This document shows positions 1 to 64,000 of a stretch of 64,000 bases of DNA, piece by piece. How positions within the stretch are numbered: position 1 is the first letter of the stretch; the number at the start of each line of letters is the position of its first letter. The stretch lies in sequence record PX969468.1; one strand, 5' to 3'. The notes under the pieces were generated by a model. The model was not told the DNA's origin. It did no database searches and saw nothing but the letters and a program-made list of their open reading frames with translations. Origin of the DNA: a phage. Position numbers and translations under genes: made by a program.

Positions 1-149
1 AGCTGTTGCAAAAGAAACCGTCCCTGGTTTCTTCTCTTTTGCAGATGAGCTTTGAGTTCGTAACACAACCTTATGAACAGGCTTTCCATCGTCCCATACA
101 ACGCAAGCTGTGTGTGTCAACGACTGGTCTATGGATAATAGACGCTCTC

Positions 150-485
150 TCATGCTTCCTCATCCTCCTCTCCTTCATCAGGAGCATAAGCCTTATCTTT
201 GAACAAGACGAGAGAGCAAAGCTTAACATCTGTTTCCACACTGGTGAACATGCATAACCGCTCGCCCTCAATCAGCTCACAATCCTCTTTTAAAACAGCA
301 GACCATACACGGTCATCTGCGTAATCATCCGTGTACAGGATGTATGAAATGGTGTCATCTTCATACAACCGCCACATACCTGTGGCAACAACGAATGTGT
401 TTTTTGTTTTAAGTGTCCCTGTTGTATGATCATCCTCAAAAACAGCTTCCATAATTGCGTTATCTACAGCATTTTTAGTCATCAA
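150..485 (-). CDS. hypothetical protein (acidic C-terminus)
   Basis: 111-codon ORF; its start overlaps the stop of the upstream exonuclease gene (operon-style ATGA overlap); no recognisable motif. Confidence 0.4.
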   Translation of the reverse strand: MMTKNAVDNAIMEAVFEDDHTTGTLKTKNTFVVATGMWRLYEDDTISYILYTDDYADDRVWSAVLKEDCELIEGERLCMFTSVETDVKLCSLVLFKDKAYAPDEGEEDEEA

Positions 486-1621
486 ATTGCTCCAACATTT
501 CTAAGAACATTAACAAGTTTTGTTTGATCATTGAATGTTCGCTTCATATACAAACAGTCAAAAATTATACTCATCCATTGACCTACGGAAATTCTGCGAT
601 CAATACCATTGAAGTCAGTATACTTAACAACACCTTTCGGGAACCACTTCTTGTACTGATCAATAATAGCCACCCACATCTCCTTTGGAGTGCTGCACTG
701 AGACAGTAGGTAGAATGCTGAGGCATCCCCGAACTTACCCTTACCGATAAGTCCTTGATACGGCTTGATATTGTCAGCAGAGTCACCACACAGCATTTGG
801 TATCCGAAGAACAGCATCCCGTAACCACCAACCTCTCCATTAGGCTTCATGAAGATGTTCCCCATACCGTTATCGATCAGCATAGGGGTTTCCCTTACAA
901 AATCTCCCTTATCGTTTCGCATGGGATCGAACACAAGCCCCGGTAGTGTTCTTTGGTCCTTATCAATAGAGATAATAAACTTGTTGAACTTACCTGTTTT
1001 TTGGTAGTGGTTCCAACCTTCAAATTGCTGGATAGCTAACCAGTCGTCAGCCTCGATACCGTTGATCACTTGAGCATTATACTGCTTTTGGAGATACTGT
1101 CTTGCATCTCCAAGCAGCAGTGGTCGAAGAGTATTGTTACGGTTGGCTTTATATCTTTCCGGCATGGGAAGATCTAGTCTGAAATTACCTGTGCCTCCAA
1201 GTACCCCTACGCACCGATCTTCCGGAATACCGAGATAATTAAGGACTGCATTAGCTTTACACTTAATTGTGTGCAAGCAGTTCTCTACAGGATCAGGGGT
1301 TTGGATATCCAAGACATCGAAATCTTCTCGTGTCCACGGAATAAACTCCTTGCCAGCCTTTTTACATGCAGCTTCACGGTTGGTATTCTCAGCTTTTAAC
1401 CAACCACCAACGGTGTTCTTCTGCCGCCCCCAGAACTCTGTTCGTGTTTTAAACATCTTCTTACGTCCGGAGGCTTTGTGTGTTACCTCAATTGTCCTTT
1501 TTTCACAACTTGCTGCAGCTTGATATGCAACCTGATCGAAGTCATAATAAACTATAGCGTCAGGTTCAAGAAGATCAGCCAGACAATCTATGGACTCAAT
1601 AAGTGGATATTCTCTACTCAA
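482..1621 (-). CDS. 5'-3' exonuclease / flap endonuclease-like nuclease
   Basis: 379 codons; G-I-E-A-D-D motif and acidic clusters typical of the 5'-3' exonuclease (FEN/RNase H-like) family. Confidence 0.55.
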   Translation of the reverse strand: MSREYPLIESIDCLADLLEPDAIVYYDFDQVAYQAAASCEKRTIEVTHKASGRKKMFKTRTEFWGRQKNTVGGWLKAENTNREAACKKAGKEFIPWTREDFDVLDIQTPDPVENCLHTIKCKANAVLNYLGIPEDRCVGVLGGTGNFRLDLPMPERYKANRNNTLRPLLLGDARQYLQKQYNAQVINGIEADDWLAIQQFEGWNHYQKTGKFNKFIISIDKDQRTLPGLVFDPMRNDKGDFVRETPMLIDNGMGNIFMKPNGEVGGYGMLFFGYQMLCGDSADNIKPYQGLIGKGKFGDASAFYLLSQCSTPKEMWVAIIDQYKKWFPKGVVKYTDFNGIDRRISVGQWMSIIFDCLYMKRTFNDQTKLVNVLRNVGAI

Positions 1622-1922
1622 AGACCCTCCTGTTAGTTATTCTGCAAGATGGTTGGATGCTGTAATGGAATGCATCATCACTCTCTGCAATAAGTGACTC
1701 AACATCCCAATACTTTTCAAAAAGGAACGGATTAGACCCCCAGTGGTGGGTTATTTTCATCAAGGAGTCTGGTATCATATAACCACAGATCTTAATTACA
1801 TCGCCAGGTTGAATTGTGTTTTCATGAAGGTTGCTTGCCTTCTTCAGAATCATACCTTTATGATTCTCGTTTGCATACAACTGGACAATATCTTTATCTT
1901 CAACAATAAAAATTTTAAGCAT
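1614..1922 (-). CDS. hypothetical protein
   Basis: 102-codon ORF co-oriented and tightly packed in the leftward operon; no motif recognised. Confidence 0.4.
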   Translation of the reverse strand: MLKIFIVEDKDIVQLYANENHKGMILKKASNLHENTIQPGDVIKICGYMIPDSLMKITHHWGSNPFLFEKYWDVESLIAESDDAFHYSIQPSCRITNRRVFE

Positions 1923-1981
1923 ATCTAGTTCTCCTAGTTTATAGATATCTGACCGATAATATCAGATTAATAACACTTTTG

Positions 1982-2275
1982 TCAAGACTTTTTAGTCTTT
2001 CTTGGAGAGCTTTTTGTTGATCTTTTCCTTTTGTGGTAGATTCCAAGTGCAGCGTTTTCTTGGGCGCACGTTTTAACAGTTCTCAGACAAGAACTTTCAG
2101 CTTTAGGCAGGTTTAACTCCCACCAACCAAGCCAGTAAAGTTCTGATTCAGACAACTGCTCAGATTCAGCCTTCCGATACAAGGCTTGCATACCTCTGAT
2201 GATATCGTCCAGAGGTGTATCGAATACAAAAGCTGTCTTATCGAATTTCTCTTTTACAGGTCTCTTAGCCATCAA
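1982..2275 (-). CDS. hypothetical protein with basic C-terminal tail
   Basis: 97 codons; C-terminus KRKRSTKSSPRKTKKS; overlaps next gene by 11 nt. Confidence 0.4.
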   Translation of the reverse strand: MMAKRPVKEKFDKTAFVFDTPLDDIIRGMQALYRKAESEQLSESELYWLGWWELNLPKAESSCLRTVKTCAQENAALGIYHKRKRSTKSSPRKTKKS

Positions 2276-2729
2276 GGTAACCCTCTATCCACGAAAAGTC
2301 AGTCTTCCATTCTGGAACTTTACTAAGCTCACGCCACTCTGCAAAGCAGTCTCTGTAATACGCCTCTGCCATACCTTTGGTGATCTTATTCACCTTAGCC
2401 AACTGATTAACTGCCTGAGCATACTTTCCACGGATATTTGCTAACCCAGGATGCACCGATGTGTGACAATCTGGGCACAACGCTATCAGTCCGACAAGCC
2501 GGATCACTCCATCTTCGAAAGTGTAAAGTTCATGACACTCCACTGGGTGTTTGCTGCCTTTACCGCCGCACACCTCACAGGTGTAGTTGGCTTCTCTATA
2601 GCACTTCTTGCGGATCTTATCCCACTCACTCTTCTTTACAGCGTTTCGGAGGTTATTATACCAAGCTGTTTCTGGGATCAGTTGCACAATAAGCCTGCGT
2701 TCAGACTTCATTAAACGTCCGTCTTCCAC
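2265..2729 (-). CDS. HNH-type zinc-finger nuclease-like protein
   Basis: 154 codons; CEVCGG...HPVECHE...CPDCH arrangement of Cys/His resembling HNH/Zn-ribbon nucleases. Confidence 0.45.
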   Translation of the reverse strand: MEDGRLMKSERRLIVQLIPETAWYNNLRNAVKKSEWDKIRKKCYREANYTCEVCGGKGSKHPVECHELYTFEDGVIRLVGLIALCPDCHTSVHPGLANIRGKYAQAVNQLAKVNKITKGMAEAYYRDCFAEWRELSKVPEWKTDFSWIEGYLDG

Positions 2730-2738
2730 GTATTCTCC

Positions 2739-2945
2739 TCATTCAAAGAAATGGGTGCGAGGACAAGATCCAGCCTCGCCTTGTTTCACAAGCTCGTAGA
2801 GCTCACCTTGACTTGTCTCATAAAGGCAAATACGTTTACCATTGTCCCGGTATACATCGACAAGATACGCTGTTTCACCTGCAAACACGACACCACAGGC
2901 CAGACATGCTGCCATGAACAAAATTGCCAACAGAAAATCTTTCAT
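2739..2945 (-). CDS. small exported protein, possible lipoprotein
   Basis: 68 codons; N-terminal hydrophobic signal-like segment LLAILFMAACLACG with Cys in lipobox-like context, short hydrophilic body with two further Cys. Confidence 0.4.
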   Translation of the reverse strand: MKDFLLAILFMAACLACGVVFAGETAYLVDVYRDNGKRICLYETSQGELYELVKQGEAGSCPRTHFFE

Positions 2946-3008
2946 GGTTAAACCCTCCTAAACATTTTATGAGGTAACAATACCACGTCCGTGTGGTTAT
3001 GTCAATGA

Positions 3009-3770
3009 TCAATCCTTAACACAAGGTCTTGGATAGCCTCTGGATAACTTCCACTCAGTTAGTGACATCTCTCCGTAGAGACAGTTTACTTCCCAAGACT
3101 TTCTTGCACAAACTGCCTCCCACCACGGATTTAGCCACTTCCTGTCGTTGAAGCACCTTAAGTTTCTTCCTTTGTTATCTCGTGCCCTCCAACAGGTATC
3201 TTTCTTAGACCAATCAATACCGGGCAGGATATTATTCTTGTGCGGGTTTGGAACTATCTTTAAAGCCTCTTCCGGGTTGGCTATCGACCATTCAATCCTA
3301 GATTTAGCCTCTTCGAAAGTGTCAAAATCTCCCAACCTAACATTTACCCTATTTATCCTTCTACTTGCCCTCCACTTACCCTCTCTTTTCAGCCATACCA
3401 CACCAGTCACTGTAGAGGTATTATTGCTTTGTACATTTTCCAAGGCTCTCTTACAGTAGTTATCCCATGGCTTCAACATTTGAAGGTTTTCTATCTTGTC
3501 TACAGGCACTCCGTTAGTAGAATTTTTCTTAGATACGATATGATCGATATGCCAAGTATCTGTGACACATCCGTAAAACATGTCAAAAATTTCCCTATGT
3601 CTGCCACGTTTAACATTTGTCAGCTTATTGTACACTTGGAAATATCCAGTCTTTTTGTTGTAGTGTCCAGCCCTATTTCCATTCCTACTGTAGCCAGGTT
3701 TCCAAAAGATTAGATCACCATCCTTGTACCAATAAGGGTAATGATCATTAAAAAAGAAATGTATCTTCAT
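3009..3770 (-). CDS. HNH homing endonuclease with AP2-like DNA-binding domain
   Basis: 253 codons; H-I-D-H...N HNH core followed by segment GVVWLKREGKWRASRRINRVNVRLGDFDTFEEA typical of AP2 domains fused to phage HNH endonucleases. Confidence 0.6.
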   Translation of the reverse strand: MKIHFFFNDHYPYWYKDGDLIFWKPGYSRNGNRAGHYNKKTGYFQVYNKLTNVKRGRHREIFDMFYGCVTDTWHIDHIVSKKNSTNGVPVDKIENLQMLKPWDNYCKRALENVQSNNTSTVTGVVWLKREGKWRASRRINRVNVRLGDFDTFEEAKSRIEWSIANPEEALKIVPNPHKNNILPGIDWSKKDTCWRARDNKGRNLRCFNDRKWLNPWWEAVCARKSWEVNCLYGEMSLTEWKLSRGYPRPCVKD

Positions 3771-3796
3771 ATCTCAACACACCTCTGGTGTAGAAA

Positions 3797-3820
3797 GGTA
3801 GGCGAGTGGCCTACCTTTTG
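3797..3820. terminator. hairpin GGTAGGC-loop-GCCTACC with flanking T/A runs downstream of endolysin gene
   Basis: 7-bp perfect stem read directly; T-run on one side. Confidence 0.35.
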
Positions 3821-3824
3821 ATCA

Positions 3825-4322
3825 TTAATCCAGAACAACACCTCCAAACTCTACAAATTTCTTAAGCAACTTGTCAATGGTTTTTGGATTTTGGTCGTAC
3901 TGGTTGTATGGGAACGAAGCCCAAATATTTGAGGTCTTACGTATAGCAGATTTAATATGACCGTTATCTATGTCTTCAAGTGCTTTACGTTCCCTGATCA
4001 ACTGGATTGCCCACTTATCCTGGCTATCTGGTCCAAAATCCGGCAACTTAAGCTGTTTTTTGTAGTGTTCCCAGTATTTGACAAGAAATTGATATTTACC
4101 GCAGGCTGTAGTTCTTTGCCCTTTTGAGTTAAACACTTTACCAGGGCGACCGTTTGCAAAAGGGTGTGTAGAAAAATCTGTAAAGATTTCAGGTTTTCCG
4201 TCCATCCCGTATGCTACAACATCGTATCCTCCACATTTGGTGGCAGGGTGGGTTGTTGTTCCCTCTGCCCAGCCAATAAGATCCAAGAAAGCTTTTCGTT
4301 GAATATTTTTATCAAGTTTCAT
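3825..4322 (-). CDS. endolysin, lambda R-type lytic transglycosylase
   Basis: 165 codons; N-terminal QRKAFLDLIGWAEGT and overall pattern recalled as resembling phage lambda R; no signal peptide. Confidence 0.6.
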   Translation of the reverse strand: MKLDKNIQRKAFLDLIGWAEGTTTHPATKCGGYDVVAYGMDGKPEIFTDFSTHPFANGRPGKVFNSKGQRTTACGKYQFLVKYWEHYKKQLKLPDFGPDSQDKWAIQLIRERKALEDIDNGHIKSAIRKTSNIWASFPYNQYDQNPKTIDKLLKKFVEFGGVVLD

Positions 4323-4464
4323 TTTTCATACTCTCCAGTTCACTCATAACGAGCCCCGATCAGCACCACTGTGTGGTGTGGCTAGGTTGCCCAGTTCATA
4401 CATCAGGGCATATGTAGGTGCAAATTGAAAACACTTATTCAATTGGCTACTAAACATACCTAAA

Positions 4465-5748
4465 TTATTCCAGCACCTCCCAAGTGTCTGGGTTAACATT
4501 TCGGACGCAGATACCGACAGGGAATTGGTAGTTATTGTCTTCTGTCCTTGCTTGATATTTGAAGGTGACAAACTTGCCGATCATTTCCTGCATTCTGTCA
4601 TAGCTACGCTCCTCGTGCGTACCTTTCATCTTCATTTTAACAACAATACCTTCCTTGTCAACACAGATAAGAACACCTTCATCATTCTTATCTTTCTCAA
4701 CGTCAATAACTTTCACCTCTGCGTCGTTGAACTTTTTCCATTTCAATGCTTCAGATGTTCGCTGACCGTACTCGTATTTACCGCAGAAATTACGCATGAT
4801 AGTACCTTCATATCCTTCGGACATGAATATACCAACAGATTCTTCGCAATGATCAACTGTGTACGCAAGCTCTGCGTCAACAACCTTGATATGGTCAAGC
4901 ATCAGAGTGGTAACGGTATCCTCTGCATCCATAAGATCCTTGCAGCGTCCAGACTCTGTTTCTGGATCCCACCACACCTTGTCGCTAGGAATATCAAAAA
5001 TGTGATACTCCAGATCGTAGCTACAGTACCCACCGTAACGCAAATCATCACGAACAGGCTCAACATCGACAGGAATATCTACCTTGTTGAAGTTTTTGTA
5101 TGTTGATAAGCCTGCCTTAATTGCGGCATGACGGCGTTTTTTATCTGCCTCATAGTCTTTATCGATCTCGGCCTGAATCTCTTCCTGTGTGCGCCACCGT
5201 TTAGCAAGAGACACTATTTTCTGCAAAGGAAGACCATGAATGTATAGTTCCCCATCAAGTTGTTTAATCCCAGTGGTAGAATGGAAAGAACGAAGTTGCT
5301 CTAAAAGCTTTCCTTGAATAGGGTAGGACTTATTACCACGGGAAATAAATTTAGGCTCACCGTTTTGGAAAACAACTAGTAGACGAAGGCCATCTAACTT
5401 ACGCAAGATCCAGCAAGGTAATTTAAGTGCCTTTCCACGCTTCAGGTAGTCATGCACCAGCATGGGTAAAAGGTCAACACCCTGCTCGCAATCTTCCATA
5501 TTTTCAACATACCCCAGACGGACTTGTTTTTCCCACTTACTGATCGCTTCCAGCTCAGCCTGTTGCTCAGCTGTAGTTTCATTGGCACGACCCACGTTCT
5601 TAGGTGTGCAGATCGTCTCTTTGTATTGCAGTTTACCATCAAGCTTGCCAAACTCTACGATAACCTTATCACCATCCGTGAATACTTTCCACTGTTGGTA
5701 GCTGCCATCTTTATTCAGTGCGTACAGTGTTGTTTTGATTTGATGCAT
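4465..5748 (-). CDS. ATP-dependent DNA ligase
   Basis: 427 codons; adenylation motif K-L-D-G (KxDG) in RKLDGLRLLVV plus downstream ligase-like motifs. Confidence 0.65.
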   Translation of the reverse strand: MHQIKTTLYALNKDGSYQQWKVFTDGDKVIVEFGKLDGKLQYKETICTPKNVGRANETTAEQQAELEAISKWEKQVRLGYVENMEDCEQGVDLLPMLVHDYLKRGKALKLPCWILRKLDGLRLLVVFQNGEPKFISRGNKSYPIQGKLLEQLRSFHSTTGIKQLDGELYIHGLPLQKIVSLAKRWRTQEEIQAEIDKDYEADKKRRHAAIKAGLSTYKNFNKVDIPVDVEPVRDDLRYGGYCSYDLEYHIFDIPSDKVWWDPETESGRCKDLMDAEDTVTTLMLDHIKVVDAELAYTVDHCEESVGIFMSEGYEGTIMRNFCGKYEYGQRTSEALKWKKFNDAEVKVIDVEKDKNDEGVLICVDKEGIVVKMKMKGTHEERSYDRMQEMIGKFVTFKYQARTEDNNYQFPVGICVRNVNPDTWEVLE

Positions 5749-6017
5749 TACTCGGCCTCTTCCTTAAAAATTTTAAACATCTCTTCTTTACTCATTACCA
5801 ACCAGTCTCCCATAAAGTCAACTAACCAATCTCCCTGGTACAAGACTAGGTTACCAAACGGCTCTACAAGCTCACACATGCGACGAAGATCTCTGGTCCG
5901 AACAGGTGACGATGTAAACACACCTGTATCAATCCACCGTTGCAGATCAGATACTGATGAAGAGCTTCCGTCAAACTGGTGTGCTTCTACAGGTTTAGCA
6001 AGATTAAATAACGGCAT
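5748..6017 (-). CDS. hypothetical protein
   Basis: 89-codon ORF tightly packed between neighbours. Confidence 0.35.
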   Translation of the reverse strand: MPLFNLAKPVEAHQFDGSSSSVSDLQRWIDTGVFTSSPVRTRDLRRMCELVEPFGNLVLYQGDWLVDFMGDWLVMSKEEMFKIFKEEAE

Positions 6018-6312
6018 TACAGTCCTCCTTATCTAATAGGTCTTTTATCGGGTAAACAAGCAGGTGTGGATCGTAATAATTTATAGTTTTATTCTGCCAC
6101 ACTATGAACTTAATTACAACTAAATTTACCACATCTTTATCTCCATGTAGTCCAACACACAGATTTGTCCATATTTTGTGGTTGAATACTTTGCTGTCGA
6201 TGTAGATCTTAGTGTCAAACTTATCCTCTATCCTGCCTATGAGTTTAACCAACTCTTTCATCTGATCCCCAAACACAGCATCGTTTTCAAGATCTCTAGA
6301 GTGCTTGTACAT
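6004..6312 (-). CDS. hypothetical protein
   Basis: 102-codon ORF; AGGTAG-type RBS upstream of start on minus strand. Confidence 0.4.
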   Translation of the reverse strand: MYKHSRDLENDAVFGDQMKELVKLIGRIEDKFDTKIYIDSKVFNHKIWTNLCVGLHGDKDVVNLVVIKFIVWQNKTINYYDPHLLVYPIKDLLDKEDCNAVI

Positions 6313-6339
6313 AACTTTCTACCTCACTTGCATACTTTC

Positions 6340-6370
6340 CTAAACAAGTAAAGCCGGGATCGCCCCGGCT
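6340..6370 (-). terminator. rho-independent terminator-like hairpin after the MazG-like gene
   Basis: stem GCCGGG/CCCGGC with 5-nt loop followed on the minus strand by T-rich tract. Confidence 0.4.
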
Positions 6371-6376
6371 ATGTTA

Positions 6377-7090
6377 TTAAATATATTCTGTTACATCCTT
6401 GAAGCTTGAAGGCTTCATAATCTTACCTTTACTGTCGAGGAATATGATAACTTTATTTCCGTTGTAGAATTCTTCTTTAGCAACAAAACCTTCATAGCGA
6501 CCATCAAAGCGTCGCTCAAGATCTTTAATCTCCAACTCGATGAGTTGTTCAACAGGCATATCTGCACTGGCACCGTGTGAATACCGCAGATGGTTGACGC
6601 GTGCAAACTTGCTGTCATTAGATTTTAGAACCTTCCGCATCATCCCGCACACATCACCGCGAAGCTGGAACAGCAAAGCTGTTGACAACTCTGCTAAGCG
6701 GTAAGCAGACGCTCTTTGCTTAGAGGTATTTTTCGCAGCGATCAGTGTATCATAAAATTCACCGATCTTAAACTTAAGACCTCGCGGATTATCAAACAGG
6801 TTTGACCACTTTTCATGGTTATCGTTAACAAGATAAGCGGCATAACTTGTGACAACATGAAGATCGCAGGCCTCTTTTAGGAGATGATCCCCACCATCAC
6901 CTTTCTCCAACTCTTCCAAAACCTCATTGAACTCTTCCTCAATGAAACTCAGCTGAAGTTCGAATGGTGTGTATGATTTTTTCACTTTAGCTGCTACACG
7001 GTTCCAGTTTTCCACCCAGTTGGCAGACCAAAGGTAGTTTTCAGGCTGGGACAGTTTTTCCAGGTTGTCGATCAGTTTAGTATTCAGCAT
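6377..7090 (-). CDS. MazG-like nucleotide pyrophosphohydrolase domain protein (tentative)
   Basis: 237 codons; segment EEEFNEVLEELEKGDGGDHLLKEACDLHVV matches the E-x2-E...E-x-x-D acidic helix pattern of MazG-type enzymes. Confidence 0.4.
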   Translation of the reverse strand: MLNTKLIDNLEKLSQPENYLWSANWVENWNRVAAKVKKSYTPFELQLSFIEEEFNEVLEELEKGDGGDHLLKEACDLHVVTSYAAYLVNDNHEKWSNLFDNPRGLKFKIGEFYDTLIAAKNTSKQRASAYRLAELSTALLFQLRGDVCGMMRKVLKSNDSKFARVNHLRYSHGASADMPVEQLIELEIKDLERRFDGRYEGFVAKEEFYNGNKVIIFLDSKGKIMKPSSFKDVTEYI

Positions 7091-7104
7091 TAAAAGGCCT
7101 CCGC

Positions 7105-7866
7105 TTACAGTTCCATAAAGTTTTCTACGATGTCAATAAATGTTTTATCAGAGAAAGCGTCAACCGCCCCGTTAAACCAAACTGGGATGCCGCGATCCTC
7201 ATATTGATAAAGGTCGCTACGTGAAATGCCGCTTCCATCTGCACTCTGCGAATCATACTTGTTTACAATCAGTAGTTTTGTGCCTTTACAAGTAGCAGGA
7301 AACAATTCCCAGTTAAAATTAATAACTGTGTTAGAACAACCCACCAGAATCACCATATCATTGCTGGTAAGAGATGTCAATAGGTCATACATGTCTGTAT
7401 ACTTAGGAGCAACCTCACCGAAGAACACCACATTGGGCTTAACCCAAGTATACTTGCCTGTATCTACCTCCGTGTATCCGATATTTTTAATTACATCATT
7501 ACCTTCAGCATCTTCGTAGGTGATTTCAGGCAAATACCCGTGGACATGTAAGATATCTTCATGTTTAACACCAGCACGCTCCAGCAAATCATCTATATTG
7601 GTTGTCAGGTTGATCACACGACCAGACCAACGTGAATACCACTCAGCGATCCGGAGATGTGCAAGGTTAGGATCAACACTGCCCAGAGCTACACGCCGTG
7701 CATTGTAAAAGTCATGCACCTTATAGTAGTTCTTGGCAAAGGTGTGGATGTTACACACCTCATCGATGCTGAAATTCTCCCACATTGCAGTTTGACCAGA
7801 ACGAAAAGTTGGGATCCCAGATTCTGCGCTCAAGCCAGCACCAGAAATAACAATAAGTCGTCGCAT
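7105..7866 (-). CDS. Sir2-family (sirtuin-like) NAD-dependent enzyme
   Basis: 253 codons; GAGLSAESGIPTFR, TTNIDDL, HVHG and VKPNVVFFGE motifs in canonical order; no Cys4 zinc ribbon evident. Confidence 0.65.
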   Translation of the reverse strand: MRRLIVISGAGLSAESGIPTFRSGQTAMWENFSIDEVCNIHTFAKNYYKVHDFYNARRVALGSVDPNLAHLRIAEWYSRWSGRVINLTTNIDDLLERAGVKHEDILHVHGYLPEITYEDAEGNDVIKNIGYTEVDTGKYTWVKPNVVFFGEVAPKYTDMYDLLTSLTSNDMVILVGCSNTVINFNWELFPATCKGTKLLIVNKYDSQSADGSGISRSDLYQYEDRGIPVWFNGAVDAFSDKTFIDIVENFMEL

Positions 7867-7874
7867 AAATGTCC

Positions 7875-8225
7875 TTAGTAGATGTTTTGGTTGATCTCTA
7901 TTCCAAACTTCTTGAATGAGTCAGCAGCAAGCATAAATTTACGAGCCGCTGATGGGTTAGAAGTATGCACGAAAATCTTCACGTTGTCAACTACAGGAGG
8001 CTTACCAAATACAAATTTTTCCTCCAACATAGATAGGCAATCGTACCCTTCAAATACCTCTCCAAGATCGTTGTCCATGTGCCACTCAGAAACGCGCCTG
8101 TAGAGCTTTCCCTTATCGTTAATAAAATCCATAAACTCAGAGGAATTCTTTAGCCAAATAGCATCGGGGATCCCATAATTTGACGGATCTCTCAAGTCAT
8201 CCAGCCACACGATCAACTTCTTCAT
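7875..8225 (-). CDS. hypothetical protein, possible receiver-like (flavodoxin-fold) domain
   Basis: 116 codons; alternating hydrophobic strand/acidic loop pattern (LIVWLDD...SEWHMDND...KIFVHTSNP); assignment is pattern-based only. Confidence 0.3.
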   Translation of the reverse strand: MKKLIVWLDDLRDPSNYGIPDAIWLKNSSEFMDFINDKGKLYRRVSEWHMDNDLGEVFEGYDCLSMLEEKFVFGKPPVVDNVKIFVHTSNPSAARKFMLAADSFKKFGIEINQNIY

Positions 8226-9157
8226 TGCATATAGTCCTCGTTGTGGAAATAGCAGTCAAGTATCTCACGGCGTTCCTGCTCTAGGAGGCAGTTCCACACA
8301 TCTTCTGTGTAATTGTTACGAATGAAGTTTACCATGCCGTAAAACTCTTCGTCAATACGTTTAAAGATATCATCATCCCAAATCTTCCAAGCTTTACCCC
8401 TCATTACGGCCTTCCGTGCCAAATAGTATGGAGACTTGATCTTCAGCTGCAGATCATAAGGGTAGTAAGGCTTACGAATCATATACCCTTCACCTCTTGT
8501 TTCTGCAGCTAATTCTTTTGCATAGCTGAACGGAATTTCACGCACAGTGTGAGGACGTTTTGCACCAAGGTATTTGGCAATCCCATCTAAAGCTGCTTCT
8601 GGTAGCATTATTCCAGAATCATTATATCTGCAACCTATCAAATATGCGCCATGATCTTCCTGAACAATATGCGGATCTGAAGGGTGACAAATTTCAAACA
8701 TGAATGTCATGTTTTCATGGCCCATAACCTTCTTGATAAGATCTAAATTACCACATTGCTCCTGGATGGTTTCCTTTGCAAGGTTACAATATGGAGAATC
8801 AAGAGACCCGGTTGTTGAAAACAATAGTTCACCTTTATGAGATGATACCACACCAAGGAATCCGTTCTTTTTCTCTACCGCCGTCACAAGTTTATTGTCA
8901 GGCAGGTTGGTGGAGTTTTCTCCCAAATTAAACACTTTTGTGAAGGGCCATGCCACAACATTTCCTTCATTACCGACAACAATGCCTCGGCACTCTAGTA
9001 AACGCGGAGACAAATGCCATAAATTGTTGTAGAATACTTTTCTGGCATATTTGTAGATCTTTAATCCAAGATCTGGGTAATATCTGCTGGTTACAAGACC
9101 TTTGTCAACCAGGTCGTCTGCATTAAAATACTTCATCATACATTCCTCATTTGTCAT
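8222..9157 (-). CDS. RNA ligase-type covalent nucleotidyltransferase
   Basis: 311 codons; motif I K-x-N-G (EKKNGF), motif IV-like GEGYMIRKP, motif V-like LKIKSPYY; distinct from the DNA ligase at 4465..5748. Confidence 0.55.
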   Translation of the reverse strand: MTNEECMMKYFNADDLVDKGLVTSRYYPDLGLKIYKYARKVFYNNLWHLSPRLLECRGIVVGNEGNVVAWPFTKVFNLGENSTNLPDNKLVTAVEKKNGFLGVVSSHKGELLFSTTGSLDSPYCNLAKETIQEQCGNLDLIKKVMGHENMTFMFEICHPSDPHIVQEDHGAYLIGCRYNDSGIMLPEAALDGIAKYLGAKRPHTVREIPFSYAKELAAETRGEGYMIRKPYYPYDLQLKIKSPYYLARKAVMRGKAWKIWDDDIFKRIDEEFYGMVNFIRNNYTEDVWNCLLEQERREILDCYFHNEDYMQ

Positions 9158-9200
9158 TTTGTCCCTTTATTCTGCCACACAAATAACCTGGTGTCAACAC

Positions 9201-9229
9201 TTGAAATTAACAAAACAGTTAGGTATACT
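9201..9229 (+). promoter_or_regulatory. sigma70-like promoter (TTGAAA-17-TATACT) for the kinase operon
   Basis: hexamers and 17-nt spacer read directly in the divergent intergenic region. Confidence 0.45.
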
Positions 9230-9257
9230 CTCATTAAAATTAAAACGGAGAGTTACT

Positions 9258-9668
9258 ATGTCTAAAATGCTATATATCGTGCGTGGTCTACCAGGGTCTG
9301 GCAAATCAACACTGGCAAATGCGCTATCTTTAGAAGGTCTGTATCCACATTTTGAGAACGATATGTTCTGGTACGACGATGACGGCAATTACAATTGGGA
9401 TGCAAGTAAAGTAACACTTGCAGCAAAATGGTGCAAAGATAACGTAGAAGATATGATGCGTATGGGCTACGACCGTATCGTGGTAAGTAATACGTTTACA
9501 AAAGAAAAATATGTGCAAGAATATATTGACATGGCGATCAGTCATGGATATAGTTATACCGTGATCGTGGTTGAAAACCGCCATGGTAATAAAAGCATTC
9601 ATGATGTTCCAGACAGGGTTGTGGATCGTATGGAACGCCAGCTTAAAAACTGCATTAAACTTAAATGA
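9258..9668 (+). CDS. P-loop kinase, polynucleotide kinase-like
   Basis: 136 codons; Walker A GLPGSGKST near N-terminus; GGAG RBS 7 nt upstream; the track ORF starts upstream but the Met at 9258 has the RBS. Confidence 0.55.
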   Translation: MSKMLYIVRGLPGSGKSTLANALSLEGLYPHFENDMFWYDDDGNYNWDASKVTLAAKWCKDNVEDMMRMGYDRIVVSNTFTKEKYVQEYIDMAISHGYSYTVIVVENRHGNKSIHDVPDRVVDRMERQLKNCIKLK

Positions 9669-9675
9669 GGAATGT

Positions 9676-10230
9676 ATGAAATACTTTGTAACAAGCGACA
9701 CACACTTTCTCCACCAGCGGGTAATGGAGTTCGACTCATGTCAAAAACACAGATCTCAGTATGATCACAATCTTGACAGTATGAATGCGGGAATCATCAC
9801 CAAGTGGAACTCTGTTGTGTCACCTGCAGACACTGTGTTTCACTTGGGGGATATTGCGTGCACTAATGATAAGAATATCAACAAATTGCTTCCAGATGTT
9901 CTAAATATGTTGAACGGACATATTATTCTTGTTCGTGGTAACCATGACACAAGGACGACTGTCAGAATTATGAAAGAGTTCGGTCATGAGGTTGTAGATT
10001 ATTACGAGCTTCGCCACAACAAGAATTTGATCTGTATGAGCCATTACCAGTTTGCAAAGTGGAACAGAAAGCCTCACGGATCAGTCCAACTGTTCGGTCA
10101 TGCTCACGGAACCACACAGCAGTTGTTTGGCAGGCAGTTTGATGTCGGTTGGGATGTGTGGGGGAGACTCTTACCATTAGAAGAGGCATACCGTATTGCA
10201 ATGAGTCTTGCTATTGACAGCGGGGAGTAA
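9676..10230 (+). CDS. calcineurin-like metallophosphoesterase
   Basis: 184 codons; SDTHF, GDI, GNHD and GHAH motifs in canonical order. Confidence 0.6.
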   Translation: MKYFVTSDTHFLHQRVMEFDSCQKHRSQYDHNLDSMNAGIITKWNSVVSPADTVFHLGDIACTNDKNINKLLPDVLNMLNGHIILVRGNHDTRTTVRIMKEFGHEVVDYYELRHNKNLICMSHYQFAKWNRKPHGSVQLFGHAHGTTQQLFGRQFDVGWDVWGRLLPLEEAYRIAMSLAIDSGE

Positions 10231-10277
10231 TCCCTGCTATTTTAAAGAAAATTGCCACACAAGGAGAATCAGGAGAT

Positions 10278-10628
10278 ATGAAAGATGAGGATAAGCTGCT
10301 ATATCTTAAAGTCCCCCTTGAAATACTGTCTATGTCAAAAGTTTTGAATGGCACAACTGGGGAGGTTGTTGTTCTTGACTTATATGACAAGATCGTATAC
10401 TGCTACCTGCACAACTGGTATAAGCTTGGAGAAAATTCACGCTTCACACCCAGCACCAGGAAAATTGCAGCAGATGTTGGGATAAAGAAAACAAAAGCAG
10501 CAGCGTGCGTTAAAACTTTAGAATGTGCAGGAGTGGTTGAAATATCCACACAAGGGAGAGGTAAAAGATGCACATTTTCCAAAGTTTTGCCACCAGAAGA
10601 AGTTATTCGAATGTCAACAACTGGTTAG
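10278..10628 (+). CDS. putative DNA-binding protein (winged-helix/HTH-like)
   Basis: 116 codons; segment TRKIAADVGIKKTKAAACVKTLECAGVVEI has helix-turn-helix character; GGAG RBS. Confidence 0.35.
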   Translation: MKDEDKLLYLKVPLEILSMSKVLNGTTGEVVVLDLYDKIVYCYLHNWYKLGENSRFTPSTRKIAADVGIKKTKAAACVKTLECAGVVEISTQGRGKRCTFSKVLPPEEVIRMSTTG

Positions 10629-10702
10629 ACCAGTAAAAACTTAAACATCTGTACTATAAGGATTTGTATGTTTTATGTTCACTCTGGAGCAGAAGTTAGT
10701 AA

Positions 10703-10783
10703 CTGTCCGTGATACGGACACTACTGTCCGTCACGCGGACACATCTGCCCGTAATACGGACACTAACTGTCCGTGATACGGAC
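10703..10783. repeat. four tandem 17-bp palindromic sites TGTCCGT-N3-ACGGACA spaced 21-22 bp apart
   Basis: copies at 10703, 10724, 10745, 10767; first and fourth are perfect palindromes, second and third have 1-2 substitutions. Confidence 0.85.
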
Positions 10784-10826
10784 ACATAAAGAATATAACT
10801 AAAATAACTAAATAATAAAAAATAAA

Positions 10827-10886
10827 AGATCTAGTACTTATGGTACTAAAGTACATATACTTAACTTATGTAGAATATACTAGATC
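10827..10886. repeat. AT-rich region with inverted repeat GATCTAGTA...TACTAGATC containing two GATC sites
   Basis: 9-bp arms about 40 bp apart read directly; internal GTAC-rich palindromic segments. Confidence 0.7.
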
Positions 10887-10919
10887 CTAAGTACCATGTT
10901 TTAAATTTATTACTTATTA

Positions 10920-11285
10920 TGGGTAGTGTCGGCCCTTCATTGGCACTCGCCTACGAGGGGCGAGATGCCGGGCCTCCATAGTGCACACAATAACAGAAGT
11001 GCATACATGCAGGACTGTTAACATGTGTGGGAACGAAGCGATAGCGCAGGCCAAAGGCCGAGCACTAATGTGGACCACCGACGAAAGCTTGCCAGCGCCG
11101 GAAGGAGTCGGTTGAGAGCCTCCCGCGCGAGTTCGGATAAAGTTTATGTGTGGAAACTGACAAGAAGGACCCTAAATCGCTCCACAGCTATATAAACTAT
11201 ACCAAGTAAGGCAATCGCACCAGTTTGATAGAAAAGCTCGTTACAAAGCGATACAGTGAGTTTTTCTATAACTTGAAGAGGAGGC
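10920..11285 (+). other. GC-rich structured noncoding segment (candidate ncRNA)
   Basis: no ORF of 60 codons or more on either strand across 10629..11289; nested complementary stems such as GGCCC...GGGCC, CGCC...GGCG, GGCC-AAA-GGCC, GGAG...CTCC. Confidence 0.3.
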
Positions 11286-11289
11286 TGCT

Positions 11290-11868
11290 ATGAGTTCACG
11301 CAAAGATGCCAGTGAAAAGATTGCAAAACGTTATCAGAATGAAGAACAGATGGAGAAAACTTTCAAGTGGAAGCCAGGTTTCCAGCGTAATCATTCTAAC
11401 GCTCGTGATCGTAAGCATCCTGATAAGTGGCTAACACCGCCAAATGATGGCATGCAGGTTGGTGATGAGAAGGAGCTATCACCTGGAAAAGATGGCAACT
11501 ACATTCGCACTAAGGACGCTAGTCCAAAGGATGACAGCTATCTTGTAGATAAGGTTCTTAATGGTATTGATGTAGATGTTGACACTACACGGAACTTTTT
11601 TCTTGGGTGGTATCGCACAGGTTTTTTCGACATCAAGGCCATTCGTCGTGTTTGTGATATTAAAAAGTCTGCATATGATGACGACTCGTTACATCGCACA
11701 CTGAGACAATATTCAGAAAGATATGGTCATCCGGTTATCACTCTTGACGATGTTAACGAAGTGATGTATCATGCAGAGGTTGTTGCAGGCAGATTTGGTG
11801 ATGCATATCTTGATATCCTTTCTGCAAACGATGAGGTAATGTTGAATAAGATTTACTACGAACGTTGA
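11290..11868 (+). CDS. hypothetical protein
   Basis: 192 codons; strong RBS GAGGAGG; N-terminal half charged/low complexity. Confidence 0.5.
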   Translation: MSSRKDASEKIAKRYQNEEQMEKTFKWKPGFQRNHSNARDRKHPDKWLTPPNDGMQVGDEKELSPGKDGNYIRTKDASPKDDSYLVDKVLNGIDVDVDTTRNFFLGWYRTGFFDIKAIRRVCDIKKSAYDDDSLHRTLRQYSERYGHPVITLDDVNEVMYHAEVVAGRFGDAYLDILSANDEVMLNKIYYER

Positions 11869-11878
11869 GGAGAGCTTA

Positions 11879-12067
11879 ATGAACAATCCGGTAGCAAAGA
11901 ATTGTAATAAGTTCAACAAGTCTGCAATTCACACTGACAGGAAAAAGAGCTGGTCACCGGACATTGACGAGGAGCTGGAGAATTACTTTGAAGATCTGGT
12001 TACCAATGCAGGCGAGGTTGCGATTAAAGAATACGCAGACAGGAGGGATAAGGCCGGAATCTGTTGA
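11879..12067 (+). CDS. hypothetical small protein
   Basis: 62 codons; RBS GAGGAG upstream. Confidence 0.4.
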   Translation: MNNPVAKNCNKFNKSAIHTDRKKSWSPDIDEELENYFEDLVTNAGEVAIKEYADRRDKAGIC

Positions 12068-12092
12068 CAAAAATAATGTTACCTGATAAGAT
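12064..12092 (+). promoter_or_regulatory. sigma70-like promoter TTGACA-17-TAAGAT with TG extension
   Basis: read directly; precedes 12144 gene. Confidence 0.5.
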
Positions 12093-12143
12093 CTGCAATA
12101 TGATGTGATACAATTTTAACTTACGAGGTCTACAGGTAATGCT

Positions 12144-12386
12144 ATGTTTAAGGTTAAGCTCGTTTTCCGTTCCATGAATGAGGATTATTTAGAAGATGAA
12201 GGTGAATTTCGTGCACTAGATGATGCAATAGATTTTGCCAACGACTTAGCTTGTATGAATACGGGTTATGGTTTATGTTGTTGGGATGGTGGTGTTCAGA
12301 TTGGTGATAGCAAGATCTTCTACTTCTACCCTGAGCCCGATAACAAACAAATTAAGTATGTTTTATTTATTTGTGCTTTACAATGA
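12144..12386 (+). CDS. hypothetical small protein
   Basis: 80 codons; weak RBS. Confidence 0.35.
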   Translation: MFKVKLVFRSMNEDYLEDEGEFRALDDAIDFANDLACMNTGYGLCCWDGGVQIGDSKIFYFYPEPDNKQIKYVLFICALQ

Positions 12387-12674
12387 GGTTGTTTTCGTGT
12401 ATCATGATGAATATCCAATTTAAAGATGAGTTTGATGGCTTTATCTCCGGATGCTTTGAAACAGGGTTCGGAGAAGGCTGAGTTACCCTTAGAGGGCTTG
12501 ATAGTGCACCACACTTAAAATGGTAGGGGCAGCCAGCACATGACGATGTGACCCCAGCCAACCTGTAATAAGGTCGAGCCAGAGCGCGGTAATGGGTATC
12601 TGGTAACCCACTCGTTGGGTCTTGTTGGTCCAGGACGCTGGGCAAGTCGCAGGGAACACCACCCTGCGGCGAAC
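12387..12674 (+). other. GC-rich noncoding segment with a 26-codon mini-ORF and stable stems (candidate leader or sRNA)
   Basis: overlapping ORFs on both strands indicate absence of stops rather than coding; lies between a gene end and a consensus promoter. Confidence 0.25.
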
Positions 12675-12703
12675 TTGACAATCAGTATTTGCCGTGATAA
12701 AAT
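12675..12703 (+). promoter_or_regulatory. sigma70-like promoter TTGACA-17-TAAAAT with TG extension
   Basis: perfect -35, 17-nt spacer, near-consensus -10; 29 nt upstream of GGAGG RBS and ATG at 12732. Confidence 0.6.
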
Positions 12704-12731
12704 CCACCTATCACGTGATAATGGAGGAAAC

Positions 12732-13070
12732 ATGGCGGATACAACTAAAAAGCGTCGCCGTAGAGGCAGACCTCTGAAAGAGGAGTCCAACGCCATTCAG
12801 CTAGAGAAGAACATTCTTGATATGAAGGAATCTTTTATAGCGATGGTTCCAGAAGCTCACAAAGTTTTAAGAGAGCTGATGTTGGATCCGAAAACCAAGC
12901 AAAATATTCGTCAAAGCATTGCAGAGTATGTCCTTGATAAGGCAGACCGAATGCAGGAAGAATATGATGAGATGTTTGGTGAAGAGGAAGAGGTGGTAGT
13001 AGAAGAGGCTGAAAAACCAGCACCTTTTATGCCATTTACCACAGAGATACAGCCTGTTGGCAATAGTTAA
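12732..13070 (+). CDS. small AT-hook-like DNA-binding protein with acidic C-terminal tail
   Basis: 112 codons from the Met with GGAGG RBS; KKRRRRGRPLKEE (RGRP core) near N-terminus; C-terminus EEYDEMFGEEEEVVVEEAEK. Confidence 0.5.
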   Translation: MADTTKKRRRRGRPLKEESNAIQLEKNILDMKESFIAMVPEAHKVLRELMLDPKTKQNIRQSIAEYVLDKADRMQEEYDEMFGEEEEVVVEEAEKPAPFMPFTTEIQPVGNS

Positions 13071-13079
13071 AATATTTTC

Positions 13080-13108
13080 TTGACAAACTTTGCTTAACAG
13101 TGTAATAT
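13080..13108 (+). promoter_or_regulatory. sigma70-like promoter TTGACA-17-TAATAT upstream of tRNA cluster
   Basis: read directly; first tRNA begins about 60 nt downstream. Confidence 0.55.
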
Positions 13109-13166
13109 TATAAACATGGTCTCCCACCTTTTCTGGCGGCTCAGGTGTAAAAGAAAGCCACCCAGT

Positions 13167-13241
13167 GCCCTGTTAGCTTAGTGGATAAAGCAGCGGCCTT
13201 CTAAGCCGTTGACACTGGTTCGAGTCCAGTACGGGGTGCCA
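13167..13241 (+). tRNA. tRNA-Arg (anticodon TCT)
   Basis: hand-folded cloverleaf: acceptor GCCCTGT/ACGGGGT (two G-U), D-arm GCTT/AAGC, anticodon loop CTTCTAA, T-arm ACTGG-TTCGAGT-CCAGT, encoded CCA. Confidence 0.6.
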
Positions 13242-13245
13242 AATT

Positions 13246-13332
13246 GGGGAGTTATCCCGTAGAGGTAGCGGTGTAGACTGTAAATCTATTGTCATTGCGA
13301 CTCGGGTGGTTCGACTCCACCACTCCCCACCA
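13246..13332 (+). tRNA. tRNA-Tyr (anticodon GTA), long variable arm
   Basis: acceptor GGGGAGT/ACTCCCC, anticodon stem GTAGA/TCTAT with loop CTGTAAA, T-arm GGTGG-TTCGACT-CCACC, encoded CCA. Confidence 0.6.
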
Positions 13333-13446
13333 AATTTATATTTTTAAATGCATAAATCATACAGATAATGACATTGATATTTATCGTCGTTTATACTAGT
13401 CACTAACTGCTCGAAAATCAGTGTCATTATCAGTGTAATTTATAAA

Positions 13447-13537
13447 GGAGGGTAGGGAGCAATGGTGCTCAAGCGGTCTTGAAAACCGTCCCGTTGAGGA
13501 TGACTCGATGATGGTTCGATTCCATTACTCTCCGCCA
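13447..13537 (+). tRNA. tRNA-Ser (anticodon TGA), long variable arm
   Basis: acceptor GGAGGGT/ACTCTCC, anticodon stem-loop GCGGT-CTTGAAA-ACCGT, T-loop TTCGATT, encoded CCA. Confidence 0.55.
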
Positions 13538-13635
13538 CATTGTTGACCTTGTAATTAAGCGAAAGCCGGAAGCAGAACCGGATTATCAAATGTTACAGTC
13601 GTCATCGCCGACTAGCCACATGGTCAACATATTGC

Positions 13636-13735
13636 GCTAGGTAAGCCCTTTGGCAAGGGCGAGGATTTTTAATCCTGAAAATAGACGAGGTAGTCGTTGA
13701 ATACATAGGTGGTTCGATTCCATCACCTAGCACCT
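13636..13735 (+). pseudogene. atypical tRNA-like element (Lys-TTT-like 5' half, ~30-nt insert, no encoded CCA)
   Basis: perfect 7-bp acceptor GCTAGGT/ACCTAGC, D-arm GCCC/GGGC, anticodon-like loop TTTTTAA, T-arm GGTGG-TTCGATT-CCATC, but about 30 nt between anticodon arm and T-arm and CCT instead of CCA. Confidence 0.3.
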
Positions 13736-13738
13736 TTT

Positions 13739-13814
13739 GCTGATGTAGCACAATTGGCAGTGCAATTGATTTGTAATCAATAGGTTGCAGGTTCAAGTCC
13801 TGCCATCAGCACCA
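13739..13814 (+). tRNA. tRNA-Thr (anticodon TGT)
   Basis: perfect acceptor GCTGATG/CATCAGC, D-arm GCAC/GTGC, anticodon stem ATTGA/TCAAT loop TTTGTAA, T-arm GCAGG-TTCAAGT-CCTGC, encoded CCA. Confidence 0.7.
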
Positions 13815-13815
13815 T

Positions 13816-13890
13816 GGCCCTGTAGCTGGAAGGTTCAAGCAAGCGACTCATAATCGCCAGACGGTGGTTCAATTCCACCCAGGGCCACCA
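13816..13890 (+). tRNA. tRNA-Met or Ile2 (anticodon CAT)
   Basis: perfect acceptor GGCCCTG/CAGGGCC, anticodon loop CTCATAA, T-arm GGTGG-TTCAATT-CCACC, encoded CCA. Confidence 0.6.
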
Positions 13891-13901
13891 AATAATAAAT
13901 A

Positions 13902-13978
13902 CTCCGCGTAGCTCAGCTTGGTAGAGCGCCTGATTTGGGATCAGGAGGTCGAGTGTTCGAATCACTCCGTGGAGACCA
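13902..13978 (+). tRNA. tRNA-Pro (anticodon TGG)
   Basis: acceptor CTCCGCG/CGTGGAG, canonical D-arm GCTC-AGCTTGGTA-GAGC, anticodon stem CCTGA/TCAGG loop TTTGGGA, T-arm GAGTG-TTCGAAT-CACTC, encoded CCA. Confidence 0.7.
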
Positions 13979-14024
13979 CCTTTAGTTATACTTTAAATAT
14001 ATACACACAAAAGGAACCTTTAAA

Positions 14025-14294
14025 ATGTATACACTTAAAATTGTAGAACGTGTAAATCCAACCCATACTTTAGATCTTCGTGACGATTTCAACCCTCTTG
14101 CTGTAAATCTTCGAGAGTCGTATCATGAACTAAGCTGCGATGCAGTTGTGGTCTTCTTTGAAGACAACTCTGAAGGGGCAGTAGCTTGTGTTGTTGATAG
14201 CGAGCAGAAGTTTTATATTTACAGAGATGTGGATGCTTACTTGATGAATGAGAATGCGGTTACTGTCAGAATCATCCACCGAGTGCCTCGATAA
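14025..14294 (+). CDS. hypothetical protein
   Basis: 89 codons; followed by terminator. Confidence 0.45.
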   Translation: MYTLKIVERVNPTHTLDLRDDFNPLAVNLRESYHELSCDAVVVFFEDNSEGAVACVVDSEQKFYIYRDVDAYLMNENAVTVRIIHRVPR

Positions 14295-14347
14295 GTATTA
14301 GTCTCCTTTTAGTTAGTTTCGATCTATTTAGGTTACTCAATTTTAAC

Positions 14348-14383
14348 CCGCCCCGTTAGCTGTATAGCTGCGGGGTTTTTTCG
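14348..14383 (+). terminator. rho-independent terminator
   Basis: stem CCCCG/CGGGG enclosing a palindromic loop, followed by TTTTTT. Confidence 0.55.
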
Positions 14384-14399
14384 TTTCTGGAGCCTTAAA

Positions 14400-14798
14400 A
14401 TGATTTCAGTCTTAACATTGATGAGTAAATACAGAGGGATCATAAAAGGTTTAGTTTTTGCAGCGGCTATAGGCATGGCTTATCTTGGGGCCGTGTATTG
14501 GTTTAACTCTAAGCTCAATGATGCTTATCAGGAAGGTGTGTCAGCAACAGAGTTAAAGTGGGAACGGATCCTTGACCAACAACAAAAGCAGGCCGACAAA
14601 ATTAAAATGGGCCACGCAGAGGAGGTTAAAAACCTTGAAAAATCTCTTTCTGATCTACAGGATAAATTAAATATGGCTGAGAAGGCAGGTAAAGAAAAGC
14701 AGATTATCTACCTCCAATCTCCTGAAGGTAAGAAGTCAACACTTCCTGATCAGCTAATAGATATTTATAATGAGAGTATCAATCAGGAGGTTCGATGA
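14400..14798 (+). CDS. i-spanin (Rz-like inner-membrane spanin)
   Basis: 132 codons; N-terminal TM segment GLVFAAAIGMAYLGAVYWF then coiled-coil-like periplasmic domain; stop overlaps start of next gene. Confidence 0.6.
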   Translation: MISVLTLMSKYRGIIKGLVFAAAIGMAYLGAVYWFNSKLNDAYQEGVSATELKWERILDQQQKQADKIKMGHAEEVKNLEKSLSDLQDKLNMAEKAGKEKQIIYLQSPEGKKSTLPDQLIDIYNESINQEVR

Positions 14799-15082
14799 GA
14801 GTTACTGCACTGGTTGTTTTGTGCTTGTTATTGTGTGGGTGTGCAACCAGCGTTGAGAGAGAATACAAGATTGACCCTCCGGATGTAGGAAGGTTGATTG
14901 TTAAACCTCCCGAGGGTGCTATGAAACCACCTGCTAAAGCTATCCCTTTGAAGAAAGGTGCGCCAGATGCGGTGAATTCTGGCATTATGAGGGATAATAA
15001 CCTGTCTTGTAGTAATGATAGAGCTAAATTGATCATTTTGCAAGACTATATAAGAACACTGTTTCCAAAGGAGAGAGGTTAA
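14795..15082 (+). CDS. o-spanin (Rz1-like outer-membrane lipoprotein)
   Basis: 95 codons; signal peptide with lipobox L-C-G-C, proline-rich mature part. Confidence 0.6.
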   Translation: MRVTALVVLCLLLCGCATSVEREYKIDPPDVGRLIVKPPEGAMKPPAKAIPLKKGAPDAVNSGIMRDNNLSCSNDRAKLIILQDYIRTLFPKERG

Positions 15083-15507
15083 TGTCTAAGATTTACGGAC
15101 CGTGTTCTGAAAAGCAGAAGATGATCCTAGAGAACGATGCAGATATTTTGGTGATCGGAGGTGCAGCTGGGTCTGGAAAGTCGTTCCTCTTGCAGCTAAT
15201 GCCACTTAAAATTATTGATGACCCACACAGCTCTGTGGTTATGTTCCGAAGAACAACTCCACAGTTGGAAGGTGAGGGTGGGCTATGGCCTAAAGCAGTA
15301 GCTATTTACAGTGATCTGCCTGAAAACATTAAACCAAAGTTCAGAGAGAAGGATCATAAGTTTATTTTTCCACGGTTTGATCCGAGCACTGGCAAGTGGG
15401 ACAGGAGCAAAAAAGGGGCCGTTGTAAAATACTGCCACATGGAGTATGTCCAAGATAAGCTTAACCATCAAGGCCTTGAGTACACCATGGTTTGCTTCGA
15501 TGAGGGT
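15082..15507 (+). CDS. terminase large subunit, exon 1 (ATPase domain)
   Basis: Walker A GGAAGSGKS and Walker B VCFDEG; reading frame stops at TAA immediately after DEG. Confidence 0.65.
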
Positions 15508-16390
15508 TAATTTGTAGCTCTCGTAAAACCTCCCTAATTGCGGGGAAATCTTTATTATTGACACCACCAACCTGTTATGGTAACATGATAGAGGCTTCGA
15601 AGAGAGATCGAAGGTATGGTAACAGTGTGTTGATTTAGATAATCCGCAGCGAAGCATCCGAGAGGATGAACGTTCAACGACTAGTCGAAAGACGTAGAAT
15701 CAAGCGATTCGAAACGGGAGGGTGAATGTGTAATACTAAAAAATGTATGGATTGCCAAAGAGTTCTACCTCTTGATGATTTCTTTTTATCATCTAAGAGC
15801 CAGGATGGATACTCAGGTACATGCAAGGAATGCTATATGTACTACAGGAAGAATGGATCTCGTAGAAACAAAAATATGGTTAAGAGAGATGATGCAGCAT
15901 CTTTTATTCAAGACTTACTGAAGAAAGGTGAGCTTTTTGAATGTAAATCTTGTCATGAAAGTATGCTTGCTGATAGTTTTTACACAAAACGCGACTATGG
16001 TAAAGTGTATCTAGTCACGAACAGGTGTAAGATGTGTGAAAAGTTTTATCAGATTGAGAAGAAATTTCACATAACAAAAGATGAATACTATCGTCTACTC
16101 TCAGATCAAGATCATAAGTGTGCAATCTGTAGAATATCTCTTGATGAGTATAAGACTCAAGGATATAGAGATTTCTTTTGTGTTGATCATGACCATAAAA
16201 CTGGTGCTGTAAGAGGGTTGCTTTGTGATAAATGCAACAGGGCTTTAGGTTTCTTCCAAGAGGATGAGGAAACCATTCTTAGAGCGGCAGAGTATTTACA
16301 CATTCATAAGATATAGTCTGGTCTGCATGGAGACATGCAGCTGCCTGAAAATGGCGGGGCAAGACTAGCGACCTTGCCCGAACATAAACG
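15508..16390 (+). mobile_element. group I-like intron carrying an HNH endonuclease gene, inserted in the terminase large-subunit gene
   Basis: P/Q/R-like core elements AATTGCGGGGA (15536..15546), AATCCGCAGC (15641..15650), GTTCAACGACTAG (15672..15684); possible guide GCTCTC (15517..15522) pairing with exon end GAGGGT; ends in G; 3' boundary could be 16387 or 16390. Confidence 0.55.
15726..16316 (+). CDS. HNH homing endonuclease (intron-encoded)
   Basis: 196 codons; GGGAGGG RBS; several CxxC pairs and HNH core CVDHDHKTGAVRGLLCDKCNRALG. Confidence 0.7.
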   Translation: MCNTKKCMDCQRVLPLDDFFLSSKSQDGYSGTCKECYMYYRKNGSRRNKNMVKRDDAASFIQDLLKKGELFECKSCHESMLADSFYTKRDYGKVYLVTNRCKMCEKFYQIEKKFHITKDEYYRLLSDQDHKCAICRISLDEYKTQGYRDFFCVDHDHKTGAVRGLLCDKCNRALGFFQEDEETILRAAEYLHIHKI

Positions 16391-17512
16391 ACGCAATTCG
16401 AATGGGAGCAGATAGACTATTTGATGTCTCGTCTGCGATCTCAGTCAAAGTATCCATCAAGAATGGTTATCAGCTGTAACCCCGACTCAGAACACATGCT
16501 TGCCAAACTGGTTAGGTGGTGGTTGGACGATGAAGGGTATCCAGATCCGGAGAAATGCGGTAAGAAAAGATATTTTATCCGACGCGACGGGGAATTTATC
16601 TGGGGAGATTCTAAAGAAGAGTTGATAGAGAAATACACCACGGTTAACGGACTTGGCGTAGAGATCAAGCCAAGACCGTTGTCATTCTCGTTCATAGGCG
16701 CAACAATATTCGATAATCCTGTCTGTTTGAGAGACAACCCAGAATACCTTGCTTTCCTCGAAGGTCTACCAGAGCTGGAAAAAGCTCAGCTTCTCCATGG
16801 TAACTGGTTTGCAAAGCCTGAGGGTGCAAACTATTTTCAAAGATCTTTCCTTCGTGATGCCGATAGAGTACCTCTTGGGTCAGTATCTTGCAGGGCATGG
16901 GATAAGGCAGGAACCGAGAGAACTTCCGGTAATAAATTTCCTGACTTTACTGCCAGTATTAAGGTAAGTAAAGATAGCGACGGATTTTATTACCTGTCCG
17001 GTGATTATTGTCCTGAGAACGTGGATGACGGGAGGTATTCCACAGGTCTGGAAGGCAAGTTCTGTAAAAAGGCTGGTGAACGAGATGTGATCATCAGGAA
17101 ACAGGCGCAGTTCGATGGTGATGATTGCATAATCGTCTTCTCTGTGGACCCAGGGCAGGCAGGTAAGAGTGAGTTCTTAACCTCCTCCAGATCCTTGCTT
17201 GCCGAAGGGTTCAGGGTTGAAGAAGACCCAATGCCTTCCAACAAGTCTAAACTGACAAGGTTCTCACCTTTTGCCAATCTTGCCCAACAAGGAATGGTGA
17301 GGATTGTAAAATCCAGTTTCCATCCTGATACTCTGGAAGCATTTCTGACTGAACTTGAAAAATTCAACGGGGAAAGATCAACATTTAACAGAAAAGACGA
17401 CTGGGCCGACTGCGTAGCTTCTGCGATTAATTTCCTGGAGAAAGAGGAGGTAGCACTTCCTTGTGTGATTCCATCAATCTCATCACCTTCTATGTTCAAG
17501 CGTTTTATCTAA
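16391..17512 (+). CDS. terminase large subunit, exon 2 (nuclease domain)
   Basis: in-frame continuation TQFEWEQIDYLMSRLRS without convincing start/RBS; joins exon 1 as ...VCFDEG|TQFEW... Confidence 0.55.
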   Translation, partial: TQFEWEQIDYLMSRLRSQSKYPSRMVISCNPDSEHMLAKLVRWWLDDEGYPDPEKCGKKRYFIRRDGEFIWGDSKEELIEKYTTVNGLGVEIKPRPLSFSFIGATIFDNPVCLRDNPEYLAFLEGLPELEKAQLLHGNWFAKPEGANYFQRSFLRDADRVPLGSVSCRAWDKAGTERTSGNKFPDFTASIKVSKDSDGFYYLSGDYCPENVDDGRYSTGLEGKFCKKAGERDVIIRKQAQFDGDDCIIVFSVDPGQAGKSEFLTSSRSLLAEGFRVEEDPMPSNKSKLTRFSPFANLAQQGMVRIVKSSFHPDTLEAFLTELEKFNGERSTFNRKDDWADCVASAINFLEKEEVALPCVIPSISSPSMFKRFI

Positions 17513-17523
17513 GTGTTGCCAAT

Positions 17524-17552
17524 CTTAATTAGATGTGGTACAATAAAGTAAT
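17524..17552 (+). promoter_or_regulatory. sigma70-like promoter TTGCCA-17-TACAAT with TG extension
   Basis: read directly upstream of portal gene. Confidence 0.45.
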
Positions 17553-17570
17553 TGGAGATACTAGCCCTCT

Positions 17571-17596
17571 GACGAGGGCTATTTTGTTATACTGTT
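17571..17596 (+). terminator. terminator-like hairpin AGCCCTC-TGAC-GAGGGCT + ATTTTGTT in portal leader
   Basis: perfect 7-bp stem and T-rich tail, located between the promoter-like site and the portal start. Confidence 0.45.
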
Positions 17597-17612
17597 TTGA
17601 GGGGTAAAGCTT

Positions 17613-19169
17613 GTGTCCAAAAAGAACCGCAGGAAACACAACGCCACAGCCAAAACTGTGAATAAATCTGGGAACGCAGGCGCACCAACTCATAATGTTC
17701 GTATGAGTGAGATCGGTTCTGGCGCACTTTCCCAAATTATGGCAGAATCGCAATCTATGATGGTTGAGGAATTGCGTTGGCCTCAGCTGATTGCCACAGT
17801 GGAGACTATGAAATGTGATTCCACAGTTGCTACTGCCTTAGATACAAAATATGTTTTCATCACGAAAGCATTCAATGATTTTAAGATCCTTTATAATGTT
17901 AAAAGTGAAGACTCTAAGAAAGCTGCCGAGCTTATAGAGTATTCTTTGCGTAATTTGGCAAACCAACAAACTCTTCGAGATATTGCAAGAAGCGCAGCTA
18001 CCTTTAACGAGTATGGTTTTTCACTGTTTGAGAAAGTATACCGCAGAGAGAAAGAAGGTAAATACGCCGGGATGCTTCTTATTGATAAAATTGCATTCCG
18101 ACCTCAGGCCAGTTTGTCCAGATCAGAGCCGTTTGTCTTTGACAAGAATAGTAGAACACTGACAGGTATTTATCAATCACCTAATGCATTTCTAAACACG
18201 CAGAATGCACGCTGGGCTGGTCCTCTTGCTGCAATGCCTTCAAAAGGCTTTAATGAGCCTGAAATTTTCATCCCTGCTAAAAAGCTTATGCTCATGACTC
18301 TGTCAGGAACAGAATCTAACCCTGCAGGTGTGTCACCAATGATAGGTTGCTACAGATCTTTCCGTGAGAAAGTCTTGATTGAAAACCTTGAGGTAGTTGG
18401 CTGCTCCAAAGACCTTGGTGGTGTGCTTGAGCTGAAAATTCCTTCCAATATTCTGAACAAGGCCAGCATTGACCCGAATTCAATGGAAGGGAGAATGGTT
18501 GCAGATCTTATGCTTGACGCAGCAAATGCCCATAGTGGGGAGCAAAGTTTCTTTATACTTCCGTCTGATAGAGATAAGTCTGGTAAAGAGCTTTACTCCA
18601 TGACCCTGAAGGGGGTTGATGGTATGGGCAAGCAGTATTCGACTAAAGATTTGATTGATGCCCGTAAGAAGGCGATTCTTGACCGTTTCGGTGCTGGCTT
18701 TATTAACCTCGGTAACGATAACGTTGGATCCTTCTCTCTGTCTGAGTCAAAACAGTCTATCCATGGTCATTTTGTTCAGCGTGATATAGATATTATCACT
18801 GAAGCCTTCAATAAGGATCTTATTCCACAGCTTCTGGCATTGAATGGTATCATCCTTGAAGATGATGATATGCCTAAACTGAAACCTGGTCTGATTGAAG
18901 AGGTGGACATGGAGAGCTTCTCCAAATTTGTCCAGAGGATCGGTGCTGTAGGTTACTTGCCAAAAACTCCTGCAGTAATTAATAAGATTCTTGAAGTAGG
19001 CGGGTTTGATGAAAGATTTGACGAGGACATGGATCAGGAAGAGCTGATGAAGCTCTTGGGCCAGGATATCAGTAGGGCTGGTGATGGAATGGCTGCAGGA
19101 TCCACTGGTAACGGCACTTCTAAGATGTCATCAACCAGAGATAATTCCATATCCAACATGGAAAATTAA
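17613..19169 (+). CDS. portal protein (probable)
   Basis: 518 codons, GTG start with GAGGGG RBS; position directly after terminase; size in portal range. Confidence 0.55.
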   Translation: MSKKNRRKHNATAKTVNKSGNAGAPTHNVRMSEIGSGALSQIMAESQSMMVEELRWPQLIATVETMKCDSTVATALDTKYVFITKAFNDFKILYNVKSEDSKKAAELIEYSLRNLANQQTLRDIARSAATFNEYGFSLFEKVYRREKEGKYAGMLLIDKIAFRPQASLSRSEPFVFDKNSRTLTGIYQSPNAFLNTQNARWAGPLAAMPSKGFNEPEIFIPAKKLMLMTLSGTESNPAGVSPMIGCYRSFREKVLIENLEVVGCSKDLGGVLELKIPSNILNKASIDPNSMEGRMVADLMLDAANAHSGEQSFFILPSDRDKSGKELYSMTLKGVDGMGKQYSTKDLIDARKKAILDRFGAGFINLGNDNVGSFSLSESKQSIHGHFVQRDIDIITEAFNKDLIPQLLALNGIILEDDDMPKLKPGLIEEVDMESFSKFVQRIGAVGYLPKTPAVINKILEVGGFDERFDEDMDQEELMKLLGQDISRAGDGMAAGSTGNGTSKMSSTRDNSISNMEN

Positions 19170-19188
19170 AAATTATCAACACAGGGGG

Positions 19189-19217
19189 TTGCAAAACCTC
19201 CTTTGGCGTGATAAAAT
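19189..19217 (+). promoter_or_regulatory. sigma70-like promoter TTGCAA-17-TAAAAT with TG extension
   Basis: read directly. Confidence 0.5.
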
Positions 19218-19236
19218 AATCCACATGGGGAATAAG

Positions 19237-19656
19237 ATGCCACAGGAAGAAATGATTTCCTACGAAATCATCTACGAGCCTGACACTAAAGATGCTCACG
19301 GTGAGTGGATGAGTAAAGACACCATCAAAAAGGCTAAAGATAACTGGGACGCAGCATACGCCGCAGGCCTAGTTTCTGAAAACCTTTTTCACTTGACCTC
19401 TACAGATGCTTTCACTATTGAAAAGACGTGGATTCAAGAAGAGTTTGATGTTGTAGTAATTGGCACTGAGCAGGTCATCAAGGCTGGCTCTTGGGTTGCT
19501 AAAGTTAAATACAATAATCCTGAACTATGGGAAGCTAAGAAGGCTGGCATTGTTGGTGGCCTAAGCATTCAGGCAACAGGTAATGTTGATGAAGAAACTG
19601 GTGAAATTACCAACGTAAACTTCGGGATCAGTGTTGTAGAAGAGGGCAATGAATAA
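19237..19656 (+). CDS. head morphogenesis protein, possible prohead protease-like
   Basis: 139 codons from Met with GGGGA RBS (track ORF begins inside portal); position between portal and scaffold; weak GLSIQ motif. Confidence 0.3.
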   Translation: MPQEEMISYEIIYEPDTKDAHGEWMSKDTIKKAKDNWDAAYAAGLVSENLFHLTSTDAFTIEKTWIQEEFDVVVIGTEQVIKAGSWVAKVKYNNPELWEAKKAGIVGGLSIQATGNVDEETGEITNVNFGISVVEEGNE

Positions 19657-20633
19657 TGTCTGAAAAAACGATTACTATTAAAGAGAAGGGGATTGCCCTG
19701 TGCCATAAGGCGCAAGGCTATAGCGCTAACAACAGACCTGTATCTCTTTTGATGAAGAGTGATCTTAAGCCTGAGCAGTTAACAGACGACATTGTTAAGG
19801 CACTTCGCCAAGTTACTGTGGAGCTTAGTTTTGAAGAATACCTGCGTCGTTTCTTCGATATGTGGTATGATGATGCTAAAGCACTTGCACACATGCTTGG
19901 TTTTGAGATTGAAGAGGAGGCTTGGGCTAAAGAGCATCCTGATTGGGAATGGGCGCAAGCTGACGCAGAGTCTTGTATTGCATGGCTGGAAGAGCGTTGT
20001 GATAACGTGACCATTCATAAAGCTGCAAAAGAAGGCAAACAGCTTAGTGTGGTAGATCAATACAGCCTGTTAAAAACACAACAGATTTTTGAACAAGTAA
20101 CCGCTGATCTCTTCGATAAAGAAGGGAACCTGATCAAGGCGGTACAGGAACCTGCTGAGGTGGATAAAACTACCGAGGTGGATGATGTTGCAAAATCCGC
20201 AAATACCGAGGAGAATCCGGTGGACGTAACCAAAACTAAAGAGTATCTGGATCTGCTGAAGCAAGTAGAAGAGCTGAAAGCAACCCAGAGTAAAGCTGAA
20301 GAAATCATCAAGGCCCAGGTTGAAGTTGAAAAAGCTAAAATGCTGACTAAGGCTCAAGCTTTAAGCTTTGTTGGTGAAGAAGATCACGCAACCCTGGTTG
20401 ACTTCATGCTGGAAAAAGCTAACGAACCTATCGTAGCTATGCTGGAGAAAGCTCAAGCAAAAATTGAAGAGCTGGAAGCAGAGGTGCATAAAACTAAAGA
20501 AGAGTTTGCCACCACTGAACATGGTAATGATGGCGAACCTGTTGTGGATGATATTGCAAAATCCGCAGAAGAAATTCTTGCTGAAAACGTTGCAAAAGCA
20601 CTTGCTCGTGCACGTGCAGAATCTGCCAAATAA
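19656..20633 (+). CDS. scaffolding protein (probable)
   Basis: 325 codons; highly charged, alanine/glutamate/lysine-rich, coiled-coil-like; immediately upstream of decoration and capsid genes. Confidence 0.5.
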   Translation: MSEKTITIKEKGIALCHKAQGYSANNRPVSLLMKSDLKPEQLTDDIVKALRQVTVELSFEEYLRRFFDMWYDDAKALAHMLGFEIEEEAWAKEHPDWEWAQADAESCIAWLEERCDNVTIHKAAKEGKQLSVVDQYSLLKTQQIFEQVTADLFDKEGNLIKAVQEPAEVDKTTEVDDVAKSANTEENPVDVTKTKEYLDLLKQVEELKATQSKAEEIIKAQVEVEKAKMLTKAQALSFVGEEDHATLVDFMLEKANEPIVAMLEKAQAKIEELEAEVHKTKEEFATTEHGNDGEPVVDDIAKSAEEILAENVAKALARARAESAK

Positions 20634-20653
20634 GACATTAACGGGGGAAATAA

Positions 20654-21043
20654 ATGATTACCGCTCAATATTCTGATATCGTGCTCGGCAAAGTTGATTC
20701 TAGCGATGCTGGCTACAATTTTAAAGAGATGGAAATTACACTGACAGAGCACCATCATGCTGGTACTGTTGTAACAAAAACTGGCACTATCGCTAACGAT
20801 GATGGCTCAGACGTTTATGGTGTTCTCGTAGACCGAGCTCTGGTAAAAGATGCAGGAAAAGTTCATCTCGCTGAGCCTCTGCAAACAGGTCAGAAATATA
20901 AACTGGTTGTTGCAGTTCACGGTGTTACCTTTGCAAAAGATAAGCTGCTGGGGTCTAACGGTGAAGCAGCTAAGCAGGCTGTTCTTGAAAAGCTGGAAGC
21001 TCTGGGTAACAAAGTTCACGTCCAGACTCTTGGTGAAGAGTAA
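20654..21043 (+). CDS. head decoration-like protein
   Basis: 129 codons; position immediately before the major capsid gene as in lambda D-E arrangement. Confidence 0.4.
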   Translation: MITAQYSDIVLGKVDSSDAGYNFKEMEITLTEHHHAGTVVTKTGTIANDDGSDVYGVLVDRALVKDAGKVHLAEPLQTGQKYKLVVAVHGVTFAKDKLLGSNGEAAKQAVLEKLEALGNKVHVQTLGEE

Positions 21044-21091
21044 GCCCTAAATTGTTCGGGAAAATATTTAAGTTTTACTTTGGAGAAATAA

Positions 21092-22102
21092 ATGATTACT
21101 CGTAAAGATGAATTTGGCATTGTCGATTTAGGTGCTACTCTGGACCTTGTTCCGCGTCAATTTCGCCTGATTACCGGTATGGATCTGTTCGAAACTCGTC
21201 TCGGCACCTCAACAATTGCTCAGATTGAACGTGTTGATGAAGTTGTAACCGACATTCCGGCACGCCGTCGTGGTGGTGAGCGTAACTACGTGGGTAGTGA
21301 ACGTGCTCAGGTTAAAAACCTGAACATCCCGTTCTTCCCTCTGGACAAAGGCATCACCGCAGCAGATGTTCAGAACTTCCGTCGTTACTTCACCCCTGAT
21401 GCTCCGAAAACTGTTCAGGACGTAGTAACCCGCGTTGTTCGCCGTATCCGTGTTTCTCATGAAGCACTGCGTGAGAAAGCACTGTTCCAGGCTATTCTGG
21501 GTAAATCCTATGCGCCTGGTGACACAACCTGTCAGTATGACTACTACACTCTGTGGGGTGTGTCTCAGAAGTCTGTTGAGATTGACCCTGCAAAAGCAGA
21601 TCAGGATCCGATGGAGGTTCTGGAAGAAGCTCGTCTGCACATCGCGCTGCAAGCTGGCGATAACGCAGCTGGCTATCGTATTGTAGCCCTGTGCTCACCA
21701 GAGTTCTTCAGTGCTATTACCCATCACCCTCTGGTAGAACTGGCATACACCTATTACGGCTCTGCTCAGGAACCTCTGCGTCGCCGTCTGGGTGCTGGCG
21801 GTCAAGACAGCGTATACCGTGTGTTTGAGCATAAAGGTATCACCTTTATCGAAGATATCTCTGGCAATATTCCTAAGAAAGAAGCTCGCATTCTGCCGAT
21901 GGGTATTGATCAGATGTTCCAGCTGCACTTTGCTCCGGCAGACGATGTTAACGAAGCAAACACCCCAGCACAGGAACTGTACATGTGGTATAAACACTCT
22001 GCATACCTGCGTGAAGAGAAGATTGAATCTGAAACTTCTATGCTGGCAGTTAACACCCGTCCAGAGCTGGTTGTTAAAGTAACTCTGAAAAACGGTGACT
22101 AA
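21092..22102 (+). CDS. major capsid protein (probable)
   Basis: 336 codons; follows scaffold and decoration genes; strong terminator follows. Confidence 0.6.
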   Translation: MITRKDEFGIVDLGATLDLVPRQFRLITGMDLFETRLGTSTIAQIERVDEVVTDIPARRRGGERNYVGSERAQVKNLNIPFFPLDKGITAADVQNFRRYFTPDAPKTVQDVVTRVVRRIRVSHEALREKALFQAILGKSYAPGDTTCQYDYYTLWGVSQKSVEIDPAKADQDPMEVLEEARLHIALQAGDNAAGYRIVALCSPEFFSAITHHPLVELAYTYYGSAQEPLRRRLGAGGQDSVYRVFEHKGITFIEDISGNIPKKEARILPMGIDQMFQLHFAPADDVNEANTPAQELYMWYKHSAYLREEKIESETSMLAVNTRPELVVKVTLKNGD

Positions 22103-22126
22103 TCACTAAGGTGATTCATCCCATAC

Positions 22127-22155
22127 GGGGAGGGGGTTCTCCCCTCCCCTTTTTA
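22127..22155 (+). terminator. strong rho-independent terminator after capsid gene
   Basis: stem GGGGAGGGGG/CCCCTCCCC with 4-nt loop then TTTTT. Confidence 0.7.
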
Positions 22156-22182
22156 TTTATTAGGGTTTAACAGGAGTGTCCC

Positions 22183-23010
22183 GTGAAGAGAGCCGTATAT
22201 CCAGTTGAGTATGATCCTCTATTAAGAGTTTTCAACAATCAGTTAAGTTTTTATCAATTTTTAGCACAATATAACCCAGAAATCAATGTTGGTTTATCAG
22301 CCCTGCTGCCACCAACAGAATTCGTTATTGGCAGTGTTCACTATCCATGCAGAACGATTGTAGACTTCTTCGAGAAGATTGCAAAACATACAGGCCTGCC
22401 AATTGATACTGGTATTTCAACTATCCGTATGGGTGTTATTCTTCTGTTCTTCACAGAAAACCTTGATGAAAGCACTTTAACACTGCAAAGCGGGGATGTC
22501 AATATCACACTCACTCCGTCAGTGTTTAAAGAGGTAGATGCTGCTTTCCAAGTTTCCGTGGCAGAGGGCCATTTATGGGACCCTGTAGGGATGCCTAAAA
22601 AAGTGACCATAAACGATGAGCAATGCAACATTGTTTATGAAGAAGATACCCAAACTTTCACCATTGAGTGGCCTAAGAAACGTTCTCAGGTTGTAAATCT
22701 TGGACTGGTCTCTACGATAGCTCCACCTCCTGAACCAGAGCCGGAGCCGCCTGTAGGTCCTACTGAACCTAGTGGTGACGGTGAAGTTACTGTAGCAGAT
22801 CCGCAAGATGTGACTGTATCATCTTCCTCATTTGTAGCCATTGAGAATAAGGATGAAATCCTTAAACAGGCCGCAGCTCTTAACAACGAAGATGACAAAA
22901 GTGGTTCAAAAGATGCACTCCAAACCTTCGCTAAAGAGTACGGTGTTACCTTAAGTAAGGCAAAAACTTTCCAAAATATGATGAAAGATTTTGAGGCTGC
23001 ACTGGCATAA
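22183..23010 (+). CDS. structural protein with Pro/Glu-rich linker
   Basis: 275 codons; GTG start with AGGAG RBS; PPPEPEPEPPVGPTEP linker. Confidence 0.45.
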   Translation: MKRAVYPVEYDPLLRVFNNQLSFYQFLAQYNPEINVGLSALLPPTEFVIGSVHYPCRTIVDFFEKIAKHTGLPIDTGISTIRMGVILLFFTENLDESTLTLQSGDVNITLTPSVFKEVDAAFQVSVAEGHLWDPVGMPKKVTINDEQCNIVYEEDTQTFTIEWPKKRSQVVNLGLVSTIAPPPEPEPEPPVGPTEPSGDGEVTVADPQDVTVSSSSFVAIENKDEILKQAAALNNEDDKSGSKDALQTFAKEYGVTLSKAKTFQNMMKDFEAALA

Positions 23011-23019
23011 TTTTGTTAA

Positions 23020-23056
23020 GGCCCCTTCCAAATCAGGAATGGGGCTTTATTTTTAC
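23020..23056 (+). terminator. terminator-like hairpin
   Basis: stem GCCCC/GGGGC with long loop followed by TTTATTTTT. Confidence 0.4.
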
Positions 23057-23069
23057 GAGGTATTTTCAA

Positions 23070-23690
23070 ATGGCATGGTATGAAGATGAAGAGATTATCC
23101 CGTCACCGCCTAACCATGATGGTGTAGTCGATACCCCAGAAGAGCCACCAAAAGAAGATCCTGTACCTCCAGAACCTGATCCAGACCAACCTCTTATTAA
23201 TATTATGAGGTTGTTGCTCGGCAATGTTGATGAGGAAACTCTCCCTGATGAGGTAATTAAAACATTCCTTGACATGGAGAAGTTGAAACTAAATTATCCG
23301 GCAGATCCTGATAAGCTACCTCTACTTAAATACAATGTGCTTGTGCAACTTGTGCGGTGGCTGATGATGCAGGAAGTGTCCAGCGGTAATGCAAGTATAA
23401 CTTCCCGTCTGGAAAAAATAGGTGATGAGACTATAGAGATTCGTGGTGGGTCTTCCTACGCTCAATGGAAAGATTTCCTTGATTGGCTGCTGGCACACCC
23501 CGACTATGTAGATTCTGAGCTAGATGCTTACAGCAGAATGATTATCATTGGTGGTGTTCGTGTAGATGAAGGAATTCGGGTTAAATTTAATGAAAACAGC
23601 AACGGGCCGTTCGATGTCCAGGGTATTACACCTATCAGTGGTCTAAATAACCAACCTCCTCGCCACCCAAGACGCAAACGCAGTTTTTAA
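23070..23690 (+). CDS. hypothetical structural protein
   Basis: 206 codons from Met after the terminator (track ORF extends upstream through it). Confidence 0.45.
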   Translation: MAWYEDEEIIPSPPNHDGVVDTPEEPPKEDPVPPEPDPDQPLINIMRLLLGNVDEETLPDEVIKTFLDMEKLKLNYPADPDKLPLLKYNVLVQLVRWLMMQEVSSGNASITSRLEKIGDETIEIRGGSSYAQWKDFLDWLLAHPDYVDSELDAYSRMIIIGGVRVDEGIRVKFNENSNGPFDVQGITPISGLNNQPPRHPRRKRSF

Positions 23691-23696
23691 AAATTG

Positions 23697-23725
23697 TTGC
23701 TTTTGATGTATCTTTGTGGTAAAAT
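23697..23725 (+). promoter_or_regulatory. sigma70-like promoter TTGCTT-17-TAAAAT with TGG extension
   Basis: read directly. Confidence 0.45.
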
Positions 23726-23743
23726 ACATTAGTGAGGGATATA

Positions 23744-24202
23744 ATGCTAAAGGTTAAATGTCAAACAAGGTTCAACCTAAAGCGTTTAGATCGCTTCTAC
23801 AAAGAACTTGTGAGACTTGAAAGTAAAACAATAACCTACGGCTTTTATGACGAACCTCACCCGTCAGGCTTAAATATGGCAACATTGGCAGCCATTCACA
23901 ACTTCGGTTGGAACGGGCTGCCTGTTCGCAATTTCATGGAGACAGCCTTTGCATTTCACAGCACTCAACTACAGACCTTGACAGAAAAATTGTTGAGAGC
24001 TATGGCTAGAGGATCAAGTGCAGAGGCTATTCTTAAGCAGATGGGGGACACAGGGGCCAAAGCTATCCAGTTTGTTATTGAGGCTGGTCAGTTTAGTAAC
24101 CCTACTGTTAGTGAGCAGTGGGCACAAGAAAAGGGCTTCAACGAGGCTATGCGGCATTACGATGTGCTGCTTGAATCTGCAACCTTTAAAATTGGACAGT
24201 AA
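23744..24202 (+). CDS. head-tail joining / neck protein (tentative)
   Basis: 152 codons from Met with GAGGG RBS; position between head and tail genes. Confidence 0.35.
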   Translation: MLKVKCQTRFNLKRLDRFYKELVRLESKTITYGFYDEPHPSGLNMATLAAIHNFGWNGLPVRNFMETAFAFHSTQLQTLTEKLLRAMARGSSAEAILKQMGDTGAKAIQFVIEAGQFSNPTVSEQWAQEKGFNEAMRHYDVLLESATFKIGQ

Positions 24203-24217
24203 AAATAAGGGGGTTGA

Positions 24218-24643
24218 GTGGCAGCAGGTTATAAGCTGATAGGAAAGAACAGGCTAATACCTCGTAAAACATTCAAAGGTCGCCACAGAGTGTATAACAA
24301 AACAGTTGGTGGTCCTTTTGCTAACGAGGGGTTAGAACTTAAGTATGAAGAGTTTGATGTCTTAGAGTGTGTTGTGCAGCCGTTGACAGGAAGGGCAGCC
24401 AAAGATTACTCCTCTCAAATAAACCCTGAAGGTGACAGACAGTACGAGGCTTTTACAGTTTACTCCTCAACCAAGTTGTATAGTCCGGATGAAGGAACAT
24501 ATGCAATGGCTGACCAAATTCAGCTGCCCGACATCCGTGGTGACTTGAAATGGTTTACTGTTTTAAAATGCGATGCATATGTTACCTCTGGTGGTGGGAG
24601 ATATAGATTTTTTGTGGTAGAAGAGCCTGAAGGAGAAAACTGA
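24218..24643 (+). CDS. hypothetical structural protein
   Basis: 141 codons; GTG start. Confidence 0.4.
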   Translation: MAAGYKLIGKNRLIPRKTFKGRHRVYNKTVGGPFANEGLELKYEEFDVLECVVQPLTGRAAKDYSSQINPEGDRQYEAFTVYSSTKLYSPDEGTYAMADQIQLPDIRGDLKWFTVLKCDAYVTSGGGRYRFFVVEEPEGEN

Positions 24644-25194
24644 TGGAAGCTTTCGAAAAAGTTTTTTCTGATCTTGAAACAACCATTGCTAAGCTCGTCA
24701 AGGTTGCCACAGGAAGAACTGTAGTTCTGGCAGAAAGCTCTACCATACCTAAGCCGGAAGGTGAGTTTGTACTTTTACAAACCTTGGCGATCAATCCAAC
24801 CACTTGGGAAGATAATGAGTTTCAAGACGCGGAGGGTAATGCCTACGTCACCCACAGTTACACTGTTACTTATCTGTTAACAGCTTATCGTGGCAGGGCA
24901 TATGCTGCACTTAGCAGAGTATTGCAAGCAATAAACCTTCCGATGTTTTATGACAAGTATTTCCCTCTGGGATCGTGCTTTGCCTACTCTAACAATTCAA
25001 CAATCTCACCTCAAAGAGTGCCGTTGAATAAGCAGACGTATGAAAATAGAGCCACTGTGATGCTGACATTTAACGTAAGGTTTGTTGAAACAGACATTGG
25101 GGCTTTTGAGGATCTTGAGGGAATTAAGGCTGAAATAACCACACACTTCCCTTCACCCAATTCTGGTAAAGCGGTTACAGACAGTGGTCAGTAA
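24643..25194 (+). CDS. hypothetical structural protein
   Basis: 183 codons; start overlaps upstream stop. Confidence 0.4.
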   Translation: MEAFEKVFSDLETTIAKLVKVATGRTVVLAESSTIPKPEGEFVLLQTLAINPTTWEDNEFQDAEGNAYVTHSYTVTYLLTAYRGRAYAALSRVLQAINLPMFYDKYFPLGSCFAYSNNSTISPQRVPLNKQTYENRATVMLTFNVRFVETDIGAFEDLEGIKAEITTHFPSPNSGKAVTDSGQ

Positions 25195-25266
25195 TCGTTA
25201 TAATTGTGTAGTGTAATGATTACACTGCGTGTTTGATATCCGTGCACAGATATTAAGAGGAAACAA

Positions 25267-26643
25267 ATGCCATATTTAGATAAAGTGGTAGATGTTACAG
25301 TTAACCTCGGAACCCAGCCTATTGACACTGTAGGTTTCGAAACTCCCCTGTTCATCGCTATCCACAACAACTTTACTGAGCGAGCTCGCGTATATGCAGA
25401 GCTGGATCAGATGGTGGAAGATGGTTTCGCACAAGGCTCTGCAGCGTATGAGTTTGCAGCAAAAGCTTTTGGTGGTGTATTCCCTCCACAATACGTTATG
25501 ATCGGTAGACAGGCCAAAGAAAAGACCACTGTAGATTTTAAAGGTATTGCTGCCGCAGCTGATACCGATGTCGTAATGACTATTGCAAAAGGTAGCTACA
25601 ATACCTCTTTGATAGTCCCTATCTCTGGTGGAACAGCTGCAACTCAGATTGCAGAATCAATGAAGACTAAAATCGAAGCAGATGATAACTTGGACGATAT
25701 CACTGTAGAGGCTGCTGATGGTGTTATCACCATCACTGGTGACTGTACTGTTGGTTACCATACTGGTAACTATACAATCAAAAATATCGCCAATGCTGAA
25801 AAACCTTCTACAGTAGTTGATAAGATCAATGCTGAGCGTGACAATTGGTACTTCCTGTGCCATGAAGACCACACCGACATTGAAGCATGTGCTAAGTGGG
25901 CTCAGGCTAACTACAAGCTGCATGTCTACTCTACGGCAGAAGATGTGACTGGTAAAGATAATAACATCGCCACCAAACTGAAAGCTGCACAATATGACAG
26001 TGTCGGCATGTACGATCCTCGCGCAGATAAGGACTTCCCAGAGGGTGGTATCGTAGGCGCTATGGCATCCAACGATCCGTCTTACGGTGACAGCTTGCAT
26101 TTAAAACAGATGCCGGGTGTGATTGCACCATCTATGACTTTAACTCAGCGTATGGCGATTTGGGAAAACCACGTTAACTTCTACAGAATGATTAACGGTG
26201 TTGGTGCTTTCTGGGAAGGCAAGTGTGCTTCAGGTCAGTATGCAGACGCTATTCGTTTTGCACACTGGATCAAGTTCAGATCTGAAGAATCTATGTTTGG
26301 GTACATGCATCGTCGCTCCAACATGGGTTTAAGCATGAAGATGTCTGATGATGATCTTCCGGTTATCAAGTCTGTCCTGATGAACAACCCAATCAACACT
26401 GGCATTAAGAATGGTGCGATCCTGACAGGTTTTGACGAAGACAACAATGTGTTCTACGACCCGATCATCACAGTTCCTAAACGTGCAGAGATTCCAACCA
26501 ATCAGTTGGCTGCTCGTGTTCTGGAAGGTGTGAAAGTAGAACTGGTGTATAACAACGCCCTGCACTTCGTTCGTATCCGGATCAACGTCCTTCTGGACAA
26601 AGTTGGTTCTAAATCCACCAATGCTGTTGCAATGACTGAATAA
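25267..26643 (+). CDS. major tail protein, sheath-like (tentative)
   Basis: 458 codons; first gene of the tail block, followed by a 157-codon tube-sized gene, chaperone pair and tape measure. Confidence 0.4.
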   Translation: MPYLDKVVDVTVNLGTQPIDTVGFETPLFIAIHNNFTERARVYAELDQMVEDGFAQGSAAYEFAAKAFGGVFPPQYVMIGRQAKEKTTVDFKGIAAAADTDVVMTIAKGSYNTSLIVPISGGTAATQIAESMKTKIEADDNLDDITVEAADGVITITGDCTVGYHTGNYTIKNIANAEKPSTVVDKINAERDNWYFLCHEDHTDIEACAKWAQANYKLHVYSTAEDVTGKDNNIATKLKAAQYDSVGMYDPRADKDFPEGGIVGAMASNDPSYGDSLHLKQMPGVIAPSMTLTQRMAIWENHVNFYRMINGVGAFWEGKCASGQYADAIRFAHWIKFRSEESMFGYMHRRSNMGLSMKMSDDDLPVIKSVLMNNPINTGIKNGAILTGFDEDNNVFYDPIITVPKRAEIPTNQLAARVLEGVKVELVYNNALHFVRIRINVLLDKVGSKSTNAVAMTE

Positions 26644-26653
26644 GGAAGACTAG

Positions 26654-27127
26654 ATGGAAACTCAAATTTTAACTCCTTATGCTTATGATCCTAAAAAGGT
26701 CAAACTGTATCTGATGCAGCAGCGTGTCACTGGCTTCGCTGCTGACACCAAGATCGTTGTTTCAAGAAACGAAGACAACATCTACCCTCACGTTGGTGTG
26801 GATGGCGAAATGTCTGCTGCCCTGTCTCGTAACCAATCTGGTGTTATGACTGTATCTTTGCAGAACACTTCTGTATGGAACGCTTACCTTTCTGACTGGC
26901 AGAAACAGGCATCGATTACTGGCCTGGTATTCTTCCCGGTTCTGCTGGAAGGTAGCCAGGGCCCTGGTATTTCCACAATTGGTTGGATCCAGAAACAGCC
27001 TGACCTGACTTACGGAACCGAAGTAGGTCAGCTGGACTGGGATATCGGTATTCTGGATGCATGGCTCAACCGTGATAACATCACTGGTGCTCTTACTGGC
27101 CTCGCAGGTCTTGCAGGTATTATCTAA
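26654..27127 (+). CDS. tail tube-like protein (tentative)
   Basis: 157 codons; position between putative sheath and chaperone genes. Confidence 0.4.
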   Translation: METQILTPYAYDPKKVKLYLMQQRVTGFAADTKIVVSRNEDNIYPHVGVDGEMSAALSRNQSGVMTVSLQNTSVWNAYLSDWQKQASITGLVFFPVLLEGSQGPGISTIGWIQKQPDLTYGTEVGQLDWDIGILDAWLNRDNITGALTGLAGLAGII

Positions 27128-27145
27128 GGGCACACTTTAGCATAA

Positions 27146-27175
27146 GCCTCACCTTCGGGTGGGGCTTTTTGCTTT
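27146..27175 (+). terminator. rho-independent terminator
   Basis: stem GCCTCACC/GGTGGGGC with TTCG loop and TTTTT. Confidence 0.6.
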
Positions 27176-27217
27176 TATGGTTTTGACACACGTTCTTGAA
27201 TTGCTTGAAAGGTTAAA

Positions 27218-27246
27218 TTGACAATGCACCATAATCATGGTAAAAT
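27218..27246 (+). promoter_or_regulatory. sigma70-like promoter TTGACA-17-TAAAAT with TGG extension
   Basis: read directly. Confidence 0.6.
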
Positions 27247-27289
27247 ACACAAATATGGTGCACAACATGACTAATAAGGATGCTATAAA

Positions 27290-27763
27290 ATGGCTATAAA
27301 CTTTAGACCTACAACAGAGATTGATTTAGCAGGGCACAACTTTGTGATCACCCACTGGGGACCGATGAAAGCAATGAAAAACATGCCTAAAATCGGTAAG
27401 ATTGTGGCTGTCCCGCTAGGTGCTATCGGTGGATCTATTATCTCAGGCGGTCAGAACATGGCAGAGGTCCTTCCTACAGCTCTGGCTTACCTGTTCCAAG
27501 AACTTGATGATAACTCTATTGAAGAGCTATTTAAAATCTTGTTCGAAGATATTACCGTAGATGGTGTGGATAAGCTTAACCCGGATGTTGTGTTTGCAGG
27601 GCATCTGCTGGAGATGATTAAGCTGGCAGGTAAGGTTCTGGAGGTTAACTACGGCTGTTTTTTCACACAAGACGGTTTAGGAAGCCTTCTGGAGATGTTA
27701 CAGCAGATGGGTATGATTCAGCAGGTGAACAACCTGGATCAGACTCCGGAAGAGCAGGAATAA
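27290..27763 (+). CDS. tail assembly chaperone (G-like)
   Basis: 157 codons directly upstream of tape measure gene. Confidence 0.5.
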   Translation: MAINFRPTTEIDLAGHNFVITHWGPMKAMKNMPKIGKIVAVPLGAIGGSIISGGQNMAEVLPTALAYLFQELDDNSIEELFKILFEDITVDGVDKLNPDVVFAGHLLEMIKLAGKVLEVNYGCFFTQDGLGSLLEMLQQMGMIQQVNNLDQTPEEQE

Positions 27764-27774
27764 GCAAGGTTGTT

Positions 27775-28023
27775 GTGAGGGCCAGTGAGTGGGCAGCCAA
27801 GAACAGTTCACTCAACTGGTTCGACTTTCTTTGGTGCAGGGTGCTCAAGAATTTCAAAGGGGAAAATTTTGAATCGCTAAATCTTGCAGATATGGCGTAT
27901 TTCCTGAAGCTCTGTGAGTATCTTGATATCGAAGAATTCCTAGATACCGTCCAAAACAGGGAAATGGAGCGGGAGCAGAAGGCTGCCGCAGCTGCTGCGA
28001 AAGCTAAGCGCAGGAGAGGATAA
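27775..28023 (+). CDS. possible chaperone frameshift extension (T-like) or small independent gene
   Basis: ORF in the -1 frame relative to 27290..27763 and open across that gene's stop; no slippery heptamer identified. Confidence 0.3.
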   Translation: MRASEWAAKNSSLNWFDFLWCRVLKNFKGENFESLNLADMAYFLKLCEYLDIEEFLDTVQNREMEREQKAAAAAAKAKRRRG

Positions 28024-28028
28024 TCTAA

Positions 28029-28064
28029 GGGCCGGATTCCTTTTCTGGGATCTGGCCCTTTTTA
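28029..28064 (+). terminator. terminator-like hairpin
   Basis: stem GGGCCGG/CTGGCCC followed by TTTTTATT. Confidence 0.45.
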
Positions 28065-28077
28065 TTATGAGGAAACC

Positions 28078-30411
28078 ATGGCTACAAACAAAATAGTTGC
28101 CACAACAGTCAACAAGATTGGCTTTGAGATAGAGAACTCCTCCTACAAAAAAGCTGTAGAGAAAATTCGCAGTATTGGGAGGGAGTTCAGGAAACTGGGC
28201 GAGGATTTTAACTCAGCCAACCCCATGAGTAGATGGCAGGCGGTAGCTGTTAAAACCCAGCAGACAATGCAGAGGGTTGCCAGACAGCAATCTCAGGCAA
28301 ATGCTAAACTGCACAGAGAGAGCGTAGCACAGGCCAAGAAAGAGGCTGCAGTAAGGGCTGCAATAGAACGTAGGGAGAATGCGAGACGTAAACAAGCTGT
28401 AGGTAATCTTACCGCTAAAAATCCAGAAATGGCTAGGATGCGTAAGTTCTACCAGCAGCAAGCTAAAGAGGCCAAAAAGGCTGCCAAATCTGCACCAGTG
28501 TCTTACGGCGGTTATAAGCCACCTAAGGCAAGAGTTCTGGCTAATGCTAAAGCTTTCAAATATATCCCCGGTAACCCTAATATGGGTGGTGTGGCTTCCG
28601 ACCCTAATCTTGTGAAAGCTCAGACAGCTGCTATGAATCGTTATCATAGACAGCTAAGAAGGGACGGTAAAGCTGGTATGGATAATAGGCTTATGTCGGA
28701 TCGTGAGGCAAGAAGAACCCACCTCTACAACTCCGCGATAAGACTTTCTGCCAAGTATGGTGCCGGATTCCGTGGAAGCTTGCCAGGATACTCAGAGTTA
28801 GAGTCCAGGTTTGCTCGCGGGGAGATGAAAAAGTCAACCTTTAACGCCCACCTGTCAGCGCTGCAGTCTGGATTTAAAAGTGCCACCAGCCAAACGCTTA
28901 CACTAGGCGATGCCATGAGAGACTTACGTAGATCTGTTATTAATGCAACAGCTGCGTATACAGCTTTTTCTGGATTTGCTGCGGTTAACAGATCCGGTCA
29001 CATGATGGAGGGGGCAAGTGCTGCTCTTACTGCTGTTACTGGAGATCCAAACAAAGCCAACAGTGAGGTTGCGTTTGTCCAGCAAGAGGCTATGCGTCTT
29101 GGTTTTGATCTCAAATCTGGTCTTCAAGGTTACGCCCAAATGTCGGTAAACGCCAAAAACCAGATGACAAACCAGGAAGTGCATGAGCTGTTTTCTGCAT
29201 ATTCCCAGTATGCTGCTGCTTATGGTGCTGATGAGGTAAAATACCAGCGCGGTATTATGGCAATCCAACAGATGCTCGGTAAGGGACAAGTAATGTCCGA
29301 AGAGCTGAAGCAACAACTCGCTGAAGCATTGCCTGGTGCATATGAACCTTTTATCAAGGCCACCAAAGAGGCTTTTGGTCTTTCTGAACTCTCCATGGAT
29401 CAGTTCATGGACATGATGAAGAAAGGTGAGGTTAAAACAGCCAAGATCATGAAGTATGTAGCTAAGTACATGAACGAGGCATCTGCAGCTGGTTATGAAA
29501 GAATGCAGAAGTCTAACGTGCTGGCAGAAAACAGACTGAAAACCTTCATCGAACTGACTCGTCAGAAACTGTTCACCCGTTGGTCTGACGAACTAACAGA
29601 GTTCTATTATACACTAATCCGCACTGGTGAGACTCTGCAATTTGTGTGGGATGCCTCTGGTGATTTTGTTAGCGGGTTTGTGAGAGGCCTTAACTGGGTA
29701 GTTGGTGAACTAAACAATACTATAGTTAAGATCCGCATGTTTTTCCTTGAATGGGGTATTAAATGGGGATTCATAACAGCTAAGACGAAGGAATATTCTG
29801 AAGAGCTTCATGACACCTTTAGCTATGCTAAATGGGCAGGGTTTGCTGCTGCCATCATGCTGGTCGTCAACGCCCTAACAAAAGGTTTTGTCATGGCATC
29901 TATGCTTGTAAAAACCTTTAAATTCCTTAATTCTCTAAGAGGTGCAGCTGGAGCAGCAGGTGCAGCTACTGCAGAAGGATCTGGTGGTGGCGCGGCAGGA
30001 AAAGGTGGAGGTGGCCTCAAGACACCTGGTGGTAAAGTTGGTCTGCTTGGCAAGCTGGGCATTATCGGTACAATATTAAGCGCCGGGGAATTATTTAATG
30101 ACCGTTTCAACCCGCTGAGTGAAAGAAATCAGCAACTGGATACTATCAGCGATATGATTCGCAAAGATATCATATCGGGAGGTAACGGGTTTGTTAATCC
30201 TTTGGACACCTTGCCGGGTGGGACTCTTCCGTTGCCAGGTGGTCCTGGTTTTGCTTCTCAATTAAGAACTATGGAAATGCTACCTTTAGAGATCAGTGAT
30301 GGGAAAATCACGCTTTCCATAGATGAGGGCGAGTTTAGCAAAATACTTGATGCAAAACTTGAGTGGGAGAACAGTAAAGATATCAACTTCATGTCTACCG
30401 ACCTTTGGTAG
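28078..30411 (+). CDS. tail tape measure protein
   Basis: 777 codons; long helical, A/K/Q-rich sequence with Gly-rich segment and hydrophobic stretch; position after chaperone pair. Confidence 0.7.
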   Translation: MATNKIVATTVNKIGFEIENSSYKKAVEKIRSIGREFRKLGEDFNSANPMSRWQAVAVKTQQTMQRVARQQSQANAKLHRESVAQAKKEAAVRAAIERRENARRKQAVGNLTAKNPEMARMRKFYQQQAKEAKKAAKSAPVSYGGYKPPKARVLANAKAFKYIPGNPNMGGVASDPNLVKAQTAAMNRYHRQLRRDGKAGMDNRLMSDREARRTHLYNSAIRLSAKYGAGFRGSLPGYSELESRFARGEMKKSTFNAHLSALQSGFKSATSQTLTLGDAMRDLRRSVINATAAYTAFSGFAAVNRSGHMMEGASAALTAVTGDPNKANSEVAFVQQEAMRLGFDLKSGLQGYAQMSVNAKNQMTNQEVHELFSAYSQYAAAYGADEVKYQRGIMAIQQMLGKGQVMSEELKQQLAEALPGAYEPFIKATKEAFGLSELSMDQFMDMMKKGEVKTAKIMKYVAKYMNEASAAGYERMQKSNVLAENRLKTFIELTRQKLFTRWSDELTEFYYTLIRTGETLQFVWDASGDFVSGFVRGLNWVVGELNNTIVKIRMFFLEWGIKWGFITAKTKEYSEELHDTFSYAKWAGFAAAIMLVVNALTKGFVMASMLVKTFKFLNSLRGAAGAAGAATAEGSGGGAAGKGGGGLKTPGGKVGLLGKLGIIGTILSAGELFNDRFNPLSERNQQLDTISDMIRKDIISGGNGFVNPLDTLPGGTLPLPGGPGFASQLRTMEMLPLEISDGKITLSIDEGEFSKILDAKLEWENSKDINFMSTDLW

Positions 30412-30422
30412 TAAACTGTGTA

Positions 30423-30446
30423 GGGGGCTCTGGCCCCCTTTATTTT
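30423..30446 (+). terminator. rho-independent terminator
   Basis: stem GGGGGC/GCCCCC, 4-nt loop, TTTATTTT. Confidence 0.6.
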
Positions 30447-30453
30447 ATCAGTG

Positions 30454-30482
30454 TTGTAAAAACGGCTATTTTATGATACAAT
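30454..30482 (+). promoter_or_regulatory. sigma70-like promoter TTGTAA-17-TACAAT with TG extension
   Basis: read directly. Confidence 0.45.
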
Positions 30483-30515
30483 ATTTAGATGGTATCGGAG
30501 TGTCCTGGAGAGGTT

Positions 30516-31400
30516 ATGCAAAGTAATATAGTTGATGAAAAAGACCTGTACAAGCCTCAAGAGGTTAAATCTCCAAAGGCTGAAAAGGCAGAGCAGCAAA
30601 CCGAAAGCGATGTAAAGTACACTATGTTTGTCAGCGGTCTTAACTATGGCGGTCGCAACATAGAAATGAAGGGTAAAAACTTTACTAACGATCTTGCCAT
30701 TATCTTCGATCAGGTTGAGAATTACTCTTTCAAACATTCTGTTGATAAGACGGGGTTTGCGGTGGAAGATAAATCTACCCTGTCAGACCACGCTGTAATT
30801 AAAGATGGTGTATTTTCTTTTACCGGTAGGGTAAATACATCTCCACATATAATCTATGAGCAAAACTACATCGATAGGAATACTGACTCTAAAAACCCTG
30901 CAGCATCTATGCGACCAAGTGCTGCACTGGAGGCTTTGACTGAGATCATTAACAAGCGACAGTTGGTTTCTTTGGTTACCGAGGAGAGACTTCTTGAGAA
31001 CTACATCATAACCAGCCTTTCTGCCAGCAAGTCTGTTGGTGAAGGTGCTGCAATGGTTTTTGATGTAGAACTTACAGAGTTCCGCACATTCTACTTGAAC
31101 AAAGTTGTTAATGCAACTGTATACAGCAATCCTAAGAAAGTAGGCAAGACCCAACAAAAAGGTGCTGTCAACGACTGTAAGAATGGTAGTAACGTAGGTA
31201 ACAAGAGGGACACAGGAGCATTCGCAGACACCGCATCCACAAATGCTGCAGAGGAGTGGCAGCCATATAAATCTATGATGTGGACAGATGAAAACGGTGT
31301 TACCCAATCGGCTGCGGATTGGTATTACCAGGAATATGGAAGACCTTCTACCATAGTCCCATCTGAGCAGGGAAACTACGACAAAGTTAACGGGAAATAA
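30516..31400 (+). CDS. hypothetical tail/baseplate protein
   Basis: 294 codons from Met with GGAGAGG RBS; track ORF starts within the promoter. Confidence 0.4.
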   Translation: MQSNIVDEKDLYKPQEVKSPKAEKAEQQTESDVKYTMFVSGLNYGGRNIEMKGKNFTNDLAIIFDQVENYSFKHSVDKTGFAVEDKSTLSDHAVIKDGVFSFTGRVNTSPHIIYEQNYIDRNTDSKNPAASMRPSAALEALTEIINKRQLVSLVTEERLLENYIITSLSASKSVGEGAAMVFDVELTEFRTFYLNKVVNATVYSNPKKVGKTQQKGAVNDCKNGSNVGNKRDTGAFADTASTNAAEEWQPYKSMMWTDENGVTQSAADWYYQEYGRPSTIVPSEQGNYDKVNGK

Positions 31401-31412
31401 GGGGAGCGTATA

Positions 31413-31793
31413 ATGGAGCTTAAAGATTGGTGCATAATCACCTTTGTGTGGGACATTGACGGCTTTCCTGATCAAACCATGCGTGTTGTTTTAGACAATG
31501 AAACGTATGAAATGCGTATGCAATGGAATGAGAGGGATGAGTCCTGGTGGTTATCTCTTGGTCCAGTAGGTGACAGCCCTTTAGTAACCAGAAAAGTAAC
31601 AGCTTGTCAAGATATTTTAGACGGACTGCATTACAGAGATGATTTACCAAAAGGTAGACTGATGGCGCTGTCGTTTAAAGACGATCAATATTGGGGTAGG
31701 GTTGGAAGATATAACCTTGGGGCGAGATCTGAGCTACAGCTTGTATACGGCACCCCGGTTGATCTTTACAAGGAACAGCAAGGGTTAGAATAA
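31413..31793 (+). CDS. hypothetical baseplate protein
   Basis: 126 codons. Confidence 0.4.
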   Translation: MELKDWCIITFVWDIDGFPDQTMRVVLDNETYEMRMQWNERDESWWLSLGPVGDSPLVTRKVTACQDILDGLHYRDDLPKGRLMALSFKDDQYWGRVGRYNLGARSELQLVYGTPVDLYKEQQGLE

Positions 31794-32797
31794 TGGCAGA
31801 GTACAGACGTAGAACATGGCGATTATTGTTTGGTCGTCCGGTAGAGCATGGGGGTAAATCAAAAACCAATATCCCAAAATCTGTTGAAAAGAAAGGGGAT
31901 AGTGATTCCGGAGTTTATGAAGTTAGCTCAGACACTGGTGCTGCCAATATAGAGTTTGACATACAAAAGGACAATACCAAAGAGCCGAACAAAGGTTATG
32001 TGACAGTTTACAACCTGTCTGACGATACAGTTAACTATCTGGATATGCATCAGGCTGATGCCCTTGCAGTTATGTTTGAAGCTGGCTATGATAATGAGAA
32101 CCAGTTGATATTCTCCGGAACTGTGGAGTTTGTTGAAGACAGGTGGGAAGGTCCGACCAGAAAAACTAAGTTCATCTTTGGGGATGGTACTGAGAACATC
32201 ATTAAGTGCCAAAGCACAAGATCTTATCAGAAAGGCACACCTCTGAACTCTGTGCTTAATGACCTACTGAAGGATATGAACTTGCCAAAAGGTAGGGTTG
32301 TGGGTTTTGGAAACCAGACCCTGCAATACTCTATGGCTTTCTCTGGAAACACTGCAGAGAACCTCCGCAGGTTTGCAAGACTGACCAATTCAACATTTAG
32401 CGTTCAGGATGGAGCTTTGTATTGGACCAAGGTTGGAAAAAGGTTCAAAGACTCTGTGTTTGAAATAAGTGCAGAGTCTGGGATGCACGGATCGCCTACC
32501 CCTAAAAACCCAGAACCTGCTAAAAAACGAAAAGCTAAAGCTGCTGCCAAAGGTGGTTCGACATCTAAAAAGAAAAAGAAAAACCCGAGAGAGGATGTTG
32601 GTCTTACTGTAACCACATGCCTTAACGGAGCTATCCTCCCAGAGTCCACTATTTATCTTAAAAGCAAGCAATATACAGGCTTCTATAAGGTGATCACGGT
32701 GCATCATAAGGGCACCATAGAAGGCGGTGATTACACTACAGAGCTTGGCCTTGGGGAAACAGTGGGTGGAGTTGTTGACAAAACTGAGGAGGTATAA
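31793..32797 (+). CDS. baseplate hub-like protein (tentative)
   Basis: 334 codons; located immediately upstream of spike-like and gp25-like genes; Lys-rich internal segment. Confidence 0.3.
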   Translation: MAEYRRRTWRLLFGRPVEHGGKSKTNIPKSVEKKGDSDSGVYEVSSDTGAANIEFDIQKDNTKEPNKGYVTVYNLSDDTVNYLDMHQADALAVMFEAGYDNENQLIFSGTVEFVEDRWEGPTRKTKFIFGDGTENIIKCQSTRSYQKGTPLNSVLNDLLKDMNLPKGRVVGFGNQTLQYSMAFSGNTAENLRRFARLTNSTFSVQDGALYWTKVGKRFKDSVFEISAESGMHGSPTPKNPEPAKKRKAKAAAKGGSTSKKKKKNPREDVGLTVTTCLNGAILPESTIYLKSKQYTGFYKVITVHHKGTIEGGDYTTELGLGETVGGVVDKTEEV

Positions 32798-33474
32798 TGG
32801 CAATAAATAGGAAAGATGCTGCTGTAAGATCCTTTATAGAAAAAATAATGAGGGACTACCACACCAGCATCAGGGCCAGAGTTGTCAGTGTTGACTACAG
32901 TATTCCTTCTGCAGCCGTGCAGCCAATAGCTGAAACCACGTTTGATGACGGAGATGTGGAGAGATACCCTCTTATCTATGACGTTCCAATTCAGGTGATG
33001 TCTGCAAACAGCGGAAAGGCAAGGTTAACACTTCCTATTAAGGCTGGAGATGTTGTAGGATTGCAGTTTTCAGAGAGAAATGAAAACAATAACGACGATC
33101 AACAAACTCACGGCCTGTTTCCAGGGTGGGCAATCACCTCTGTTCATTCAGACTCAAACGCCTTACAGATCGATCCTGATAATGTAGAGTTATGGAATGA
33201 TAGGGTTTATTTTAAACTGACACCTTCTGGCGATTTTGAGCTTCAAACACCTGGTGGGACATTACGGTGCGACAGCAGCGGGGAGTTTTCTTTCACTAAC
33301 GGGGCTGCCAATTTGCGAGCTGCTGTGGATGGGAATATCAGAATGAATGGTGCTACAATAGACCCATCTGGTAGAATTATAACTGCTGCTGGCGTGGATT
33401 TGGATTCATTCTATGCAGAATATAAAGGTCATACCCACTCTTGCCCTGATGGCGAGACAAGTGGACCGCACTAA
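32797..33474 (+). CDS. baseplate central spike protein (gpV/gp45-like)
   Basis: 225 codons; C-terminal tip YKGHTHSCPDGETSGPH (His-x-His ... Pro-x-Gly) reminiscent of metal-binding spike apex of P2 V-type proteins. Confidence 0.45.
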   Translation: MAINRKDAAVRSFIEKIMRDYHTSIRARVVSVDYSIPSAAVQPIAETTFDDGDVERYPLIYDVPIQVMSANSGKARLTLPIKAGDVVGLQFSERNENNNDDQQTHGLFPGWAITSVHSDSNALQIDPDNVELWNDRVYFKLTPSGDFELQTPGGTLRCDSSGEFSFTNGAANLRAAVDGNIRMNGATIDPSGRIITAAGVDLDSFYAEYKGHTHSCPDGETSGPH

Positions 33475-33486
33475 TAGAGGGCTTTC

Positions 33487-34203
33487 ATGGCTACGCTTTA
33501 TAGTGATATATTGATGGACCCACAGACAGGCGATTTGGCGATAGACAAAGGTCTTGAGTTGATAGATTCAAACCAGGTAAGTCTGCGCCAGCGCTTGTGG
33601 ATGAGGTTTAATACGTGGAAGGGGAGCTGGTACTTTGACGAACTGTTTGGCTTCCCTTATATGGACTTTCTCAGTAAGAAGGTCATGAAGACTGTTCTTG
33701 ATAACAAGATTATGGAAGTGGCAAGACAAGAGCCGGATGTGCTAAACATCATAAACTTCCAGTCTACCATGGACCGAAGATCGAGAACATACCAAGCGTT
33801 CTTTGAGGTTGTTACCAAAGAGAACGAGATTGTAAGGCTGGCTTTCGTAGGTCTTGATCAGTTCACCTACCCACAACCTGATTCTGGGACAACCTCTCTC
33901 TGTGATGATGAGGGTTGGATTAAGTGGGCTAATAAACTGTACTACCTGATCAACTTCAGATTACCTAGAACCGGAGATGCTACATGGTGGAACCAGTATG
34001 CTGGTCCTGAGATGGAAAACCCGATCCCTGTAGGCTCTCTGTTGACTCAGGATAAAGATCTGCTGATGACTGAGGCAGAACAAACCATTAACCGCAATAC
34101 CTGGACACTTGCTCCAGATGAGCGCGAATACTCTGGTGTTATTGCTACCTCCAATGATGAGGCTATTGCCAACCAGTCTGGTCGTGCTATTGATGTTAAC
34201 TAA
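33487..34203 (+). CDS. baseplate wedge protein with gp25/GpW-like N-terminal domain
   Basis: 238 codons; N-terminal LYSDILMDPQTGDL...LRQRLWMRFNTWKGSWYFDELFGFPY resembles the gp25/W family pattern. Confidence 0.45.
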   Translation: MATLYSDILMDPQTGDLAIDKGLELIDSNQVSLRQRLWMRFNTWKGSWYFDELFGFPYMDFLSKKVMKTVLDNKIMEVARQEPDVLNIINFQSTMDRRSRTYQAFFEVVTKENEIVRLAFVGLDQFTYPQPDSGTTSLCDDEGWIKWANKLYYLINFRLPRTGDATWWNQYAGPEMENPIPVGSLLTQDKDLLMTEAEQTINRNTWTLAPDEREYSGVIATSNDEAIANQSGRAIDVN

Positions 34204-34212
34204 GGAGAAATC

Positions 34213-34881
34213 ATGGCTGTAGCTTATCCTACAATACCAATTCCAGATCTTGAAGATGCAGAAACAGTCCTGAGTGATGACTTCTTGGTTGTCAACCAGA
34301 CTGATGGGACAAGAAAGGCTAAGATTGACGATGTTGTCAACGATCTTAGCATTACTAAGATAGTCTATTTCACAGATGGTGGCTATCTTAAGAGCAAGAA
34401 GGACTTTGCTTATGACCCAGAGACTAAGCGCTACTACACGTGGAACGGGGATTATCCTAAAATAATCCTCCCAGACTCCACTGTAGAGGGTGCTGGGGGT
34501 GTGTCTGCAAATGCATGGTCTGTTTTTGGTGAGCTTGCTGCAACTTCTTATGGCAGAATAGTTGATTACGGATCTATCGGCGGTCAGCTTGATATGGATC
34601 TTGAAGTTGCGGATACCTTTAAGGTTCGACTAACTTCAAATACCACAATCTCTTTTGAAAATCAAACAGAAGGTCTTGAAGGTGTGGCGAGAACTATAAC
34701 CGTATGCATTACTCAGACCTCTGGCGGCAACAAAGTCTACTGGCCTGATAATGTTAAATGGGCCTACGGAAGAGATCCTATCCTAACATTTACAGCTGGT
34801 GCAACAGATATTTTCAAGTTGGAAACCTACGACAACGGGTTAACTTGGTACGGGGCACTGATCATCGCAGGAGCTATCTAA
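34213..34881 (+). CDS. tail fibre/spike-like protein with conserved N-terminal anchor domain
   Basis: 222 codons; N-terminal ~100 residues align with the N-terminus of the 37516..41316 protein. Confidence 0.45.
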   Translation: MAVAYPTIPIPDLEDAETVLSDDFLVVNQTDGTRKAKIDDVVNDLSITKIVYFTDGGYLKSKKDFAYDPETKRYYTWNGDYPKIILPDSTVEGAGGVSANAWSVFGELAATSYGRIVDYGSIGGQLDMDLEVADTFKVRLTSNTTISFENQTEGLEGVARTITVCITQTSGGNKVYWPDNVKWAYGRDPILTFTAGATDIFKLETYDNGLTWYGALIIAGAI

Positions 34882-34882
34882 G

Positions 34883-37480
34883 ATGCGTATTCAACACAAC
34901 ATTGATAACGTATTTCAGATGATTGAGGGGCACAGGAAGTGCCTCGATAACAACACAGGTATTACCAACACCTCTACACAAAATAGGCTAGTAAACCCTG
35001 ATGGTCTTATAGCTGCAGGGTGGGCAGGTAATAAGATAAATAATGATTGGGCAATGCATGAGTCCCAAGCTGTGTTGATTCTGGGATACATTGAAGCATA
35101 CAGGGCATCGAAAAGCGATTTCTATCTGGATAGGGCAAAAGATGCTTGGGAAGCTTACAATAGTCATCTTCTGGGTGCATATGCTGTAGAAAGTAAAATG
35201 CAAAGATTGTCCCACTACCCTCTATCCACAGACGGGGTTCCATCACATGGTGGGTTTAAAGATGTGGTGGTGTCTTTTACCAATGGTAGAGGAAAAATCC
35301 CAACTGGATCTCCGACATGGGGGGAATACCTGGACAAGGCATTCCAAGCGTATAACGGTGTGTTAGGAAGAAACACTGTAGACTCTGATGTTTACGGTGG
35401 CACAGATGCTAACCCAGATTGGACAACATCCGGATTAAGTTGGTGGGTTGAGTGGTACATAGCATGGGATGGTAACCGCTATTGGGCTAACGGTAGCATA
35501 GCCGACAGTGGTCATACGTCTGTAGAGTTCGGCACAATCCAATTACAAGATAAGGGTGTTACAGGCAGCCACAAGGTGACCTATTGTGTAAGATTACCTC
35601 AAGAGCAGGGTGGATCGGTGATACCTGCAGGATCCCCTGTAATTGTAAATCCTATAAACGTGGTTGCAGATAATCAGGCCCCAGAGCTGGACGGGGAAGA
35701 AATGTGGTGTGACGCTTGTTATCAACTCTACACCTTGACAGGTGAGGAAAAGTATTACACCGCGTTTAAACAGTCTTACAACAAGTTGCTTAATTTCAGT
35801 GATATAAACGCCTACGACAAGCTGTTTAGAAAGACCACGTTGATTAAGGCACCGTTCACGGATGGTACTTGTCTTGTTGCAGGAACAGTTCCTGTCATGA
35901 GCAGGGACAGTGACGGGTATATCAATTTTAGAATGAACGCACGCCAGCCTTGCGAAATAATTCAAAAAGGGACTACATACAAAATAGGCAGAGATGCTGA
36001 AATTGTTATGAATTTCGGAGGAGAAGGGGTTCTGTTCCAGCCGCATTTCATCCTTAACGATGGCAACAATAACAAAAAACAGTACAGGATAGGGGTTCCT
36101 TTTGGAGGGGCAGAGGTAACAGAAGTAGTTGCCAAGGTCACTGATTTCGTAGAGGTAGTTGGTAAAGACGGTAATCCGTATCTCTTACCTAAAGAGGAAA
36201 ACATTGCCGTAAGCGGTGGTGCTAGTGTCAGTATGCAGTATGATACCGACATTTACAACCACTCTGACAACTTCACCCGTTGTAATATAGCAAGAGGCAA
36301 AGTAACTTTCAATTTTGGAAGAGAGATTTCTTTAAACTCAGTAACTTATCGATCAGATGATGAGATGGTAAGGGTCAAATTTCTTGACAAAGACAGGTGG
36401 TTATGGTATGCTGATCTATATGCCACTAATGGACAATGGATAACAGAAACTCTTACTCTAGGAGATTTCAAACTAGATCCGACACAACCTCATCACACCG
36501 AAGAAGAGATTAAACCTTTCTTTGCTAATCCTAAGGGGCTCACCTCTGTAGATTTCAGCCTAAGCGACAGACAGATAGGTAATGGCTTGTTTGATCTGTA
36601 TTGCGTCAACACACTGCCGCAATTTTATATTGCAGATAGAGATGCTTATCTAATCTGGTTTAGCGTATGGATGGCAAGCAAGACAGAATCAACCGCTAAG
36701 GTTGGCGATTGCTATGTCAGAAACTACAAGCAAGGTGCATACAGGCACACACCGGGTGTGTTCCCTGCCGGAAAGGTGATAGATAAGGAAAACTATCTCT
36801 TAGAGGAAAGGCCAAATTGGCCCTACCCTGGCATGCAATACCCAGCAGTCTACTGCATGGGTGCAGAAAACATAGATCGCCATAGATTGTCAAATACAAT
36901 AGGCTTTCTGTATGACGCTCAAGTCTGGTATAATAATACATTTAAGACAGAGGGTCCAGTTGCCTCACGTTATGTATGGCAAAGAGGTAATGAAGGGTTG
37001 ACTGGTTGGTGGGAGATGGTAGATAACTCTAAGCTCCAGTCAAGATCTTTTGTTGCTGCGTGCCGCACAATATATGAGCTCAAGAAACATAAAGAACCTG
37101 TTGATGAAAGACTATTCCTGTTCTGCCAGAAATGGGCATGGTTCCTCAACAGATTCCAGTCATCTCATTCAGGAAATCTGCCTACAGACTTTAACACCTC
37201 TGGGGGATATTCTTATCAGGACAGAGGAGACAGGATGTGGGTGGTAGGTGAATGGCTTGCAGGTTGCTGCTGGCTAGGTCTGTGCGGGTATTCAGAGACA
37301 ATACCTCAAATAGATATTGTTGTGGAAGCCTGTGTGAAGCTACTGCAAAAGCACCACTTCATTAATGGGGATAATATTTTAAACGGCTGCTGGGCAGTTT
37401 CTGACCCGGTTGGCTATCACTCTGGCGAAATCCTTCGCGGTCTAGGTCTTTATGCTCAATACCGTGGATTGTACCTTTAA
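34883..37480 (+). CDS. large tail-associated protein, possible glycan-degrading enzyme
   Basis: 865 codons; co-located with fibre genes; Trp/Tyr/Asp/Asn-rich composition typical of carbohydrate-active structural proteins; no catalytic motif confirmed. Confidence 0.3.
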   Translation: MRIQHNIDNVFQMIEGHRKCLDNNTGITNTSTQNRLVNPDGLIAAGWAGNKINNDWAMHESQAVLILGYIEAYRASKSDFYLDRAKDAWEAYNSHLLGAYAVESKMQRLSHYPLSTDGVPSHGGFKDVVVSFTNGRGKIPTGSPTWGEYLDKAFQAYNGVLGRNTVDSDVYGGTDANPDWTTSGLSWWVEWYIAWDGNRYWANGSIADSGHTSVEFGTIQLQDKGVTGSHKVTYCVRLPQEQGGSVIPAGSPVIVNPINVVADNQAPELDGEEMWCDACYQLYTLTGEEKYYTAFKQSYNKLLNFSDINAYDKLFRKTTLIKAPFTDGTCLVAGTVPVMSRDSDGYINFRMNARQPCEIIQKGTTYKIGRDAEIVMNFGGEGVLFQPHFILNDGNNNKKQYRIGVPFGGAEVTEVVAKVTDFVEVVGKDGNPYLLPKEENIAVSGGASVSMQYDTDIYNHSDNFTRCNIARGKVTFNFGREISLNSVTYRSDDEMVRVKFLDKDRWLWYADLYATNGQWITETLTLGDFKLDPTQPHHTEEEIKPFFANPKGLTSVDFSLSDRQIGNGLFDLYCVNTLPQFYIADRDAYLIWFSVWMASKTESTAKVGDCYVRNYKQGAYRHTPGVFPAGKVIDKENYLLEERPNWPYPGMQYPAVYCMGAENIDRHRLSNTIGFLYDAQVWYNNTFKTEGPVASRYVWQRGNEGLTGWWEMVDNSKLQSRSFVAACRTIYELKKHKEPVDERLFLFCQKWAWFLNRFQSSHSGNLPTDFNTSGGYSYQDRGDRMWVVGEWLAGCCWLGLCGYSETIPQIDIVVEACVKLLQKHHFINGDNILNGCWAVSDPVGYHSGEILRGLGLYAQYRGLYL

Positions 37481-37515
37481 CATAGGGGGCTGTTTGCCCC
37501 CTTTCAGGAGAAAGA

Positions 37516-40500
37516 ATGGCTGATATTAAAGTTGTCAGAATTGAATCTCTTCCTGCCACTACCGCAGTGACAGAGGATGATTACCTGGTTGTTCAACAAC
37601 CAGACCTGACTCGTCGTGTAAAAATTGGCGATGTTGTCCATGTTGATGGGACTGTTTCTCATGTAATCTCCTTTAAGGAAGGTGGTAAGTTAAACGGCCC
37701 AATGGATTTTGCCTACTTCGAAGAGGAAGACCTCTACCTGCGTTGGAAAGGCGAATTTCCACACACTGTTCCTGCACTGTCTTCACCGTACTCCGATGGT
37801 GGGATTACTGACGCTGCATGGATGGTATATACAGATCCGTCCTTAAGGGAGGAGCTGGAATCTACCATTGGCGCATCTATGATCATGACAGCCGAAGGGC
37901 AGTCTGTCCAGGATGTAATGGATGTTACTGTTCAGACAGCTAACGATGCTAAAGCCCTTGCACAGCGTGTAGATTTTGGTACAGTGCACACTGTAGGCGA
38001 TGTTATTCACCTTGATAACTTTGTTGGCCCTGCAGTTATTGAAGAGGGAAGAACTACCAACTACCCTTCTGTAGCAGCTGGTGAAAAATTTCTGAATGGT
38101 GTGGTATCTCGTCGTGATACTACAACTGTTGATGGTATTTTCCGTGGCGCTACTTCAGGAGCCATGTATACCATTGCAGTAACCAACGGTGTGGCAACAA
38201 CAAAAAGAATAGCACTTCGTGATGAATTTAAACGCCTAGAGGCAAATACCCCAACAAGAACAGTTATCCGTGCTGGAGATGACTTAAACACGGCAGGGTA
38301 CTTGCAGCTTGACGCAACAGGCCGTTGGGGCATGTGGAACCAACAAACAGCCTCGTGGCAACCTCTTGCTATAGAGCAAGGCGGTACAGGTGCCAGGGAT
38401 GCCGCAGGTGCACGCATTAACTTGGGGGCTTTCTATAAGCAACGTGCAGCCCTTGAGCCAAATTTCAATATCAATAACTTGACTGGTAATCAGGATGGTG
38501 TATACTACCAACCGATGACTGCTTATGCAACCGAGGCAAATGGTTACCCTGCAGGTTCTGGTGCTGGTCACTTGATTGTTTGGCAGAACAATGCTAACGG
38601 CGGTACAGGTTGTCGTCAGGAATACTATCCATTCTCTAACGTAGATGTTTGGTATTTGAGAACCTATCAGGCCAACACAAACCAGTGGACTGCATGGCAG
38701 CCGATGGTCAGACCTCGTAACGATGATACCTTTAGATCGCACATCGGTCTTGGGCCTAGAAATACCCCTACCTTCGGGCACCTTTACCTGTCTCAAAGTT
38801 CTGCTGATGTTAAGTCGGCATCAGGTATTGTTAACGGGGACAAATACAGTGCTGACGGTGTCCTTGAGCACGGGTATAGGATCTACTCTGAAGTAAGAAA
38901 CGACAATAAGGCTTGGTTGACAATCCACCTACACAAAGGTGCAAAAGGATCTGAAACTCATAGATATTTGGGTTTCCGCGAAGACGGTGTATTAGACTGC
39001 CCTAAATACATGCAGGTTGGGGATCTTACTGGTCAGCTGACAAACTGGGGACTTGGAGAGTGGATCCGTAGTTCAGGGGCAGAAAGAGGCTTCTGGGGGT
39101 CTAAGAAAGCCGCCAAGATGGTTGTCTGGGATGGTGGGATGGACGAATCCGGTAACGGCACTCTGGAATGGGGTGTTTATAACAACCGGAAGGCCAAGTG
39201 GGAACCTTTACCTCAAGCCGCAGGCGGCACTGGGGCTACAACTTTAGCAGATGCTCAGAATCTGTTCAAAGTTCCTATAGCAGCAGGTGTAAAAGACTTC
39301 TTGACACTGCCAAGAACCGCAGGGATGGAAGATGGGAAATACTACCCAATTATCGTTAGAACAGATCCGTATTACGCCCCTTCGACAGGTACAGATATTA
39401 CCATAGTCACCAGGTCTTCATCTGGAAATGACCCTATGAACTGTGCCACCCTGCAGTGTCACTATAGAACTGGTGGCTGGACGGACAGGGGAGACTCTTT
39501 CTACGGGGTAGTAAATTTCTACCAGAATGAAAAAGCACTTCTTGGGATGGTTGCTCCAACAAGGGGTAAACAAGAGTATGTTGCTTTCTATGTAGAGGCT
39601 CGTGCTTTCCCTGTCAGCATATACGCAAGTAGAAATGTTGTCGAAGTGTTTACCAGAGAGCAAGATTACCAGGTCGGGGCTGTAACAGACAATCAGGATG
39701 GGGTTAAGTTCGTTGCACCTCTTCAGTCAGCAGATTTGAATCTTGCTATTCTTGGAGATAACAACACCAATACCAGACCTATTGTTGACTTCAAAGGTAC
39801 TTCAGGGTTCTACACTGGTGGCGGCACACAGTGGCACTATATAGGCACTGCTGAGCGCTATGCTGTGATGAGCAAAATGAATATGCCAAAAGTCGAGCTA
39901 TGGGCAGACGGCCTTGACTATTTGTGCTACGGCAGTCCTAGAAAGGCGTTATTCTCTAATGCAGGATTCCAGTGTGCATCCGATGGGACAGAGGATCTGA
40001 CTAACGGTACGTTTACCTCTAAATGCGGTAATGGTGCTGGTCTCAAAGGTCAGGCAGAGTTCAGATCTACTCCAGAGGCTGGTCAAGTTATTGTTCGTGA
40101 TGTTGTAGGTTCTGCTCACAGATTCTACAACTTCAACAAAGATGGCACTTTCTCAGCTCCTGGTGGTTTTGTATGCCACACAGGTGCAGACTGGAACAAC
40201 CAGTTCGGGAATAACAACCCTTCTAAAATAATGGCTGGTAACGTCAACGGACCTGAAGGTTCCATGGTTGTAGCAGGGTTGTCGGTTGGTTTTTCTGGAA
40301 ACTACGCTTTCCAGATGGCAGGTCGTTTAGACCAGCTGTACACTCGTTCCATAGAGCAGGGAAACCACAGAGCGTGGAACAAAGTTATTCAGCACCGTGG
40401 TCAAGGGTTGGGAACTAATGACCTTAACGACTACAAAGGAGATAGAGAGGGTTTTTATCATCAGGAGGCCAATGCTCAAGCCGCACTTGATAGAAACTAC

Positions 40501-41316
40501 CCATGCTCTCAGGCAGGTACTCTCCTTGTCTATAGAAACTATGTCAACGTTCCAGAGAGTTGCGTACAGGAATATACAACATATCTTGGAGAAAAATTCC
40601 TGCGTTATGGAACAACGATAGGTGGTGTTTTCACATGGGGCCATTGGCAGCAGCTTGGCGGTAAGGGTATCACTTTAAAAACTCAAGGGTCCAATCTTGA
40701 ACCTGAGTTCACAATACACACAGGTGGTGGTACTGATGTTACCAACACTTCGAACATGCCTTCTAATACAGGCAGGTTGTACTATTGGGGTGATGGCGCT
40801 GATAGGAAGAATGTGTTTGAGTTTCAGATAAGTGATAACTCAACAGCCGCCAGCTGGGTATTCCACTGCGGAGCTAAGGCAGATGAGGCTAAATCAAGAT
40901 ATTTTGCTGTCAACGGCACGGTAGAATGTACCACTGTTAGCCAAAGTTCCGATAGAGACCTGAAGGATAATATAGAGGTCATACCTAACGCTCTGGAAGC
41001 AATTAGAAAGATGAAAGGCTATACCTACACCTTGAAAGAGAATGGTATGCCTTATGCAGGCGTGATTGCTCAAGAGGTTATGGAAGCATTGCCAGAGGCA
41101 GTAGGATCTTTCGTGAAAAGGAAGGAAATAGAAGGTCCTACTCAAGACGGTATTCCTCTGATGACCGAGGAAAGGTTCTATAACGTTGACTACGCAGCTG
41201 TAACAGGCTTGCTTGTCCAGGTTTGCAGGGAACAGGACGATAAAATAACCGCCCTTGAGGAGCAGGTTAAAAAATTGACAGAGGTTGTTACTGGATTGCA
41301 AGAGAAACTGAAGTAA
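37516..41316 (+). CDS. long tail fibre with C-terminal intramolecular chaperone (peptidase S74-like) domain
   Basis: 1266 codons; C-terminal ...SQSSDRDLKDNIEVIPNALEAIRKMKGYTYTLKENG... followed by coiled coil, matching self-cleaving chaperone domains of phage fibres. Confidence 0.6.
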   Translation: MADIKVVRIESLPATTAVTEDDYLVVQQPDLTRRVKIGDVVHVDGTVSHVISFKEGGKLNGPMDFAYFEEEDLYLRWKGEFPHTVPALSSPYSDGGITDAAWMVYTDPSLREELESTIGASMIMTAEGQSVQDVMDVTVQTANDAKALAQRVDFGTVHTVGDVIHLDNFVGPAVIEEGRTTNYPSVAAGEKFLNGVVSRRDTTTVDGIFRGATSGAMYTIAVTNGVATTKRIALRDEFKRLEANTPTRTVIRAGDDLNTAGYLQLDATGRWGMWNQQTASWQPLAIEQGGTGARDAAGARINLGAFYKQRAALEPNFNINNLTGNQDGVYYQPMTAYATEANGYPAGSGAGHLIVWQNNANGGTGCRQEYYPFSNVDVWYLRTYQANTNQWTAWQPMVRPRNDDTFRSHIGLGPRNTPTFGHLYLSQSSADVKSASGIVNGDKYSADGVLEHGYRIYSEVRNDNKAWLTIHLHKGAKGSETHRYLGFREDGVLDCPKYMQVGDLTGQLTNWGLGEWIRSSGAERGFWGSKKAAKMVVWDGGMDESGNGTLEWGVYNNRKAKWEPLPQAAGGTGATTLADAQNLFKVPIAAGVKDFLTLPRTAGMEDGKYYPIIVRTDPYYAPSTGTDITIVTRSSSGNDPMNCATLQCHYRTGGWTDRGDSFYGVVNFYQNEKALLGMVAPTRGKQEYVAFYVEARAFPVSIYASRNVVEVFTREQDYQVGAVTDNQDGVKFVAPLQSADLNLAILGDNNTNTRPIVDFKGTSGFYTGGGTQWHYIGTAERYAVMSKMNMPKVELWADGLDYLCYGSPRKALFSNAGFQCASDGTEDLTNGTFTSKCGNGAGLKGQAEFRSTPEAGQVIVRDVVGSAHRFYNFNKDGTFSAPGGFVCHTGADWNNQFGNNNPSKIMAGNVNGPEGSMVVAGLSVGFSGNYAFQMAGRLDQLYTRSIEQGNHRAWNKVIQHRGQGLGTNDLNDYKGDREGFYHQEANAQAALDRNYPCSQAGTLLVYRNYVNVPESCVQEYTTYLGEKFLRYGTTIGGVFTWGHWQQLGGKGITLKTQGSNLEPEFTIHTGGGTDVTNTSNMPSNTGRLYYWGDGADRKNVFEFQISDNSTAASWVFHCGAKADEAKSRYFAVNGTVECTTVSQSSDRDLKDNIEVIPNALEAIRKMKGYTYTLKENGMPYAGVIAQEVMEALPEAVGSFVKRKEIEGPTQDGIPLMTEERFYNVDYAAVTGLLVQVCREQDDKITALEEQVKKLTEVVTGLQEKLK

Positions 41317-41323
41317 CTGTTCT

Positions 41324-41350
41324 GCCCTCGCTTCGGCGGGGGCTTTTTGT
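41324..41350 (+). terminator. rho-independent terminator
   Basis: stem GCCCTCGC/GCGGGGGC with TTCG loop and TTTTT. Confidence 0.6.
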
Positions 41351-41355
41351 TTGTA

Positions 41356-41384
41356 TTGCGTATTAACTCAAAATCTGGTAAAAT
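41356..41384 (+). promoter_or_regulatory. sigma70-like promoter TTGCGT-17-TAAAAT with TGG extension
   Basis: read directly. Confidence 0.5.
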
Positions 41385-41415
41385 AGCTATCATGATTGTT
41401 TAACCTGGAGGCACA

Positions 41416-42006
41416 ATGTTTTTATGGGAAAGGCCTAGATACCTTCCAGATATTAGATTGGAGCTGCTGGCAGATATTGTTACGTTTAAAAGTCCGTTTA
41501 CAGGTAAAACGCAAAAAGTGACCTATGCCACACCTAACTGGAAAGGCACTTTGACGGTTTCCAATATCAGCGAGTCACAGCTGCTAGAGCTTAAGAGCTT
41601 TGTTGATCAGGTGTATAAAGATGGGAACATTTTTCTTATTAAAACGTACGGTCACTCAGTAACAGCTAATGAGCCAATCGCCCTTGGGCCTACTGGTAAC
41701 GACGATTTTTTGAAGACGGTCGGATGGGAGCCAAACAGAGACATAGCCAGAGCTGGGGATAAAATATCTGTCAATGATGAATTGAAAGTGGTAACAGCTC
41801 CAGTGCGCAGCGATGGTGTTGGGTCTGCTGTCATAAGCATATCCCCAAGACTTAGAAAACCTATTGCCGCAGGGGACACTATGAAGATAATAACTCAATC
41901 CCCAAAGGGTAGGTTTCATATCAGAGATATTTATAAAATTAAGCAAAAAGTCGATGCTATGCAAAAAGGTGATAATATAGTTATCAACTTCTTTGAGGAT
42001 TTCTAA
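41416..42006 (+). CDS. tail tip/baseplate assembly protein (tentative)
   Basis: 196 codons; GGAGG RBS; first of three small genes preceding the J-like gene. Confidence 0.35.
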   Translation: MFLWERPRYLPDIRLELLADIVTFKSPFTGKTQKVTYATPNWKGTLTVSNISESQLLELKSFVDQVYKDGNIFLIKTYGHSVTANEPIALGPTGNDDFLKTVGWEPNRDIARAGDKISVNDELKVVTAPVRSDGVGSAVISISPRLRKPIAAGDTMKIITQSPKGRFHIRDIYKIKQKVDAMQKGDNIVINFFEDF

Positions 42007-42007
42007 G

Positions 42008-42559
42008 ATGATTAGAGCGCCATTAGATAATTTATTTCTTGAAAAGCTGGAGCTTGATAGTGTTGAGATCTTAATTGCTGCAAAGCTAGAGCTACCAACA
42101 GGTACTGTCAGGGTGTGCTCAGGAACTGGTGTTGTGGTGATTGAGGGGCAACATTTTATAGGGATAGGTGGATCAGCAACATTGACCGCTGTGTCTGAGA
42201 AAGATGCCACCAACTTCGGGTCTGTGGTAGCAACATTGAACGGGTTTGATCCAAAGTATGTAGGTGATCTGCTGAAGACGGAGTATTCGGGTTGTCGTGC
42301 CACGTTGTATATCACAGCTATGGAGAATGGTTTACCTGTTACAACCAATGGCTTGTTTGACGGCCTTATAACAGACATGGCTATTCAGACAGGGGAGAAT
42401 AGTGCTTTGTCCATATCCATATCTTCCATCTTCAACAGCTGGTTAAGAGGTTTTCCTTATCGGTACACAGAGGAGAGCCATAGCTCAAGAAACGATAATG
42501 ACAGATTTTTTAAATATGTGGATCAGGTGGCAAGCCGCCCGATCATTTGGGAGGTTTAA
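42008..42559 (+). CDS. tail tip/baseplate assembly protein (tentative)
   Basis: 183 codons from ATG just after upstream stop. Confidence 0.35.
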   Translation: MIRAPLDNLFLEKLELDSVEILIAAKLELPTGTVRVCSGTGVVVIEGQHFIGIGGSATLTAVSEKDATNFGSVVATLNGFDPKYVGDLLKTEYSGCRATLYITAMENGLPVTTNGLFDGLITDMAIQTGENSALSISISSIFNSWLRGFPYRYTEESHSSRNDNDRFFKYVDQVASRPIIWEV

Positions 42560-42984
42560 TGAGCACACACCCTCGTTTAGTGGACTGGCAAGAAAGATTG
42601 TGGAAAGTGTTTGACGAAGAAGCCACCGTCCCGTTTGAATGGGGATTCCACGATTGCTGCACTTTTGCGGCTAAGTGTGTTGATGCCCAATACGGAACAG
42701 ATTTTCTTTCTAACTTTGAAGGAACGTATAAAACAGAGTTGGAAAGCAAGAGATGGTGCATGCTTCGTTTCAAAACCACACATCTGCCTACTATTTTTGA
42801 TCTCTTTTTGACTCGATTGGATACTCCTAAACAGGTTCAGCGTGGTGATATTGTTATTTTCGAAGGTCTGAACGGGCTCACCGCTGGTGTGTTCTGGAAC
42901 AACCAGATTTGGGCGAAAGGTGATAAAGGGATCTTTATGTTCGACATGAAAGATTCTATCGTTGTTGATGTCTGGAGGTATTAA
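42559..42984 (+). CDS. tail assembly protein with Cys-containing FHDCCTF motif (tentative)
   Basis: 141 codons from Met with GGAGG RBS; motif WGFHDCCTFAAKC; position immediately before J-like gene. Confidence 0.35.
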   Translation: MSTHPRLVDWQERLWKVFDEEATVPFEWGFHDCCTFAAKCVDAQYGTDFLSNFEGTYKTELESKRWCMLRFKTTHLPTIFDLFLTRLDTPKQVQRGDIVIFEGLNGLTAGVFWNNQIWAKGDKGIFMFDMKDSIVVDVWRY

Positions 42985-45900
42985 TGCCAATTGCAATGAT
43001 TGATAACATCGTTGCTTCTGCAAGATCTTCGAGCTATGACTGGAACGCATCCAAGGCAGCTCTGGCTGACAGCCTGAACACTGTTACCACCAGAACCCTT
43101 GATAAGATTTTCGAAGGCAACAAATCTTACAGAAGTCAACAAGATAGACAAAAACTTCTCAGATCTTCTGCTGCACCTTGCTCTGTAGTATATGGGAAGA
43201 CACGTACATCTGGATTGCTTGCGTTTTTAGAGCAGGACAGGGACAGAACCCTTCATTGTGCTATTGTTCTTGCCAATCATCCCTTGGAAGGTATAGAAGA
43301 TATACTTATCGACGGTAATCCTATTTCCTCGTATGGGGATTTGGTATCGTGGGAGTTGCATAACGACAGGAAAACCTCTGATCCTTTCATGGGCACACAC
43401 TGCCCTTCGTGGTCACCAGACATGATAGGTAGAGGGATCAGTTGGCTACGTGCCAGCTTTAAGTTTGACCCTAACAAGTTTCCTTTTGGGTTGCCAAACG
43501 TTACACTTGTCAAGGTTGGTAAAAAATGTTATGATCCTCGTATCAGTAAAGAGGTGTATACCAACAACGCTGCCTTGGTGATTCTGGACTATCTAAGAAC
43601 GTACCTTAAATGTCCTGACGAAACCATCAACTGGGAGTCCTTCAAGGAAGCTGCCAACATATGCGACGAGGCTGTAAAAAACGCGGACGGAACCAGTGAG
43701 CGCCGTTACACCATTAATGGTGAGTTCGACATGGACGAAGCACCAGCAAGTATTATGGCAGAAATGCTGAAGGCTTGTGGTGCAGATCTTAGCTATGTAG
43801 CTGGCAAATACGGTCTGCTGGTAGGTGCATACTATGGCCCGGCAACAATGACACTGAGTGAGGACTGTGTTTGCGGTGAGGTTAAGATCTATCCTGAAGC
43901 CTCCTTCGACAAAAGATCAAACACAATAACTGGGAGATTCACCAGTCCAACCAAAGGGTATTCTGAAACAGACTTCCCATCGGTGTTCGTACCTGAATGG
44001 GTAGAGAAGGACGGAGAAAGAAAGATAATTGATATAGATTATCGTTTTGTTACCAGTCCTTATCAGGCTCAGCGTGTTTCCGCAATATTCTTAAGACGTG
44101 CCAGAGCTGGCAGGATTATTGAAGTAACCTGCAATATGCGGGGTTTTAAATTTAAGCCTGGGCGTTACGTTACGATGGACCTCCCAAGTATTGGTATAGT
44201 GGGCCAAGAAATGAGGGTTCTTGAATGGGAGTTCACCAAAAAGGGCGGTGTCAAGGTAAAACTCCGTCAAGATGCTAAAGAGTGGAATGATGCCACAGGG
44301 CAACTTCCGGATTCTGGAGATGTGGATATTCCGATATCCCCGTCCGGTGTAGCTCAACCGCAAAACTTCAGATACTCTGTTCTTCAAGCTGGGGAAGTAA
44401 CTCATGGTGTTTTGGCTTGGGACAACGTTGGAACTTATGCTCAAAATATTGTGCAGGTAAGAAAGAACGGAGAGATTATTTGGACAGCGCAAACAGTCGA
44501 GCAGTTTGTCCGCGTAGAAGGATTGACCAAAGGGTCATATACAGCAACCGTGGTTGCAACATCTTATAAGGGTGGTGTATCTCCAGAAGCCTACTGCGAG
44601 TTCAACATTCAAGCACCTGAAGCTCCTGTTTCTGTAGAAGTTAAGCAGGGATACTTTGCTATCACCTTGATTCCGCACAGCAGGGACTTAGCAAGTGTAA
44701 GCACCCAGTATGATTTTTGGACATCTGGTATGACAAGGTTGCCTGACACAAGTGATGCAACCGTTACTTCAAAAGCCACCCGTATGGGTGTTGGTTCAAC
44801 TTGGACATCTGAAGGTCTGCAGAACGATAAGATTTATTATTGGTATATTCGAACCACAAACGCTTTTGGTAGTTCTCAGTTTGTAGAATGCGCTGCACGC
44901 TGCTACACCTCTATTGAAGATTTGATGCCTCAGATAGATGCTGAATTTAAAAAGACAGAAACTTATAAAGAGTTGATGAGCACTTTAGATTCCTCTATCG
45001 AGGAGGTTGAAAATCGTGTCATAGAGCTTAACAAGTACATGGACGGAAGGGTAGATGAGGCATTCCAACAACTTGGAGATAGGATAGGTGCGGTAGTTAC
45101 AGAGACAACTCAGAAGTTTGAGGATGTCAATGGAAATATCACAGCTCTGGATAGGAAACTTGTTGCTGCACAGAACAAGTTCACCAACGATCTGAACACT
45201 GAAAGTGGAAGACTGGCATCCCTGATCGAGACAACCAATAAAGCAACCACTGATCTTCTGAACAAAAAGACAGAGGCTTTAGACGAGAAATTGGTTGCAG
45301 CCAAAGGGGAGTTGGTAGAACAAATAAGTGGTGTGGAGAGCGGATACCTTGCCGGAGATAAAACTCTAGATGGCAAGATCAATACCCAGAGAACGGAACT
45401 TGATGCAAGCATCTTAAGCACCAACCAGGCGACAGTGGATCTTCTCAACAGGACATCTGAAACTCTGGATCAAAAGATCAGTCAGACAAACGCGACGGTA
45501 TCTAAGAACTATACCACCCTTGATGGTAAGATAACTACCGCAAAAACTGATCTCAATACCTTGATTGCCAATACCAACAAGGCCACCACAGATTTGTTGA
45601 ATCAGAAAACCTCTGCACTGTCGGAGCAGATAACTTCTGCACGTGGGGAAATTTCTACCAACAAACAGGCGATTAAGGATTTAGATGGGAAGCTGACCTC
45701 CACAAAAACAGCACTGGACGCTACAATCTCCGATACCAACAAAGCAACCGTGGATCTTATTAACGGCACAGCGTCAGCTATTCGTCAAGAACTTGCTGTT
45801 GCTAAGCAGGAGATCATTGATGATGTCGGTGATGTGTCAGAGCTTAGAGCTGCAGTAGCTACAACATCTAAGGCTGTGACAGACTTAGAGGGCAAAGTAA

Positions 45901-46823
45901 ATGCTCAATGGGGCACAAAAATACAGGTAGACTCCGCAGGGAATAAGTATGTGGCAGGTATCCAGTTAGGCATGGAAGGCTCTGGAGGCCAAGTTCAGTC
46001 ATATTTCATGGTTAGCGCAAACAACTTTGCGGTATACAACCCAGGCAATGGAACAGCAACCCTTGCTTTCGCAATCAAGAACAACCAAGCGTTCTTGAAA
46101 GACGCTTTTATAGAGAACGGCACGATCTCTTCTGCCAAGATCGCGCAAGAAATTTCGTCAAACAACTACGATGGCAATGGGTACCACAAATACGGTTGGT
46201 ATATTAACAAGAACGGGCACGCCCAGTTTATGGATGTGTGGGTGAAAGGTAACATCAACGCTAGTGCAGGTAACTTCACAGGGGCAGTTAACGCTACCAG
46301 TGGCACCTTCCGTGGAGATGTTTATGCCAACAATGGTAGCTTTAGAGGAACCATAGATGCAACAGGAGGTACATTCCGTGGACGTGTAGAAGCTTCCGTT
46401 ATCCGTGCTAACCAGTTCGAAGGTGCGATTGTTGCACACAGGACTTACGGAGATTGTGCTCCAGTATACAACTCCCAGCAAAGGGTTTGCCGTTGGAGGT
46501 GGAGATATGTAGATAACGTTTCAGGTCAGGGTAAGAACGTAACATTCTTCTTTAAACTGAATGGTACTCTTGCCAGCTCCCAGCTTAACGTTTGGATAGC
46601 CGGACATCAAATCCTTGCAGGCAAGAAGTACGGAAACGACAACAACGGCATGTGTGCGGTAGGGATAACAGGTCTTGGTGAACAAACTATAGACATTATC
46701 GTCGAGATTTACACACCATGGTCAACGTCAAGTGTGACAGGGGTTACAATATCTTGTCCAACCGTAATAGTTAGTCGTTCAAACTCTAGCCTCCAGGGAC
46801 CTTGGAACGAGTCTCATGACTAA
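42984..46823 (+). CDS. lambda J-like tail tip / host-specificity protein with internal tandem repeat region
   Basis: 1279 codons; segments QAPEAPVSVEVKQGYFAITLIPH and YVAGIQLGMEGSGGQVQSYFMVSANNFAVYNPGNG resemble conserved blocks of lambda J as recalled; central ~240-residue region of imperfect repeats (TNKATTDLLN...). Confidence 0.6.
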   Translation: MPIAMIDNIVASARSSSYDWNASKAALADSLNTVTTRTLDKIFEGNKSYRSQQDRQKLLRSSAAPCSVVYGKTRTSGLLAFLEQDRDRTLHCAIVLANHPLEGIEDILIDGNPISSYGDLVSWELHNDRKTSDPFMGTHCPSWSPDMIGRGISWLRASFKFDPNKFPFGLPNVTLVKVGKKCYDPRISKEVYTNNAALVILDYLRTYLKCPDETINWESFKEAANICDEAVKNADGTSERRYTINGEFDMDEAPASIMAEMLKACGADLSYVAGKYGLLVGAYYGPATMTLSEDCVCGEVKIYPEASFDKRSNTITGRFTSPTKGYSETDFPSVFVPEWVEKDGERKIIDIDYRFVTSPYQAQRVSAIFLRRARAGRIIEVTCNMRGFKFKPGRYVTMDLPSIGIVGQEMRVLEWEFTKKGGVKVKLRQDAKEWNDATGQLPDSGDVDIPISPSGVAQPQNFRYSVLQAGEVTHGVLAWDNVGTYAQNIVQVRKNGEIIWTAQTVEQFVRVEGLTKGSYTATVVATSYKGGVSPEAYCEFNIQAPEAPVSVEVKQGYFAITLIPHSRDLASVSTQYDFWTSGMTRLPDTSDATVTSKATRMGVGSTWTSEGLQNDKIYYWYIRTTNAFGSSQFVECAARCYTSIEDLMPQIDAEFKKTETYKELMSTLDSSIEEVENRVIELNKYMDGRVDEAFQQLGDRIGAVVTETTQKFEDVNGNITALDRKLVAAQNKFTNDLNTESGRLASLIETTNKATTDLLNKKTEALDEKLVAAKGELVEQISGVESGYLAGDKTLDGKINTQRTELDASILSTNQATVDLLNRTSETLDQKISQTNATVSKNYTTLDGKITTAKTDLNTLIANTNKATTDLLNQKTSALSEQITSARGEISTNKQAIKDLDGKLTSTKTALDATISDTNKATVDLINGTASAIRQELAVAKQEIIDDVGDVSELRAAVATTSKAVTDLEGKVNAQWGTKIQVDSAGNKYVAGIQLGMEGSGGQVQSYFMVSANNFAVYNPGNGTATLAFAIKNNQAFLKDAFIENGTISSAKIAQEISSNNYDGNGYHKYGWYINKNGHAQFMDVWVKGNINASAGNFTGAVNATSGTFRGDVYANNGSFRGTIDATGGTFRGRVEASVIRANQFEGAIVAHRTYGDCAPVYNSQQRVCRWRWRYVDNVSGQGKNVTFFFKLNGTLASSQLNVWIAGHQILAGKKYGNDNNGMCAVGITGLGEQTIDIIVEIYTPWSTSSVTGVTISCPTVIVSRSNSSLQGPWNESHD

Positions 46824-46830
46824 CAGTAAA

Positions 46831-46858
46831 GCCCCGCTTCGGCGGGGTTTATTTTTAT
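46831..46858 (+). terminator. rho-independent terminator
   Basis: stem CCCCGC/GCGGGG with TTCG loop then TTTATTTTTAT. Confidence 0.65.
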
Positions 46859-46865
46859 GCTCGGA

Positions 46866-46894
46866 TTGACTATTGTTACAAAATTTGGTAAAAT
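46866..46894 (+). promoter_or_regulatory. sigma70-like promoter TTGACT-17-TAAAAT with TGG extension
   Basis: read directly. Confidence 0.55.
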
Positions 46895-46927
46895 ACCTTG
46901 TAGAGATTTTCATACCGGAGGAGTGAC

Positions 46928-48418
46928 GTGGCTAAGTATGGATTGACAGAGGCTGGTTTCGTTATACCAACCCTAAATGACCTAATCGTTGAAACTAAGC
47001 AAAGCCTGATCCGTGCTTTTGGCGAAAACTTCAACGTACAGAGTAACTCCGTTGCAGATAAGCTGACCACTATCTTCAACGAGCGAGAGTATCAACTTAT
47101 TCTTATGGCAGCATCTGTATACGCATCGCAGACGCTGTATGGGGCAGAAGGTATTTACCTGGATGAGCTTCTTGGAAGACAGGGTATTTACCGAAGAGGC
47201 CGTTCTAAATCATCAGGTACCTGCCAGTTGACAATCAACACAACTGTGCCGTACAATATGATTTATGATTCCAAAACTTATACGCTGGACAGTGGCAACT
47301 TTGTTCTTAGCAACGATGTGCAGGTGGCGGGAAATCTTATTGCTCACAGAATAAACGCTCCAGACCTAAGAATTGGGAAATACAACTTTCAAATTACCAA
47401 CCAGACAGACGGAAGTATCAAAACAAAAAGTTTGGTTTTAACAGATAAGGCTCTGGACTCTTCTGATTTGCCAAGCTTTTACGGCGAGATTAAGCAATTC
47501 ATTGTCGATAATACAACCCTGCTGAATGATGATTTAATTCAGATAGATATGTTGACAGGGACGTTGTGGATAGGGTACAATTCGAATCTTGATCAGGTTG
47601 GACTTAATAGCAGGGTAGATTTCAGAGTATCCCCGATTGTAGGGGAAAGAACTATCACCCTAGATGTTATCGCTAACGAGGCTGGTGAGCTGTCAAGAGA
47701 GGCAGAAACCGTGACAACAATGTCACCTACTCCCAGCGGATTTATCAAGCTTACCAACCGAGAAAGATTCAATGAGGGTAGGGATGTTGAGAAAGACTCT
47801 GAGTATCGCTTAAGAGCTTCCAGCACTAAACAGCTGACATCTAAAGCTACCCGTCCTGCAATCCTTAGCGCTGTAAGCGAGGTGAAAGGTGTTGAAAAAG
47901 TAAGAGTGTTCTCTAACAACACCGATAAAACGGATGTGAAAGGTATACCACCTTATAAGTTTCAAGTGGTGGTGTTTGGTGGTGCAACAGAGGATATCTG
48001 TCAGGCGCTGTATCAAACCATAGCTTGCACAAACAGAACTTATGGGAATATCTTCTACGATATTACCACATCAGACGGTCAGACTGAAAGGATTTATTAC
48101 TCCAAGGCAAATACCTACCGCCTAGATGTAAGAATTACCTACTCAGGTGCTGCGCTTTCCACAACCGAAAAAGATGCCATTGTAGAGGCTCTTTTGCAGG
48201 TTGTTAACGGACTGGATGTTGCAGATACGTTGTACAATATCCAATTGGTTGGTGCTGCATCGGCTGCTGTGTCAATAGGCAGATTTAACAGACTTGTAAT
48301 TCAAGTCAAACCTGTGGGGGCCTCTGATGAAGCTTACACTACAAACGATATTGTTGCAAACATGACTGAGGTGTTTGACCTAGACGAAAGTAATATAACT
48401 TTCCAACAAACTATTTAA
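46928..48418 (+). CDS. baseplate/tail structural protein
   Basis: 496 codons; GTG start with GGAGG RBS. Confidence 0.4.
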   Translation: MAKYGLTEAGFVIPTLNDLIVETKQSLIRAFGENFNVQSNSVADKLTTIFNEREYQLILMAASVYASQTLYGAEGIYLDELLGRQGIYRRGRSKSSGTCQLTINTTVPYNMIYDSKTYTLDSGNFVLSNDVQVAGNLIAHRINAPDLRIGKYNFQITNQTDGSIKTKSLVLTDKALDSSDLPSFYGEIKQFIVDNTTLLNDDLIQIDMLTGTLWIGYNSNLDQVGLNSRVDFRVSPIVGERTITLDVIANEAGELSREAETVTTMSPTPSGFIKLTNRERFNEGRDVEKDSEYRLRASSTKQLTSKATRPAILSAVSEVKGVEKVRVFSNNTDKTDVKGIPPYKFQVVVFGGATEDICQALYQTIACTNRTYGNIFYDITTSDGQTERIYYSKANTYRLDVRITYSGAALSTTEKDAIVEALLQVVNGLDVADTLYNIQLVGAASAAVSIGRFNRLVIQVKPVGASDEAYTTNDIVANMTEVFDLDESNITFQQTI

Positions 48419-48429
48419 GGCGGTGAGAT

Positions 48430-49116
48430 ATGGCAGAGATTAAGTCGGATGTCAACCACATCCACACTCTGCCAGATTTTGTTCAGGGAGGTCTTGATTA
48501 CCTGCCTGGGGATTTTCTGGCTGAGAAGGTTAATTTAGTCACATTCTTAACCGTGTACCTTAAAAGGTTGGAGAATGTTGATAAAATACTGGTAGGCTTG
48601 GCTGAAGGAAGATTGCTTAACAATGCCAGCGGGAGATACCTTGACGAAGTTGGTAATCAACTTGGTATCCTTAGGAATGGTCTTTCAGACGCGGATTTTC
48701 GTGCTACGCTGATTATTCAGCAGGCAGCATCATCAAGAGGTGGTACTCGCGAAGATGTCATCTCCACCTTACGACAGTTGTTCGGAAGAGATAATTTCGA
48801 TACGTGGAAAGGTGACAATTTCAGGTTTGACATAAACATTAGAAAAACTTGCTTTGACATATTGCAGTCTATCGACCAGATCTTAGATATGCTGCCATTG
48901 CCTTGTCATTTGCGTCTTACGGAATCGCAAGGGCAAGCTTTTGGTTTTGAAGGGGACTCTGCAGCTCTCGGCTTCGGATCAGTGTGGGAAGAAAACCAGT
49001 TCGGGGTTGGTGGGTTGGCTACTTTGTTATATGTTCCTGACGTAAGACCTGATTGGGACACCACAACTATTTATTGTGAAAGTATTACAGTAAACGCAAC
49101 TAGACAGGAGGGTTAA
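48430..49116 (+). CDS. baseplate/tail structural protein
   Basis: 228 codons. Confidence 0.4.
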   Translation: MAEIKSDVNHIHTLPDFVQGGLDYLPGDFLAEKVNLVTFLTVYLKRLENVDKILVGLAEGRLLNNASGRYLDEVGNQLGILRNGLSDADFRATLIIQQAASSRGGTREDVISTLRQLFGRDNFDTWKGDNFRFDINIRKTCFDILQSIDQILDMLPLPCHLRLTESQGQAFGFEGDSAALGFGSVWEENQFGVGGLATLLYVPDVRPDWDTTTIYCESITVNATRQEG

Positions 49117-51188
49117 TGGCAATAGCTGTTTTTAAACCTTACCGTGATTACTCTACAATGGCTGCACGGTTTCATTACCGCACAGTTCAAGATACTGCAG
49201 TTCCAGGTAGGGATTATGATCATGTTGAGGGTGATATAACTATTCCGGTTGGGGCAACCAGTATTGAGATTCCTGTAGAAATTGTTGACAAATTGCCAAA
49301 CAGGTTGCCAAGAAGCTTCTTTATGGAGTTTTCATCAAACTCCCAAGGGGTTATGATTGGAACACAAAGAGCGAAATGTACAATAGTTTCAGATGAGAAT
49401 CTTGACAGAATATCTTGGGATACCGTTGAGGAGAGAATGTTTCACCCAAGATACTGGGTTACAACCACACAGCAGACTGAAAGCACCTGTATTGTTGCGG
49501 ATAATAACTGCTGTATTAACCGTTTAGTGTCAAGAACATATGGAGGCATGGCTGGGTGCATTTGGGAAACAGTTGACAAGTATGACCATTTCGGTATTGG
49601 ATTTGATGATCACTACGAGATGAGAAACACCAAGCTTTGGTTCAGAATGTCAATAACCAATGCCAGCAACTTTTCCACCCCTGAAAAGATGATTATGACT
49701 GTAGACCTTGTTGATGGTACAATCATCTATGTTCCTTTAGCTCAATATGCTGTCAGCATCTCAGAGGATAAGAATGTTGCAGAAATTCATATTGATTTCG
49801 AGGACTGCGTCGGGATGGACCAGAACAACAACATGATGGGTGTTGATCCTCGGCAGGTGAGAAGGATTCTAATACCACTTATGCCTAAAGATTGGGTAGG
49901 TAATAGCACAGACCCGAGAACGGAAAATGTAGAGTGTGAGCTGCGTCTAGATCTGCTTCAGCCGGACACAGGCTGGAAAATGATGCAACTTAACAATATC
50001 CAGGTGAAAGAGCACGACGTCGGGATCTGCACAGCATATGACGATATGTGGAACGTATCCCCTTTAAGGGTGTTGAGCAATATCAAGCGCCTTGGCTATA
50101 CCGGAACCATAAATCATTATGTTGGTATGAGTCATTATTATGACTACACATGGTCAGGAACCCAATGGTCTATAAACAAAACAGGGGCTCTAAACGCTGC
50201 AGCTTATAAATGGCATGATGATTTTATGTACAATGCCAAACGACATGACTTCGACGTTATGCAGTCTGTAAGCTTTGAGCTTTATAGCGATGCCTGCCCG
50301 TTGGAATGGACCCAGAGAGACTGGAACGATAACTATGCTAAAACAGGCTATACGCCTTGTAGTTACCTCCTGTCTCCAACCATTGAAGAGGGTATGAATT
50401 TCCTTACTGCGGTATTTAAGAATTTTGCATCAGCCGCTATGAGAAACAACCTGCCAGTGATTATGCAGATTGGTGAACCGTGGTGGTGGTTCAATACCGA
50501 TACTCGTAAGCCTTGTATTTATGACTACCCTACAAAGCAGGCGTTTTATGATGAGACTGGTGAATATGCACTAGACATTGGGACTATTGACGATCCTAAA
50601 ACTGGCGGTGTTTATGACAAGTATGTAGCATTTTGTCGTGGTAAGCTTGGCGCTCGTATTGCAGCCATTTCAAAGGCAATAAAAGCACACGCTGCATCGG
50701 CTCAGATGACAGCTTTACTGTTTTTCCCCACTATTATGGAAACCGAGCTTACGCAAAAACTGAACCTTGCTGACCAATATAAAAAGGAAGCAGGTGCTCT
50801 TGATTTCTTCTGCACTGAGTGCTACGATTGGGTGATGCAGGGAGGTATTGAAAAGGCAAAAGAGTCTGTAAACATACCTATCGTTAAGTTAGGTTGGAAA
50901 CCGTCTGAAATACAATACCTTGCAGGGTTCGTTCCTAGCAAAGAGCTTGCTCCGGTATATGGCTACGACCCAACCAGGAATTACCAAGAATTTTTATGGA
51001 GATGTATTTGCGGAAACATGGCAACCATAGAGTATAGATACCCTGAGGTAAAACAGTATGTGTGGGCATACCCGCAAGTAATGTCTGACAGCATCACTGT
51101 TACCGCTAGAGATTCTACCGTGCTTCATATGGGGCAGGTTGCTCTGAAAGGGTATGTAGAAGATGTTGTCCCGCCAGACTTCTCATAA
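49116..51188 (+). CDS. tail-associated protein, N-terminal Calx-beta-like segment (tentative)
   Basis: 690 codons; N-terminal DYDHVEGDITIPVGATSIEIPVEIVD pattern; Trp-rich C-terminal region. Confidence 0.3.
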   Translation: MAIAVFKPYRDYSTMAARFHYRTVQDTAVPGRDYDHVEGDITIPVGATSIEIPVEIVDKLPNRLPRSFFMEFSSNSQGVMIGTQRAKCTIVSDENLDRISWDTVEERMFHPRYWVTTTQQTESTCIVADNNCCINRLVSRTYGGMAGCIWETVDKYDHFGIGFDDHYEMRNTKLWFRMSITNASNFSTPEKMIMTVDLVDGTIIYVPLAQYAVSISEDKNVAEIHIDFEDCVGMDQNNNMMGVDPRQVRRILIPLMPKDWVGNSTDPRTENVECELRLDLLQPDTGWKMMQLNNIQVKEHDVGICTAYDDMWNVSPLRVLSNIKRLGYTGTINHYVGMSHYYDYTWSGTQWSINKTGALNAAAYKWHDDFMYNAKRHDFDVMQSVSFELYSDACPLEWTQRDWNDNYAKTGYTPCSYLLSPTIEEGMNFLTAVFKNFASAAMRNNLPVIMQIGEPWWWFNTDTRKPCIYDYPTKQAFYDETGEYALDIGTIDDPKTGGVYDKYVAFCRGKLGARIAAISKAIKAHAASAQMTALLFFPTIMETELTQKLNLADQYKKEAGALDFFCTECYDWVMQGGIEKAKESVNIPIVKLGWKPSEIQYLAGFVPSKELAPVYGYDPTRNYQEFLWRCICGNMATIEYRYPEVKQYVWAYPQVMSDSITVTARDSTVLHMGQVALKGYVEDVVPPDFS

Positions 51189-51200
51189 TCAGGAGATAAA

Positions 51201-52241
51201 ATGTCAAAACCTAGTTTTCCATTAGAGATTTGGGCAGAGGAGGATCAGGTTCTGCCTAACACCCACAGACAGAACAGGCTACGCCCGATTGATGATTTGT
51301 GGAGAAAAGGTTGGGATCTTGGTCAAAAGCCCTCATGTGAAGAACTTAACTATATTTTCAATATGCTCGGAACTTGGGCAAAATACATTGCTGACGAGCA
51401 GATCCCCGCTCAAGAAGGCCGTTATCTGGTACGCGATAATAACTTGAGTGATCTTTTGAACATCCCTGTTGCCCGTAGAAACCTTGGGATTATTACTAAG
51501 GAAGAGGCAGACGCCAGGTATGTAAAAGTTACAGGTGATACAATGACAGGCCCATTGGGTTTGCAACGTATCAACTTTAAAGCTGCCGAGACAGACAGGG
51601 CTTGGATAGAGACAACTATTGGCCCAGATAAGACAACTCTCGACTTTGGGTTAAGTGATAATATTGGGTCGTTTGATGATGGTGGTACATCTACAGTAGA
51701 TGCGTTTCGTTGGAGATTTCAGCCAACTCAGCCGGATATCAATCCGGAGTTCACTTTGATGTACCTTAACGCGATCACGGCTAACCGTGCGCTGTTGAAA
51801 GTGGTAGGCAATGTTGAAGTTGTCGATAACATGAGGTGCAATAACCTTACTATTAGCAATACAGCAACATTCACCAACTGTAATGTGGCTAGTCAGTTGA
51901 CGGCTGGGTCAGTGTATGTTAATGGTGGTACAAGTTGTGACAGTATGGTTGTAAGAAGTCAGCACTGTGTTGTCGGTAACAGAAATGTGGTGCGCTCTGT
52001 AAATGGAGTGACGGCTAACGGTAACGGTGATGTAACAATCACTATCCCGCAGACAGGTGTGCAAGACATCAGAATCGGTGCAAGACTTGTTGACGGCGTT
52101 TCCGAATCTCCAATTCGCAACGGCTACGTTGTCACAGGCTGGCATTTCGGTGACAAAAAAGAGATGCGTGGTTCAACCTACTGGGCAGGACCTTTACAAA
52201 AACTTGTAAATGGTCAATGGATCACTGTTAATTATGCATAG
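51201..52241 (+). CDS. tail fibre protein (paralogue A)
   Basis: 346 codons; paralogous to 53256..54299 (shared PL-IWA N-terminus, FRWRFQP core, C-terminal VNGQWITVNYA). Confidence 0.55.
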   Translation: MSKPSFPLEIWAEEDQVLPNTHRQNRLRPIDDLWRKGWDLGQKPSCEELNYIFNMLGTWAKYIADEQIPAQEGRYLVRDNNLSDLLNIPVARRNLGIITKEEADARYVKVTGDTMTGPLGLQRINFKAAETDRAWIETTIGPDKTTLDFGLSDNIGSFDDGGTSTVDAFRWRFQPTQPDINPEFTLMYLNAITANRALLKVVGNVEVVDNMRCNNLTISNTATFTNCNVASQLTAGSVYVNGGTSCDSMVVRSQHCVVGNRNVVRSVNGVTANGNGDVTITIPQTGVQDIRIGARLVDGVSESPIRNGYVVTGWHFGDKKEMRGSTYWAGPLQKLVNGQWITVNYA

Positions 52242-52255
52242 ATCGGAGGACTAGC

Positions 52256-52840
52256 ATGAAAATACTTCAAGAGTTTAAACTTTACCAACCGGGATCTGGC
52301 GAATACCACGCCAACAAGGAAACCAAAGAGCTGACCCCTCAAGAGGTTGAGGATTACACCGCATACACTGGGTATTTTTTACGTAATGATGATGGCGATT
52401 GGTATGTGCAGTCACGAACATTACGACAAGAAAATCCGGGTTGTATCTTCCTACTTGTTGACGAGAAGGGAATTCTTAAGACATCTACAGAAGAGCCTGA
52501 TGCCTTATGGCCTGCTCCAGGTCTTCGTGTGGTTATCGCCAAAAAAGAAGAGGTACCAGAAAACATTATGCTTCACCACGACGCTTTGCGTTTAGTTGGT
52601 GATGAATTTGTCACAGATAATGAATTCTTTGTTCAACAGGCAGAGGGTGTCATAGAGACAGAACTTGCTTGGGCTACTGCTAGAATTGGTGCCTATCAAG
52701 ACATGATTGACCTTGAATATGATCTTACTGATGACCAGAAACGTAACATCAGAGATTTGAAAATGTACAGGGTAAAACTTCTTGAAATAGATACATCTAA
52801 AGCCCCTGACATTTTCTTCCCGGAGCGACCTACCCTCTAA
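52256..52840 (+). CDS. tail fibre assembly chaperone (Tfa-like)
   Basis: 194 codons immediately downstream of fibre gene; C-terminal LTDDQKRNIRDLKMYRVKLLEID pattern. Confidence 0.45.
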   Translation: MKILQEFKLYQPGSGEYHANKETKELTPQEVEDYTAYTGYFLRNDDGDWYVQSRTLRQENPGCIFLLVDEKGILKTSTEEPDALWPAPGLRVVIAKKEEVPENIMLHHDALRLVGDEFVTDNEFFVQQAEGVIETELAWATARIGAYQDMIDLEYDLTDDQKRNIRDLKMYRVKLLEIDTSKAPDIFFPERPTL

Positions 52841-52851
52841 GAGGAGGTGTT

Positions 52852-53166
52852 GTGGAGTTGGATTTGGCGGCATTGTACGGTATCTGCATGGGTACCGTTG
52901 TCCCGATCTGTGTATGGGCTTTCAACCAGTGGCACACCAAATGGAAAGGCATTTCCAAGAGGTTGGATGAACTGGAGAAAGACCTCATCTTAGTGAAAAA
53001 CAGTATGGTTACAAAAGATAAACTTGATTCCGTTATCGAGACCCGGTTAAGCAAGCTAGAGGCCGATATTAACGACCTTAAGCAGGATGTCAGGACAGAT
53101 GTCTCCGGCATCCGAGCTGATGTACAAAAGATTTTGCACATGCTTGTAGAGCATAGTAAAAGGTAA
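52852..53166 (+). CDS. small membrane protein, TM helix + coiled coil (holin-like candidate)
   Basis: 104 codons; GTG start 4 nt after GAGGAGG; N-terminal hydrophobic helix LAALYGICMGTVVPICVWAF then charged helical tail. Confidence 0.35.
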   Translation: MELDLAALYGICMGTVVPICVWAFNQWHTKWKGISKRLDELEKDLILVKNSMVTKDKLDSVIETRLSKLEADINDLKQDVRTDVSGIRADVQKILHMLVEHSKR

Positions 53167-53196
53167 ACAAAGGTCAGGACGGAAAGGACTCCGTTC

Positions 53197-53225
53197 TTGC
53201 ATTTTGTTTCCTAAAGTGTTAAAAT
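53197..53225 (+). promoter_or_regulatory. sigma70-like promoter TTGCAT-17-TAAAAT with TG extension
   Basis: read directly; preceded by a short hairpin. Confidence 0.45.
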
Positions 53226-53255
53226 AGTCCTAAGGAATTTTCTCAGGAGAACGTG

Positions 53256-54299
53256 ATGACTAAACCAGTTATCCCTCTTGATATTTGGGCCAATCAGGAT
53301 GTTGTGCTTGAAAATACGGGAGAATTGAATAAGTCTCAACCAAAAAAAGAAGAGAGATTGAAAGGTTGGGATATGACACAAAGAGTGGCATGTGAAGTTG
53401 TTAACTTTGAACTTCACATGCTTTCTGCGTGGTTAAAGCATTTAACAGAAGATGTTGTCCCAGGATGGGATAATAGATTCTTAAGGGTCACTAATAATCT
53501 AGCAGACGTTCCAGACAAAGCTGCTGCACGTCAAGTTCTCAATGTATACTCGCCTGAAGAAATGGACGATCTGTATGTTGACAAGTCTGGAGACATAATG
53601 ACTCAGACTCAAACTTTAGGCCTTCAAAGAATCGAGTTTGCATCTGCGTCAACAGACAATGCGGCAATATATACCACCATAACCTCAGACAAGACGATGA
53701 TGGATTTCTGGATTATGGACAACATCGGTGGTGCTGACGGCACAGATCTTGATGATCCTTCTCACCAAATAGACGGGTTCCGTTGGAGATTTCAGCCTTC
53801 TGGTGGGCAGCCTGTGTTTTCGGCTATGAAGCTCAATGCTATAACTGCCAACCGTGCAAGACTGGCTATTCAAGGAAATCTTGAATGCAACGATGCAAAA
53901 AGTTCCTCTGCAAATGCCAATGCAGTTACTATACCAAGAGCCACTGTTAATGGTCAACAATCCTGTGGAAGCGCTCAAATAGGTGGAAGAGTTGATTGTA
54001 ACGATGAAACCGTCAGGGGCCAATATGCAACAGTTGGTGGAAGAAACGTGGTCCGTAGGGTAAATGGTAACAGCGCAGACGGTAGTGGTAACCTTACTAT
54101 TCCTATGCCTAGTAGGGGTGTTGAAGATGTAAGGATAGCAAACCGTTTCAGAACCACCTACAGAGAATCAAGAGTATACCCTGGGCATGTAATGTGCTCC
54201 GGCAATTACGCCTATAAACACCCGTATCAGGGCGACTATTGGACTGGAGCCATTCAAAAATTTGTAAATGGTCAATGGATCACTATATCTTATGCTTAA
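53256..54299 (+). CDS. tail fibre protein (paralogue B)
   Basis: 347 codons from ATG with CAGGAGA RBS; paralogous to 51201..52241. Confidence 0.55.
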   Translation: MTKPVIPLDIWANQDVVLENTGELNKSQPKKEERLKGWDMTQRVACEVVNFELHMLSAWLKHLTEDVVPGWDNRFLRVTNNLADVPDKAAARQVLNVYSPEEMDDLYVDKSGDIMTQTQTLGLQRIEFASASTDNAAIYTTITSDKTMMDFWIMDNIGGADGTDLDDPSHQIDGFRWRFQPSGGQPVFSAMKLNAITANRARLAIQGNLECNDAKSSSANANAVTIPRATVNGQQSCGSAQIGGRVDCNDETVRGQYATVGGRNVVRRVNGNSADGSGNLTIPMPSRGVEDVRIANRFRTTYRESRVYPGHVMCSGNYAYKHPYQGDYWTGAIQKFVNGQWITISYA

Positions 54300-54310
54300 A
54301 AAGAGGGTAA

Positions 54311-54577
54311 ATGAAATTAACTCAGTTTTTATGGGGGTTGGTTGCAGCATCTGATGACCCTACGAAAGTGTCCCAATCTAAGCTATGGTCAAACATAGGC
54401 ATGGCAGTGATGACTGGGGTGTTTATTCATATGGGGTACAATGATACGCTTCCTGAATGGTATGCGTGGATATATGCACCTTCAGTAGCCTGCCCCCAGC
54501 TTATTAGCAAATTCATCTCGCTCCGGTGGGGTTGCCAGCACCCTGACCACGTTAAAAACGAAGAGCAAAAAGCTTAA
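54311..54577 (+). CDS. small hydrophobic protein (membrane protein or fibre accessory)
   Basis: 88 codons; hydrophobic segments FLWGLVAA and IGMAVMTGVFIHMGY. Confidence 0.35.
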   Translation: MKLTQFLWGLVAASDDPTKVSQSKLWSNIGMAVMTGVFIHMGYNDTLPEWYAWIYAPSVACPQLISKFISLRWGCQHPDHVKNEEQKA

Positions 54578-54586
54578 GGAGAAATC

Positions 54587-56332
54587 ATGGCGCAAGACAT
54601 GACAAGCTTCGAGCAGGCGGTAGATCAAGTAATTGTTGATTCTGAACGTTTGCACTTGATTGTCAACGGTAACGCTGTGGATGAAGTTGTCGTAGAGGAT
54701 GGGACCACCATCCCTACGGTACGAAAAGCCATGCTTGACACCCTTTATTTTAAAACGCCACCAATCCCTTGGGCGTATGGTGCATCCACAACAGTTTTTA
54801 ACCAGTTGTATGAGTTTAAAGGGGATACAGGCACTCAGTGGTGGTATGCCCCAGCAGCATCAAAATCTAACCCGGTTAGGATGCCAGCAGATCCTTCACA
54901 ATCTCCGAACTGGAGATTATATACCGATTCTGCAGTAATGGCAAAATACTACGCAAAACTTAACAGTCCAAGGTTCGAAGGTGACCCGAGAGCACCTACA
55001 CCTCCAATGGACGATAAGTCCGAGTCTATAGCAAACACAGAGTTTGTTGTTGACTATGTGGATAGTATATTCAAAGCCATGGAGGGGATGAAAGTAACTG
55101 TAGGGTCTTTGGTAGTAAAAGGTCTTACAGAACTGGCTAACACCATAGTTGGTGGCACCCTTACCATACACGGGCCTGTTAATGGAGCGGATTCTACTGC
55201 ACGCTTCAGGAACCTAATCCTTACTGCAAATACTTCTACACTAACTTTTGCGTGGAGCGATCCTAAGCATGCCGACTGGAGAAGCACAGAGCTGCAACCT
55301 CATGAAGTATCCACCCACAGAGTTATAGCCGACACTATAACCTCTGGGAAACCAGTGGCTAATAACAACGATGTGCATTTTGACGGTCTAGGTAATAACT
55401 TTTTTGACTACGTGTACATTCGTGGTAATGCCATGAAGGCAGCAACCGAACCGACATTGCAGGTCGATGGGACCACTAGGGTTAAGAACCTTGAGGTGAC
55501 AGGTACCGTTACAGGGATAACCTACTCTGTCGATGGCACCATGATCTACCCTAGCTATATTGAAAGCACGGGTGACGCATTAATAAATGGTGATTTGGAG
55601 GTTGGCGGGTCTGTAGTTATTCGAGGTACGGCCTCTATCCAAAACATAGCTCTGAATACTCTCAGAGTCAATGAGCGTGCAACTTTTGAAGGAGAAGGGC
55701 TTACAGCCAACAAAGGTGTAATTACCGAGCTGACAACCACCACTTTAACTGCAACAACTGCAAACTCTGAAAACTGCAACGTTACCAGAAACTTGCAGGT
55801 AAATGGGGATGTTAGTTTAAACGCAGCAGGTACGGGCACCACCTACCTTCACAACCTTGAAATATCCGGCACAGTGACTGGTTGGCTGCCAGACTTCTCT
55901 AATGTCAACTTTGTCTGTAATGGTATTAACTCTAGTGGTAAGATAACCACCTCTCAAGAAATTGAGGCTGGTAAAACCATCACTGCCCCTACTTTCCACG
56001 CAGGGAAGGTAGATTTCGATTTAGAGGAGGTTGACGCGTCCAGTGGGACATGGACACCTAACGGGCAGGCCAGTATGTATGTTGTCCACGCTAAAGGGGA
56101 TTTTACAATAGGCCAATGGCCTGGAACATCGGCTGAAGATAAACCTTACCCGTTTACTGCAATCATCTATGTCATTCAAGATGCCGTAGGCCACAACGTG
56201 ACTTTGCACGATAAATATGCCATACTGTCGGCTACCCCTGTTATTAACAACAAAGCCAACAGCGTCACCTTGCTACAATTGACATATTGTGGTGTTGGTG
56301 ATATCGTAGATGTGGTTATTGCACAACGTTAA
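54587..56332 (+). CDS. tail fibre protein
   Basis: 581 codons; motif KLNSPRFEGDPRAPTPP resembling the conserved tail-fibre motif; Gly/Thr/Asn-rich repeats. Confidence 0.55.
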   Translation: MAQDMTSFEQAVDQVIVDSERLHLIVNGNAVDEVVVEDGTTIPTVRKAMLDTLYFKTPPIPWAYGASTTVFNQLYEFKGDTGTQWWYAPAASKSNPVRMPADPSQSPNWRLYTDSAVMAKYYAKLNSPRFEGDPRAPTPPMDDKSESIANTEFVVDYVDSIFKAMEGMKVTVGSLVVKGLTELANTIVGGTLTIHGPVNGADSTARFRNLILTANTSTLTFAWSDPKHADWRSTELQPHEVSTHRVIADTITSGKPVANNNDVHFDGLGNNFFDYVYIRGNAMKAATEPTLQVDGTTRVKNLEVTGTVTGITYSVDGTMIYPSYIESTGDALINGDLEVGGSVVIRGTASIQNIALNTLRVNERATFEGEGLTANKGVITELTTTTLTATTANSENCNVTRNLQVNGDVSLNAAGTGTTYLHNLEISGTVTGWLPDFSNVNFVCNGINSSGKITTSQEIEAGKTITAPTFHAGKVDFDLEEVDASSGTWTPNGQASMYVVHAKGDFTIGQWPGTSAEDKPYPFTAIIYVIQDAVGHNVTLHDKYAILSATPVINNKANSVTLLQLTYCGVGDIVDVVIAQR

Positions 56333-56340
56333 TATATCTG

Positions 56341-56367
56341 ACCGCTCCTGACGGGGCGGTTTTCTTA
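56341..56367 (+). terminator. terminator-like hairpin
   Basis: stem CCGCTCC/GGGGCGG, loop TGAC, then TTTTCTT. Confidence 0.45.
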
Positions 56368-56380
56368 TCTGGAGAACACA

Positions 56381-59300
56381 ATGCTTCCAATCCCTTTGCT
56401 AAAACTTGGTCGTCATTTCCTCGATAAGAGGGGTGGAGTTAAGGAACTTGCTGTTCTGTCATACCCAATAGACAACAGTGACGGTACAAGCACTACAGTG
56501 CCATATGTAAATAGCTTAGCCATACTTTTTGACGACGGTCAACTCAATATTACAGGTTACAACAGGTTCGGGGAGTGCAGGACTGGAGATCTTGACACGA
56601 TAAACTACCCAAATGAGGCTGCCTGGAACGTTGATCATGTGTGGAGAGCAGACCGTGCGTTTGTGATCCGAACTTTTGATAATCAGTTTTTCTACATCGG
56701 CTGCACTGCAGGGCTTATTGGATCTGATGCTGCAGGTGGTAATGATGTTTGTGTAAGGGAGTGGACACCTCTTCCTGAACAGATTGTTAAAGGGTTGCAC
56801 CTTGACACCCACCCGGAGCGCCTTGTTGAGGTGATGGGTGGTATTAACAACACTGTCTGGGTTATTGCAGAGGCAGAAGGCACAGGCATACTGAATCTGT
56901 ATGGGTCTGGTAACAACACCTACGGATCTTTGCATGTAGATAAAAATCAGCATGCAACCCCTGTAAAGATCGGTGAGACATCGGAAAATCCTGAAACAGG
57001 CCCTTGGAAAAACCCAAGCATTAACTGCGAGGTGCATGACAACTCTGTTATTTTCGGTGGTCCTAGAGGTTTCTGGATTGCTGGATACGACTTTCTGAGA
57101 AATAACAGTAGAAACGACCTTGTTTGGCCTCCTGTGCAGATTACTCGTAACGATTTGAGAGGCATTCCTGCAGATGAGGAGTGGAAAGGGTTTATGTGTG
57201 GTCCTAACGGGGCAATAATTGCCACACAGAGGATGCACAAACCTAATGACCAGCAGCTTGTTAACGTATTCTACGGGCAAGACGTCTGGGGAGATGACAC
57301 ATGGCGTTCCTTAAATATCACCTACACCCATGAGGTGATAATGGCTCGTGGATACGGCACAAGTGGCATTTTCTTCAATAATGGCACTAAGCAGTATCGT
57401 GGGTTCTCTCGCAACTTGTGTAATGATATTGGTGCACAATCTGCAAACAATAGCCCTAGGGCCAATTTTATCCACTATCAAGCTCTTGCTACAGCTAAAT
57501 ATGTTGAGCAACGCCTGCCAGTTAGCTGGACAGAGAGTGTTTATTTCCAAGGCATCCACAGAGAAGGTTTCTTAGGGACCTTTACTGTTGTTAATGGTAA
57601 ACTTTGGTGGTCAGGCATCCCGAGGGGAAGTTTTGCAGGATCTAACAACCTGTTTGGCGGCAGACTTAATAGTCAGGGGTTCACAGAGGTTCCTGAGAAT
57701 TGGTATAAAAATGTCCCAGTAGACAGTTGGGGTGTTGATGATATTTTCGATGTTAACGGTGTTAGCAGCGTTAGCAATATCTACATTGGTGACACGGTCA
57801 AGATGAAACTGAAGCCTCAGCCAGAGGGGGCTACGTTCATTATTGACAAAATTGAACTGGTAAATGCTGCAGGCACGGTTGTTACAGATGCAAATTACCA
57901 ATTCTCCACCAACTGGAACCACGGTGGGGCCAACGAAGTTGTTGTTACCCAATATAACAGAAATGTTAACAGACGTGGACTGTACTCTGTAAAAATAACC
58001 TATCATGACAAACATGGCACAGGCAGAACCCACACAACAAGGACTTTGAACTGGAACACTATCGTCCCAGCGTACCCGTCTGATGGTAAATGGCATACTG
58101 TCGGTAGAAACAAACAGTTCCATGTCAACGATACTGTATACTTTGGGTTGAATGCCGCCCAGCCTGCAGTAGAAGGGGATACATCGTATATGGTCAGACT
58201 CCATAGAATGGATGCTGGATCAGTAACTTATGATGTTACTCAAGAGATTTATAATCAGCGACGAAATACCTATGATAACTTGGTGCAGACACAGGCCTTA
58301 TGGGAGTTCAACCCAAACGGCAGAGGTGGTAAAATGTTGCAGGTCAATGAACAAAACTGGACATCGTTGACTGTTCACGAACACCAAAACCCTTGGCCTG
58401 ATCCTGGAAAACCTAACTCTGGTGCTCGTACACTGAAAATTGTCAGCCATGATGTAGGGTATTTCGGAATACGCTGGGAAGCTACAGTAAGATATGCTGA
58501 TGGGACAACAAACAACATAGGGATCACTCTTGGTGGCACTAGTGAGGATAACTCACTGAAAATTGCCTACACCCCTAGAGGCATCTCTATTGACAATATG
58601 GATGTTGTTCGCAACGGTTACGGCGATGTGAATGTCAAAGTTACTCTTGGCGAACATCTTGGTGGGGAAAGGATCATCATGTATGCCTTTGATCATGACC
58701 CTCGCACCAATGGAACCTATGCAGACCAAGCATGGAGTTACCTGATAAGCGCACCTGAGCCAAATACTAAAGAATTCTACTATGGTATGAAGCGAGATGT
58801 GTGCAAGAAAACAGGAACACATGACTGGATTGCTATCTGCGTTAAAGATGAGCGCACAGCTTGGGATGAGCCTGTTAACAGATGGTTCATAGGTATTCCT
58901 ACCAGAAGTGATAAGTATGTCGCAGAGTATATTGTATGCATGGGCGGTACCAACCTGAACATGTGTTGGAACGAAGATGTAAACAAATACTCTGATTATG
59001 ACTATATGAGGGATTACTCTTGCAATCTGTGGTTTAACCAAACTACAGGTTACCCTCCGCGTCAGGCAAGGGTAAATCCTGCAATCTTTACAGATACTCA
59101 GGTTTTCTTGACAAAACAGGCCAACGAGGTTCAGACCTTCAAGAATAAATACGATCCTAACAAGTGGTTCTACAACTGTTACGGCGCATTTTTCTGGGGC
59201 CCTGGTGAGTTACCTGGTGGAGGATCTTGCTTGAATGAGGCAACTTACGCCAGTGACTACATCATGGGGCAGGTCAAGAAGTATAAGATAATTCCCGGTC

Positions 59301-62008
59301 CTGAAACTCTGGGTAATGCCGTTGACCCTTATATCATCATGACTGCACTGAGATCCAACATGGACGGGACATCCATGTCTATGCAAATTCCGGTAACAAA
59401 CGGGTACAAACGTGTTGTGATGATCATTAAGTGCGACTTAATAGGTAAACAAGTTCTTGCAGAAAACGGGACATCCACACATCCTTTTGAGGTTGCTCTG
59501 CACTATCAGTTTGCTGACTCACCTTTTGCAGGCGATAAGAGAATATCTGATACAGATGCACAGCGTTGTAAGAAAGTATTGTTGGGTGCAGGTTGGTGGT
59601 GGTATGAGTTTGATTTAACAGACAAATTCACCGACACGTCTAAAGTTGTAACAGGACTTCGTCTAGACCTTGGTGAGAACATGCACAAAGCTGTTTGTGA
59701 TGGCACCTATGGTGACCCTACAATATACCTAAAATATATTTCTTTTGAGCATCCGGAAGATGTTGTCTACGGTCCAAAACTGAGATTGTTTGGCAGTTGG
59801 ATTGCAAAAGATAGGGTAGGGATGGGTAAGAAGGTGAGAGGGTTCTTGGTTGATGCAGGAACAGAAGACATGCTGGTTAATGCAGTATGGCCTGAATTAC
59901 CCGGGACTCAGTGGAACAACTCAGCCAAATCTATAAACTGGTTTAACATTCATAGAGCCATGTGGACCACCAACTGCTACTTGTGGAGAGAGCTTAACGA
60001 TCAGGCCTTTGGCTTCAGCGATGGTAGAAGGATGGCGATCATTTGCTGGACAACACTGCAAAGATGTTATGACCATGACTACGAGATTGGGGGCAGGGCA
60101 TGGAAAAATATCAGGGACAGAATCATAACCAATTTTGCAGACGACAACGGTGGTGGAGCACATAACTTTGGCACAAGCCGACTCATCCATTTGAACGGAT
60201 CCTCAGCCTACAAGAAAGAAGGTTACTCTGGGTCTATGATCGAGTGGGGTCTGGTGAAAGATGCTCGCGTATTGATGGGCCAGCAACTTGCTGCCGCAAT
60301 AGGTCCCAGCGCAGTGCAGTCGGTTAAACCAGCGTGGTTCGATATTCCAATATGGTCATCTGGAACACCAGGAACTGCTGCAATCAATCCTACTACCGGG
60401 GATCTGGAAATCTCTTGGGAGGACTTGAAGCAGGTTGGGGGCTGGGATAAGACAGGGTACCAGGTGCAATGGTGGAGGTCTGACGGATCGTTAGCTGCTG
60501 ATGAGTTTGTTAAGGACAACTTCTACACCATGCCCTCTGCAAAAGCACAACAACTGTTCGGTCAGTCTACCCCGTCAACGATCACCATGTCCATGTGCTG
60601 TAAAGACAACAGGACTGGAGCTTTGGGCCCAAGGGTTGCTAAAGTTTTCTCAGGTATCAAATGGAATCTTCCTGTTCAAAGTGTTGCATGGAAGCAAATA
60701 GGCGATAACAAGCTGCTAGTTACCCCAGCTTGTCAGTTCAACGCAACTCTTAACGTTGATCCTGCTGTTGCGGCAAACTCAGCTAAAGCTTCTGACTTCT
60801 CTGTGTCTAACACTGCCATGGCAGATGTGAGGAAGATTGACACGCTGAACGCCAGAATTACCTGTAAAAACACTTATGGCACATTTCAGATCATCAACAA
60901 CTTCACAGACGCGGATTCTAAGGTAGTGAGGACAGCAAGCCAGACTCTGAGTTTAGGAACTCTGGCCTATGCGGCCCTGATCACTGAACAGTCAGCAACA
61001 CTCCAAGGGGGTGGTGTAGGCAAGTCCATTACAACACCTGTGTGGAAGCCAAATGAGTGGGTTGTGTTTGATTTGACCGTGGACTTCTCCAGCGATAATA
61101 ACTGGACATGGGTAAGGAATTGCTTGTCACAACTGATGGGTGGTCCAAGCTCCGTTAGTGATAGCCACTACTCCACTGACCCGAGTGTGTTTCAGGTGGG
61201 TAAAACTCACCCGGAGACTGGAGCAACGTTGCCTGACAGGAAGTATGCTTTGGTTTGCATCTCTTACGGGAAGGCAGATGTCACCTTCTCAGGGACACAC
61301 ACTTATAACGGAACCTACAACTTCTCAAGGAAGTATAGTCTCAAAGCAGGGAACATTATAGACGAGGTTGGTGTGCTGTATAATCCTGGCAACGGCATAG
61401 GGATTGTGGGCGGTAAACTGCAGATGCAGGAACCTTCTATTACCCCTTCCAACGTATCCGGGATTAGAAAGACTTGGGAAAGTAGTAATACCAACATTGC
61501 AACAGTGGATGCCACCACAGGGCTGGTAACATTTAAAGCTACTGGGAATGTCACCATAAAGTTTGTAGTTACAGATGATGCAGGCCGCAAAACGTCTTCA
61601 ACATCGTTTACTGTCAGACAGATGGCACCTCAGTGGTTTATTTGGGAAGGAAATCCTCTTGACGGGGCTTACCCTAGACCTGCAGGAACGTCCAATATGA
61701 GGGTCTTTACCGGTCCGGTCATGAACAATCCGACCACAACCACCAACCCTACATTTTTTGGTGCTTACATACCTGAAATTATTGGCCTACCAAGGAACCA
61801 GATACAACTGCTTTTCGGAGCAGGTGTTGATGGTCTAGCCACTTTTGGGTACAGTGACAACATTGATGCAGCCAGAAGCTCGGGTTGGATTGGATTTAAG
61901 TTTCAGTGGAACCCTGGTGGTAGAACATTAGGTGTTGCAAGCATAGGTGTTATGCTACCTGGTGACCAGCAATACCATCTCGAAGCTTATACAAACTTCC
62001 CTAGTTAA
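56381..62008 (+). CDS. very large virion-associated protein (putative receptor-binding/tail protein) with Ig-like domain
   Basis: 1875 codons, uninterrupted; N-terminal repeats with YGSGNNTYGSLHVD-type motifs (propeller-like, tentative); C-terminal segment SITPSNVSGIRKTWESSNTNIATVDATTGLVTFKATGNVTIKFVVTDDAGRKTSSTSFTV typical of bacterial Ig-like domains. Confidence 0.5.
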   Translation: MLPIPLLKLGRHFLDKRGGVKELAVLSYPIDNSDGTSTTVPYVNSLAILFDDGQLNITGYNRFGECRTGDLDTINYPNEAAWNVDHVWRADRAFVIRTFDNQFFYIGCTAGLIGSDAAGGNDVCVREWTPLPEQIVKGLHLDTHPERLVEVMGGINNTVWVIAEAEGTGILNLYGSGNNTYGSLHVDKNQHATPVKIGETSENPETGPWKNPSINCEVHDNSVIFGGPRGFWIAGYDFLRNNSRNDLVWPPVQITRNDLRGIPADEEWKGFMCGPNGAIIATQRMHKPNDQQLVNVFYGQDVWGDDTWRSLNITYTHEVIMARGYGTSGIFFNNGTKQYRGFSRNLCNDIGAQSANNSPRANFIHYQALATAKYVEQRLPVSWTESVYFQGIHREGFLGTFTVVNGKLWWSGIPRGSFAGSNNLFGGRLNSQGFTEVPENWYKNVPVDSWGVDDIFDVNGVSSVSNIYIGDTVKMKLKPQPEGATFIIDKIELVNAAGTVVTDANYQFSTNWNHGGANEVVVTQYNRNVNRRGLYSVKITYHDKHGTGRTHTTRTLNWNTIVPAYPSDGKWHTVGRNKQFHVNDTVYFGLNAAQPAVEGDTSYMVRLHRMDAGSVTYDVTQEIYNQRRNTYDNLVQTQALWEFNPNGRGGKMLQVNEQNWTSLTVHEHQNPWPDPGKPNSGARTLKIVSHDVGYFGIRWEATVRYADGTTNNIGITLGGTSEDNSLKIAYTPRGISIDNMDVVRNGYGDVNVKVTLGEHLGGERIIMYAFDHDPRTNGTYADQAWSYLISAPEPNTKEFYYGMKRDVCKKTGTHDWIAICVKDERTAWDEPVNRWFIGIPTRSDKYVAEYIVCMGGTNLNMCWNEDVNKYSDYDYMRDYSCNLWFNQTTGYPPRQARVNPAIFTDTQVFLTKQANEVQTFKNKYDPNKWFYNCYGAFFWGPGELPGGGSCLNEATYASDYIMGQVKKYKIIPGPETLGNAVDPYIIMTALRSNMDGTSMSMQIPVTNGYKRVVMIIKCDLIGKQVLAENGTSTHPFEVALHYQFADSPFAGDKRISDTDAQRCKKVLLGAGWWWYEFDLTDKFTDTSKVVTGLRLDLGENMHKAVCDGTYGDPTIYLKYISFEHPEDVVYGPKLRLFGSWIAKDRVGMGKKVRGFLVDAGTEDMLVNAVWPELPGTQWNNSAKSINWFNIHRAMWTTNCYLWRELNDQAFGFSDGRRMAIICWTTLQRCYDHDYEIGGRAWKNIRDRIITNFADDNGGGAHNFGTSRLIHLNGSSAYKKEGYSGSMIEWGLVKDARVLMGQQLAAAIGPSAVQSVKPAWFDIPIWSSGTPGTAAINPTTGDLEISWEDLKQVGGWDKTGYQVQWWRSDGSLAADEFVKDNFYTMPSAKAQQLFGQSTPSTITMSMCCKDNRTGALGPRVAKVFSGIKWNLPVQSVAWKQIGDNKLLVTPACQFNATLNVDPAVAANSAKASDFSVSNTAMADVRKIDTLNARITCKNTYGTFQIINNFTDADSKVVRTASQTLSLGTLAYAALITEQSATLQGGGVGKSITTPVWKPNEWVVFDLTVDFSSDNNWTWVRNCLSQLMGGPSSVSDSHYSTDPSVFQVGKTHPETGATLPDRKYALVCISYGKADVTFSGTHTYNGTYNFSRKYSLKAGNIIDEVGVLYNPGNGIGIVGGKLQMQEPSITPSNVSGIRKTWESSNTNIATVDATTGLVTFKATGNVTIKFVVTDDAGRKTSSTSFTVRQMAPQWFIWEGNPLDGAYPRPAGTSNMRVFTGPVMNNPTTTTNPTFFGAYIPEIIGLPRNQIQLLFGAGVDGLATFGYSDNIDAARSSGWIGFKFQWNPGGRTLGVASIGVMLPGDQQYHLEAYTNFPS

Positions 62009-62018
62009 CAGGAGGCAA

Positions 62019-62050
62019 ATAAAAAGGGGGCCAGACGGCCCCTTTCTTTT
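62019..62050. terminator. bidirectional rho-independent terminator between convergent genes
   Basis: stem GGGGCC/GGCCCC, loop AGAC, A-run upstream and T-run downstream. Confidence 0.65.
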
Positions 62051-62055
62051 TATAA

Positions 62056-62256
62056 TTAGTAATATTCCCAACACGACCCATCTTCAGACGGCTGGACACG
62101 CTTACCTTCATGATCGACATAGGTGTAACCACAGCCTTCACAGATAACAGGGGCCGCATAACCTTCCTTCCACTGGTCCTCTGTGATCAGTCCTTTCAGA
62201 TCTCCGCAGTCACGACCAAACAACTCTTCAGAACAATCTTTGCAAAAATCAGCCAT
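62056..62256 (-). CDS. small Cys-rich zinc-ribbon-like protein
   Basis: 66 codons; CKDC...CEGCG pairs. Confidence 0.4.
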   Translation of the reverse strand: MADFCKDCSEELFGRDCGDLKGLITEDQWKEGYAAPVICEGCGYTYVDHEGKRVQPSEDGSCWEYY

Positions 62257-62259
62257 TTC

Positions 62260-62706
62260 TCAGTCCTCGCATTTAACAAATTTTTCTACAGATCCACCAA
62301 GCACAGCTTGTTGTTTAATGGCACTTTCTTCATCATAGTGGGTAGATTTATGTTCCGTACCTCCAAACTTACCTGTGTGGAAGGTGTGCACCCAAATCTC
62401 TTTAGGAAGGGATTTATTCTCTTCCTCCACCAACTCCCACATACCCCACAAGTGATCTGTGATATCTCTGATGAAATATCCCTCACCGAGGTTTGTATTC
62501 ACACTATAAGCTGATTCGTGATCTCCGCAAATATAACGGAAGGCAGTGTACTCTTTACCTGGTGTGAAGTGAGTGTCCATTAGTATAGCTGTTAAAGAAT
62601 AAGGGTCTCGAAAGCCTAAGAACTTTAGTTTAACAATTTCGACATTTACATCCGCAAGATTATCCATGACGATCTCCTCTGTTCGGTTGGTGAGATAATC
62701 ATACAT
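62260..62706 (-). CDS. hypothetical protein
   Basis: 148 codons; His-rich motifs GDHES and HTFHTG; function not assignable. Confidence 0.4.
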   Translation of the reverse strand: MYDYLTNRTEEIVMDNLADVNVEIVKLKFLGFRDPYSLTAILMDTHFTPGKEYTAFRYICGDHESAYSVNTNLGEGYFIRDITDHLWGMWELVEEENKSLPKEIWVHTFHTGKFGGTEHKSTHYDEESAIKQQAVLGGSVEKFVKCED

Positions 62707-62831
62707 AGATCTGGTGTTGGTGTCAAGTTTAATTTTAAGCGATTCTGGGGAGGTATTTTGTTCAGGAGGGTAATCACACAGGGTAGGGCAATTTATGAAG
62801 GCACAGGCCTCGTTTGAGGCCTTAAAATAGG

Positions 62832-63212
62832 TTATGACGCTTTGACGTAGCGCTCTGACAAAGCTGGGAAGCCAAAAGCAGTACCTATACTACCGTATGC
62901 TACCCACCAGTGAAGTTCATCGTGACACCATTTTCCGATCAGGAAGGTGCTGGGGTAGCGGGTCAGTATTTTGGCATAAGCTTTAGGGTCTGCATCCTCT
63001 GGGATAATGATACTTGGAACATCTTTGTTATGACCACAGCAGCAGTTTAGAGTTTTCAATCCTGCCGCCCATAGACTCATGATAGGCTTAGCCATGCACT
63101 TATCAAGGCACACACGTTTTTTGCCGTCACGGAGCTTTTTAGGCACATCAACGATAACATTTTGATGCTTGGCACCTTTCACTTTCCAATTATAGGATTT
63201 ACACTTGCACAT
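62832..63212 (-). CDS. hypothetical Cys-rich protein
   Basis: 126 codons; CKCK, CLDKC and NCCCGHN clusters suggest metal binding. Confidence 0.4.
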   Translation of the reverse strand: MCKCKSYNWKVKGAKHQNVIVDVPKKLRDGKKRVCLDKCMAKPIMSLWAAGLKTLNCCCGHNKDVPSIIIPEDADPKAYAKILTRYPSTFLIGKWCHDELHWWVAYGSIGTAFGFPALSERYVKAS

Positions 63213-63409
63213 TTAATCAGTCTCCATCTAGAAAGCAATACTTTACTTAAAATCTTTGTCACCTATTACGATTGCACGAATCCACTCATTGTGATGTTCA
63301 ATGGCGGTAAGATGTAACATAATGCAGTGATTGTCATTACCAAACACGGTGCGGTAAGCTTTAGCAGCACCATGATATAACTTCCACATCAGGTAATGAT
63401 ATCTTCGCC

Positions 63410-63889
63410 TCATGGCTCTTTCTCCGGTTCAGGATCTGGGTAATCTTCAATAATAAAGGGCCATCCGTTCCGCTTAGCCTCAGACTTGTACTCAATCTCC
63501 TTCATTGCAAACTCTAACTGATTTTTAGCCGGAATACATGCCGGAGAATCATCCACCCAGATGTCAGGGTAGATATCGAACTGCGCCAGGTAGGCTGCCT
63601 TCTGCACACCGCCTGTATAGAACACACCTACGTCCAACTCTTTGCGCCAATACTCAATGTCCACGTTGTCTTGAGTGATGAATCGGAAAGTCACAAGGTA
63701 TACTGTCCACCCTTCCTTTTTCAAGTCCCTAATCAGACGGGAGAAGATGAAAGGACTCGCATTAAATGTTCCATCAAAGTCAATGGCAATGATGTGTGTG
63801 CCGTGGCGAGTCTCGTATGGATTGCTTGTGGTAAGATTACTGTAGTTAAAAGGAACTTCTTCCCCGCAGTAGCTGTAGTCCATATTCAC
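63410..63889 (-). CDS. HAD-superfamily phosphatase-like protein (possible nucleotidase)
   Basis: 159 codons; motif I IAIDFDGTF (DxDGT). Confidence 0.45.
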   Translation of the reverse strand: MNMDYSYCGEEVPFNYSNLTTSNPYETRHGTHIIAIDFDGTFNASPFIFSRLIRDLKKEGWTVYLVTFRFITQDNVDIEYWRKELDVGVFYTGGVQKAAYLAQFDIYPDIWVDDSPACIPAKNQLEFAMKEIEYKSEAKRNGWPFIIEDYPDPEPEKEP

Positions 63890-64000
63890 ACCTTCTCGTT
63901 GATAAATTTACGGGCGGTTTGGTGAGTTGTTTCTGCTGTCTTCAGAATGATATTAATTTTATTGTCAAGATCATTCATCTCTGCAGTTAATTCAGGAATC

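Follow-up and report, generated by a model that had tools for sequence, protein, structure and literature searches.

We find that the tRNA operon of an rV5-like E. coli phage (Vequintavirus) carries a single-copy gene for a tRNA-like RNA with five arms, at positions 13636-13734 of the + strand of the window, by which we mean the whole stretch of 64,000 nucleotides analysed (PX969468.1). The gene product is probably functional, and not just a broken tRNA. Its relatives are present in every sampled genus of the subfamily Vequintavirinae, and we hold it very probable that together they make up a functional structured RNA family, one that is apparently previously undescribed; no description of the five-armed element was found in the literature. 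The RNA is predicted to fold as a tRNA-like L shape with the fifth arm set between two conserved A-rich single strands, because compensatory substitutions preserve all stems, the 19:56 elbow pair and the extra hairpin. The element is built as follows:

13636..13642, + strand: 5' strand of the acceptor stem, GCUAGGU, pairing perfectly with 13725-13731
13643..13644, + strand: positions 8-9, AA, read from the sequence
13645..13660, + strand: D arm GCCC/TTTGGCAA/GGGC, stem 13645-48 with 13657-60, from the fold
13661, + strand: G, position 26 in tRNA numbering, invariant in 26 sequences
13662..13676, + strand: anticodon-like arm AGGA/UUUUUAA/UCCU, stem 13662-65 with 13673-76
13677, + strand: G, position 44, after the anticodon-like stem, invariant
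13678..13683, + strand: 5' junction strand AAAAUA, conserved and unpaired in every fold
13684..13698, + strand: fifth arm GACGA-GGUAG-UCGUU, 5 bp with a 5-nt loop, from the folds
13699..13707, + strand: 3' junction strand GAAUACAUA, single-stranded
13708..13724, + strand: T arm GGUGG/UUCGAUU/CCAUC, stem 13708-12 with 13720-24, loop 13713-19
[quoted passage not shown]
13732..13738, + strand: A73 (13732), C74 C75 (13733-34) and the trailer UUUU (13735-38); tRNA-Thr starts at 13739

The 7-bp acceptor stem and the 5-bp T stem with its UUCRAUY-type loop are those of a tRNA. The bases of the tRNA elbow (G18-psi55, G19-C56) are in place as well, with G18 at 13652 and G19 at 13653 in the D loop UUUGGCAA and C56 at 13715 in the T loop. 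In these parts the preliminary description was correct: the acceptor strands GCTAGGT (13636-13642) and ACCTAGC (13725-13731) are read directly from the sequence as a perfect 7-bp pairing, the D arm that it called good (GCCC/GGGC at 13645-13660) covaries in the homologues, and the anticodon-like loop TTTTTAA, which it called Lys-UUU-like, occupies 13666-72 within an AGGA/TCCT stem, with UUU at 13668-70. The T arm, said to be nearly identical to that of the neighbouring tRNA-Ser (GATGG TTCGATT CCATT), matches it at 15 of 17 positions; this likeness is mostly generic T-arm consensus and is no evidence of recombination.

Other parts depart from the canonical form. A8 replaces the canonical U8 and U14 (13649) the canonical A14, U8-A14 being a canonical tertiary pair of tRNAs (PMC7609411); the swapped bases may still be able to pair. 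The D arm can alternatively be drawn with a 6-bp stem and a 4-nt loop, UGGC, the extra UU/AA pairs being invariant in the family. From G26 to G44 the interval is 15 nt (16 nt in Seuna- and Mydovirus) versus 17 in the canonical tRNA arm. An anticodon arm of 5 bp and 7 nt cannot be formed, the sequence allowing either a 4-bp stem and a 7-nt loop or a 5-bp stem and a 5-nt loop, whereas in canonical tRNAs the anticodon stem is "consistently" 5 bp and the loop 7 nt (PMC7609411). The T arm is separated from G13677 by 30 nt (13678-13707), of which 6 are unpaired, 15 form a hairpin and 9 are again unpaired, a variable region that fits neither class I (4-5 nt) nor class II (a long arm with short flanks). 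The insert of about 30 nt noted earlier thus has the length given for it, but it is not unstructured, as a 5-bp hairpin (13684-13698) stands in it between conserved strands. The 3' end, correctly noted as lacking CCA, reads A13732-C-C-T, versus an encoded CCA in 6/6 neighbouring tRNAs of the operon; A76 of the element is not encoded.

The window is 100% identical to phage EduardKellenberger/Bas59 over the compared region. The locus comprises the following features, the last four of which form an RNA repair module with a T4 Rnl1-type ligase, 3.4-5.8 kb upstream of the element:

13080..13108, + strand: sigma-70-type promoter-like site TTGACA-17-TAATAT, upstream of the tRNA operon
13167..13978, + strand: tRNA operon with the element, from tRNA predictions
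13167-13241, + strand: tRNA-Arg(UCU), operon member
13246-13332, + strand: tRNA-Tyr(GUA), operon member
13447-13537, + strand: tRNA-Ser(UGA), operon member, preceding the element
13739-13814, + strand: tRNA-Thr(UGU), directly following the trailer of the element
13816-13890, + strand: tRNA-Met/Ile2(CAU), operon member
13902-13978, + strand: tRNA-Pro(UGG), operon member
8222-9139: RNA_lig_T4_1 ligase
9258-9668: P-loop kinase
9676-10230: metallophosphoesterase
7875-8225: cREC_REC cyclic-phosphate processing domain

The same promoter-like site is labelled P(tRNA) in the annotation of phage rV5, and the next strong terminator-like site on the operon strand, with none earlier, is at 14473-14496. 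The D-arm hairpin and a following U-run had been flagged as an intrinsic terminator at 13645-13660; we rejected this candidate, as stem and U-run are separated by 5 nt (GAGGA) and the site sits within a conserved folded RNA. Public records on the element conflict, offering four different annotations or none. In BASEL records, including that of EduardKellenberger, it is a tRNA-Lys of 97 nt for codon AAA; other annotators label it tRNA-OTHER or tRNA-TERM, or leave it unannotated.

Prediction tools agree on where the element lies and disagree on what it is. ARAGORN places it at 13636-13734 under the label "tRNA-???", with a 4-base anticodon and no identity assigned; its fold (stem AUUUU/AAAAU, anticodon AUCC) was rejected, as other genera are without the U-run and AGGN/NCCU covaries. 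With the Rfam tRNA model RF00005 the element reaches 35.5 bits (gathering threshold 29, E 2.1e-5), 26 nt of the variable region being treated as an insertion. R1, a covariance model made solely from homologues outside Vequinta- and Avunavirus, matches 13636-13735 over its full length, 1-109, with 84.1 bits and E 2.6e-20, and has no other strong match across the 64-kb window; true tRNAs reach at most 25 bits with this model, the class II tRNAs Tyr and Ser scoring 25 bits. The signal of the element is far above chance. A standard tRNA prediction with other boundaries, raised earlier as a possible objection, did not emerge, since ARAGORN, Rfam and R1 all give 13636-13734/5. Folding of the segment, proposed there as a check, yields as the minimum-free-energy structure a cloverleaf with one extra hairpin at -34.2 kcal/mol (z = -3.3; 0/200 shuffles as good). 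Other Rfam families (ribozymes, tmRNA, YrlA, riboswitches) gave only weak, chance-level matches, the sole YrlA match in the region being a weak one over other tRNAs (25 bits, threshold 69). A hammerhead-like reading of CUGA...GAA, made by eye, was dismissed for its wrong core spacing and for the absence of an Rfam match. The homologues GAP31, Av-05 and L047 have no Rfam match at E<0.01.

The strongest evidence comes from comparison. With the 3' junction strand as anchor for the searches, 26 distinct homologues were collected from Vequinta-, Avuna-, Seuna-, Mydo- and Henunavirus and from metagenomic contigs. There was no match among 185,579 species genomes and none among 5,426 E. coli genomes, and on this ground a host or prophage origin was rejected. 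Throughout the 26-homologue alignment 534/534 stem cells are paired, compensatory changes on both sides occur in 10/21 pairs, and the covariation score is 0.421, versus 0.161 in shuffles (0/500 reach it) and at most 0.098 in slid registers. The acceptor stem (alignment columns 1-7 with 100-106) is 100% paired with both-side changes in 4/7 pairs; three of the four D-stem pairs covary (GCCC/GGGC, GACC/GGUC, GCGG/CCGC, GCAG/CUGC); pairs of the anticodon-like stem covary among A-U, G-C and G-U, and between U-A and A-U; the T stem is 100% paired with one covarying pair. At the tertiary pair 19:56, G19:C56 is found in 16 sequences and U19:A56 in 10, with zero mismatches. Within the Vequinta/Avunavirus clade every observed stem substitution preserves pairing.

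The fifth arm is a hairpin in every homologue, of 5-9 bp and of unrelated sequences, and measures 15 nt in the window versus 20-27 nt elsewhere. MAFFT gave no single consensus for it, stem lengths and registers being different, and per-sequence folds and comparisons within subtypes were used; between the window and Av-05 (GACGG/CCGUU) there is a compensatory A-U to G-C change. The unpaired positions are no less constant. A8 and U14 are invariant in the family, position 9 being A or G; the 5' junction strand has in all members an invariant AAAA run followed by (A)UA or similar; and in the 3' junction strand AAUACAUA is almost invariant, with UAAUACAUA in one member. The window carries these family hallmarks at 13643-13707: A8, the D loop UUUGKYAA, G26, G44, and the junction strands AAAA(A)UA and AAUACAUA around a hairpin.

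Of the natures that the preliminary description had considered, a pseudo-tRNA is not supported, the helices and the 19:56 pair being kept through compensatory changes across five genera. Nor is a recombination scar supported for the window, as the same architecture recurs in five genera. True scars do occur in relatives: in V18 and O157 typing phage 4, deletions have created fusions in which tRNA-Tyr supplies the 5' portion and the element the 3' portion. Those phages are viable without the element, and their bona fide tRNA-Tyr and tRNA-Ser are also gone. A tRNA needing processing is plausible from the gene's layout, and a decoy for a tRNA-binding nuclease is compatible with the evidence and forms part of the reading we prefer. 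In the other genera the element begins 2 nt past the CCA of the upstream tRNA. Further degenerate tRNA-like sequences are present in these phage tRNA clusters, and in Seuna- and Mydovirus the tRNA-like gene adjoining the element also has aberrant anticodon loops.

The anticodon-like loop varies by genus in sequence and length (UUUUUAA, UUUAUAA, CNNCCA, YAUCAAA), and it shifts between genera jointly with the discriminator base. Most members combine NCC, U73, G1-C72, C2-G71 and CCA, which is the bacterial Gly identity set listed in PMC9976931. The 3' ends are U73-CCA in Seuna-, Mydo- and Henunavirus, U-ACA or C-ACA in Avunavirus, and A-CAU in one Vequintavirus variant. The window does not share the majority form (U73-CCA with an NCC or UCA loop); it has A73-CCU and a UUU loop, a derived subtype common to Vequintavirus genomes, of which the Avunavirus sister form has UAU with U73 or C73. 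UUU with A73 is the E. coli Lys identity set, defined by U34 U35 U36 and the discriminator A73 (PMC9976931). Phage clusters that hold the element also contain canonical tRNA-Gly and tRNA-Lys, which follow the identity rules; Vequintavirus is without a canonical tRNA-Lys. A codon-compensation motive for a tRNA-Lys was rejected, as AAA makes up only 58% of Lys codons in the window. Codons read by the canonical phage tRNAs are heavily used (AGA 36% of Arg, AUA 23% of Ile, ACA 37% of Thr).

What, then, might the element do? Our best guess, offered tentatively, is that the RNA is processed and serves, as a non-standard surrogate or mimic of tRNA-Lys, in conflicts over the cleavage of that tRNA; that it is not a standard decoding tRNA is, taken by itself, rather probable. 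RNase P would generate the 5' ends of both the element and tRNA-Thr, the latter 6 nt downstream; subsequent trimming to ...A-C-C would be the work of host exonucleases, and the host CCA-adding enzyme would complete the 3' end. In the window phage the RNA would then act as a tRNA-Lys(UUU) surrogate or mimic, not as an ordinary decoder, a reading suggested because UUU in a U33/A37 loop together with A73 is the identity set of E. coli LysRS. Its partners would be the proteins by which tRNA-Lys is recognised, namely LysRS and chiefly the anticodon nucleases that E. coli deploys against phages: PrrC, RloC, PARIS AriB and those of Schlafen type. Two modes are conceivable, an uncleavable competitor or an emergency Lys-tRNA with an arm that the nucleases reject, and either might complement the Rnl1-type RNA repair genes 3.4-5.8 kb upstream. 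tRNA-Lys(UUU) is cleaved by PrrC and repaired by T4 ligase, and rnl is also encoded by coliphages with tRNA-Lys(UUU) (PMC10264068). Phages facing PrrC170 are rescued by phage tRNA-Lys and little by E. coli tRNA-Lys, the supplement leaving the phage sources of the tested tRNA-Lys genes unnamed (PMC11555353); PARIS AriB is resisted by a T5 tRNA-Lys with an altered anticodon stem (PMC11464382); and a bacterial Schlafen cleaves the anticodon arm of tRNA-Lys(UUU) (PMC13056530).

Several observations weigh against the tRNA-Lys surrogate or mimic. The coincidence of A73 with UUU could be just that, because the closest sister form, Avunavirus UAU with U73 or C73, is not a coherent Lys set. Given the Gly-like or UCA loops of other genera, the ancestral function of the family would not have been about tRNA-Lys; and given the aberrant loops of the neighbouring gene in Seuna- and Mydovirus, loop drift is maybe general to these clusters and not targeted mimicry. 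In the Vequinta/Avunavirus clade the encoded CCA has decayed to CCU, CAU or ACA while all neighbouring tRNAs retain theirs, which suggests relaxed selection on the 3' end and counts against a role that depends on aminoacylation. A decoy that works stoichiometrically offers weak protection from a nuclease that works catalytically, the loss of the element in at least two viable Vequintavirus lineages (V18, O157 typing phage 4) is a point against the Lys reading, and the RNA repair genes could have nothing to do with the element. A broader version, possible though doubtful, takes the Vequintavirinae elements as one class of five-armed tRNA mimics, matured, possibly aminoacylated and non-decoding, whose loop and discriminator are re-tuned jointly in each genus to a tRNA-recognising enzyme or immune nuclease of the host, with the fifth arm and A-rich junction as functional module. 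Re-tuning would have given Gly-type forms in phages of Salmonella, Klebsiella, Cronobacter and some Enterobacter, a UCA type in those of Erwinia and the Lys type in those of E. coli; fifth arm and junction might block cleavage or dock a phage protein such as the Rnl1/kinase repair enzymes.

Unlikely, in our view, is a true decoding tRNA-Lys(UUU) whose variable arm is unusually long and which would receive CCA, be charged by LysRS and boost translation or replace cleaved host tRNA-Lys. This is how BASEL records, EduardKellenberger and others, annotate the gene; the Rfam tRNA score exceeds the gathering threshold, no other phage tRNA-Lys exists in Vequintavirus, and with the 4-bp AGGA/UCCU stem the 7 nt of UUUUUAA make a textbook loop, U33 and A37/A38 included, while A73 agrees with Lys identity. 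A long extra arm as such is tolerated by the ribosome in class II tRNAs (PMC7609411). But the anticodon helix is short by one pair, or else has G.G at its top and no nucleotide 26, and the alternative 5-bp pairing leaves a 5-nt loop; A8/U14 stand instead of U8/A14, the 30-nt variable region with its 6 and 9 unpaired flanking nucleotides is unlike class II, and CCA is not encoded, versus 6/6 neighbours. Homologues have 6-nt loops or no U33 and a different "anticodon", the phage does not over-use AAA, and annotators beyond BASEL chose tRNA-OTHER, tRNA-TERM or nothing, ARAGORN assigning no identity. That U33 is missing from the loops of most members speaks instead for a non-decoding tRNA mimic whose function is independent of the "Lys" loop, the Vequintavirus copy being a diverged version; it could be an aminoacylated donor, a synthetase ligand, a partner of a toxin acting on the acceptor end, or an RNA whose fifth arm and A-rich junction are bound by a phage protein. 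Conservation does peak at the elbow, the D loop, AAAAUA and AAUACAUA, and U73-CCA (outside Vequinta-/Avunavirus), not at the loop, and most members have all five bacterial Gly identity elements beside a canonical tRNA-Gly(UCC); U73 and G71 are also the recognition set of the Salmonella toxin TacT (PMC9976931). We nevertheless think this account improbable, for no partner protein was identified and the window copy is without U73 and CCA, so that a function at the acceptor end would be lost or changed. The complement of the conserved junction strand is not enriched in the window and no target was found; an antisense target for this strand was rejected on that ground.

A (nearly) functionless relic, its tRNA shape kept only as processing punctuation for RNase P and exonucleases or in slow decay, is a good deal less probable, because neither a plain spacer nor a gene in decay would retain pairing and motifs. 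CCA has been lost, the fifth arm has been shortened, the element is absent in V18 and O157 typing phage 4, the clusters hold further degenerate tRNA-like sequences, and in other genera, with the element 2 nt past the upstream CCA, its 5' cleavage sets the trailer of that tRNA. Against this stand 534/534 pairing, compensation in every helix, covariation of 19:56 and near-invariant single strands in five genera, with zero pair-breaking stem substitutions within the Vequinta/Avunavirus clade; moreover, processing would be served equally well by simple deletion. We give little credence to a pre-tRNA from which an endonuclease splices out the fifth arm and which the phage kinase/phosphoesterase and Rnl1-type ligase rejoin into a class I tRNA of about 70 nt. 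The conserved single strands on both sides of the hairpin and a complete end-healing and sealing gene set 3.4-5.8 kb upstream would suit it; yet there is no bulge-helix-bulge or other known splice motif, and the anticodon arm is non-canonical even after removal of the fifth arm. To our knowledge, variable-region introns are without precedent in bacteria or phages. The repair module moreover has a well-established alternative role in anticodon-loop repair (PMC10264068). Hardly credible at all is an origin by recombination, as a scar or as a chimera that joins parts of two tRNA genes, say the 5' half of a tRNA-Lys to the 3' half of a tRNA-Ser. Real chimeras are known in V18 and O157 typing phage 4, and the T arm is 15/17 like that of the neighbouring tRNA-Ser; but that likeness is the generic GGUUCGAUUCC consensus, the architecture with matching acceptor strands is the same in five genera, and without its fifth arm the element shows about 66-73% identity to many phage tRNAs, none of which stands out as its parent. 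The 26-homologue covariation and the match to model R1 contradict it too.

Among known RNAs, class II tRNAs (tRNA-Ser, tRNA-Leu and bacterial tRNA-Tyr) share with the element the 7/5 acceptor and T stems, the G18G19-T loop elbow and an extra paired arm between anticodon and T arms. Their arm, however, is flanked by 1-3 unpaired nucleotides, whereas the element has 6 and 9 conserved ones and the region measures 30-39 nt in the family; its anticodon arm falls 1-2 nt short, it has A8/U14 in place of U8/A14, and by discriminator and "anticodon" it belongs to a Gly, Lys or other type, without the G73 that SerRS needs. C2-G71 is an antideterminant against SerRS (PMC9976931). tRNA-Sec (RF01852) is similar in its long extra arm and in a D arm compatible with 6 bp and a 4-nt loop, a hallmark of tRNA-Sec (PMC7609411); Henunavirus-type members with a UCA loop have tRNA-Sec as best model, at 39-41 bits and below the gathering threshold of 47. 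The element differs from it in having 7/5 and not 8/5 stems, U73 or A73 and not G73, and in the window UUU and not UCA, and RF01852 is not the best clan match for the window copy. Allo-tRNAs (Mukai et al. 2017, reviewed in PMC7609411) have a long extra arm and diverse anticodons that mismatch the identity of the body, and some have five-stem junctions, are unusable in translation and have a suspected link to mobile elements or toxin-antitoxin systems (PMC7609411). They are bacterial, with 8/4 or 9/3 stems (a 12-bp acceptor domain) and SerRS identity (PMC7609411), whereas the present family has 7/5 stems, Gly- or Lys-type identity and C2-G71, is without G73 and occurs only in phages in the genomes searched.

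Closer in setting are the anti-nuclease phage tRNA-Lys(UUU) (T5 versus PARIS AriB; SP15 and others versus PrrC170), which like the element lie in a tRNA cluster and have a UUU loop, A73 and an anticodon stem deviating from that of the host; the enterobacterial hosts are the same, and an rnl-type ligase co-occurs (PMC10264068). They are otherwise canonical at 76 nt, with a 5-bp stem, a 7-nt loop and an encoded CCA, and have been shown to work, whereas the element carries a fifth arm, its anticodon arm is short and it lacks CCA. mascRNA, viral 3' tRNA-like structures and the tRNA-like domain of YrlA/Y RNA also put a tRNA fold to non-decoding use, with no homology to the element; mascRNA is bound by GlnRS and is not charged (PMC9976931). 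RNAs encoded among phage tRNA genes are known from T4 as well; these are the longer species 1 and species 2, which the element resembles in its location. These are stable non-tRNA RNAs of about 120-140 nt that lie amid the T4 tRNA genes and are processed with them.

Phage tRNA genes have recently come to be seen as weapons against tRNA-cleaving immunity, as with T5 tRNA-Lys against PARIS and tRNA-Lys against PrrC, and retron-Eco7 is countered by a phage tRNA-Tyr. The element described here is present in a well-used model collection (BASEL phage Bas59) and in rV5. Its fifth arm, short anticodon arm and swapped bases 8 and 14 cause standard tRNA finders to reject or mis-call it, and one covariance model could correct the annotation in more than 180 phage genomes. 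If the RNA decodes, it would be a tRNA shape unprecedented in bacterial systems and of interest to genetic-code engineering. If it is a mimic or a nuclease-proof surrogate, these phages would have a new RNA-based anti-defence strategy, and the family would represent a natural case of Gly-to-Lys identity switching in a tRNA scaffold.

The gene at 13636-13734, part of a tRNA operon, encodes a tRNA-like RNA with five arms, one of them a non-canonical anticodon arm; the RNA is phage-specific and its structure is under constraint. The element reads GCUAGGU-AA-GCCC-UUUGGCAA-GGGC-G-AGGA-UUUUUAA-UCCU-G-AAAAUA-GACGA-GGUAG-UCGUU-GAAUACAUA-GGUGG-UUCGAUU-CCAUC-ACCUAGC-A-CC-UUUU, and the first base of tRNA-Thr (13739) lies directly 3' of its UUUU. 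The preliminary description had noticed an acceptor stem in which all seven pairs match, a D arm and a UUUUUAA loop, together with a T arm nearly identical to that of tRNA-Ser, a separation of about 30 nt ahead of the T arm and a 3' end other than CCA. These observations are confirmed: the two T arms match at 15 of 17 positions, the separation spans 13678-13707, and the element ends in CCU whereas its six neighbouring tRNAs end in CCA. ARAGORN draws identical boundaries and leaves the gene unnamed ('tRNA-???', with a 4-base anticodon), and the Rfam tRNA model, whose gathering threshold is 29 bits, gives it 35.5 and places an insertion of 26 nt in its variable region. Folding, proposed earlier as a check, yields a minimum-free-energy structure composed of the cloverleaf plus one extra hairpin (z = -3.3; 0 of 200 shuffles equally stable).

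Blastn finds the element in Avunavirus (Av-05), between different flanks. With a Seunavirus copy as query, its range extends to Seunavirus, Mydovirus and Henunavirus, and the total reaches 189 phage records; further copies, on IMG/VR and metagenomic contigs, came from motif scans. No match occurs among 185,579 bacterial and archaeal species genomes or among 5,426 E. coli genomes. We aligned 26 distinct sequences, scoring a 17-sequence version as well, over the cloverleaf core and the tertiary 19:56 pair (21 pairs, 534 cells). In the 26-sequence alignment all 534 cells are paired, both sides have changed in 10 of the 21 pairs, and the covariation score is 0.421 versus 0.161 in shuffles (0 of 500 as high), slid registers giving at most 0.098. 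At the elbow, G19:C56 (16 sequences) alternates with U19:A56 (10), and this covariation without a single mismatch argues strongly for a tRNA-like L shape. A8, U14-U16, G26 and G44 are invariant. According to per-sequence folds the "30-nt insert" is a hairpin of 5-9 bp in all family members, placed between the near-invariant single strands AAAA(A)UA and AAUACAUA; its sequences are unrelated between subtypes and its changes are compensatory within them, as in GACGA/UCGUU of the window and GACGG/CCGUU of Av-05. A covariance model trained on 19 sequences, Vequinta- and Avunavirus left out, detects a single copy in the window, at 13636-13735, with 84.1 bits (E 2.6e-20); below it the model ranks the genuine class II tRNAs, Tyr and Ser, at 25 bits. 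Architecture and covariation at the level of the family are solid, and unexpected; what we propose on function is drawn only from context.

The complete pairing, the covariation and the match to a model built from other genera reject, at this locus, the earlier suggestion of a pseudo-tRNA. The same covariation and model match reject a recombination scar, an origin to which we give almost no credence. The earlier interpretation is therefore partly supported, as its other two options, an RNA that needs processing and a decoy, stay viable. True scars are found in relatives: in V18 (locus L006, 1150-1247) and O157 typing phage 4 (locus L007, 1140-1230) deletions fuse the 5' part of tRNA-Tyr to the 3' part of the element, the junction lying at GTCG within the two extra arms in V18 and within the common T-arm sequence GGTGGTTCGA in O157 typing phage 4. 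Both phages are without tRNA-Ser, a functional tRNA-Tyr and a functional element.

Over 951 compared bases, the tRNA region of the window shows no difference from Escherichia phages EduardKellenberger (BASEL Bas59) and ECP32 (100% identity); rV5 follows with about 98%. The phage is therefore a Vequintavirus. Eighteen records labelled "Campylobacter phage" (MG0656xx; C2, C9, A12a and others) carry an rV5-type tRNA region at 96-97% identity and look like E. coli Vequintaviruses, mislabelled or co-isolated. The operon is preceded by the following site:

13080-13108, promoter-like site TTGACA-17-TAATAT, ahead of tRNA-Arg; annotated P(tRNA) in rV5

Given this site, and since the window scan found no strong terminator-like site downstream of it before 14473, the element belongs to the tRNA operon. 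A second promoter-like site, ATGACA-18-TATACT (13368-13397), is internal to the operon: it falls within the 114 nt that separate tRNA-Tyr from tRNA-Ser. Another 98 nt (13538-13635) separate tRNA-Ser from the element. They fold at -24.2 kcal/mol (z = -2.2) into a closing stem of 8-9 bp, UGUUGACC with GGUCAACA, around two hairpins, one of 5 bp with a 7-nt loop, and may themselves form a further tRNA-like RNA, structured or degenerate. Public records are inconsistent, the element being systematically mis-annotated or missed: it is tRNA-Lys (AAA) in the BASEL genomes, 'tRNA-OTHER (Asp|Gly)' in Murica, 'tRNA-TERM' in SophiaRose, 'tRNA-???(atcc)' in slur12 and slur16, and absent from the annotation of rV5 and many others. 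Short "hypothetical protein" CDSs overlie the element or its flanks in several GenBank records (L005 1579-1698; L018 1506-1707; L023 1395-1589), probably spurious calls on an RNA gene.

A tRNA requires 17 nt (5 + 7 + 5) in its anticodon arm. Between G26 and G44 the window copy and the Avuna- and Henunavirus types have 15 nt and the Seuna- and Mydovirus types 16. Anticodon stems of tRNAs consistently have 5 bp and close a loop of 7 nt (PMC7609411); the window arm allows either 4 bp around the UUUUUAA loop or 5 bp around one of 5 nt, and the thermodynamic fold shuts it still further. The loop is UUUUUAA in Vequintavirus, UUUAUAA in Avunavirus, C-N-N-C-C-A in Seuna- and Mydovirus (six variants, U33 absent in most) and Y-A-U-C-A-A-A in Henunavirus and two metagenomic lineages, and the Rfam tRNA model leaves several family members undetected. 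The Seuna- and Mydovirus clusters also encode a canonical tRNA-Gly(UCC), several with tRNA-Lys(UUU/CUU) as well, and the element is therefore not a normal decoder there. Among known kinds its nearest counterparts are class II tRNAs and tRNA mimics. It departs from canonical tRNA in anticodon arm geometry, U8-A14 and the form of the variable region; it lacks the 8/5 stems, G73 and UCA of tRNA-Sec and does not reach the Rfam threshold for that family, and it lacks the 8/4 or 9/3 stems and the Ser identity of allo-tRNA. Targeted full-text literature searching found no published description, and this tRNA-like RNA is apparently undescribed.

Other aberrant genes accompany the family. Directly upstream of the element in Seuna-/Mydovirus lies a tRNA-like gene with a perfect cloverleaf and G73-CCA (L005 1419-1494; L014, L015, L017, L018, L021, L025 1431-1505), whose anticodon loops are variable and lack U33 (ACGAUUC, ACGAUUA, AAGAUUC, 6-nt ACGAUA, 8-nt ACAGAUCC); the Mydovirus version is '???(ga)' to ARAGORN. 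Downstream of the element, Av-05 (L004 ~1500-1590) and KE22 (L005 ~1620-1790) have more tRNA-like remnants that were not called, one example in Av-05 with acceptor GGCGGUG/CACCGUC followed by U-ACCA, a T arm, an anticodon-like hairpin ACAAGU-CUUCUAA-ACUUGU and an aberrant D region. Two metagenomic contigs, L041 (~152 kb; 7862-7933) and L050 (a 28-kb fragment; 2791), with a UCA-type family member, also encode a CUA-anticodon (amber-reading) tRNA, 'Pyl' per ARAGORN, which raises the question of stop-codon suppression in this lineage.

Glycine identity in bacteria consists of U73, G1-C72, C2-G71, C35 and C36, and lysine identity in E. coli of the UUU anticodon and A73 (PMC9976931). The entire glycine set is present in Seuna- and Mydovirus members (loop N-C-C with variable first base, U73, G1-C72, C2-G71, and CCA), and the window copy carries UUU with A73, the set of E. 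coli tRNA-Lys, and is a candidate for lysylation. Such coupled change of loop and discriminator would be explicable only if the proteins concerned recognise a tRNA at its two ends, as aminoacyl-tRNA synthetases above all do; it is our main reason to regard the family as recognised, now or formerly, by synthetases, and the window copy as Lys-type. The argument is weakened by the incoherent set of Avunavirus (UAU with U73 or C73, no CCA) and by decay of the encoded CCA throughout the Vequinta/Avunavirus clade (CCU, CAU, ACA).

By established tRNA processing, RNase P would free the 5' end and, by its cut before tRNA-Thr, leave a trailer CCUUUU, which 3' exonucleases would then trim to ACC, A76 being added by the host CCA-adding enzyme. 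Some T4 tRNAs without encoded CCA mature through that enzyme. Tentatively, we favour a tRNA-Lys surrogate, in which Lys-type loop and discriminator would be displayed on a body unlike host tRNA in its anticodon arm and extra arm. A true decoding, class-II-like tRNA-Lys is unlikely: the lysine identity set speaks for it, the anticodon arm, too short for the canonical 17 nt, against it. Codon supply also bears on it. AGA (36% of Arg), AUA (23% of Ile) and ACA (37% of Thr), the codons read by canonical phage tRNAs of the window, are heavily used in its 48 long ORFs, and AAA makes up only 58% of Lys codons there. In E. coli about three in four Lys codons are AAA and several tRNA-Lys(UUU) genes exist, so codon supply is not the motive for a tRNA-Lys. 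The CAU-anticodon tRNA (13816-13890), Met per ARAGORN versus tRNA-Ile (codon ATA) per BASEL, fits a lysidine-dependent tRNA-Ile2, given the AUA share.

A mimic that works regardless of its loop sequence is likewise improbable. We doubt still more that the element is a processing relic, a reading to be set beside the decayed CCA on one side and the covarying core on the other, and a spliced precursor, with the extra hairpin as the part removed, is very improbable.

The surrogate reading draws on a four-gene RNA end-healing and sealing module 3.4-5.8 kb upstream (7875-10230), adjoined by a SIR2-family gene:

7105-7866, minus strand, SIR2-family protein, adjoining the RNA repair gene set
7875-8225, minus strand, cREC_REC cyclic-phosphate processing domain protein
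8222-9139, minus strand, T4 Rnl1-family RNA ligase
9258-9668, plus strand, P-loop kinase
9676-10230, plus strand, metallophosphoesterase (calcineurin-like phosphoesterase)

PrrC cuts tRNA-Lys(UUU), which T4 ligase mends, and coliphages with tRNA-Lys(UUU) also encode rnl (PMC10264068). Phage tRNA-Lys genes rescue phages from PrrC170, E. coli tRNA-Lys doing so little (PMC11555353), a T5 tRNA-Lys with altered anticodon stem resists PARIS AriB (PMC11464382), and a Schlafen from bacteria cleaves tRNA-Lys(UUU) in its anticodon arm (PMC13056530). By these precedents host tRNA-Lys(UUU) is a recurrent immune target in hosts of this phage. RNA repair is already an investment of its lineage, and the element, as a tRNA-Lys surrogate, would compete for, or escape, tRNA-Lys-directed nucleases.

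Follow-up and report, generated by a model that had tools for sequence, protein, structure and literature searches.

A group I intron carrying a putative homing endonuclease of the endonuclease VII-motif family in the terminase gene of an rV5-like Vequintavirus

An intron in the terminase large-subunit gene (terL) is already published and annotated for the genus Vequintavirus. The rV5 genome paper contains a section entitled "Introns in terminase" (Kropinski et al. 2013, PMC3606486), the GenBank entry for rV5 (DQ832317) joins three terL segments as ORF64ABC, and the records of the BASEL vequintaviruses (e.g. MZ501111, WalterGehring) have a joined terL coding sequence with a "putative homing endonuclease" inside it. 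The locus described here lies in a 64,000-nucleotide stretch of phage DNA (record PX969468.1; hereafter the window), which is Vequintavirus DNA of an rV5-like coliphage (97.6% identical to rV5_ev146 over 2.6 kb), and it has its genus, gene, insertion site and intron in common with rV5 and the BASEL phages. The differences are not essential ones: the first terL intron of rV5 (intron 1) is a 319-nt form free of any open reading frame (ORF), whereas the window form is 883 nt long and contains an ORF; rV5 and HdK5 also carry a second terL intron, after approximately nt 741 of the coding sequence, that is absent from the window, and exon 1 of the window belongs to a haplotype different from those of the rV5 and BASEL intron-bearing alleles. 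A literature search turned up no experiment showing splicing directly, either of this intron or in any other Vequintavirus, the rV5 paper resting on BLASTX, and splicing of the Vequintavirus terL intron is here predicted from the sequence.

Group I introns with or without an endonuclease ORF interrupt the packaging ATPase gene of other phages as they do here. Examples are the terL introns of Lactobacillus phage LL-H (Mikkonen and Alatossava 1995, as cited in PMC3606486), of Certrevirus CB7, where splicing occurs in vivo as seen by RT-PCR (PMC7344957), and of the Bastillevirinae phage SIOphi, where splicing was shown experimentally (PMC11878797). The LL-H and SIOphi introns are located in terminases unrelated to that of the window; the CB7 intron is related, sits 6 nt upstream (between GVD and EGTQF, compared with FDEG and TQF in the window), and carries another HNH ORF, placed in another loop. 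PhiPA3 resembles the window in having an endonuclease encoded by an intron of an essential gene, and this endonuclease, gp210, has been shown to mediate interference competition against co-infecting PhiKZ (Science 2024, PMC11620839), and the phiKZ-type intron of fnug is ~73% identical to the window intron over the 3′ 190 nt. The F-CphI paper (Mob DNA 2018, PMC6083498) includes the "Escherichia phage 2 JES-2013" ortholog of the window endonuclease among Endo VII-motif proteins encoded by introns, and JES2013 carries the same intron as the window. The F-CphI family and the window enzyme have the C-terminal Endo VII motif (CxxC, DHDH, CxxC-N) in common, but F-CphI is free-standing and adjoins the psbA intron site of cyanophage S-PM2, whereas the window enzyme is encoded inside the intron, in loop L8, and has an N-terminal part with two zinc-ribbon-like modules.

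The phage IA-type core is also shared with the td, nrdB and nrdD introns of T4 (IA2; I-TevI, I-TevII and I-TevIII), with the window intron ~72% similar to the T4 nrdB intron core and ~82% similar to the 3′ regions of other T-even introns. Like them, it has an in-frame stop just inside the intron and an endonuclease ORF looped out from the core, and is optional among relatives; it differs in host gene, in endonuclease family and in the position of the ORF, which in the window is P8. For the T4 introns it is documented that RNA structure controls translation of the ORF, whereas for the window intron such control is suggested by the overlap between the ribosome-binding site of the ORF and P3.

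The two terL exons, the intron, its helices and the endonuclease gene all lie on the plus strand of the window. The ORF containing exon 1 (15082..15510, 142 aa, with GGAAGSGKS and VCFDEG) stops at the TAA at 15508-15510, directly past the Walker B codons, as read in the initial annotation, whose coordinates are correct throughout. The downstream frame opens past a TAA at 16385-87, reads TQFEWEQIDYLMSRLRS from 16391 and stops at 17510-12. The earliest start-type codons in this frame are TTG 16421 and ATG 16424, neither of which has a well-spaced ribosome-binding site, the sole purine-rich stretch before ATG 16424 being GGGAG, ~16 nt upstream; this agrees with the earlier reading that the second frame, from about 16391, has no convincing start of its own. 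Exon 1 (15082..15507; 142 codons, with Walker A GGAAGSGKS and Walker B VCFDEG, ending at U15507) and exon 2 (16391..17512; 373 codons plus stop, encoding the remainder of the ATPase domain together with the RNaseH-like nuclease domain) are both collinear with the intron-less terL of FV3. When 15082-15507 is joined to 16391-17512, the resulting 1548 nt equal the length of the intron-less terL genes of FV3, ime, EduardKellenberger, Murica, ev156 (rV5_ev156) and CM1, and the joined gene is 96% identical to FV3 terL, with 59 nt differences that are mostly at third codon positions and cause two amino-acid changes (protein identity 99.6%). Pfam searches assigned contiguous parts of the profiles to the two exons, with exon 1 matching Terminase_6N positions 2-104 and exon 2 matching positions 111-211 plus Terminase_6C; the two domains of a T4-type terminase large subunit (Terminase_6N and Terminase_6C) are contiguous in one polypeptide once the exons are joined. 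The insertion point follows the Walker B codons (FDEG) and precedes TQFEW. The comparison with intron-less terminases of related phages, which the initial annotation had proposed, bears out its claim of an interrupted terminase: the precise deletion seen in these alleles fixes the junction at 15507/16391, removal of 15508-16390 gives the matching 1548-nt length, and the frame is restored only by that removal.

The Rfam group I intron model RF00028, proposed for a search of this region, aligned end to end (model positions 1-253) to 15498-16340 with 48.3 bits and E-values of 5.5e-11 locally and 3.2e-9 over the whole window, a group I match that is far beyond chance. There was no further group I match anywhere in the window with RF00028 and E-value reporting; at gathering thresholds the whole-window Rfam search returned tRNAs only, the group I intron being seen only with E-value thresholds. 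The gathering score of RF00028 is 50 bits, and the copy at 15508-16390 falls 1.7 bits short of it because the 582-nt insert (the ORF) in P8 is penalised, which is the sole cause of the lowered score. In its 319-nt ORF-less form, the same intron reaches 84.0 bits in magaca and 84.9 bits in rV5; this form, which is also present in RudolfGeigy, is at least 98% identical to the 883-nt copy outside P8, with three substitutions outside P8 relative to magaca. The conserved P3-P9 core of RF00028 is thus present in the window copy at 48.3 bits and in its ORF-less ortholog at 84.0-84.9 bits. The covariance-model match, the precise-deletion comparison and the covariation described below together support the original proposal that the element is a group I intron.

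The intron (15508..16390, 883 nt) begins with the in-frame stop UAA 15508-10 as its first three bases. In the Rfam alignment and the minimum free energy (MFE) fold, P1 (15500..15524) pairs exon AUGAGGGU and intron UA (15500-09) with the internal guide UAGCUCUCGU (15515-24), and the 5′ splice site is marked by a U15507·G15517 wobble within this 10-bp helix, in keeping with the splice-site rule for group I introns; the guide GCTCTC (15517-22) that had been proposed to pair with the exon end takes part in this helix. The base at -1 is U in 6/6 intron-bearing alleles (GGT at the junction) and C or A in 8/8 intron-less alleles (GGC or GGA), and this U could be a trace of co-conversion and not a splicing requirement. 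At the other end, the 3′ tail (16380..16390), GAACAUAAACG, finishes with G16390 (omega-G), the terminal G that had been noted at the outset; this boundary was taken from the intron-less alleles, homologous introns also end in G there, and excision restores the exon frame exactly, collinear with six intron-less terL genes. A 3-bp P10 between exon ACG 16391-93 and UGU 15513-15 is possible. An alternative junction at 15506/16390 leaves the protein unchanged but breaks the U and omega-G rules of group I introns, and was rejected.

The RF00028 alignment places the three short core motifs picked out by the initial annotation on J3/4-P4 (AATTGCGGGGA, 15536-46), on P4′-P6 (AATCCGCAGC, 15641-50) and on J6/7-P7 (GTTCAACGACTAG, 15672-84). 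P2 is absent. The 5′ strand of P3 (CCUCCC, 15529..15534) pairs with the 3′ strand at 15716..15721 (GGGAGG), and this helix is 100% paired in the 12 homologs (described below), with compensatory change at three pairs. The P4-P6 domain (15535..15673) consists of J3/4, P4 (15539-44/15643-48), P5 with a long extension (15548-15640), P6 (15649-50/15672-73) and the P6a hairpin (15655-68), which has a GAGA loop; in the P5 extension, both substitutions relative to magaca turn an A-U pair into G·U and pairing is kept. J6/7 and the 5′ strand of P7 (15674..15683; A15677, bulged C15678 and G15679-A15683) match the Rfam consensus GUUCAaAGACUA and are invariant in the 12 homologs, as are J8/7 and the 3′ strand of P7 (16308..16319; AAGAUA plus UAGUCU), for which the Rfam consensus is AGAUAUAGUCu. 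P7 is formed by A15677-U16319, followed by G15679-C16318 through A15683-U16314, with C15678 bulged, so that the P3/P7 pseudoknot is present and G15679-C16318 occupies the usual guanosine-binding position. The initial annotation had instead taken CTAGCG (16365-70) as the partner strand of P7, a claim that fell: the Rfam alignment and the 12 homologs put this strand at UAGUCU (16314-19), within the invariant AAGAUAUAGUCU, and CTAGCG is part of the conserved loop of P9.2, whose surrounding stem covaries.

Between P7 and the 3′ strand of P3 there are two hairpins, P7.1 (15684-93, GUC-GAAA-GAC) and P7.2 (15697-15710, GAAUC-AAGC-GAUUC), both found in the MFE fold and both with compensatory changes in homologs. 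P8 (15722..16307) has a stem of 15722-37 and 16291-16307 that loops out the endonuclease ORF as L8, according to the alignments to magaca and Rfam and to the fold; ORF-less copies have an 18-nt hairpin, AAGCGGUUGUUGUCGCUU, at P8, in place of which the 883-nt form has a new P8 stem and the ORF. Downstream are the P9 hairpin (16323..16340, CUGCAUG-GAGA-CAUGCAG, four pairs with compensatory change), P9.1 (16341-45/16353-57) and P9.2 (16357-63/16373-79, with the conserved loop ACUAGCGAC), the latter two predicted by folding. Among the introns of fnug, TimeGriffin and jumbo phages, the stems of P9.1 and P9.2 covary while the sequence of the P9.2 loop is conserved. Subgroup IA of Michel and Westhof reportedly has extra hairpins P7.1/P7.2 between P7 and the 3′ strand of P3, and P9.1/P9.2 downstream of P9. 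With P7.1/P7.2 and P9.1/P9.2 both present, the intron is of IA type (IA2-like phage introns), as classed by its helix layout against the subgroup definitions.

Covariation was assessed in an alignment of 12 related introns, namely those of magaca, Avunavirus Av-05, the phiKZ-type phage fnug and TimeGriffin (a Bacillus phage nrdE intron), together with eight metagenomic introns, most of them from ~250 kb contigs. The Av-05 intron is ~74% identical and is inserted at the same site, after FDEG; it was usable only up to P9 because the remainder is inverted in its record. With the structure derived from one aligned sequence, the helices were paired in 91.7% of cells across the 12 introns, compared with 34-47% in controls in which the partner strand was slid; by the same structure, both sides had changed at 27 pairs compared with 2-10 in the slid controls, and the covariation score was 0.343 compared with 0.07-0.09. 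Compensatory changes were seen in P3, P5, P6a, P7.1, P9, P9.1 and P9.2 of the 12 introns. As P7 is invariant in these homologs, no covariation is countable there.

The endonuclease ORF (15726..16316) encodes 196 aa and follows GGGAGG, with its AUG 4 nt downstream. Both ends of the gene draw on the ribozyme core: the 3′ strand of P3 doubles as its Shine-Dalgarno sequence, its start lies in the 5′ strand of P8, and J8/7 and the 3′ strand of P7 supply the final three codons and the stop (UAG 16314-16). The initial annotation had described an HNH endonuclease gene with its own ribosome-binding site, placed in a peripheral loop of the intron. The ORF, the GGGAGG and the location stand, the Rfam alignment looping the ORF out of P8, but the family does not: Pfam gives Endonuclease_7 (PF02945) with 76.2 bits against a cut-off of 23.6, and Endonuclease_7 alone, with no HNH-type domain matched at E-values up to 0.01. 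Matches in PHROG were to endonuclease VII families, and matches in the PDB were to Hpy99I (3fc3, E 1.8e-5) and T4 Endo VII (1e7d, E 4.8e-4), with catalytic and zinc residues aligned. Specifically, C132/C135/C167/C170, D154-H155-D156-H157 and N171 align to C23/C26/C58/C61, D40-H43 and N62 of T4 Endo VII. The conservation of these catalytic and zinc residues in the C-terminal half places the enzyme in the Endo VII-motif family defined by F-CphI and not among HNH enzymes in the narrow sense. The beta-beta-alpha-Me fold class is common to Endo VII-motif and HNH enzymes, and the label "HNH" is acceptable only in that broad usage. The N-terminal half has two CxxC...CxxC modules (C7/C10/C33/C36 and C73/C76/C101/C104), which presumably bind DNA. 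The window contains a second ORF of 196 aa (41416-42006), which is unrelated to the intron endonuclease. Within the intron, a sigma70-like promoter sequence (15558-86, 10/12 matches) could speculatively drive expression of the endonuclease, but such sites, at 9, are no more numerous than in shuffles (6.7 ± 2.8), and ORF-less copies have this one too.

The distribution of the intron was examined in a spread sample of 50 full-length vequintavirus terL genes. Introns were absent from 22 of these; intron 1 was present alone in its ORF-less form in 9 and alone with the endonuclease ORF in another 9, intron 2 was present alone in 4, and 6 genes had both introns. Counting the genes with both, intron 1 was ORF-less in 12 of the 50 and contained the endonuclease ORF in 12. 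Intron 2 likewise belongs to group I (Rfam 93-96 bits) and measures 267 nt without an ORF and 979 nt with an I-HmuI-like HNH ORF. The 883-nt form of intron 1 is identical in WalterGehring, JES2013 and others, with the same endonuclease at 96-98% identity, and the plaque-forming BASEL isolates WalterGehring, MaxBurger, DrSchubert and HeinrichReichert have this exact arrangement. A role of the nuclease as a terminase helper, after the HNH-terminase idea of Kala et al. as cited in PMC7344957, was considered and set aside, as half of the close relatives are without the ORF or the whole intron. Exon 1 of the window and the first 74 nt of exon 2 represent the haplotype of EduardKellenberger and WM, both of which are without intron 1, with 6-7 mismatches in the 426 nt of exon 1 and 0 in the 74 nt of exon 2; the remaining intron-1 alleles differ from the window exon 1 at 24-27 positions. 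Intron 1 is thus found in more than one exon background, and the converted flanks are very short, as homing and recombination would be expected to produce; this mosaic and the presence/absence polymorphism are indirect support for homing.

We consider it highly probable (roughly 93%) that terL of this rV5-like Vequintavirus is interrupted at 15508-16390 by a mobile, optional group I intron with a homing endonuclease gene in L8, and that excision at the RNA level yields TerL. In the proposed mechanism, terL would be transcribed as a precursor RNA on which ribosomes translating exon 1 would halt at once at the UAA of the first intron bases. The precursor would fold into P1-P9.2, external guanosine would attack past U15507, held by U15507·G15517 in P1, and the terminal G16390 would then enter the P7 site, with exon joining giving a 1548-nt mRNA and a TerL of 515 aa. 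The 196-aa Endo VII-motif enzyme would act as the homing endonuclease, cutting the intron-less terL of relatives that infect the same cell, and repair templated by the intron-bearing allele would spread the intron.

A different account of the same arrangement is that a free-standing endonuclease gene has been inserted into terL, and that polypeptides of 142 aa and ~363 aa assemble into a working terminase without any RNA splicing. Many GenBank records do give two "terminase large subunit" coding sequences around the endonuclease, and an ATG is available at 16424; but the annotations with two coding sequences come from automatic calling, the segments are joined in curated records, and the ATG has no well-placed ribosome-binding site and would cost 11 residues (TQFEWEQIDYL) that are found in the uninterrupted protein of intron-less alleles. 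The insert itself has a complete group I core with boundaries that follow group I rules (U·G at -1, terminal G), and its ORF-less form persists in relatives at 84-85 bits. A split terminase of this kind is therefore most improbable.

It is likewise very unlikely that the intron has decayed, such that the large P8 ORF or mutations have left a ribozyme that no longer self-splices and either needs host or phage factors or leaves terL poorly expressed. The RF00028 score under the gathering threshold would fit such a loss, some phage introns splice in vivo and not in vitro (PMC11878797), and one CB7 intron failed to splice. Against this, the core hardly differs from that of ORF-less copies, and in the P5 extension the substituted positions are still paired. 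The plaque-forming phages named above, moreover, share the exact arrangement, and terL is essential for packaging.

If the excised group I intron is accepted, the overlaps of the endonuclease gene with the ribozyme have a consequence of their own. With the ribosome-binding site in the 3′ strand of P3, the start in P8 and the stop in the 3′ strand of P7, a single RNA molecule should be able either to be translated into endonuclease or to adopt the ribozyme fold, but not both at once. A more speculative extension, which we consider less likely than not, is that this amounts to a switch, in which each precursor either folds and becomes terminase mRNA or is translated into endonuclease and is not spliced, and that the enzyme may be a weapon that cuts the packaging gene of co-infecting intron-less vequintaviruses. 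By analogy with PhiPA3 gp210, such a competitive role for the window endonuclease is possible.

The finding of the terL intron opens no new question. It provides a check on annotation, as many GenBank records list two "terminase large subunit" genes and a "recombination endonuclease VII" for what would be one spliced gene with an intron-borne homing endonuclease. It would also be a further instance of an essential late gene that needs RNA self-splicing to be expressed. Near-identical phages differ at this locus, having no intron, the intron with or without its ORF, or a second intron, and the locus is therefore a convenient natural system for the study of homing and of competition between phages.

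The terL gene of the window is directly preceded by an i-spanin gene (14400-14798, + strand) and an o-spanin gene (14795-15082, + strand; lipobox LLCGC), and the stop codon of the latter overlaps the terL start. The o-spanin is wrongly named 'putative large terminase subunit' in several GenBank records. A tRNA cluster at 13167-13978 has the order Arg, Tyr, Ser, ?, Thr, Met, Pro, and includes a 99 nt tRNA-like gene (13636-13734, + strand) found with both ARAGORN and the Rfam tRNA model; ARAGORN reports it as 'tRNA-???' with a 4-base anticodon, and the Rfam score is just 35.5 bits. Its variable arm is long, and its anticodon loop is U-rich and atypical.

Inside the terL intron of the window, a sigma70-like promoter match (15558-15586, + strand; TTGACA, 17 nt, TG-TAACAT, 10/12) is located within the P5 extension, 5′ of the endonuclease ORF, in a region where the count of sigma70-like sites is no higher than in shuffled sequences. 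A transcript initiated from this candidate promoter would lack the 5′ strand of P3, which would free the ribosome-binding site of the endonuclease ORF.

Matches to the window included 18 GenBank records (MG0656xx; H12-H14, H18-H21, H91, H93, H201 and others among the matches) that are titled 'Campylobacter phage' with Campylobacter jejuni as host. Measured over terL and the intron, these records share 96-100% identity with E. coli vequintaviruses, which suggests a problem with their stated host or label. In Escherichia phage Av-05 (NC_025830; terL elements in terL regions L014, at 381-1777, and L017), Walker A is interrupted by an intein (GGAAG|CLSKDHE...VVTGN|SGKS), and a group I intron ~74% identical to that of the window occupies the same FDEG| site. 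Exon 2 of Av-05 terL is annotated on the opposite strand and adjoins a reverse-oriented group I core, an arrangement more likely to reflect misassembly than a real inversion.

Some vequintavirus terL genes carry a second group I intron (intron 2), inserted after approximately nt 741 of the coding sequence and not present in the window. Copies were located in four terL regions of related phages (L003 1643-2621, L004 2207-3185, L011 1163-1430 and L012 844-1109, internal coordinates); intron 2 is 267 nt without an ORF (93-96 bits, Rfam) and 979 nt with an I-HmuI-like HNH ORF.

The terL intron of Pectobacterium phage CB7 (L030 372-1350), for which splicing has been shown experimentally (PMC7344957), resembles the window's intron in its P9-P9.2 region. 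Its insertion site (GVD|EGTQF) is 6 nt upstream of that in the window, and its HNH ORF is different and placed further 5′ in the core. The two introns thus seem to mark independent invasions of the Walker B region of terL at adjacent positions.

Follow-up and report, generated by a model that had tools for sequence, protein, structure and literature searches.

A conserved promoter followed by a terminator-like hairpin at the terminase–portal junction of rV5-like phages

The PeSL cassettes of T4-like phages carry a stem-loop just upstream of their own promoter (Comeau 2014, PMC4122927; Arbiol 2010). The gap between the genes for the terminase large subunit (terL) and the portal protein in rV5-like phages shares with these cassettes a compact intergenic σ70-like promoter and a terminator stem-loop lying directly 5′ of a gene's Shine-Dalgarno sequence, SD (PMC4122927), but the stem-loop here lies downstream of the promoter and the order that defines a PeSL is absent. 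The PeSL layout does fit four other late junctions in the window, by which we mean the whole 64,000-nt stretch of DNA analyzed (PX969468.1). The λ pR′/tR′/Q system offers a second parallel: in both, a late-operon promoter is closely followed by an intrinsic terminator that has to be passed before the morphogenesis genes. However, the terminator at terL–portal lies at about +12 to +40, as compared to about +190 in λ, neither the annotation of the related phage Bas51 nor five scanned ORFs contain a Q-like gene, and the pause element at terL–portal is a weak resemblance; conditional read-through finds no support in the comparison.

Two further systems are of a simpler kind. The E. coli ompA leader and the phage T7 φ10 (gene 10) leader carry 5′-terminal stabilizing stem-loops. 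As in these, a stable hairpin opens the mRNA of a highly expressed structural gene, and in the Stephanstirmvirinae, a subfamily with the same arrangement, it would do so at about +2 to +5 at the assumed start; the hairpin in the window, by contrast, is predicted to begin at about +12 and is followed by a terminator-type U tail. T7 Tφ, located past the capsid gene, is a partial intra-operon terminator that sets gene dosage. Here too, a hairpin terminator sits within a late unit and the essential genes downstream need its passage, with six such hairpins in the window; unlike in T7, the host polymerase is presumed to act at terL–portal, with just 17 nt between the hairpin and the closest promoter 5′ of it. 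By these analogies, the closest functional counterpart of the junction would be a combination of partial intra-operon terminator and 5′ leader stem-loop, each a known kind of element.

Both elements have been published before, as separate predictions, and their observation in the window is a re-discovery. In phage rV5, eight putative late promoters with the consensus TggTAaAAtA were found with MEME (PMC3606486), and Table S4 lists TCTTAATTAGATGTGGTACAATAAAGTAATTGGAGAT as the putative late promoter P064 and GCCCTCTGACGAGGGCTATTTTGTTAT as the Rho-independent terminator t064ABC, whose ΔG of −11.5 marks it as the weakest among the 20 terminators in the table (Kropinski et al. 2013, Virol J 10:76, PMC3606486, Additional file 4). 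The junction sequences in the window are identical to P064 and t064ABC of that table and occupy the same place, between terL and gene 64 (portal). The remaining paired late promoter/terminator sites in the rV5 table run terminator first and promoter second, and the order is reversed only here, in agreement with the preliminary description of this DNA, which had held the reversed order to be peculiar to the junction. As far as the tables and accompanying text that concern these sites go, the two elements are treated as separate sequence predictions, and their order, conservation and distribution are not discussed (PMC3606486). Among GenBank records, a terminator is annotated for rV5, HdK5 and Murica, with a terminator feature at the site in DQ832317, MK373780, KT001917 and MT682716; the Gotham record has both promoter and terminator, and that of rV5 has the terminator but not the promoter.

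Among therapeutic E. coli phages, the vequintaviruses, together with the related phi92-like and phAPEC8-like groups, rank with those most often isolated. The comparative points added here are modest: selection on the two elements, a compact junction in most relatives examined, and the same order in a second subfamily. The junction is nevertheless a convenient test case for three questions, namely whether the "late" promoters are no more than host promoters of the extended −10 type, whether late-gene hairpins are leaky terminators or RNA-stability elements, and whether there is any antitermination in these phages.

The promoter and hairpin of the terL–portal gap

The window comes from a Vequintavirus, an rV5-like E. 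coli myovirus: positions 15000–20000 are 96.5–98% identical to Bas51 WalterGehring, rV5_ev variants and many more among the matches listed, and phage rV5 matches 261 nt around the junction at 100% identity. Exon 2 of terL, a gene annotated in Bas51, rV5 and others, lies in the ORF 16421..17512 and ends with a TAA stop at 17510..17512 (+ strand); the gap is 100 nt long. The portal gene (17613..19169, + strand) opens the head module, which consists of portal, protease, scaffold, decoration and major capsid genes, and begins with a GTG at 17613, the position given in the preliminary description, 8 nt downstream of the SD GAGGGG (17599..17604, + strand). The motifs quoted in that description are all present, but their coordinates, that of the portal start excepted, were 8 nt too high, and the −35 element falls outside the reported start at 17524. 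Rfam searches of the whole window at the gathering threshold yield tRNAs and the group I intron of terL and nothing else, with no match at the junction, and a search at E≤1 over 15400–17750 likewise finds no family there. A role of the minus strand was considered and rejected: there is no minus-strand T run beyond the stem, and the minus-strand ORFs that overlap the site, at 17529–17753 and 17587–17727, are short and antisense to portal.

The promoter lies on the + strand. The promoter scan identifies a block GTTGCCAATCT (17515..17525), all 11 nt of which are kept in the sister clade described below, with the −35 hexamer TTGCCA at 17516–17521; this hexamer matches TTGACA at 5/6 positions and is invariant in nine haplotypes from two clades. 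The extended −10 element, which is also the rV5 "late promoter" motif, is TGGTACAATA (17536..17545, + strand; P064), with TG at 17536–37 and the hexamer TACAAT at 17539–17544. With a 17-bp spacer and TGG-TACAAT, the site matches at 10/12 positions overall, and thus displays the features of a σ70-type promoter: a −35 element, a spacer of 16–18 bp, and a −10 hexamer with TGn, A2 and T6. The variants TAGAAT and TGTTACAAT retain A2, T6 and the TG, and TGT-TACAAT likewise retains the key −10 positions. In every lineage that has the module, the −35 hexamer begins 3–4 nt 3′ of the terL stop. A second promoter with GATACT as its −10 was discarded, this hexamer having neither a −35 nor a TG.

The motif TGKTAVAATA occurs six times in 64 kb, always on the + strand and always in late-gene intergenic gaps; 1.2 copies are expected by chance, and six are reached in 0/100 shuffles. 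The copy TGGTACAATA at 17536 is thus what the rV5 late promoters were taken to be: an enriched motif on the late strand 5′ of a late gene. The late activity of the set is putative. Transcription usually starts about 7 nt 3′ of the −10, which places the predicted start near 17550–17552, inside an initially transcribed region (17545..17561, + strand) that has diverged between clades in the alignments. In the literature on rV5-like, Vequintavirinae and Stephanstirmvirinae phages, no transcript or promoter mapping was found.

The hairpin (17562..17581, + strand), which is t064ABC of rV5, consists of the arms TAGCCCTC (17562–69) and GAGGGCTA (17574–81) around the loop TGAC (17570–73). Its core is a 7-bp stem, AGCCCTC/GAGGGCT (17563–17569/17574–17580), extended by the T17562–A17581 pair to 8 bp, of which 5 are G–C. 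The stem follows the end of the −10 by 17 nt, somewhat less than the approximately 20 nt reported earlier. The U-rich tail TTTTGTTATACTGTTTT (17582..17598, + strand) begins with TTTTGTTATA at 17582; both Vequintavirus-type clades have a T-rich stretch here, but its sequence is kept only in the first bases (ATTT). A GC-rich stem, a short loop and an adjacent 3′ U-tract, UUUUGUUAU, make this an intrinsic terminator by the usual description, and the element is unidirectional because the minus strand lacks a T run. With a ΔG of −13.2 kcal/mol and a tail score of 4.05, its d-score, by a formula that reportedly goes back to d'Aubenton-Carafa in 1990, is 20.5; this is positive but among the lowest positive scores in the window. 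By published and recomputed measures alike, the hairpin is a weak terminator. The string AGCCCTC-loop-GAGGGCTATTT is found in at least 120 unrelated viral contigs and is therefore a generic terminator-like sequence rather than a signature. BLAST of the 100-nt cassette against the window detects no paralog, which argues against a repeated mobile cassette.

A loose promoter match beside a loose hairpin match is, on its own, no more than chance would give. In 15 kb, there are 43 loose promoter-like sites vs. 27 expected and 20 loose hairpins vs. 12 expected; loose promoter-then-hairpin pairs on the + strand number three, as compared to about 3–4 by chance, a rough arithmetic based on 82 + strand promoter-like sites, an estimated ~35 unique hairpins and an 80-nt window. 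The promoter and hairpin elements themselves are clearly non-random. The RNA that would start at P064 also stands out: of the 46 strong promoter-like sites in the window, just one other is followed by a more structured first 40 nt (−14.2 kcal/mol at P064 vs. a median of −4.2).

The late intergenic gaps of the window fall into two classes. In the first, comprising four junctions (27146, 30423, 41324 and 46832), a terminator is followed by a late promoter, the opposite order to that at terL–portal, and 50–124 nt separate the hairpin from the next start. In the second, the hairpin lies 19–33 nt 5′ of the next start codon, leaving no room for a promoter. Six junctions are of this kind: 14351, before the spanin genes; 17562, at terL–portal; 22127, after the major capsid gene; 23021; 28029, before the tape-measure gene; and 56342, before the last tail-fiber gene. 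The terL–portal hairpin alone has a promoter 17 nt 5′ of it, and the other five have none between hairpin and gene. The genes past these hairpins are essential; therefore, read-through of terminator-like hairpins must be routine in this phage. From motif to start codon, the terL–portal leader measures 77 nt, the length of a typical late leader (27–52 nt) with hairpin and tail added; no leader hairpin accompanies the five remaining late-motif promoters of the window.

Conservation and distribution of the module

Junctions were collected through matches to the portal protein in IMG/VR and metagenomes, a procedure blind to intergenic sequence, and the terL–portal gap was then measured. All rV5-type genomes have a gap of 100–102 nt. 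In a sister clade (L016–L019, L179, L194 and L196; portal identity 82–83%), the gap is 101 nt and the layout is the same: ATAG-TTGCCA-ATCTCTGTTGAATGTGT-TACAAT-AGTCTATAGAGCACAATATA-AGCCCTC-TTCG-GAGGGCT-ATTTCTTTTGTC...GAGGG...GTG. At fourfold-degenerate sites of the flanking genes, the window and this clade are identical at 30/76 and 64/171 positions (37–39%), i.e., divergence is essentially saturated. Against this background, GTTGCCAATCT, ATGTG.TACAATA, AGCCCTC, GAGGGCTATTT and TTGAGGG (SD) are kept identical, including the 3′ stem arm together with TATTT, whereas differences have accumulated in the 17–20 nt between −10 and stem, in the loop and in the distal tail. The retention of both elements in the face of a saturated neutral background indicates that promoter and hairpin are each under purifying selection.

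Within the rV5 group, the −10 is TACAAT or TAGAAT, and the loop is TGAC, TGAT, TGACAC or TAACAC, as compared to TTCG in the sister clade. The stem is invariant, save for one contig with an A–U to G–U change. Fixed arms, a loop free in length and sequence, and tolerance of a wobble pair together fit an RNA stem better than a DNA palindrome of fixed spacing. Covariation analysis on the nine Vequintavirus-type haplotypes finds no compensatory double change in the stem and is uninformative because the stem does not vary; the lack of any such change despite saturated divergence leaves room for sequence-specific recognition. Ten viral-contig matches to GTTGCCAATCT-N11-15-TGNTANAAT were set aside as chance, the true gap being 10 nt. 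The module might also be viewed as an empty moron, i.e., signals left behind after loss of a gene, but no ORF lies between promoter and hairpin in any relative among 119 phage records and all metagenomic loci retrieved, and a neutral scar is unlikely because both parts are under purifying selection.

Further away, the junction is usually much shorter. Other Vequintavirinae genera have 9–18 nt from the terL stop to the portal GTG, with just an SD such as CAGAGGGGATAACTC; this compact set includes Mydovirus, Seunavirus, TH18-like phages, Certrevirus and more than 30 metagenomic loci (46–72% portal identity). In genera without the module, the SD, AGAGGGGA or CAGGGGA, is the sole separator of terL and portal. 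Two loci have apparently longer gaps, L037 (85 nt) and L185 (397 nt), the latter with a compact junction at its end preceded by an extra insertion near the terL 3′ end. Gaps of 23 nt in Aeromonas phiA019, 16 nt in the Felix O1-like Alf5 and 10 nt in Nankokuvirus PS24 extend the range; with 9–23 nt in most relatives, the compact junction is therefore the common state.

The same order recurs in the Stephanstirmvirinae, where eight distinct junction sequences have gaps of 97–103 nt at 41–42% portal identity: a phi92-like set (Nernie, KP13-26, Tr1, L209, L210 and L211) and a phAPEC8-like set (nieznany and phiWec190). From the terL stop, 3 nt lead to TTGACA, followed by 17–18 nt, the −10, 8–11 nt, the hairpin, the SD and the GTG. 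The −10 is TG-extended in most, and the GC-rich hairpin differs in sequence from the Vequintavirus stem; in one Phapecoctavirus record, the hairpin carries a terminator annotation. Among the phi92-like stems (n=6), two of eight pairs show compensatory changes, A–U to G–C and C–G to U–A, and the phAPEC8-like stems (n=2) are extensively different from each other while both pair. With the stem 8–11 nt past the −10, transcription from ~7 nt past the −10 would place its first base at about +2 to +5; the Vequintavirus-type stem, 17–20 nt past the −10, implies ~11–14 unpaired 5′ nt at the predicted start. Several Stephanstirmvirinae have a poor U-tract at the equivalent position, and termination may therefore not be the common function. 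The module is either ancestral, with several losses, or was gained twice. A promoter at the terL–portal junction has arisen elsewhere too: the 69-nt gap of Pseudoalteromonas phage J2-1 holds a consensus TTGACA-17-TATAAT and no hairpin.

Function of the junction and competing readings

The preliminary description had offered two accounts. In one, promoter plus hairpin form an attenuator that controls entry into the head operon. The hairpin forms with a pairing probability of 0.97–0.99 in all three RNA contexts examined, whether folded from the predicted start, from within terL or out into portal, and none of the RNA contexts folded contains a competing antiterminator fold. No ATG or GTG lies between 17551 and 17612, and no leader ORF is conserved; a six-codon frame with a TTG start is the sole candidate, and the sequence across it has diverged in the L016 clade. 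The promoter-initiated RNA has ~11 nt ahead of the hairpin, which have diverged between clades, and no Rfam family matches at the junction that could point to a ligand-binding aptamer. A hairpin that is formed in every context folded (≥0.97), with no rival fold and no conserved leader ORF, does not support an attenuator in the classical sense. The other, in which the hairpin is the terminator of the terminase transcript and the promoter overlaps it, survives in its first half: the rV5 annotation and the conservation favor such a terminator, but the promoter precedes the hairpin and does not overlap it.

The best explanation, to which we assign a probability of about one half, is an operon-boundary module of two separately selected, constitutive signals, a leaky terminator doubling as the leader stem-loop of the head mRNA. 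A host RNA polymerase (σ70-type) promoter, belonging to the phage TGGTAaAATA "late" set, with its −35 TTGCCA, 17-nt spacer and TG-extended −10, would start the head-gene mRNA ~60 nt 5′ of the portal GTG. The 8-bp GC-rich hairpin and its U-rich tail, at about +12 to +31 of this mRNA, would act as a weak, leaky intrinsic terminator; it would form and protect the 3′ end of spanin–terL transcripts, while a fraction of the polymerases would pass. The hairpin lies 3′ of the promoter, so that every transcript begun there includes it in its 5′ leader; in this RNA, it would be read through and would probably serve as an mRNA-stabilizing leader stem-loop, with no alternation between RNA folds. The extent of termination, the gain in mRNA stability and the timing of expression are predictions of this scheme. 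Against it, a terminator placed 3′ of its own promoter discards part of the promoter's output, and the unusual order calls for a reason because the four other terminator/promoter cassettes run the opposite way. Protection of a 5′ end generally tolerates few unpaired 5′ nt, and the ~11–14 nt of the Vequintavirus leader exceed this. The junction is real and selected and, in its mechanism, most likely ordinary.

The main rival, possible though not favored, is a reading in which the hairpin causes little termination and is mainly a 5′ leader element that stabilizes the mRNA and/or keeps the U-rich SD region single-stranded for translation, the U-rich stretch then being a translation enhancer rather than a terminator tail. 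The promoter-then-hairpin order kept across two subfamilies is in line with this, as are the high rank of the first 40 nt after P064 among the strong promoter-like sites (second of 46) and the covarying stem of phi92-like and phAPEC8-like phages, which would lie at about +2 to +5 at the assumed start and in several of them lacks a usable U-tract. The T7 φ10 leader is a known 5′-terminal stem-loop on a capsid-gene mRNA. In the window, however, ~11 nt would stay unpaired at the predicted start; both Vequintavirus-type clades hold a T-rich tail straight after the stem and score as terminators, and the leaders of the five other late-motif promoters have no hairpin.

It is unlikely that the junction is a regulated gate, in which the promoter is constitutive, most RNA stops at the hairpin after ~40 nt, and a phage factor confers termination resistance late in infection, in one variant being loaded at a σ-dependent promoter-proximal pause as in λ pR′–tR′ with Q. 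Such a gate would account for the conserved order of a promoter directly followed by a terminator-like hairpin, and many late genes do sit past hairpins that need read-through. Both clades have a −10-like hexamer at an equivalent position between start and stem, which reads GATACT (17557–62) in the window and, for the L016 clade, CACAAT, with natural variants nearer to consensus, GATAAT in L175 and CATAAT in L194; but a −10-like hexamer with a 4/6 match is expected by chance in AT-rich DNA. The annotation of the closely related Bas51 genome lists no antiterminator at all, no antiterminator family emerges when five upstream ORFs (of ~230 genes) are scanned against PHROG and Pfam, the near-consensus late promoters at 27238 and 46886 have no downstream hairpin, and the hairpin itself is weak. 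Decidedly unlikely is the broader proposal of a conserved head-gene gate common to Vequintavirus and the phi92-like/phAPEC8-like Stephanstirmvirinae, with an early stop and late, factor-made resistance, possibly pause-loaded; if true, it would be a λ Q-like late switch in large virulent myoviruses without a recognizable Q protein.

Very unlikely, too, is a junction in which only the hairpin matters, as the terL terminator, while the promoter-like site is silent in vivo and portal depends on read-through from promoters further 5′. Loose σ70 matches are indeed common (43 vs. 27 expected in 15 kb), and the rV5 GenBank record marks the terminator only. Yet no change is seen in the −35 block or TGnTACAATA although neutral sites between the clades are saturated, the −10 is a copy of a motif confined to late intergenic gaps, and independent lineages hold near-consensus promoters at the same junction.

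A tiny (~38–40 nt) terminated RNA with its own function, or a palindromic DNA site for packaging or a dimeric protein, is the least credible: an 11-nt 5′ tail, terminator hairpin and U tail would make a minimal Hfq-type small RNA, both stem arms are invariant in sequence and packaging genes adjoin the element, but the would-be seed region has diverged between clades, Rfam has no match, the loop varies from 4 to 6 nt and one pair changes from A–U to G–U against what a fixed-spacing palindrome requires, and the stem string is generic (at least 120 unrelated viral contigs).

The junction had been described as the sole promoter-like site in the window with a downstream hairpin. This holds among the six late-motif promoters, but a mechanical scan gives a second + strand pair, 56279–56307 followed by a hairpin at 56340–56361, in which the promoter-like site lies inside a tail-fiber coding region.

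Terminator-like hairpins at the starts of late genes

The window contains six terminator-like hairpins that each precede an essential late gene, with just 19-33 nt between hairpin and start codon: before the spanins and terL (14351-14375), the portal gene (17562-17581), the gene following the major capsid gene (22127-22149), the tail capping gene (23021-23045), the tape-measure gene (28029-28058) and the last tail-fibre gene (about 56342-56359, also bounded as 56340-56361, corresponding to the rV5 terminator t028). At all six genes, the stretch between the hairpin and the start codon lacks a promoter. All six hairpins must be passed by late transcription.

The t028 hairpin is part of a second promoter-then-hairpin pair. 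It has a TGAC loop, as does the portal hairpin, and lies 33 nt downstream of a promoter-like site (TTGACA-17-TATCGT with TG, 10/12; 56279-56307) that falls inside a tail-fibre gene, at its 3' end. A different arrangement is present upstream of the gene that follows the tail tube gene, where a perfect 8-bp inverted repeat, TGCACCAT ... ATGGTGCA (27225-27232 and 27255-27262), flanks on both sides the -10 element TGGTAAAATA (27238) of a near-consensus late promoter; this repeat could serve as an operator or, in the RNA, form a leader stem. Immediately 3' of the portal gene (19184-19217), a weak hairpin with a poor U-tract, GGGGGTTGCAAAACCTCC, is followed by the extended -10 TGATAAAAT (19209); the prohead protease gene lies downstream of both, and the head module therefore has a second candidate promoter. 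A promoter in the portal-protease interval is annotated in the record of the related phage Gotham too.

Sequences in and around the terL-portal junction

The terminase large subunit gene is interrupted by a group I intron (15498-16340), which matches Rfam RF00028 (E 1e-10) with a score of 48.3 bits, slightly below the gathering score of 50. Within it lies an endonuclease ORF of 196 aa (15726-16316) that has its own promoter-like site, TTGACA-17-TAACAT (15558-15586). Introns are known in rV5 terL, which is split into three gene pieces; intron content thus varies among close relatives. Additional insertions are found near the 3' end of terL, about 940 nt upstream of that end in the sister-clade locus L019, where the insertion holds an open reading frame, and about 400 nt upstream of it in the related locus L185; they represent further intron/homing-endonuclease polymorphism adjoining the terL-portal junction.

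In the portal leader, 16 nt running from the SD to the start codon, TGAGGGGTAAAGCTTG (17598-17613, plus strand), recur as an exact copy at 8403-8388 on the minus strand, within an RNA-ligase-like ORF in which they encode MRGKAW. A 15-nt core of this match has a BLAST E value of 0.005, and the recurrence is probably a coincidence.

In the terL-portal gaps of phi92-like and phAPEC8-like phages (loci L199-L204 and L209-L212), AAAGT/ACTTT words are repeated, in direct and inverted orientation, around the promoter, e.g., CACTTTAAAGTG. These words overlap the promoter spacer, the -10 element and the start region, and might constitute a regulator-binding site.

The tRNA cluster, an upstream protein and database host labels

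Within the tRNA cluster, ARAGORN assigns a four-base anticodon (atcc) to a 99-nt tRNA-like gene (13636-13734) whose Rfam score is just 35.5 bits; the HdK5 annotation lists this gene as tRNA-OTHER, and the corresponding 97-nt gene appears to be labelled tRNA-Lys in Bas51. Upstream of the tRNA-spanin-terL block, the plus strand encodes a 112-aa protein (12732-13070) with an Arg-rich, AT-hook-like N-terminal KKRRRRGRP and an acidic C-terminus; its sole match is PHROG 3330 (unknown function), and a Pfam search returned no match. None of these genomes has an annotated small terminase subunit.

Approximately 18 GenBank MG0656xx records titled 'Campylobacter phage', among them H10-H13, H27-H29 and others, are 97-100% identical to the E. 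coli Vequintavirus group, and others match the phi92-like and phAPEC8-like groups; the host labels look doubtful.
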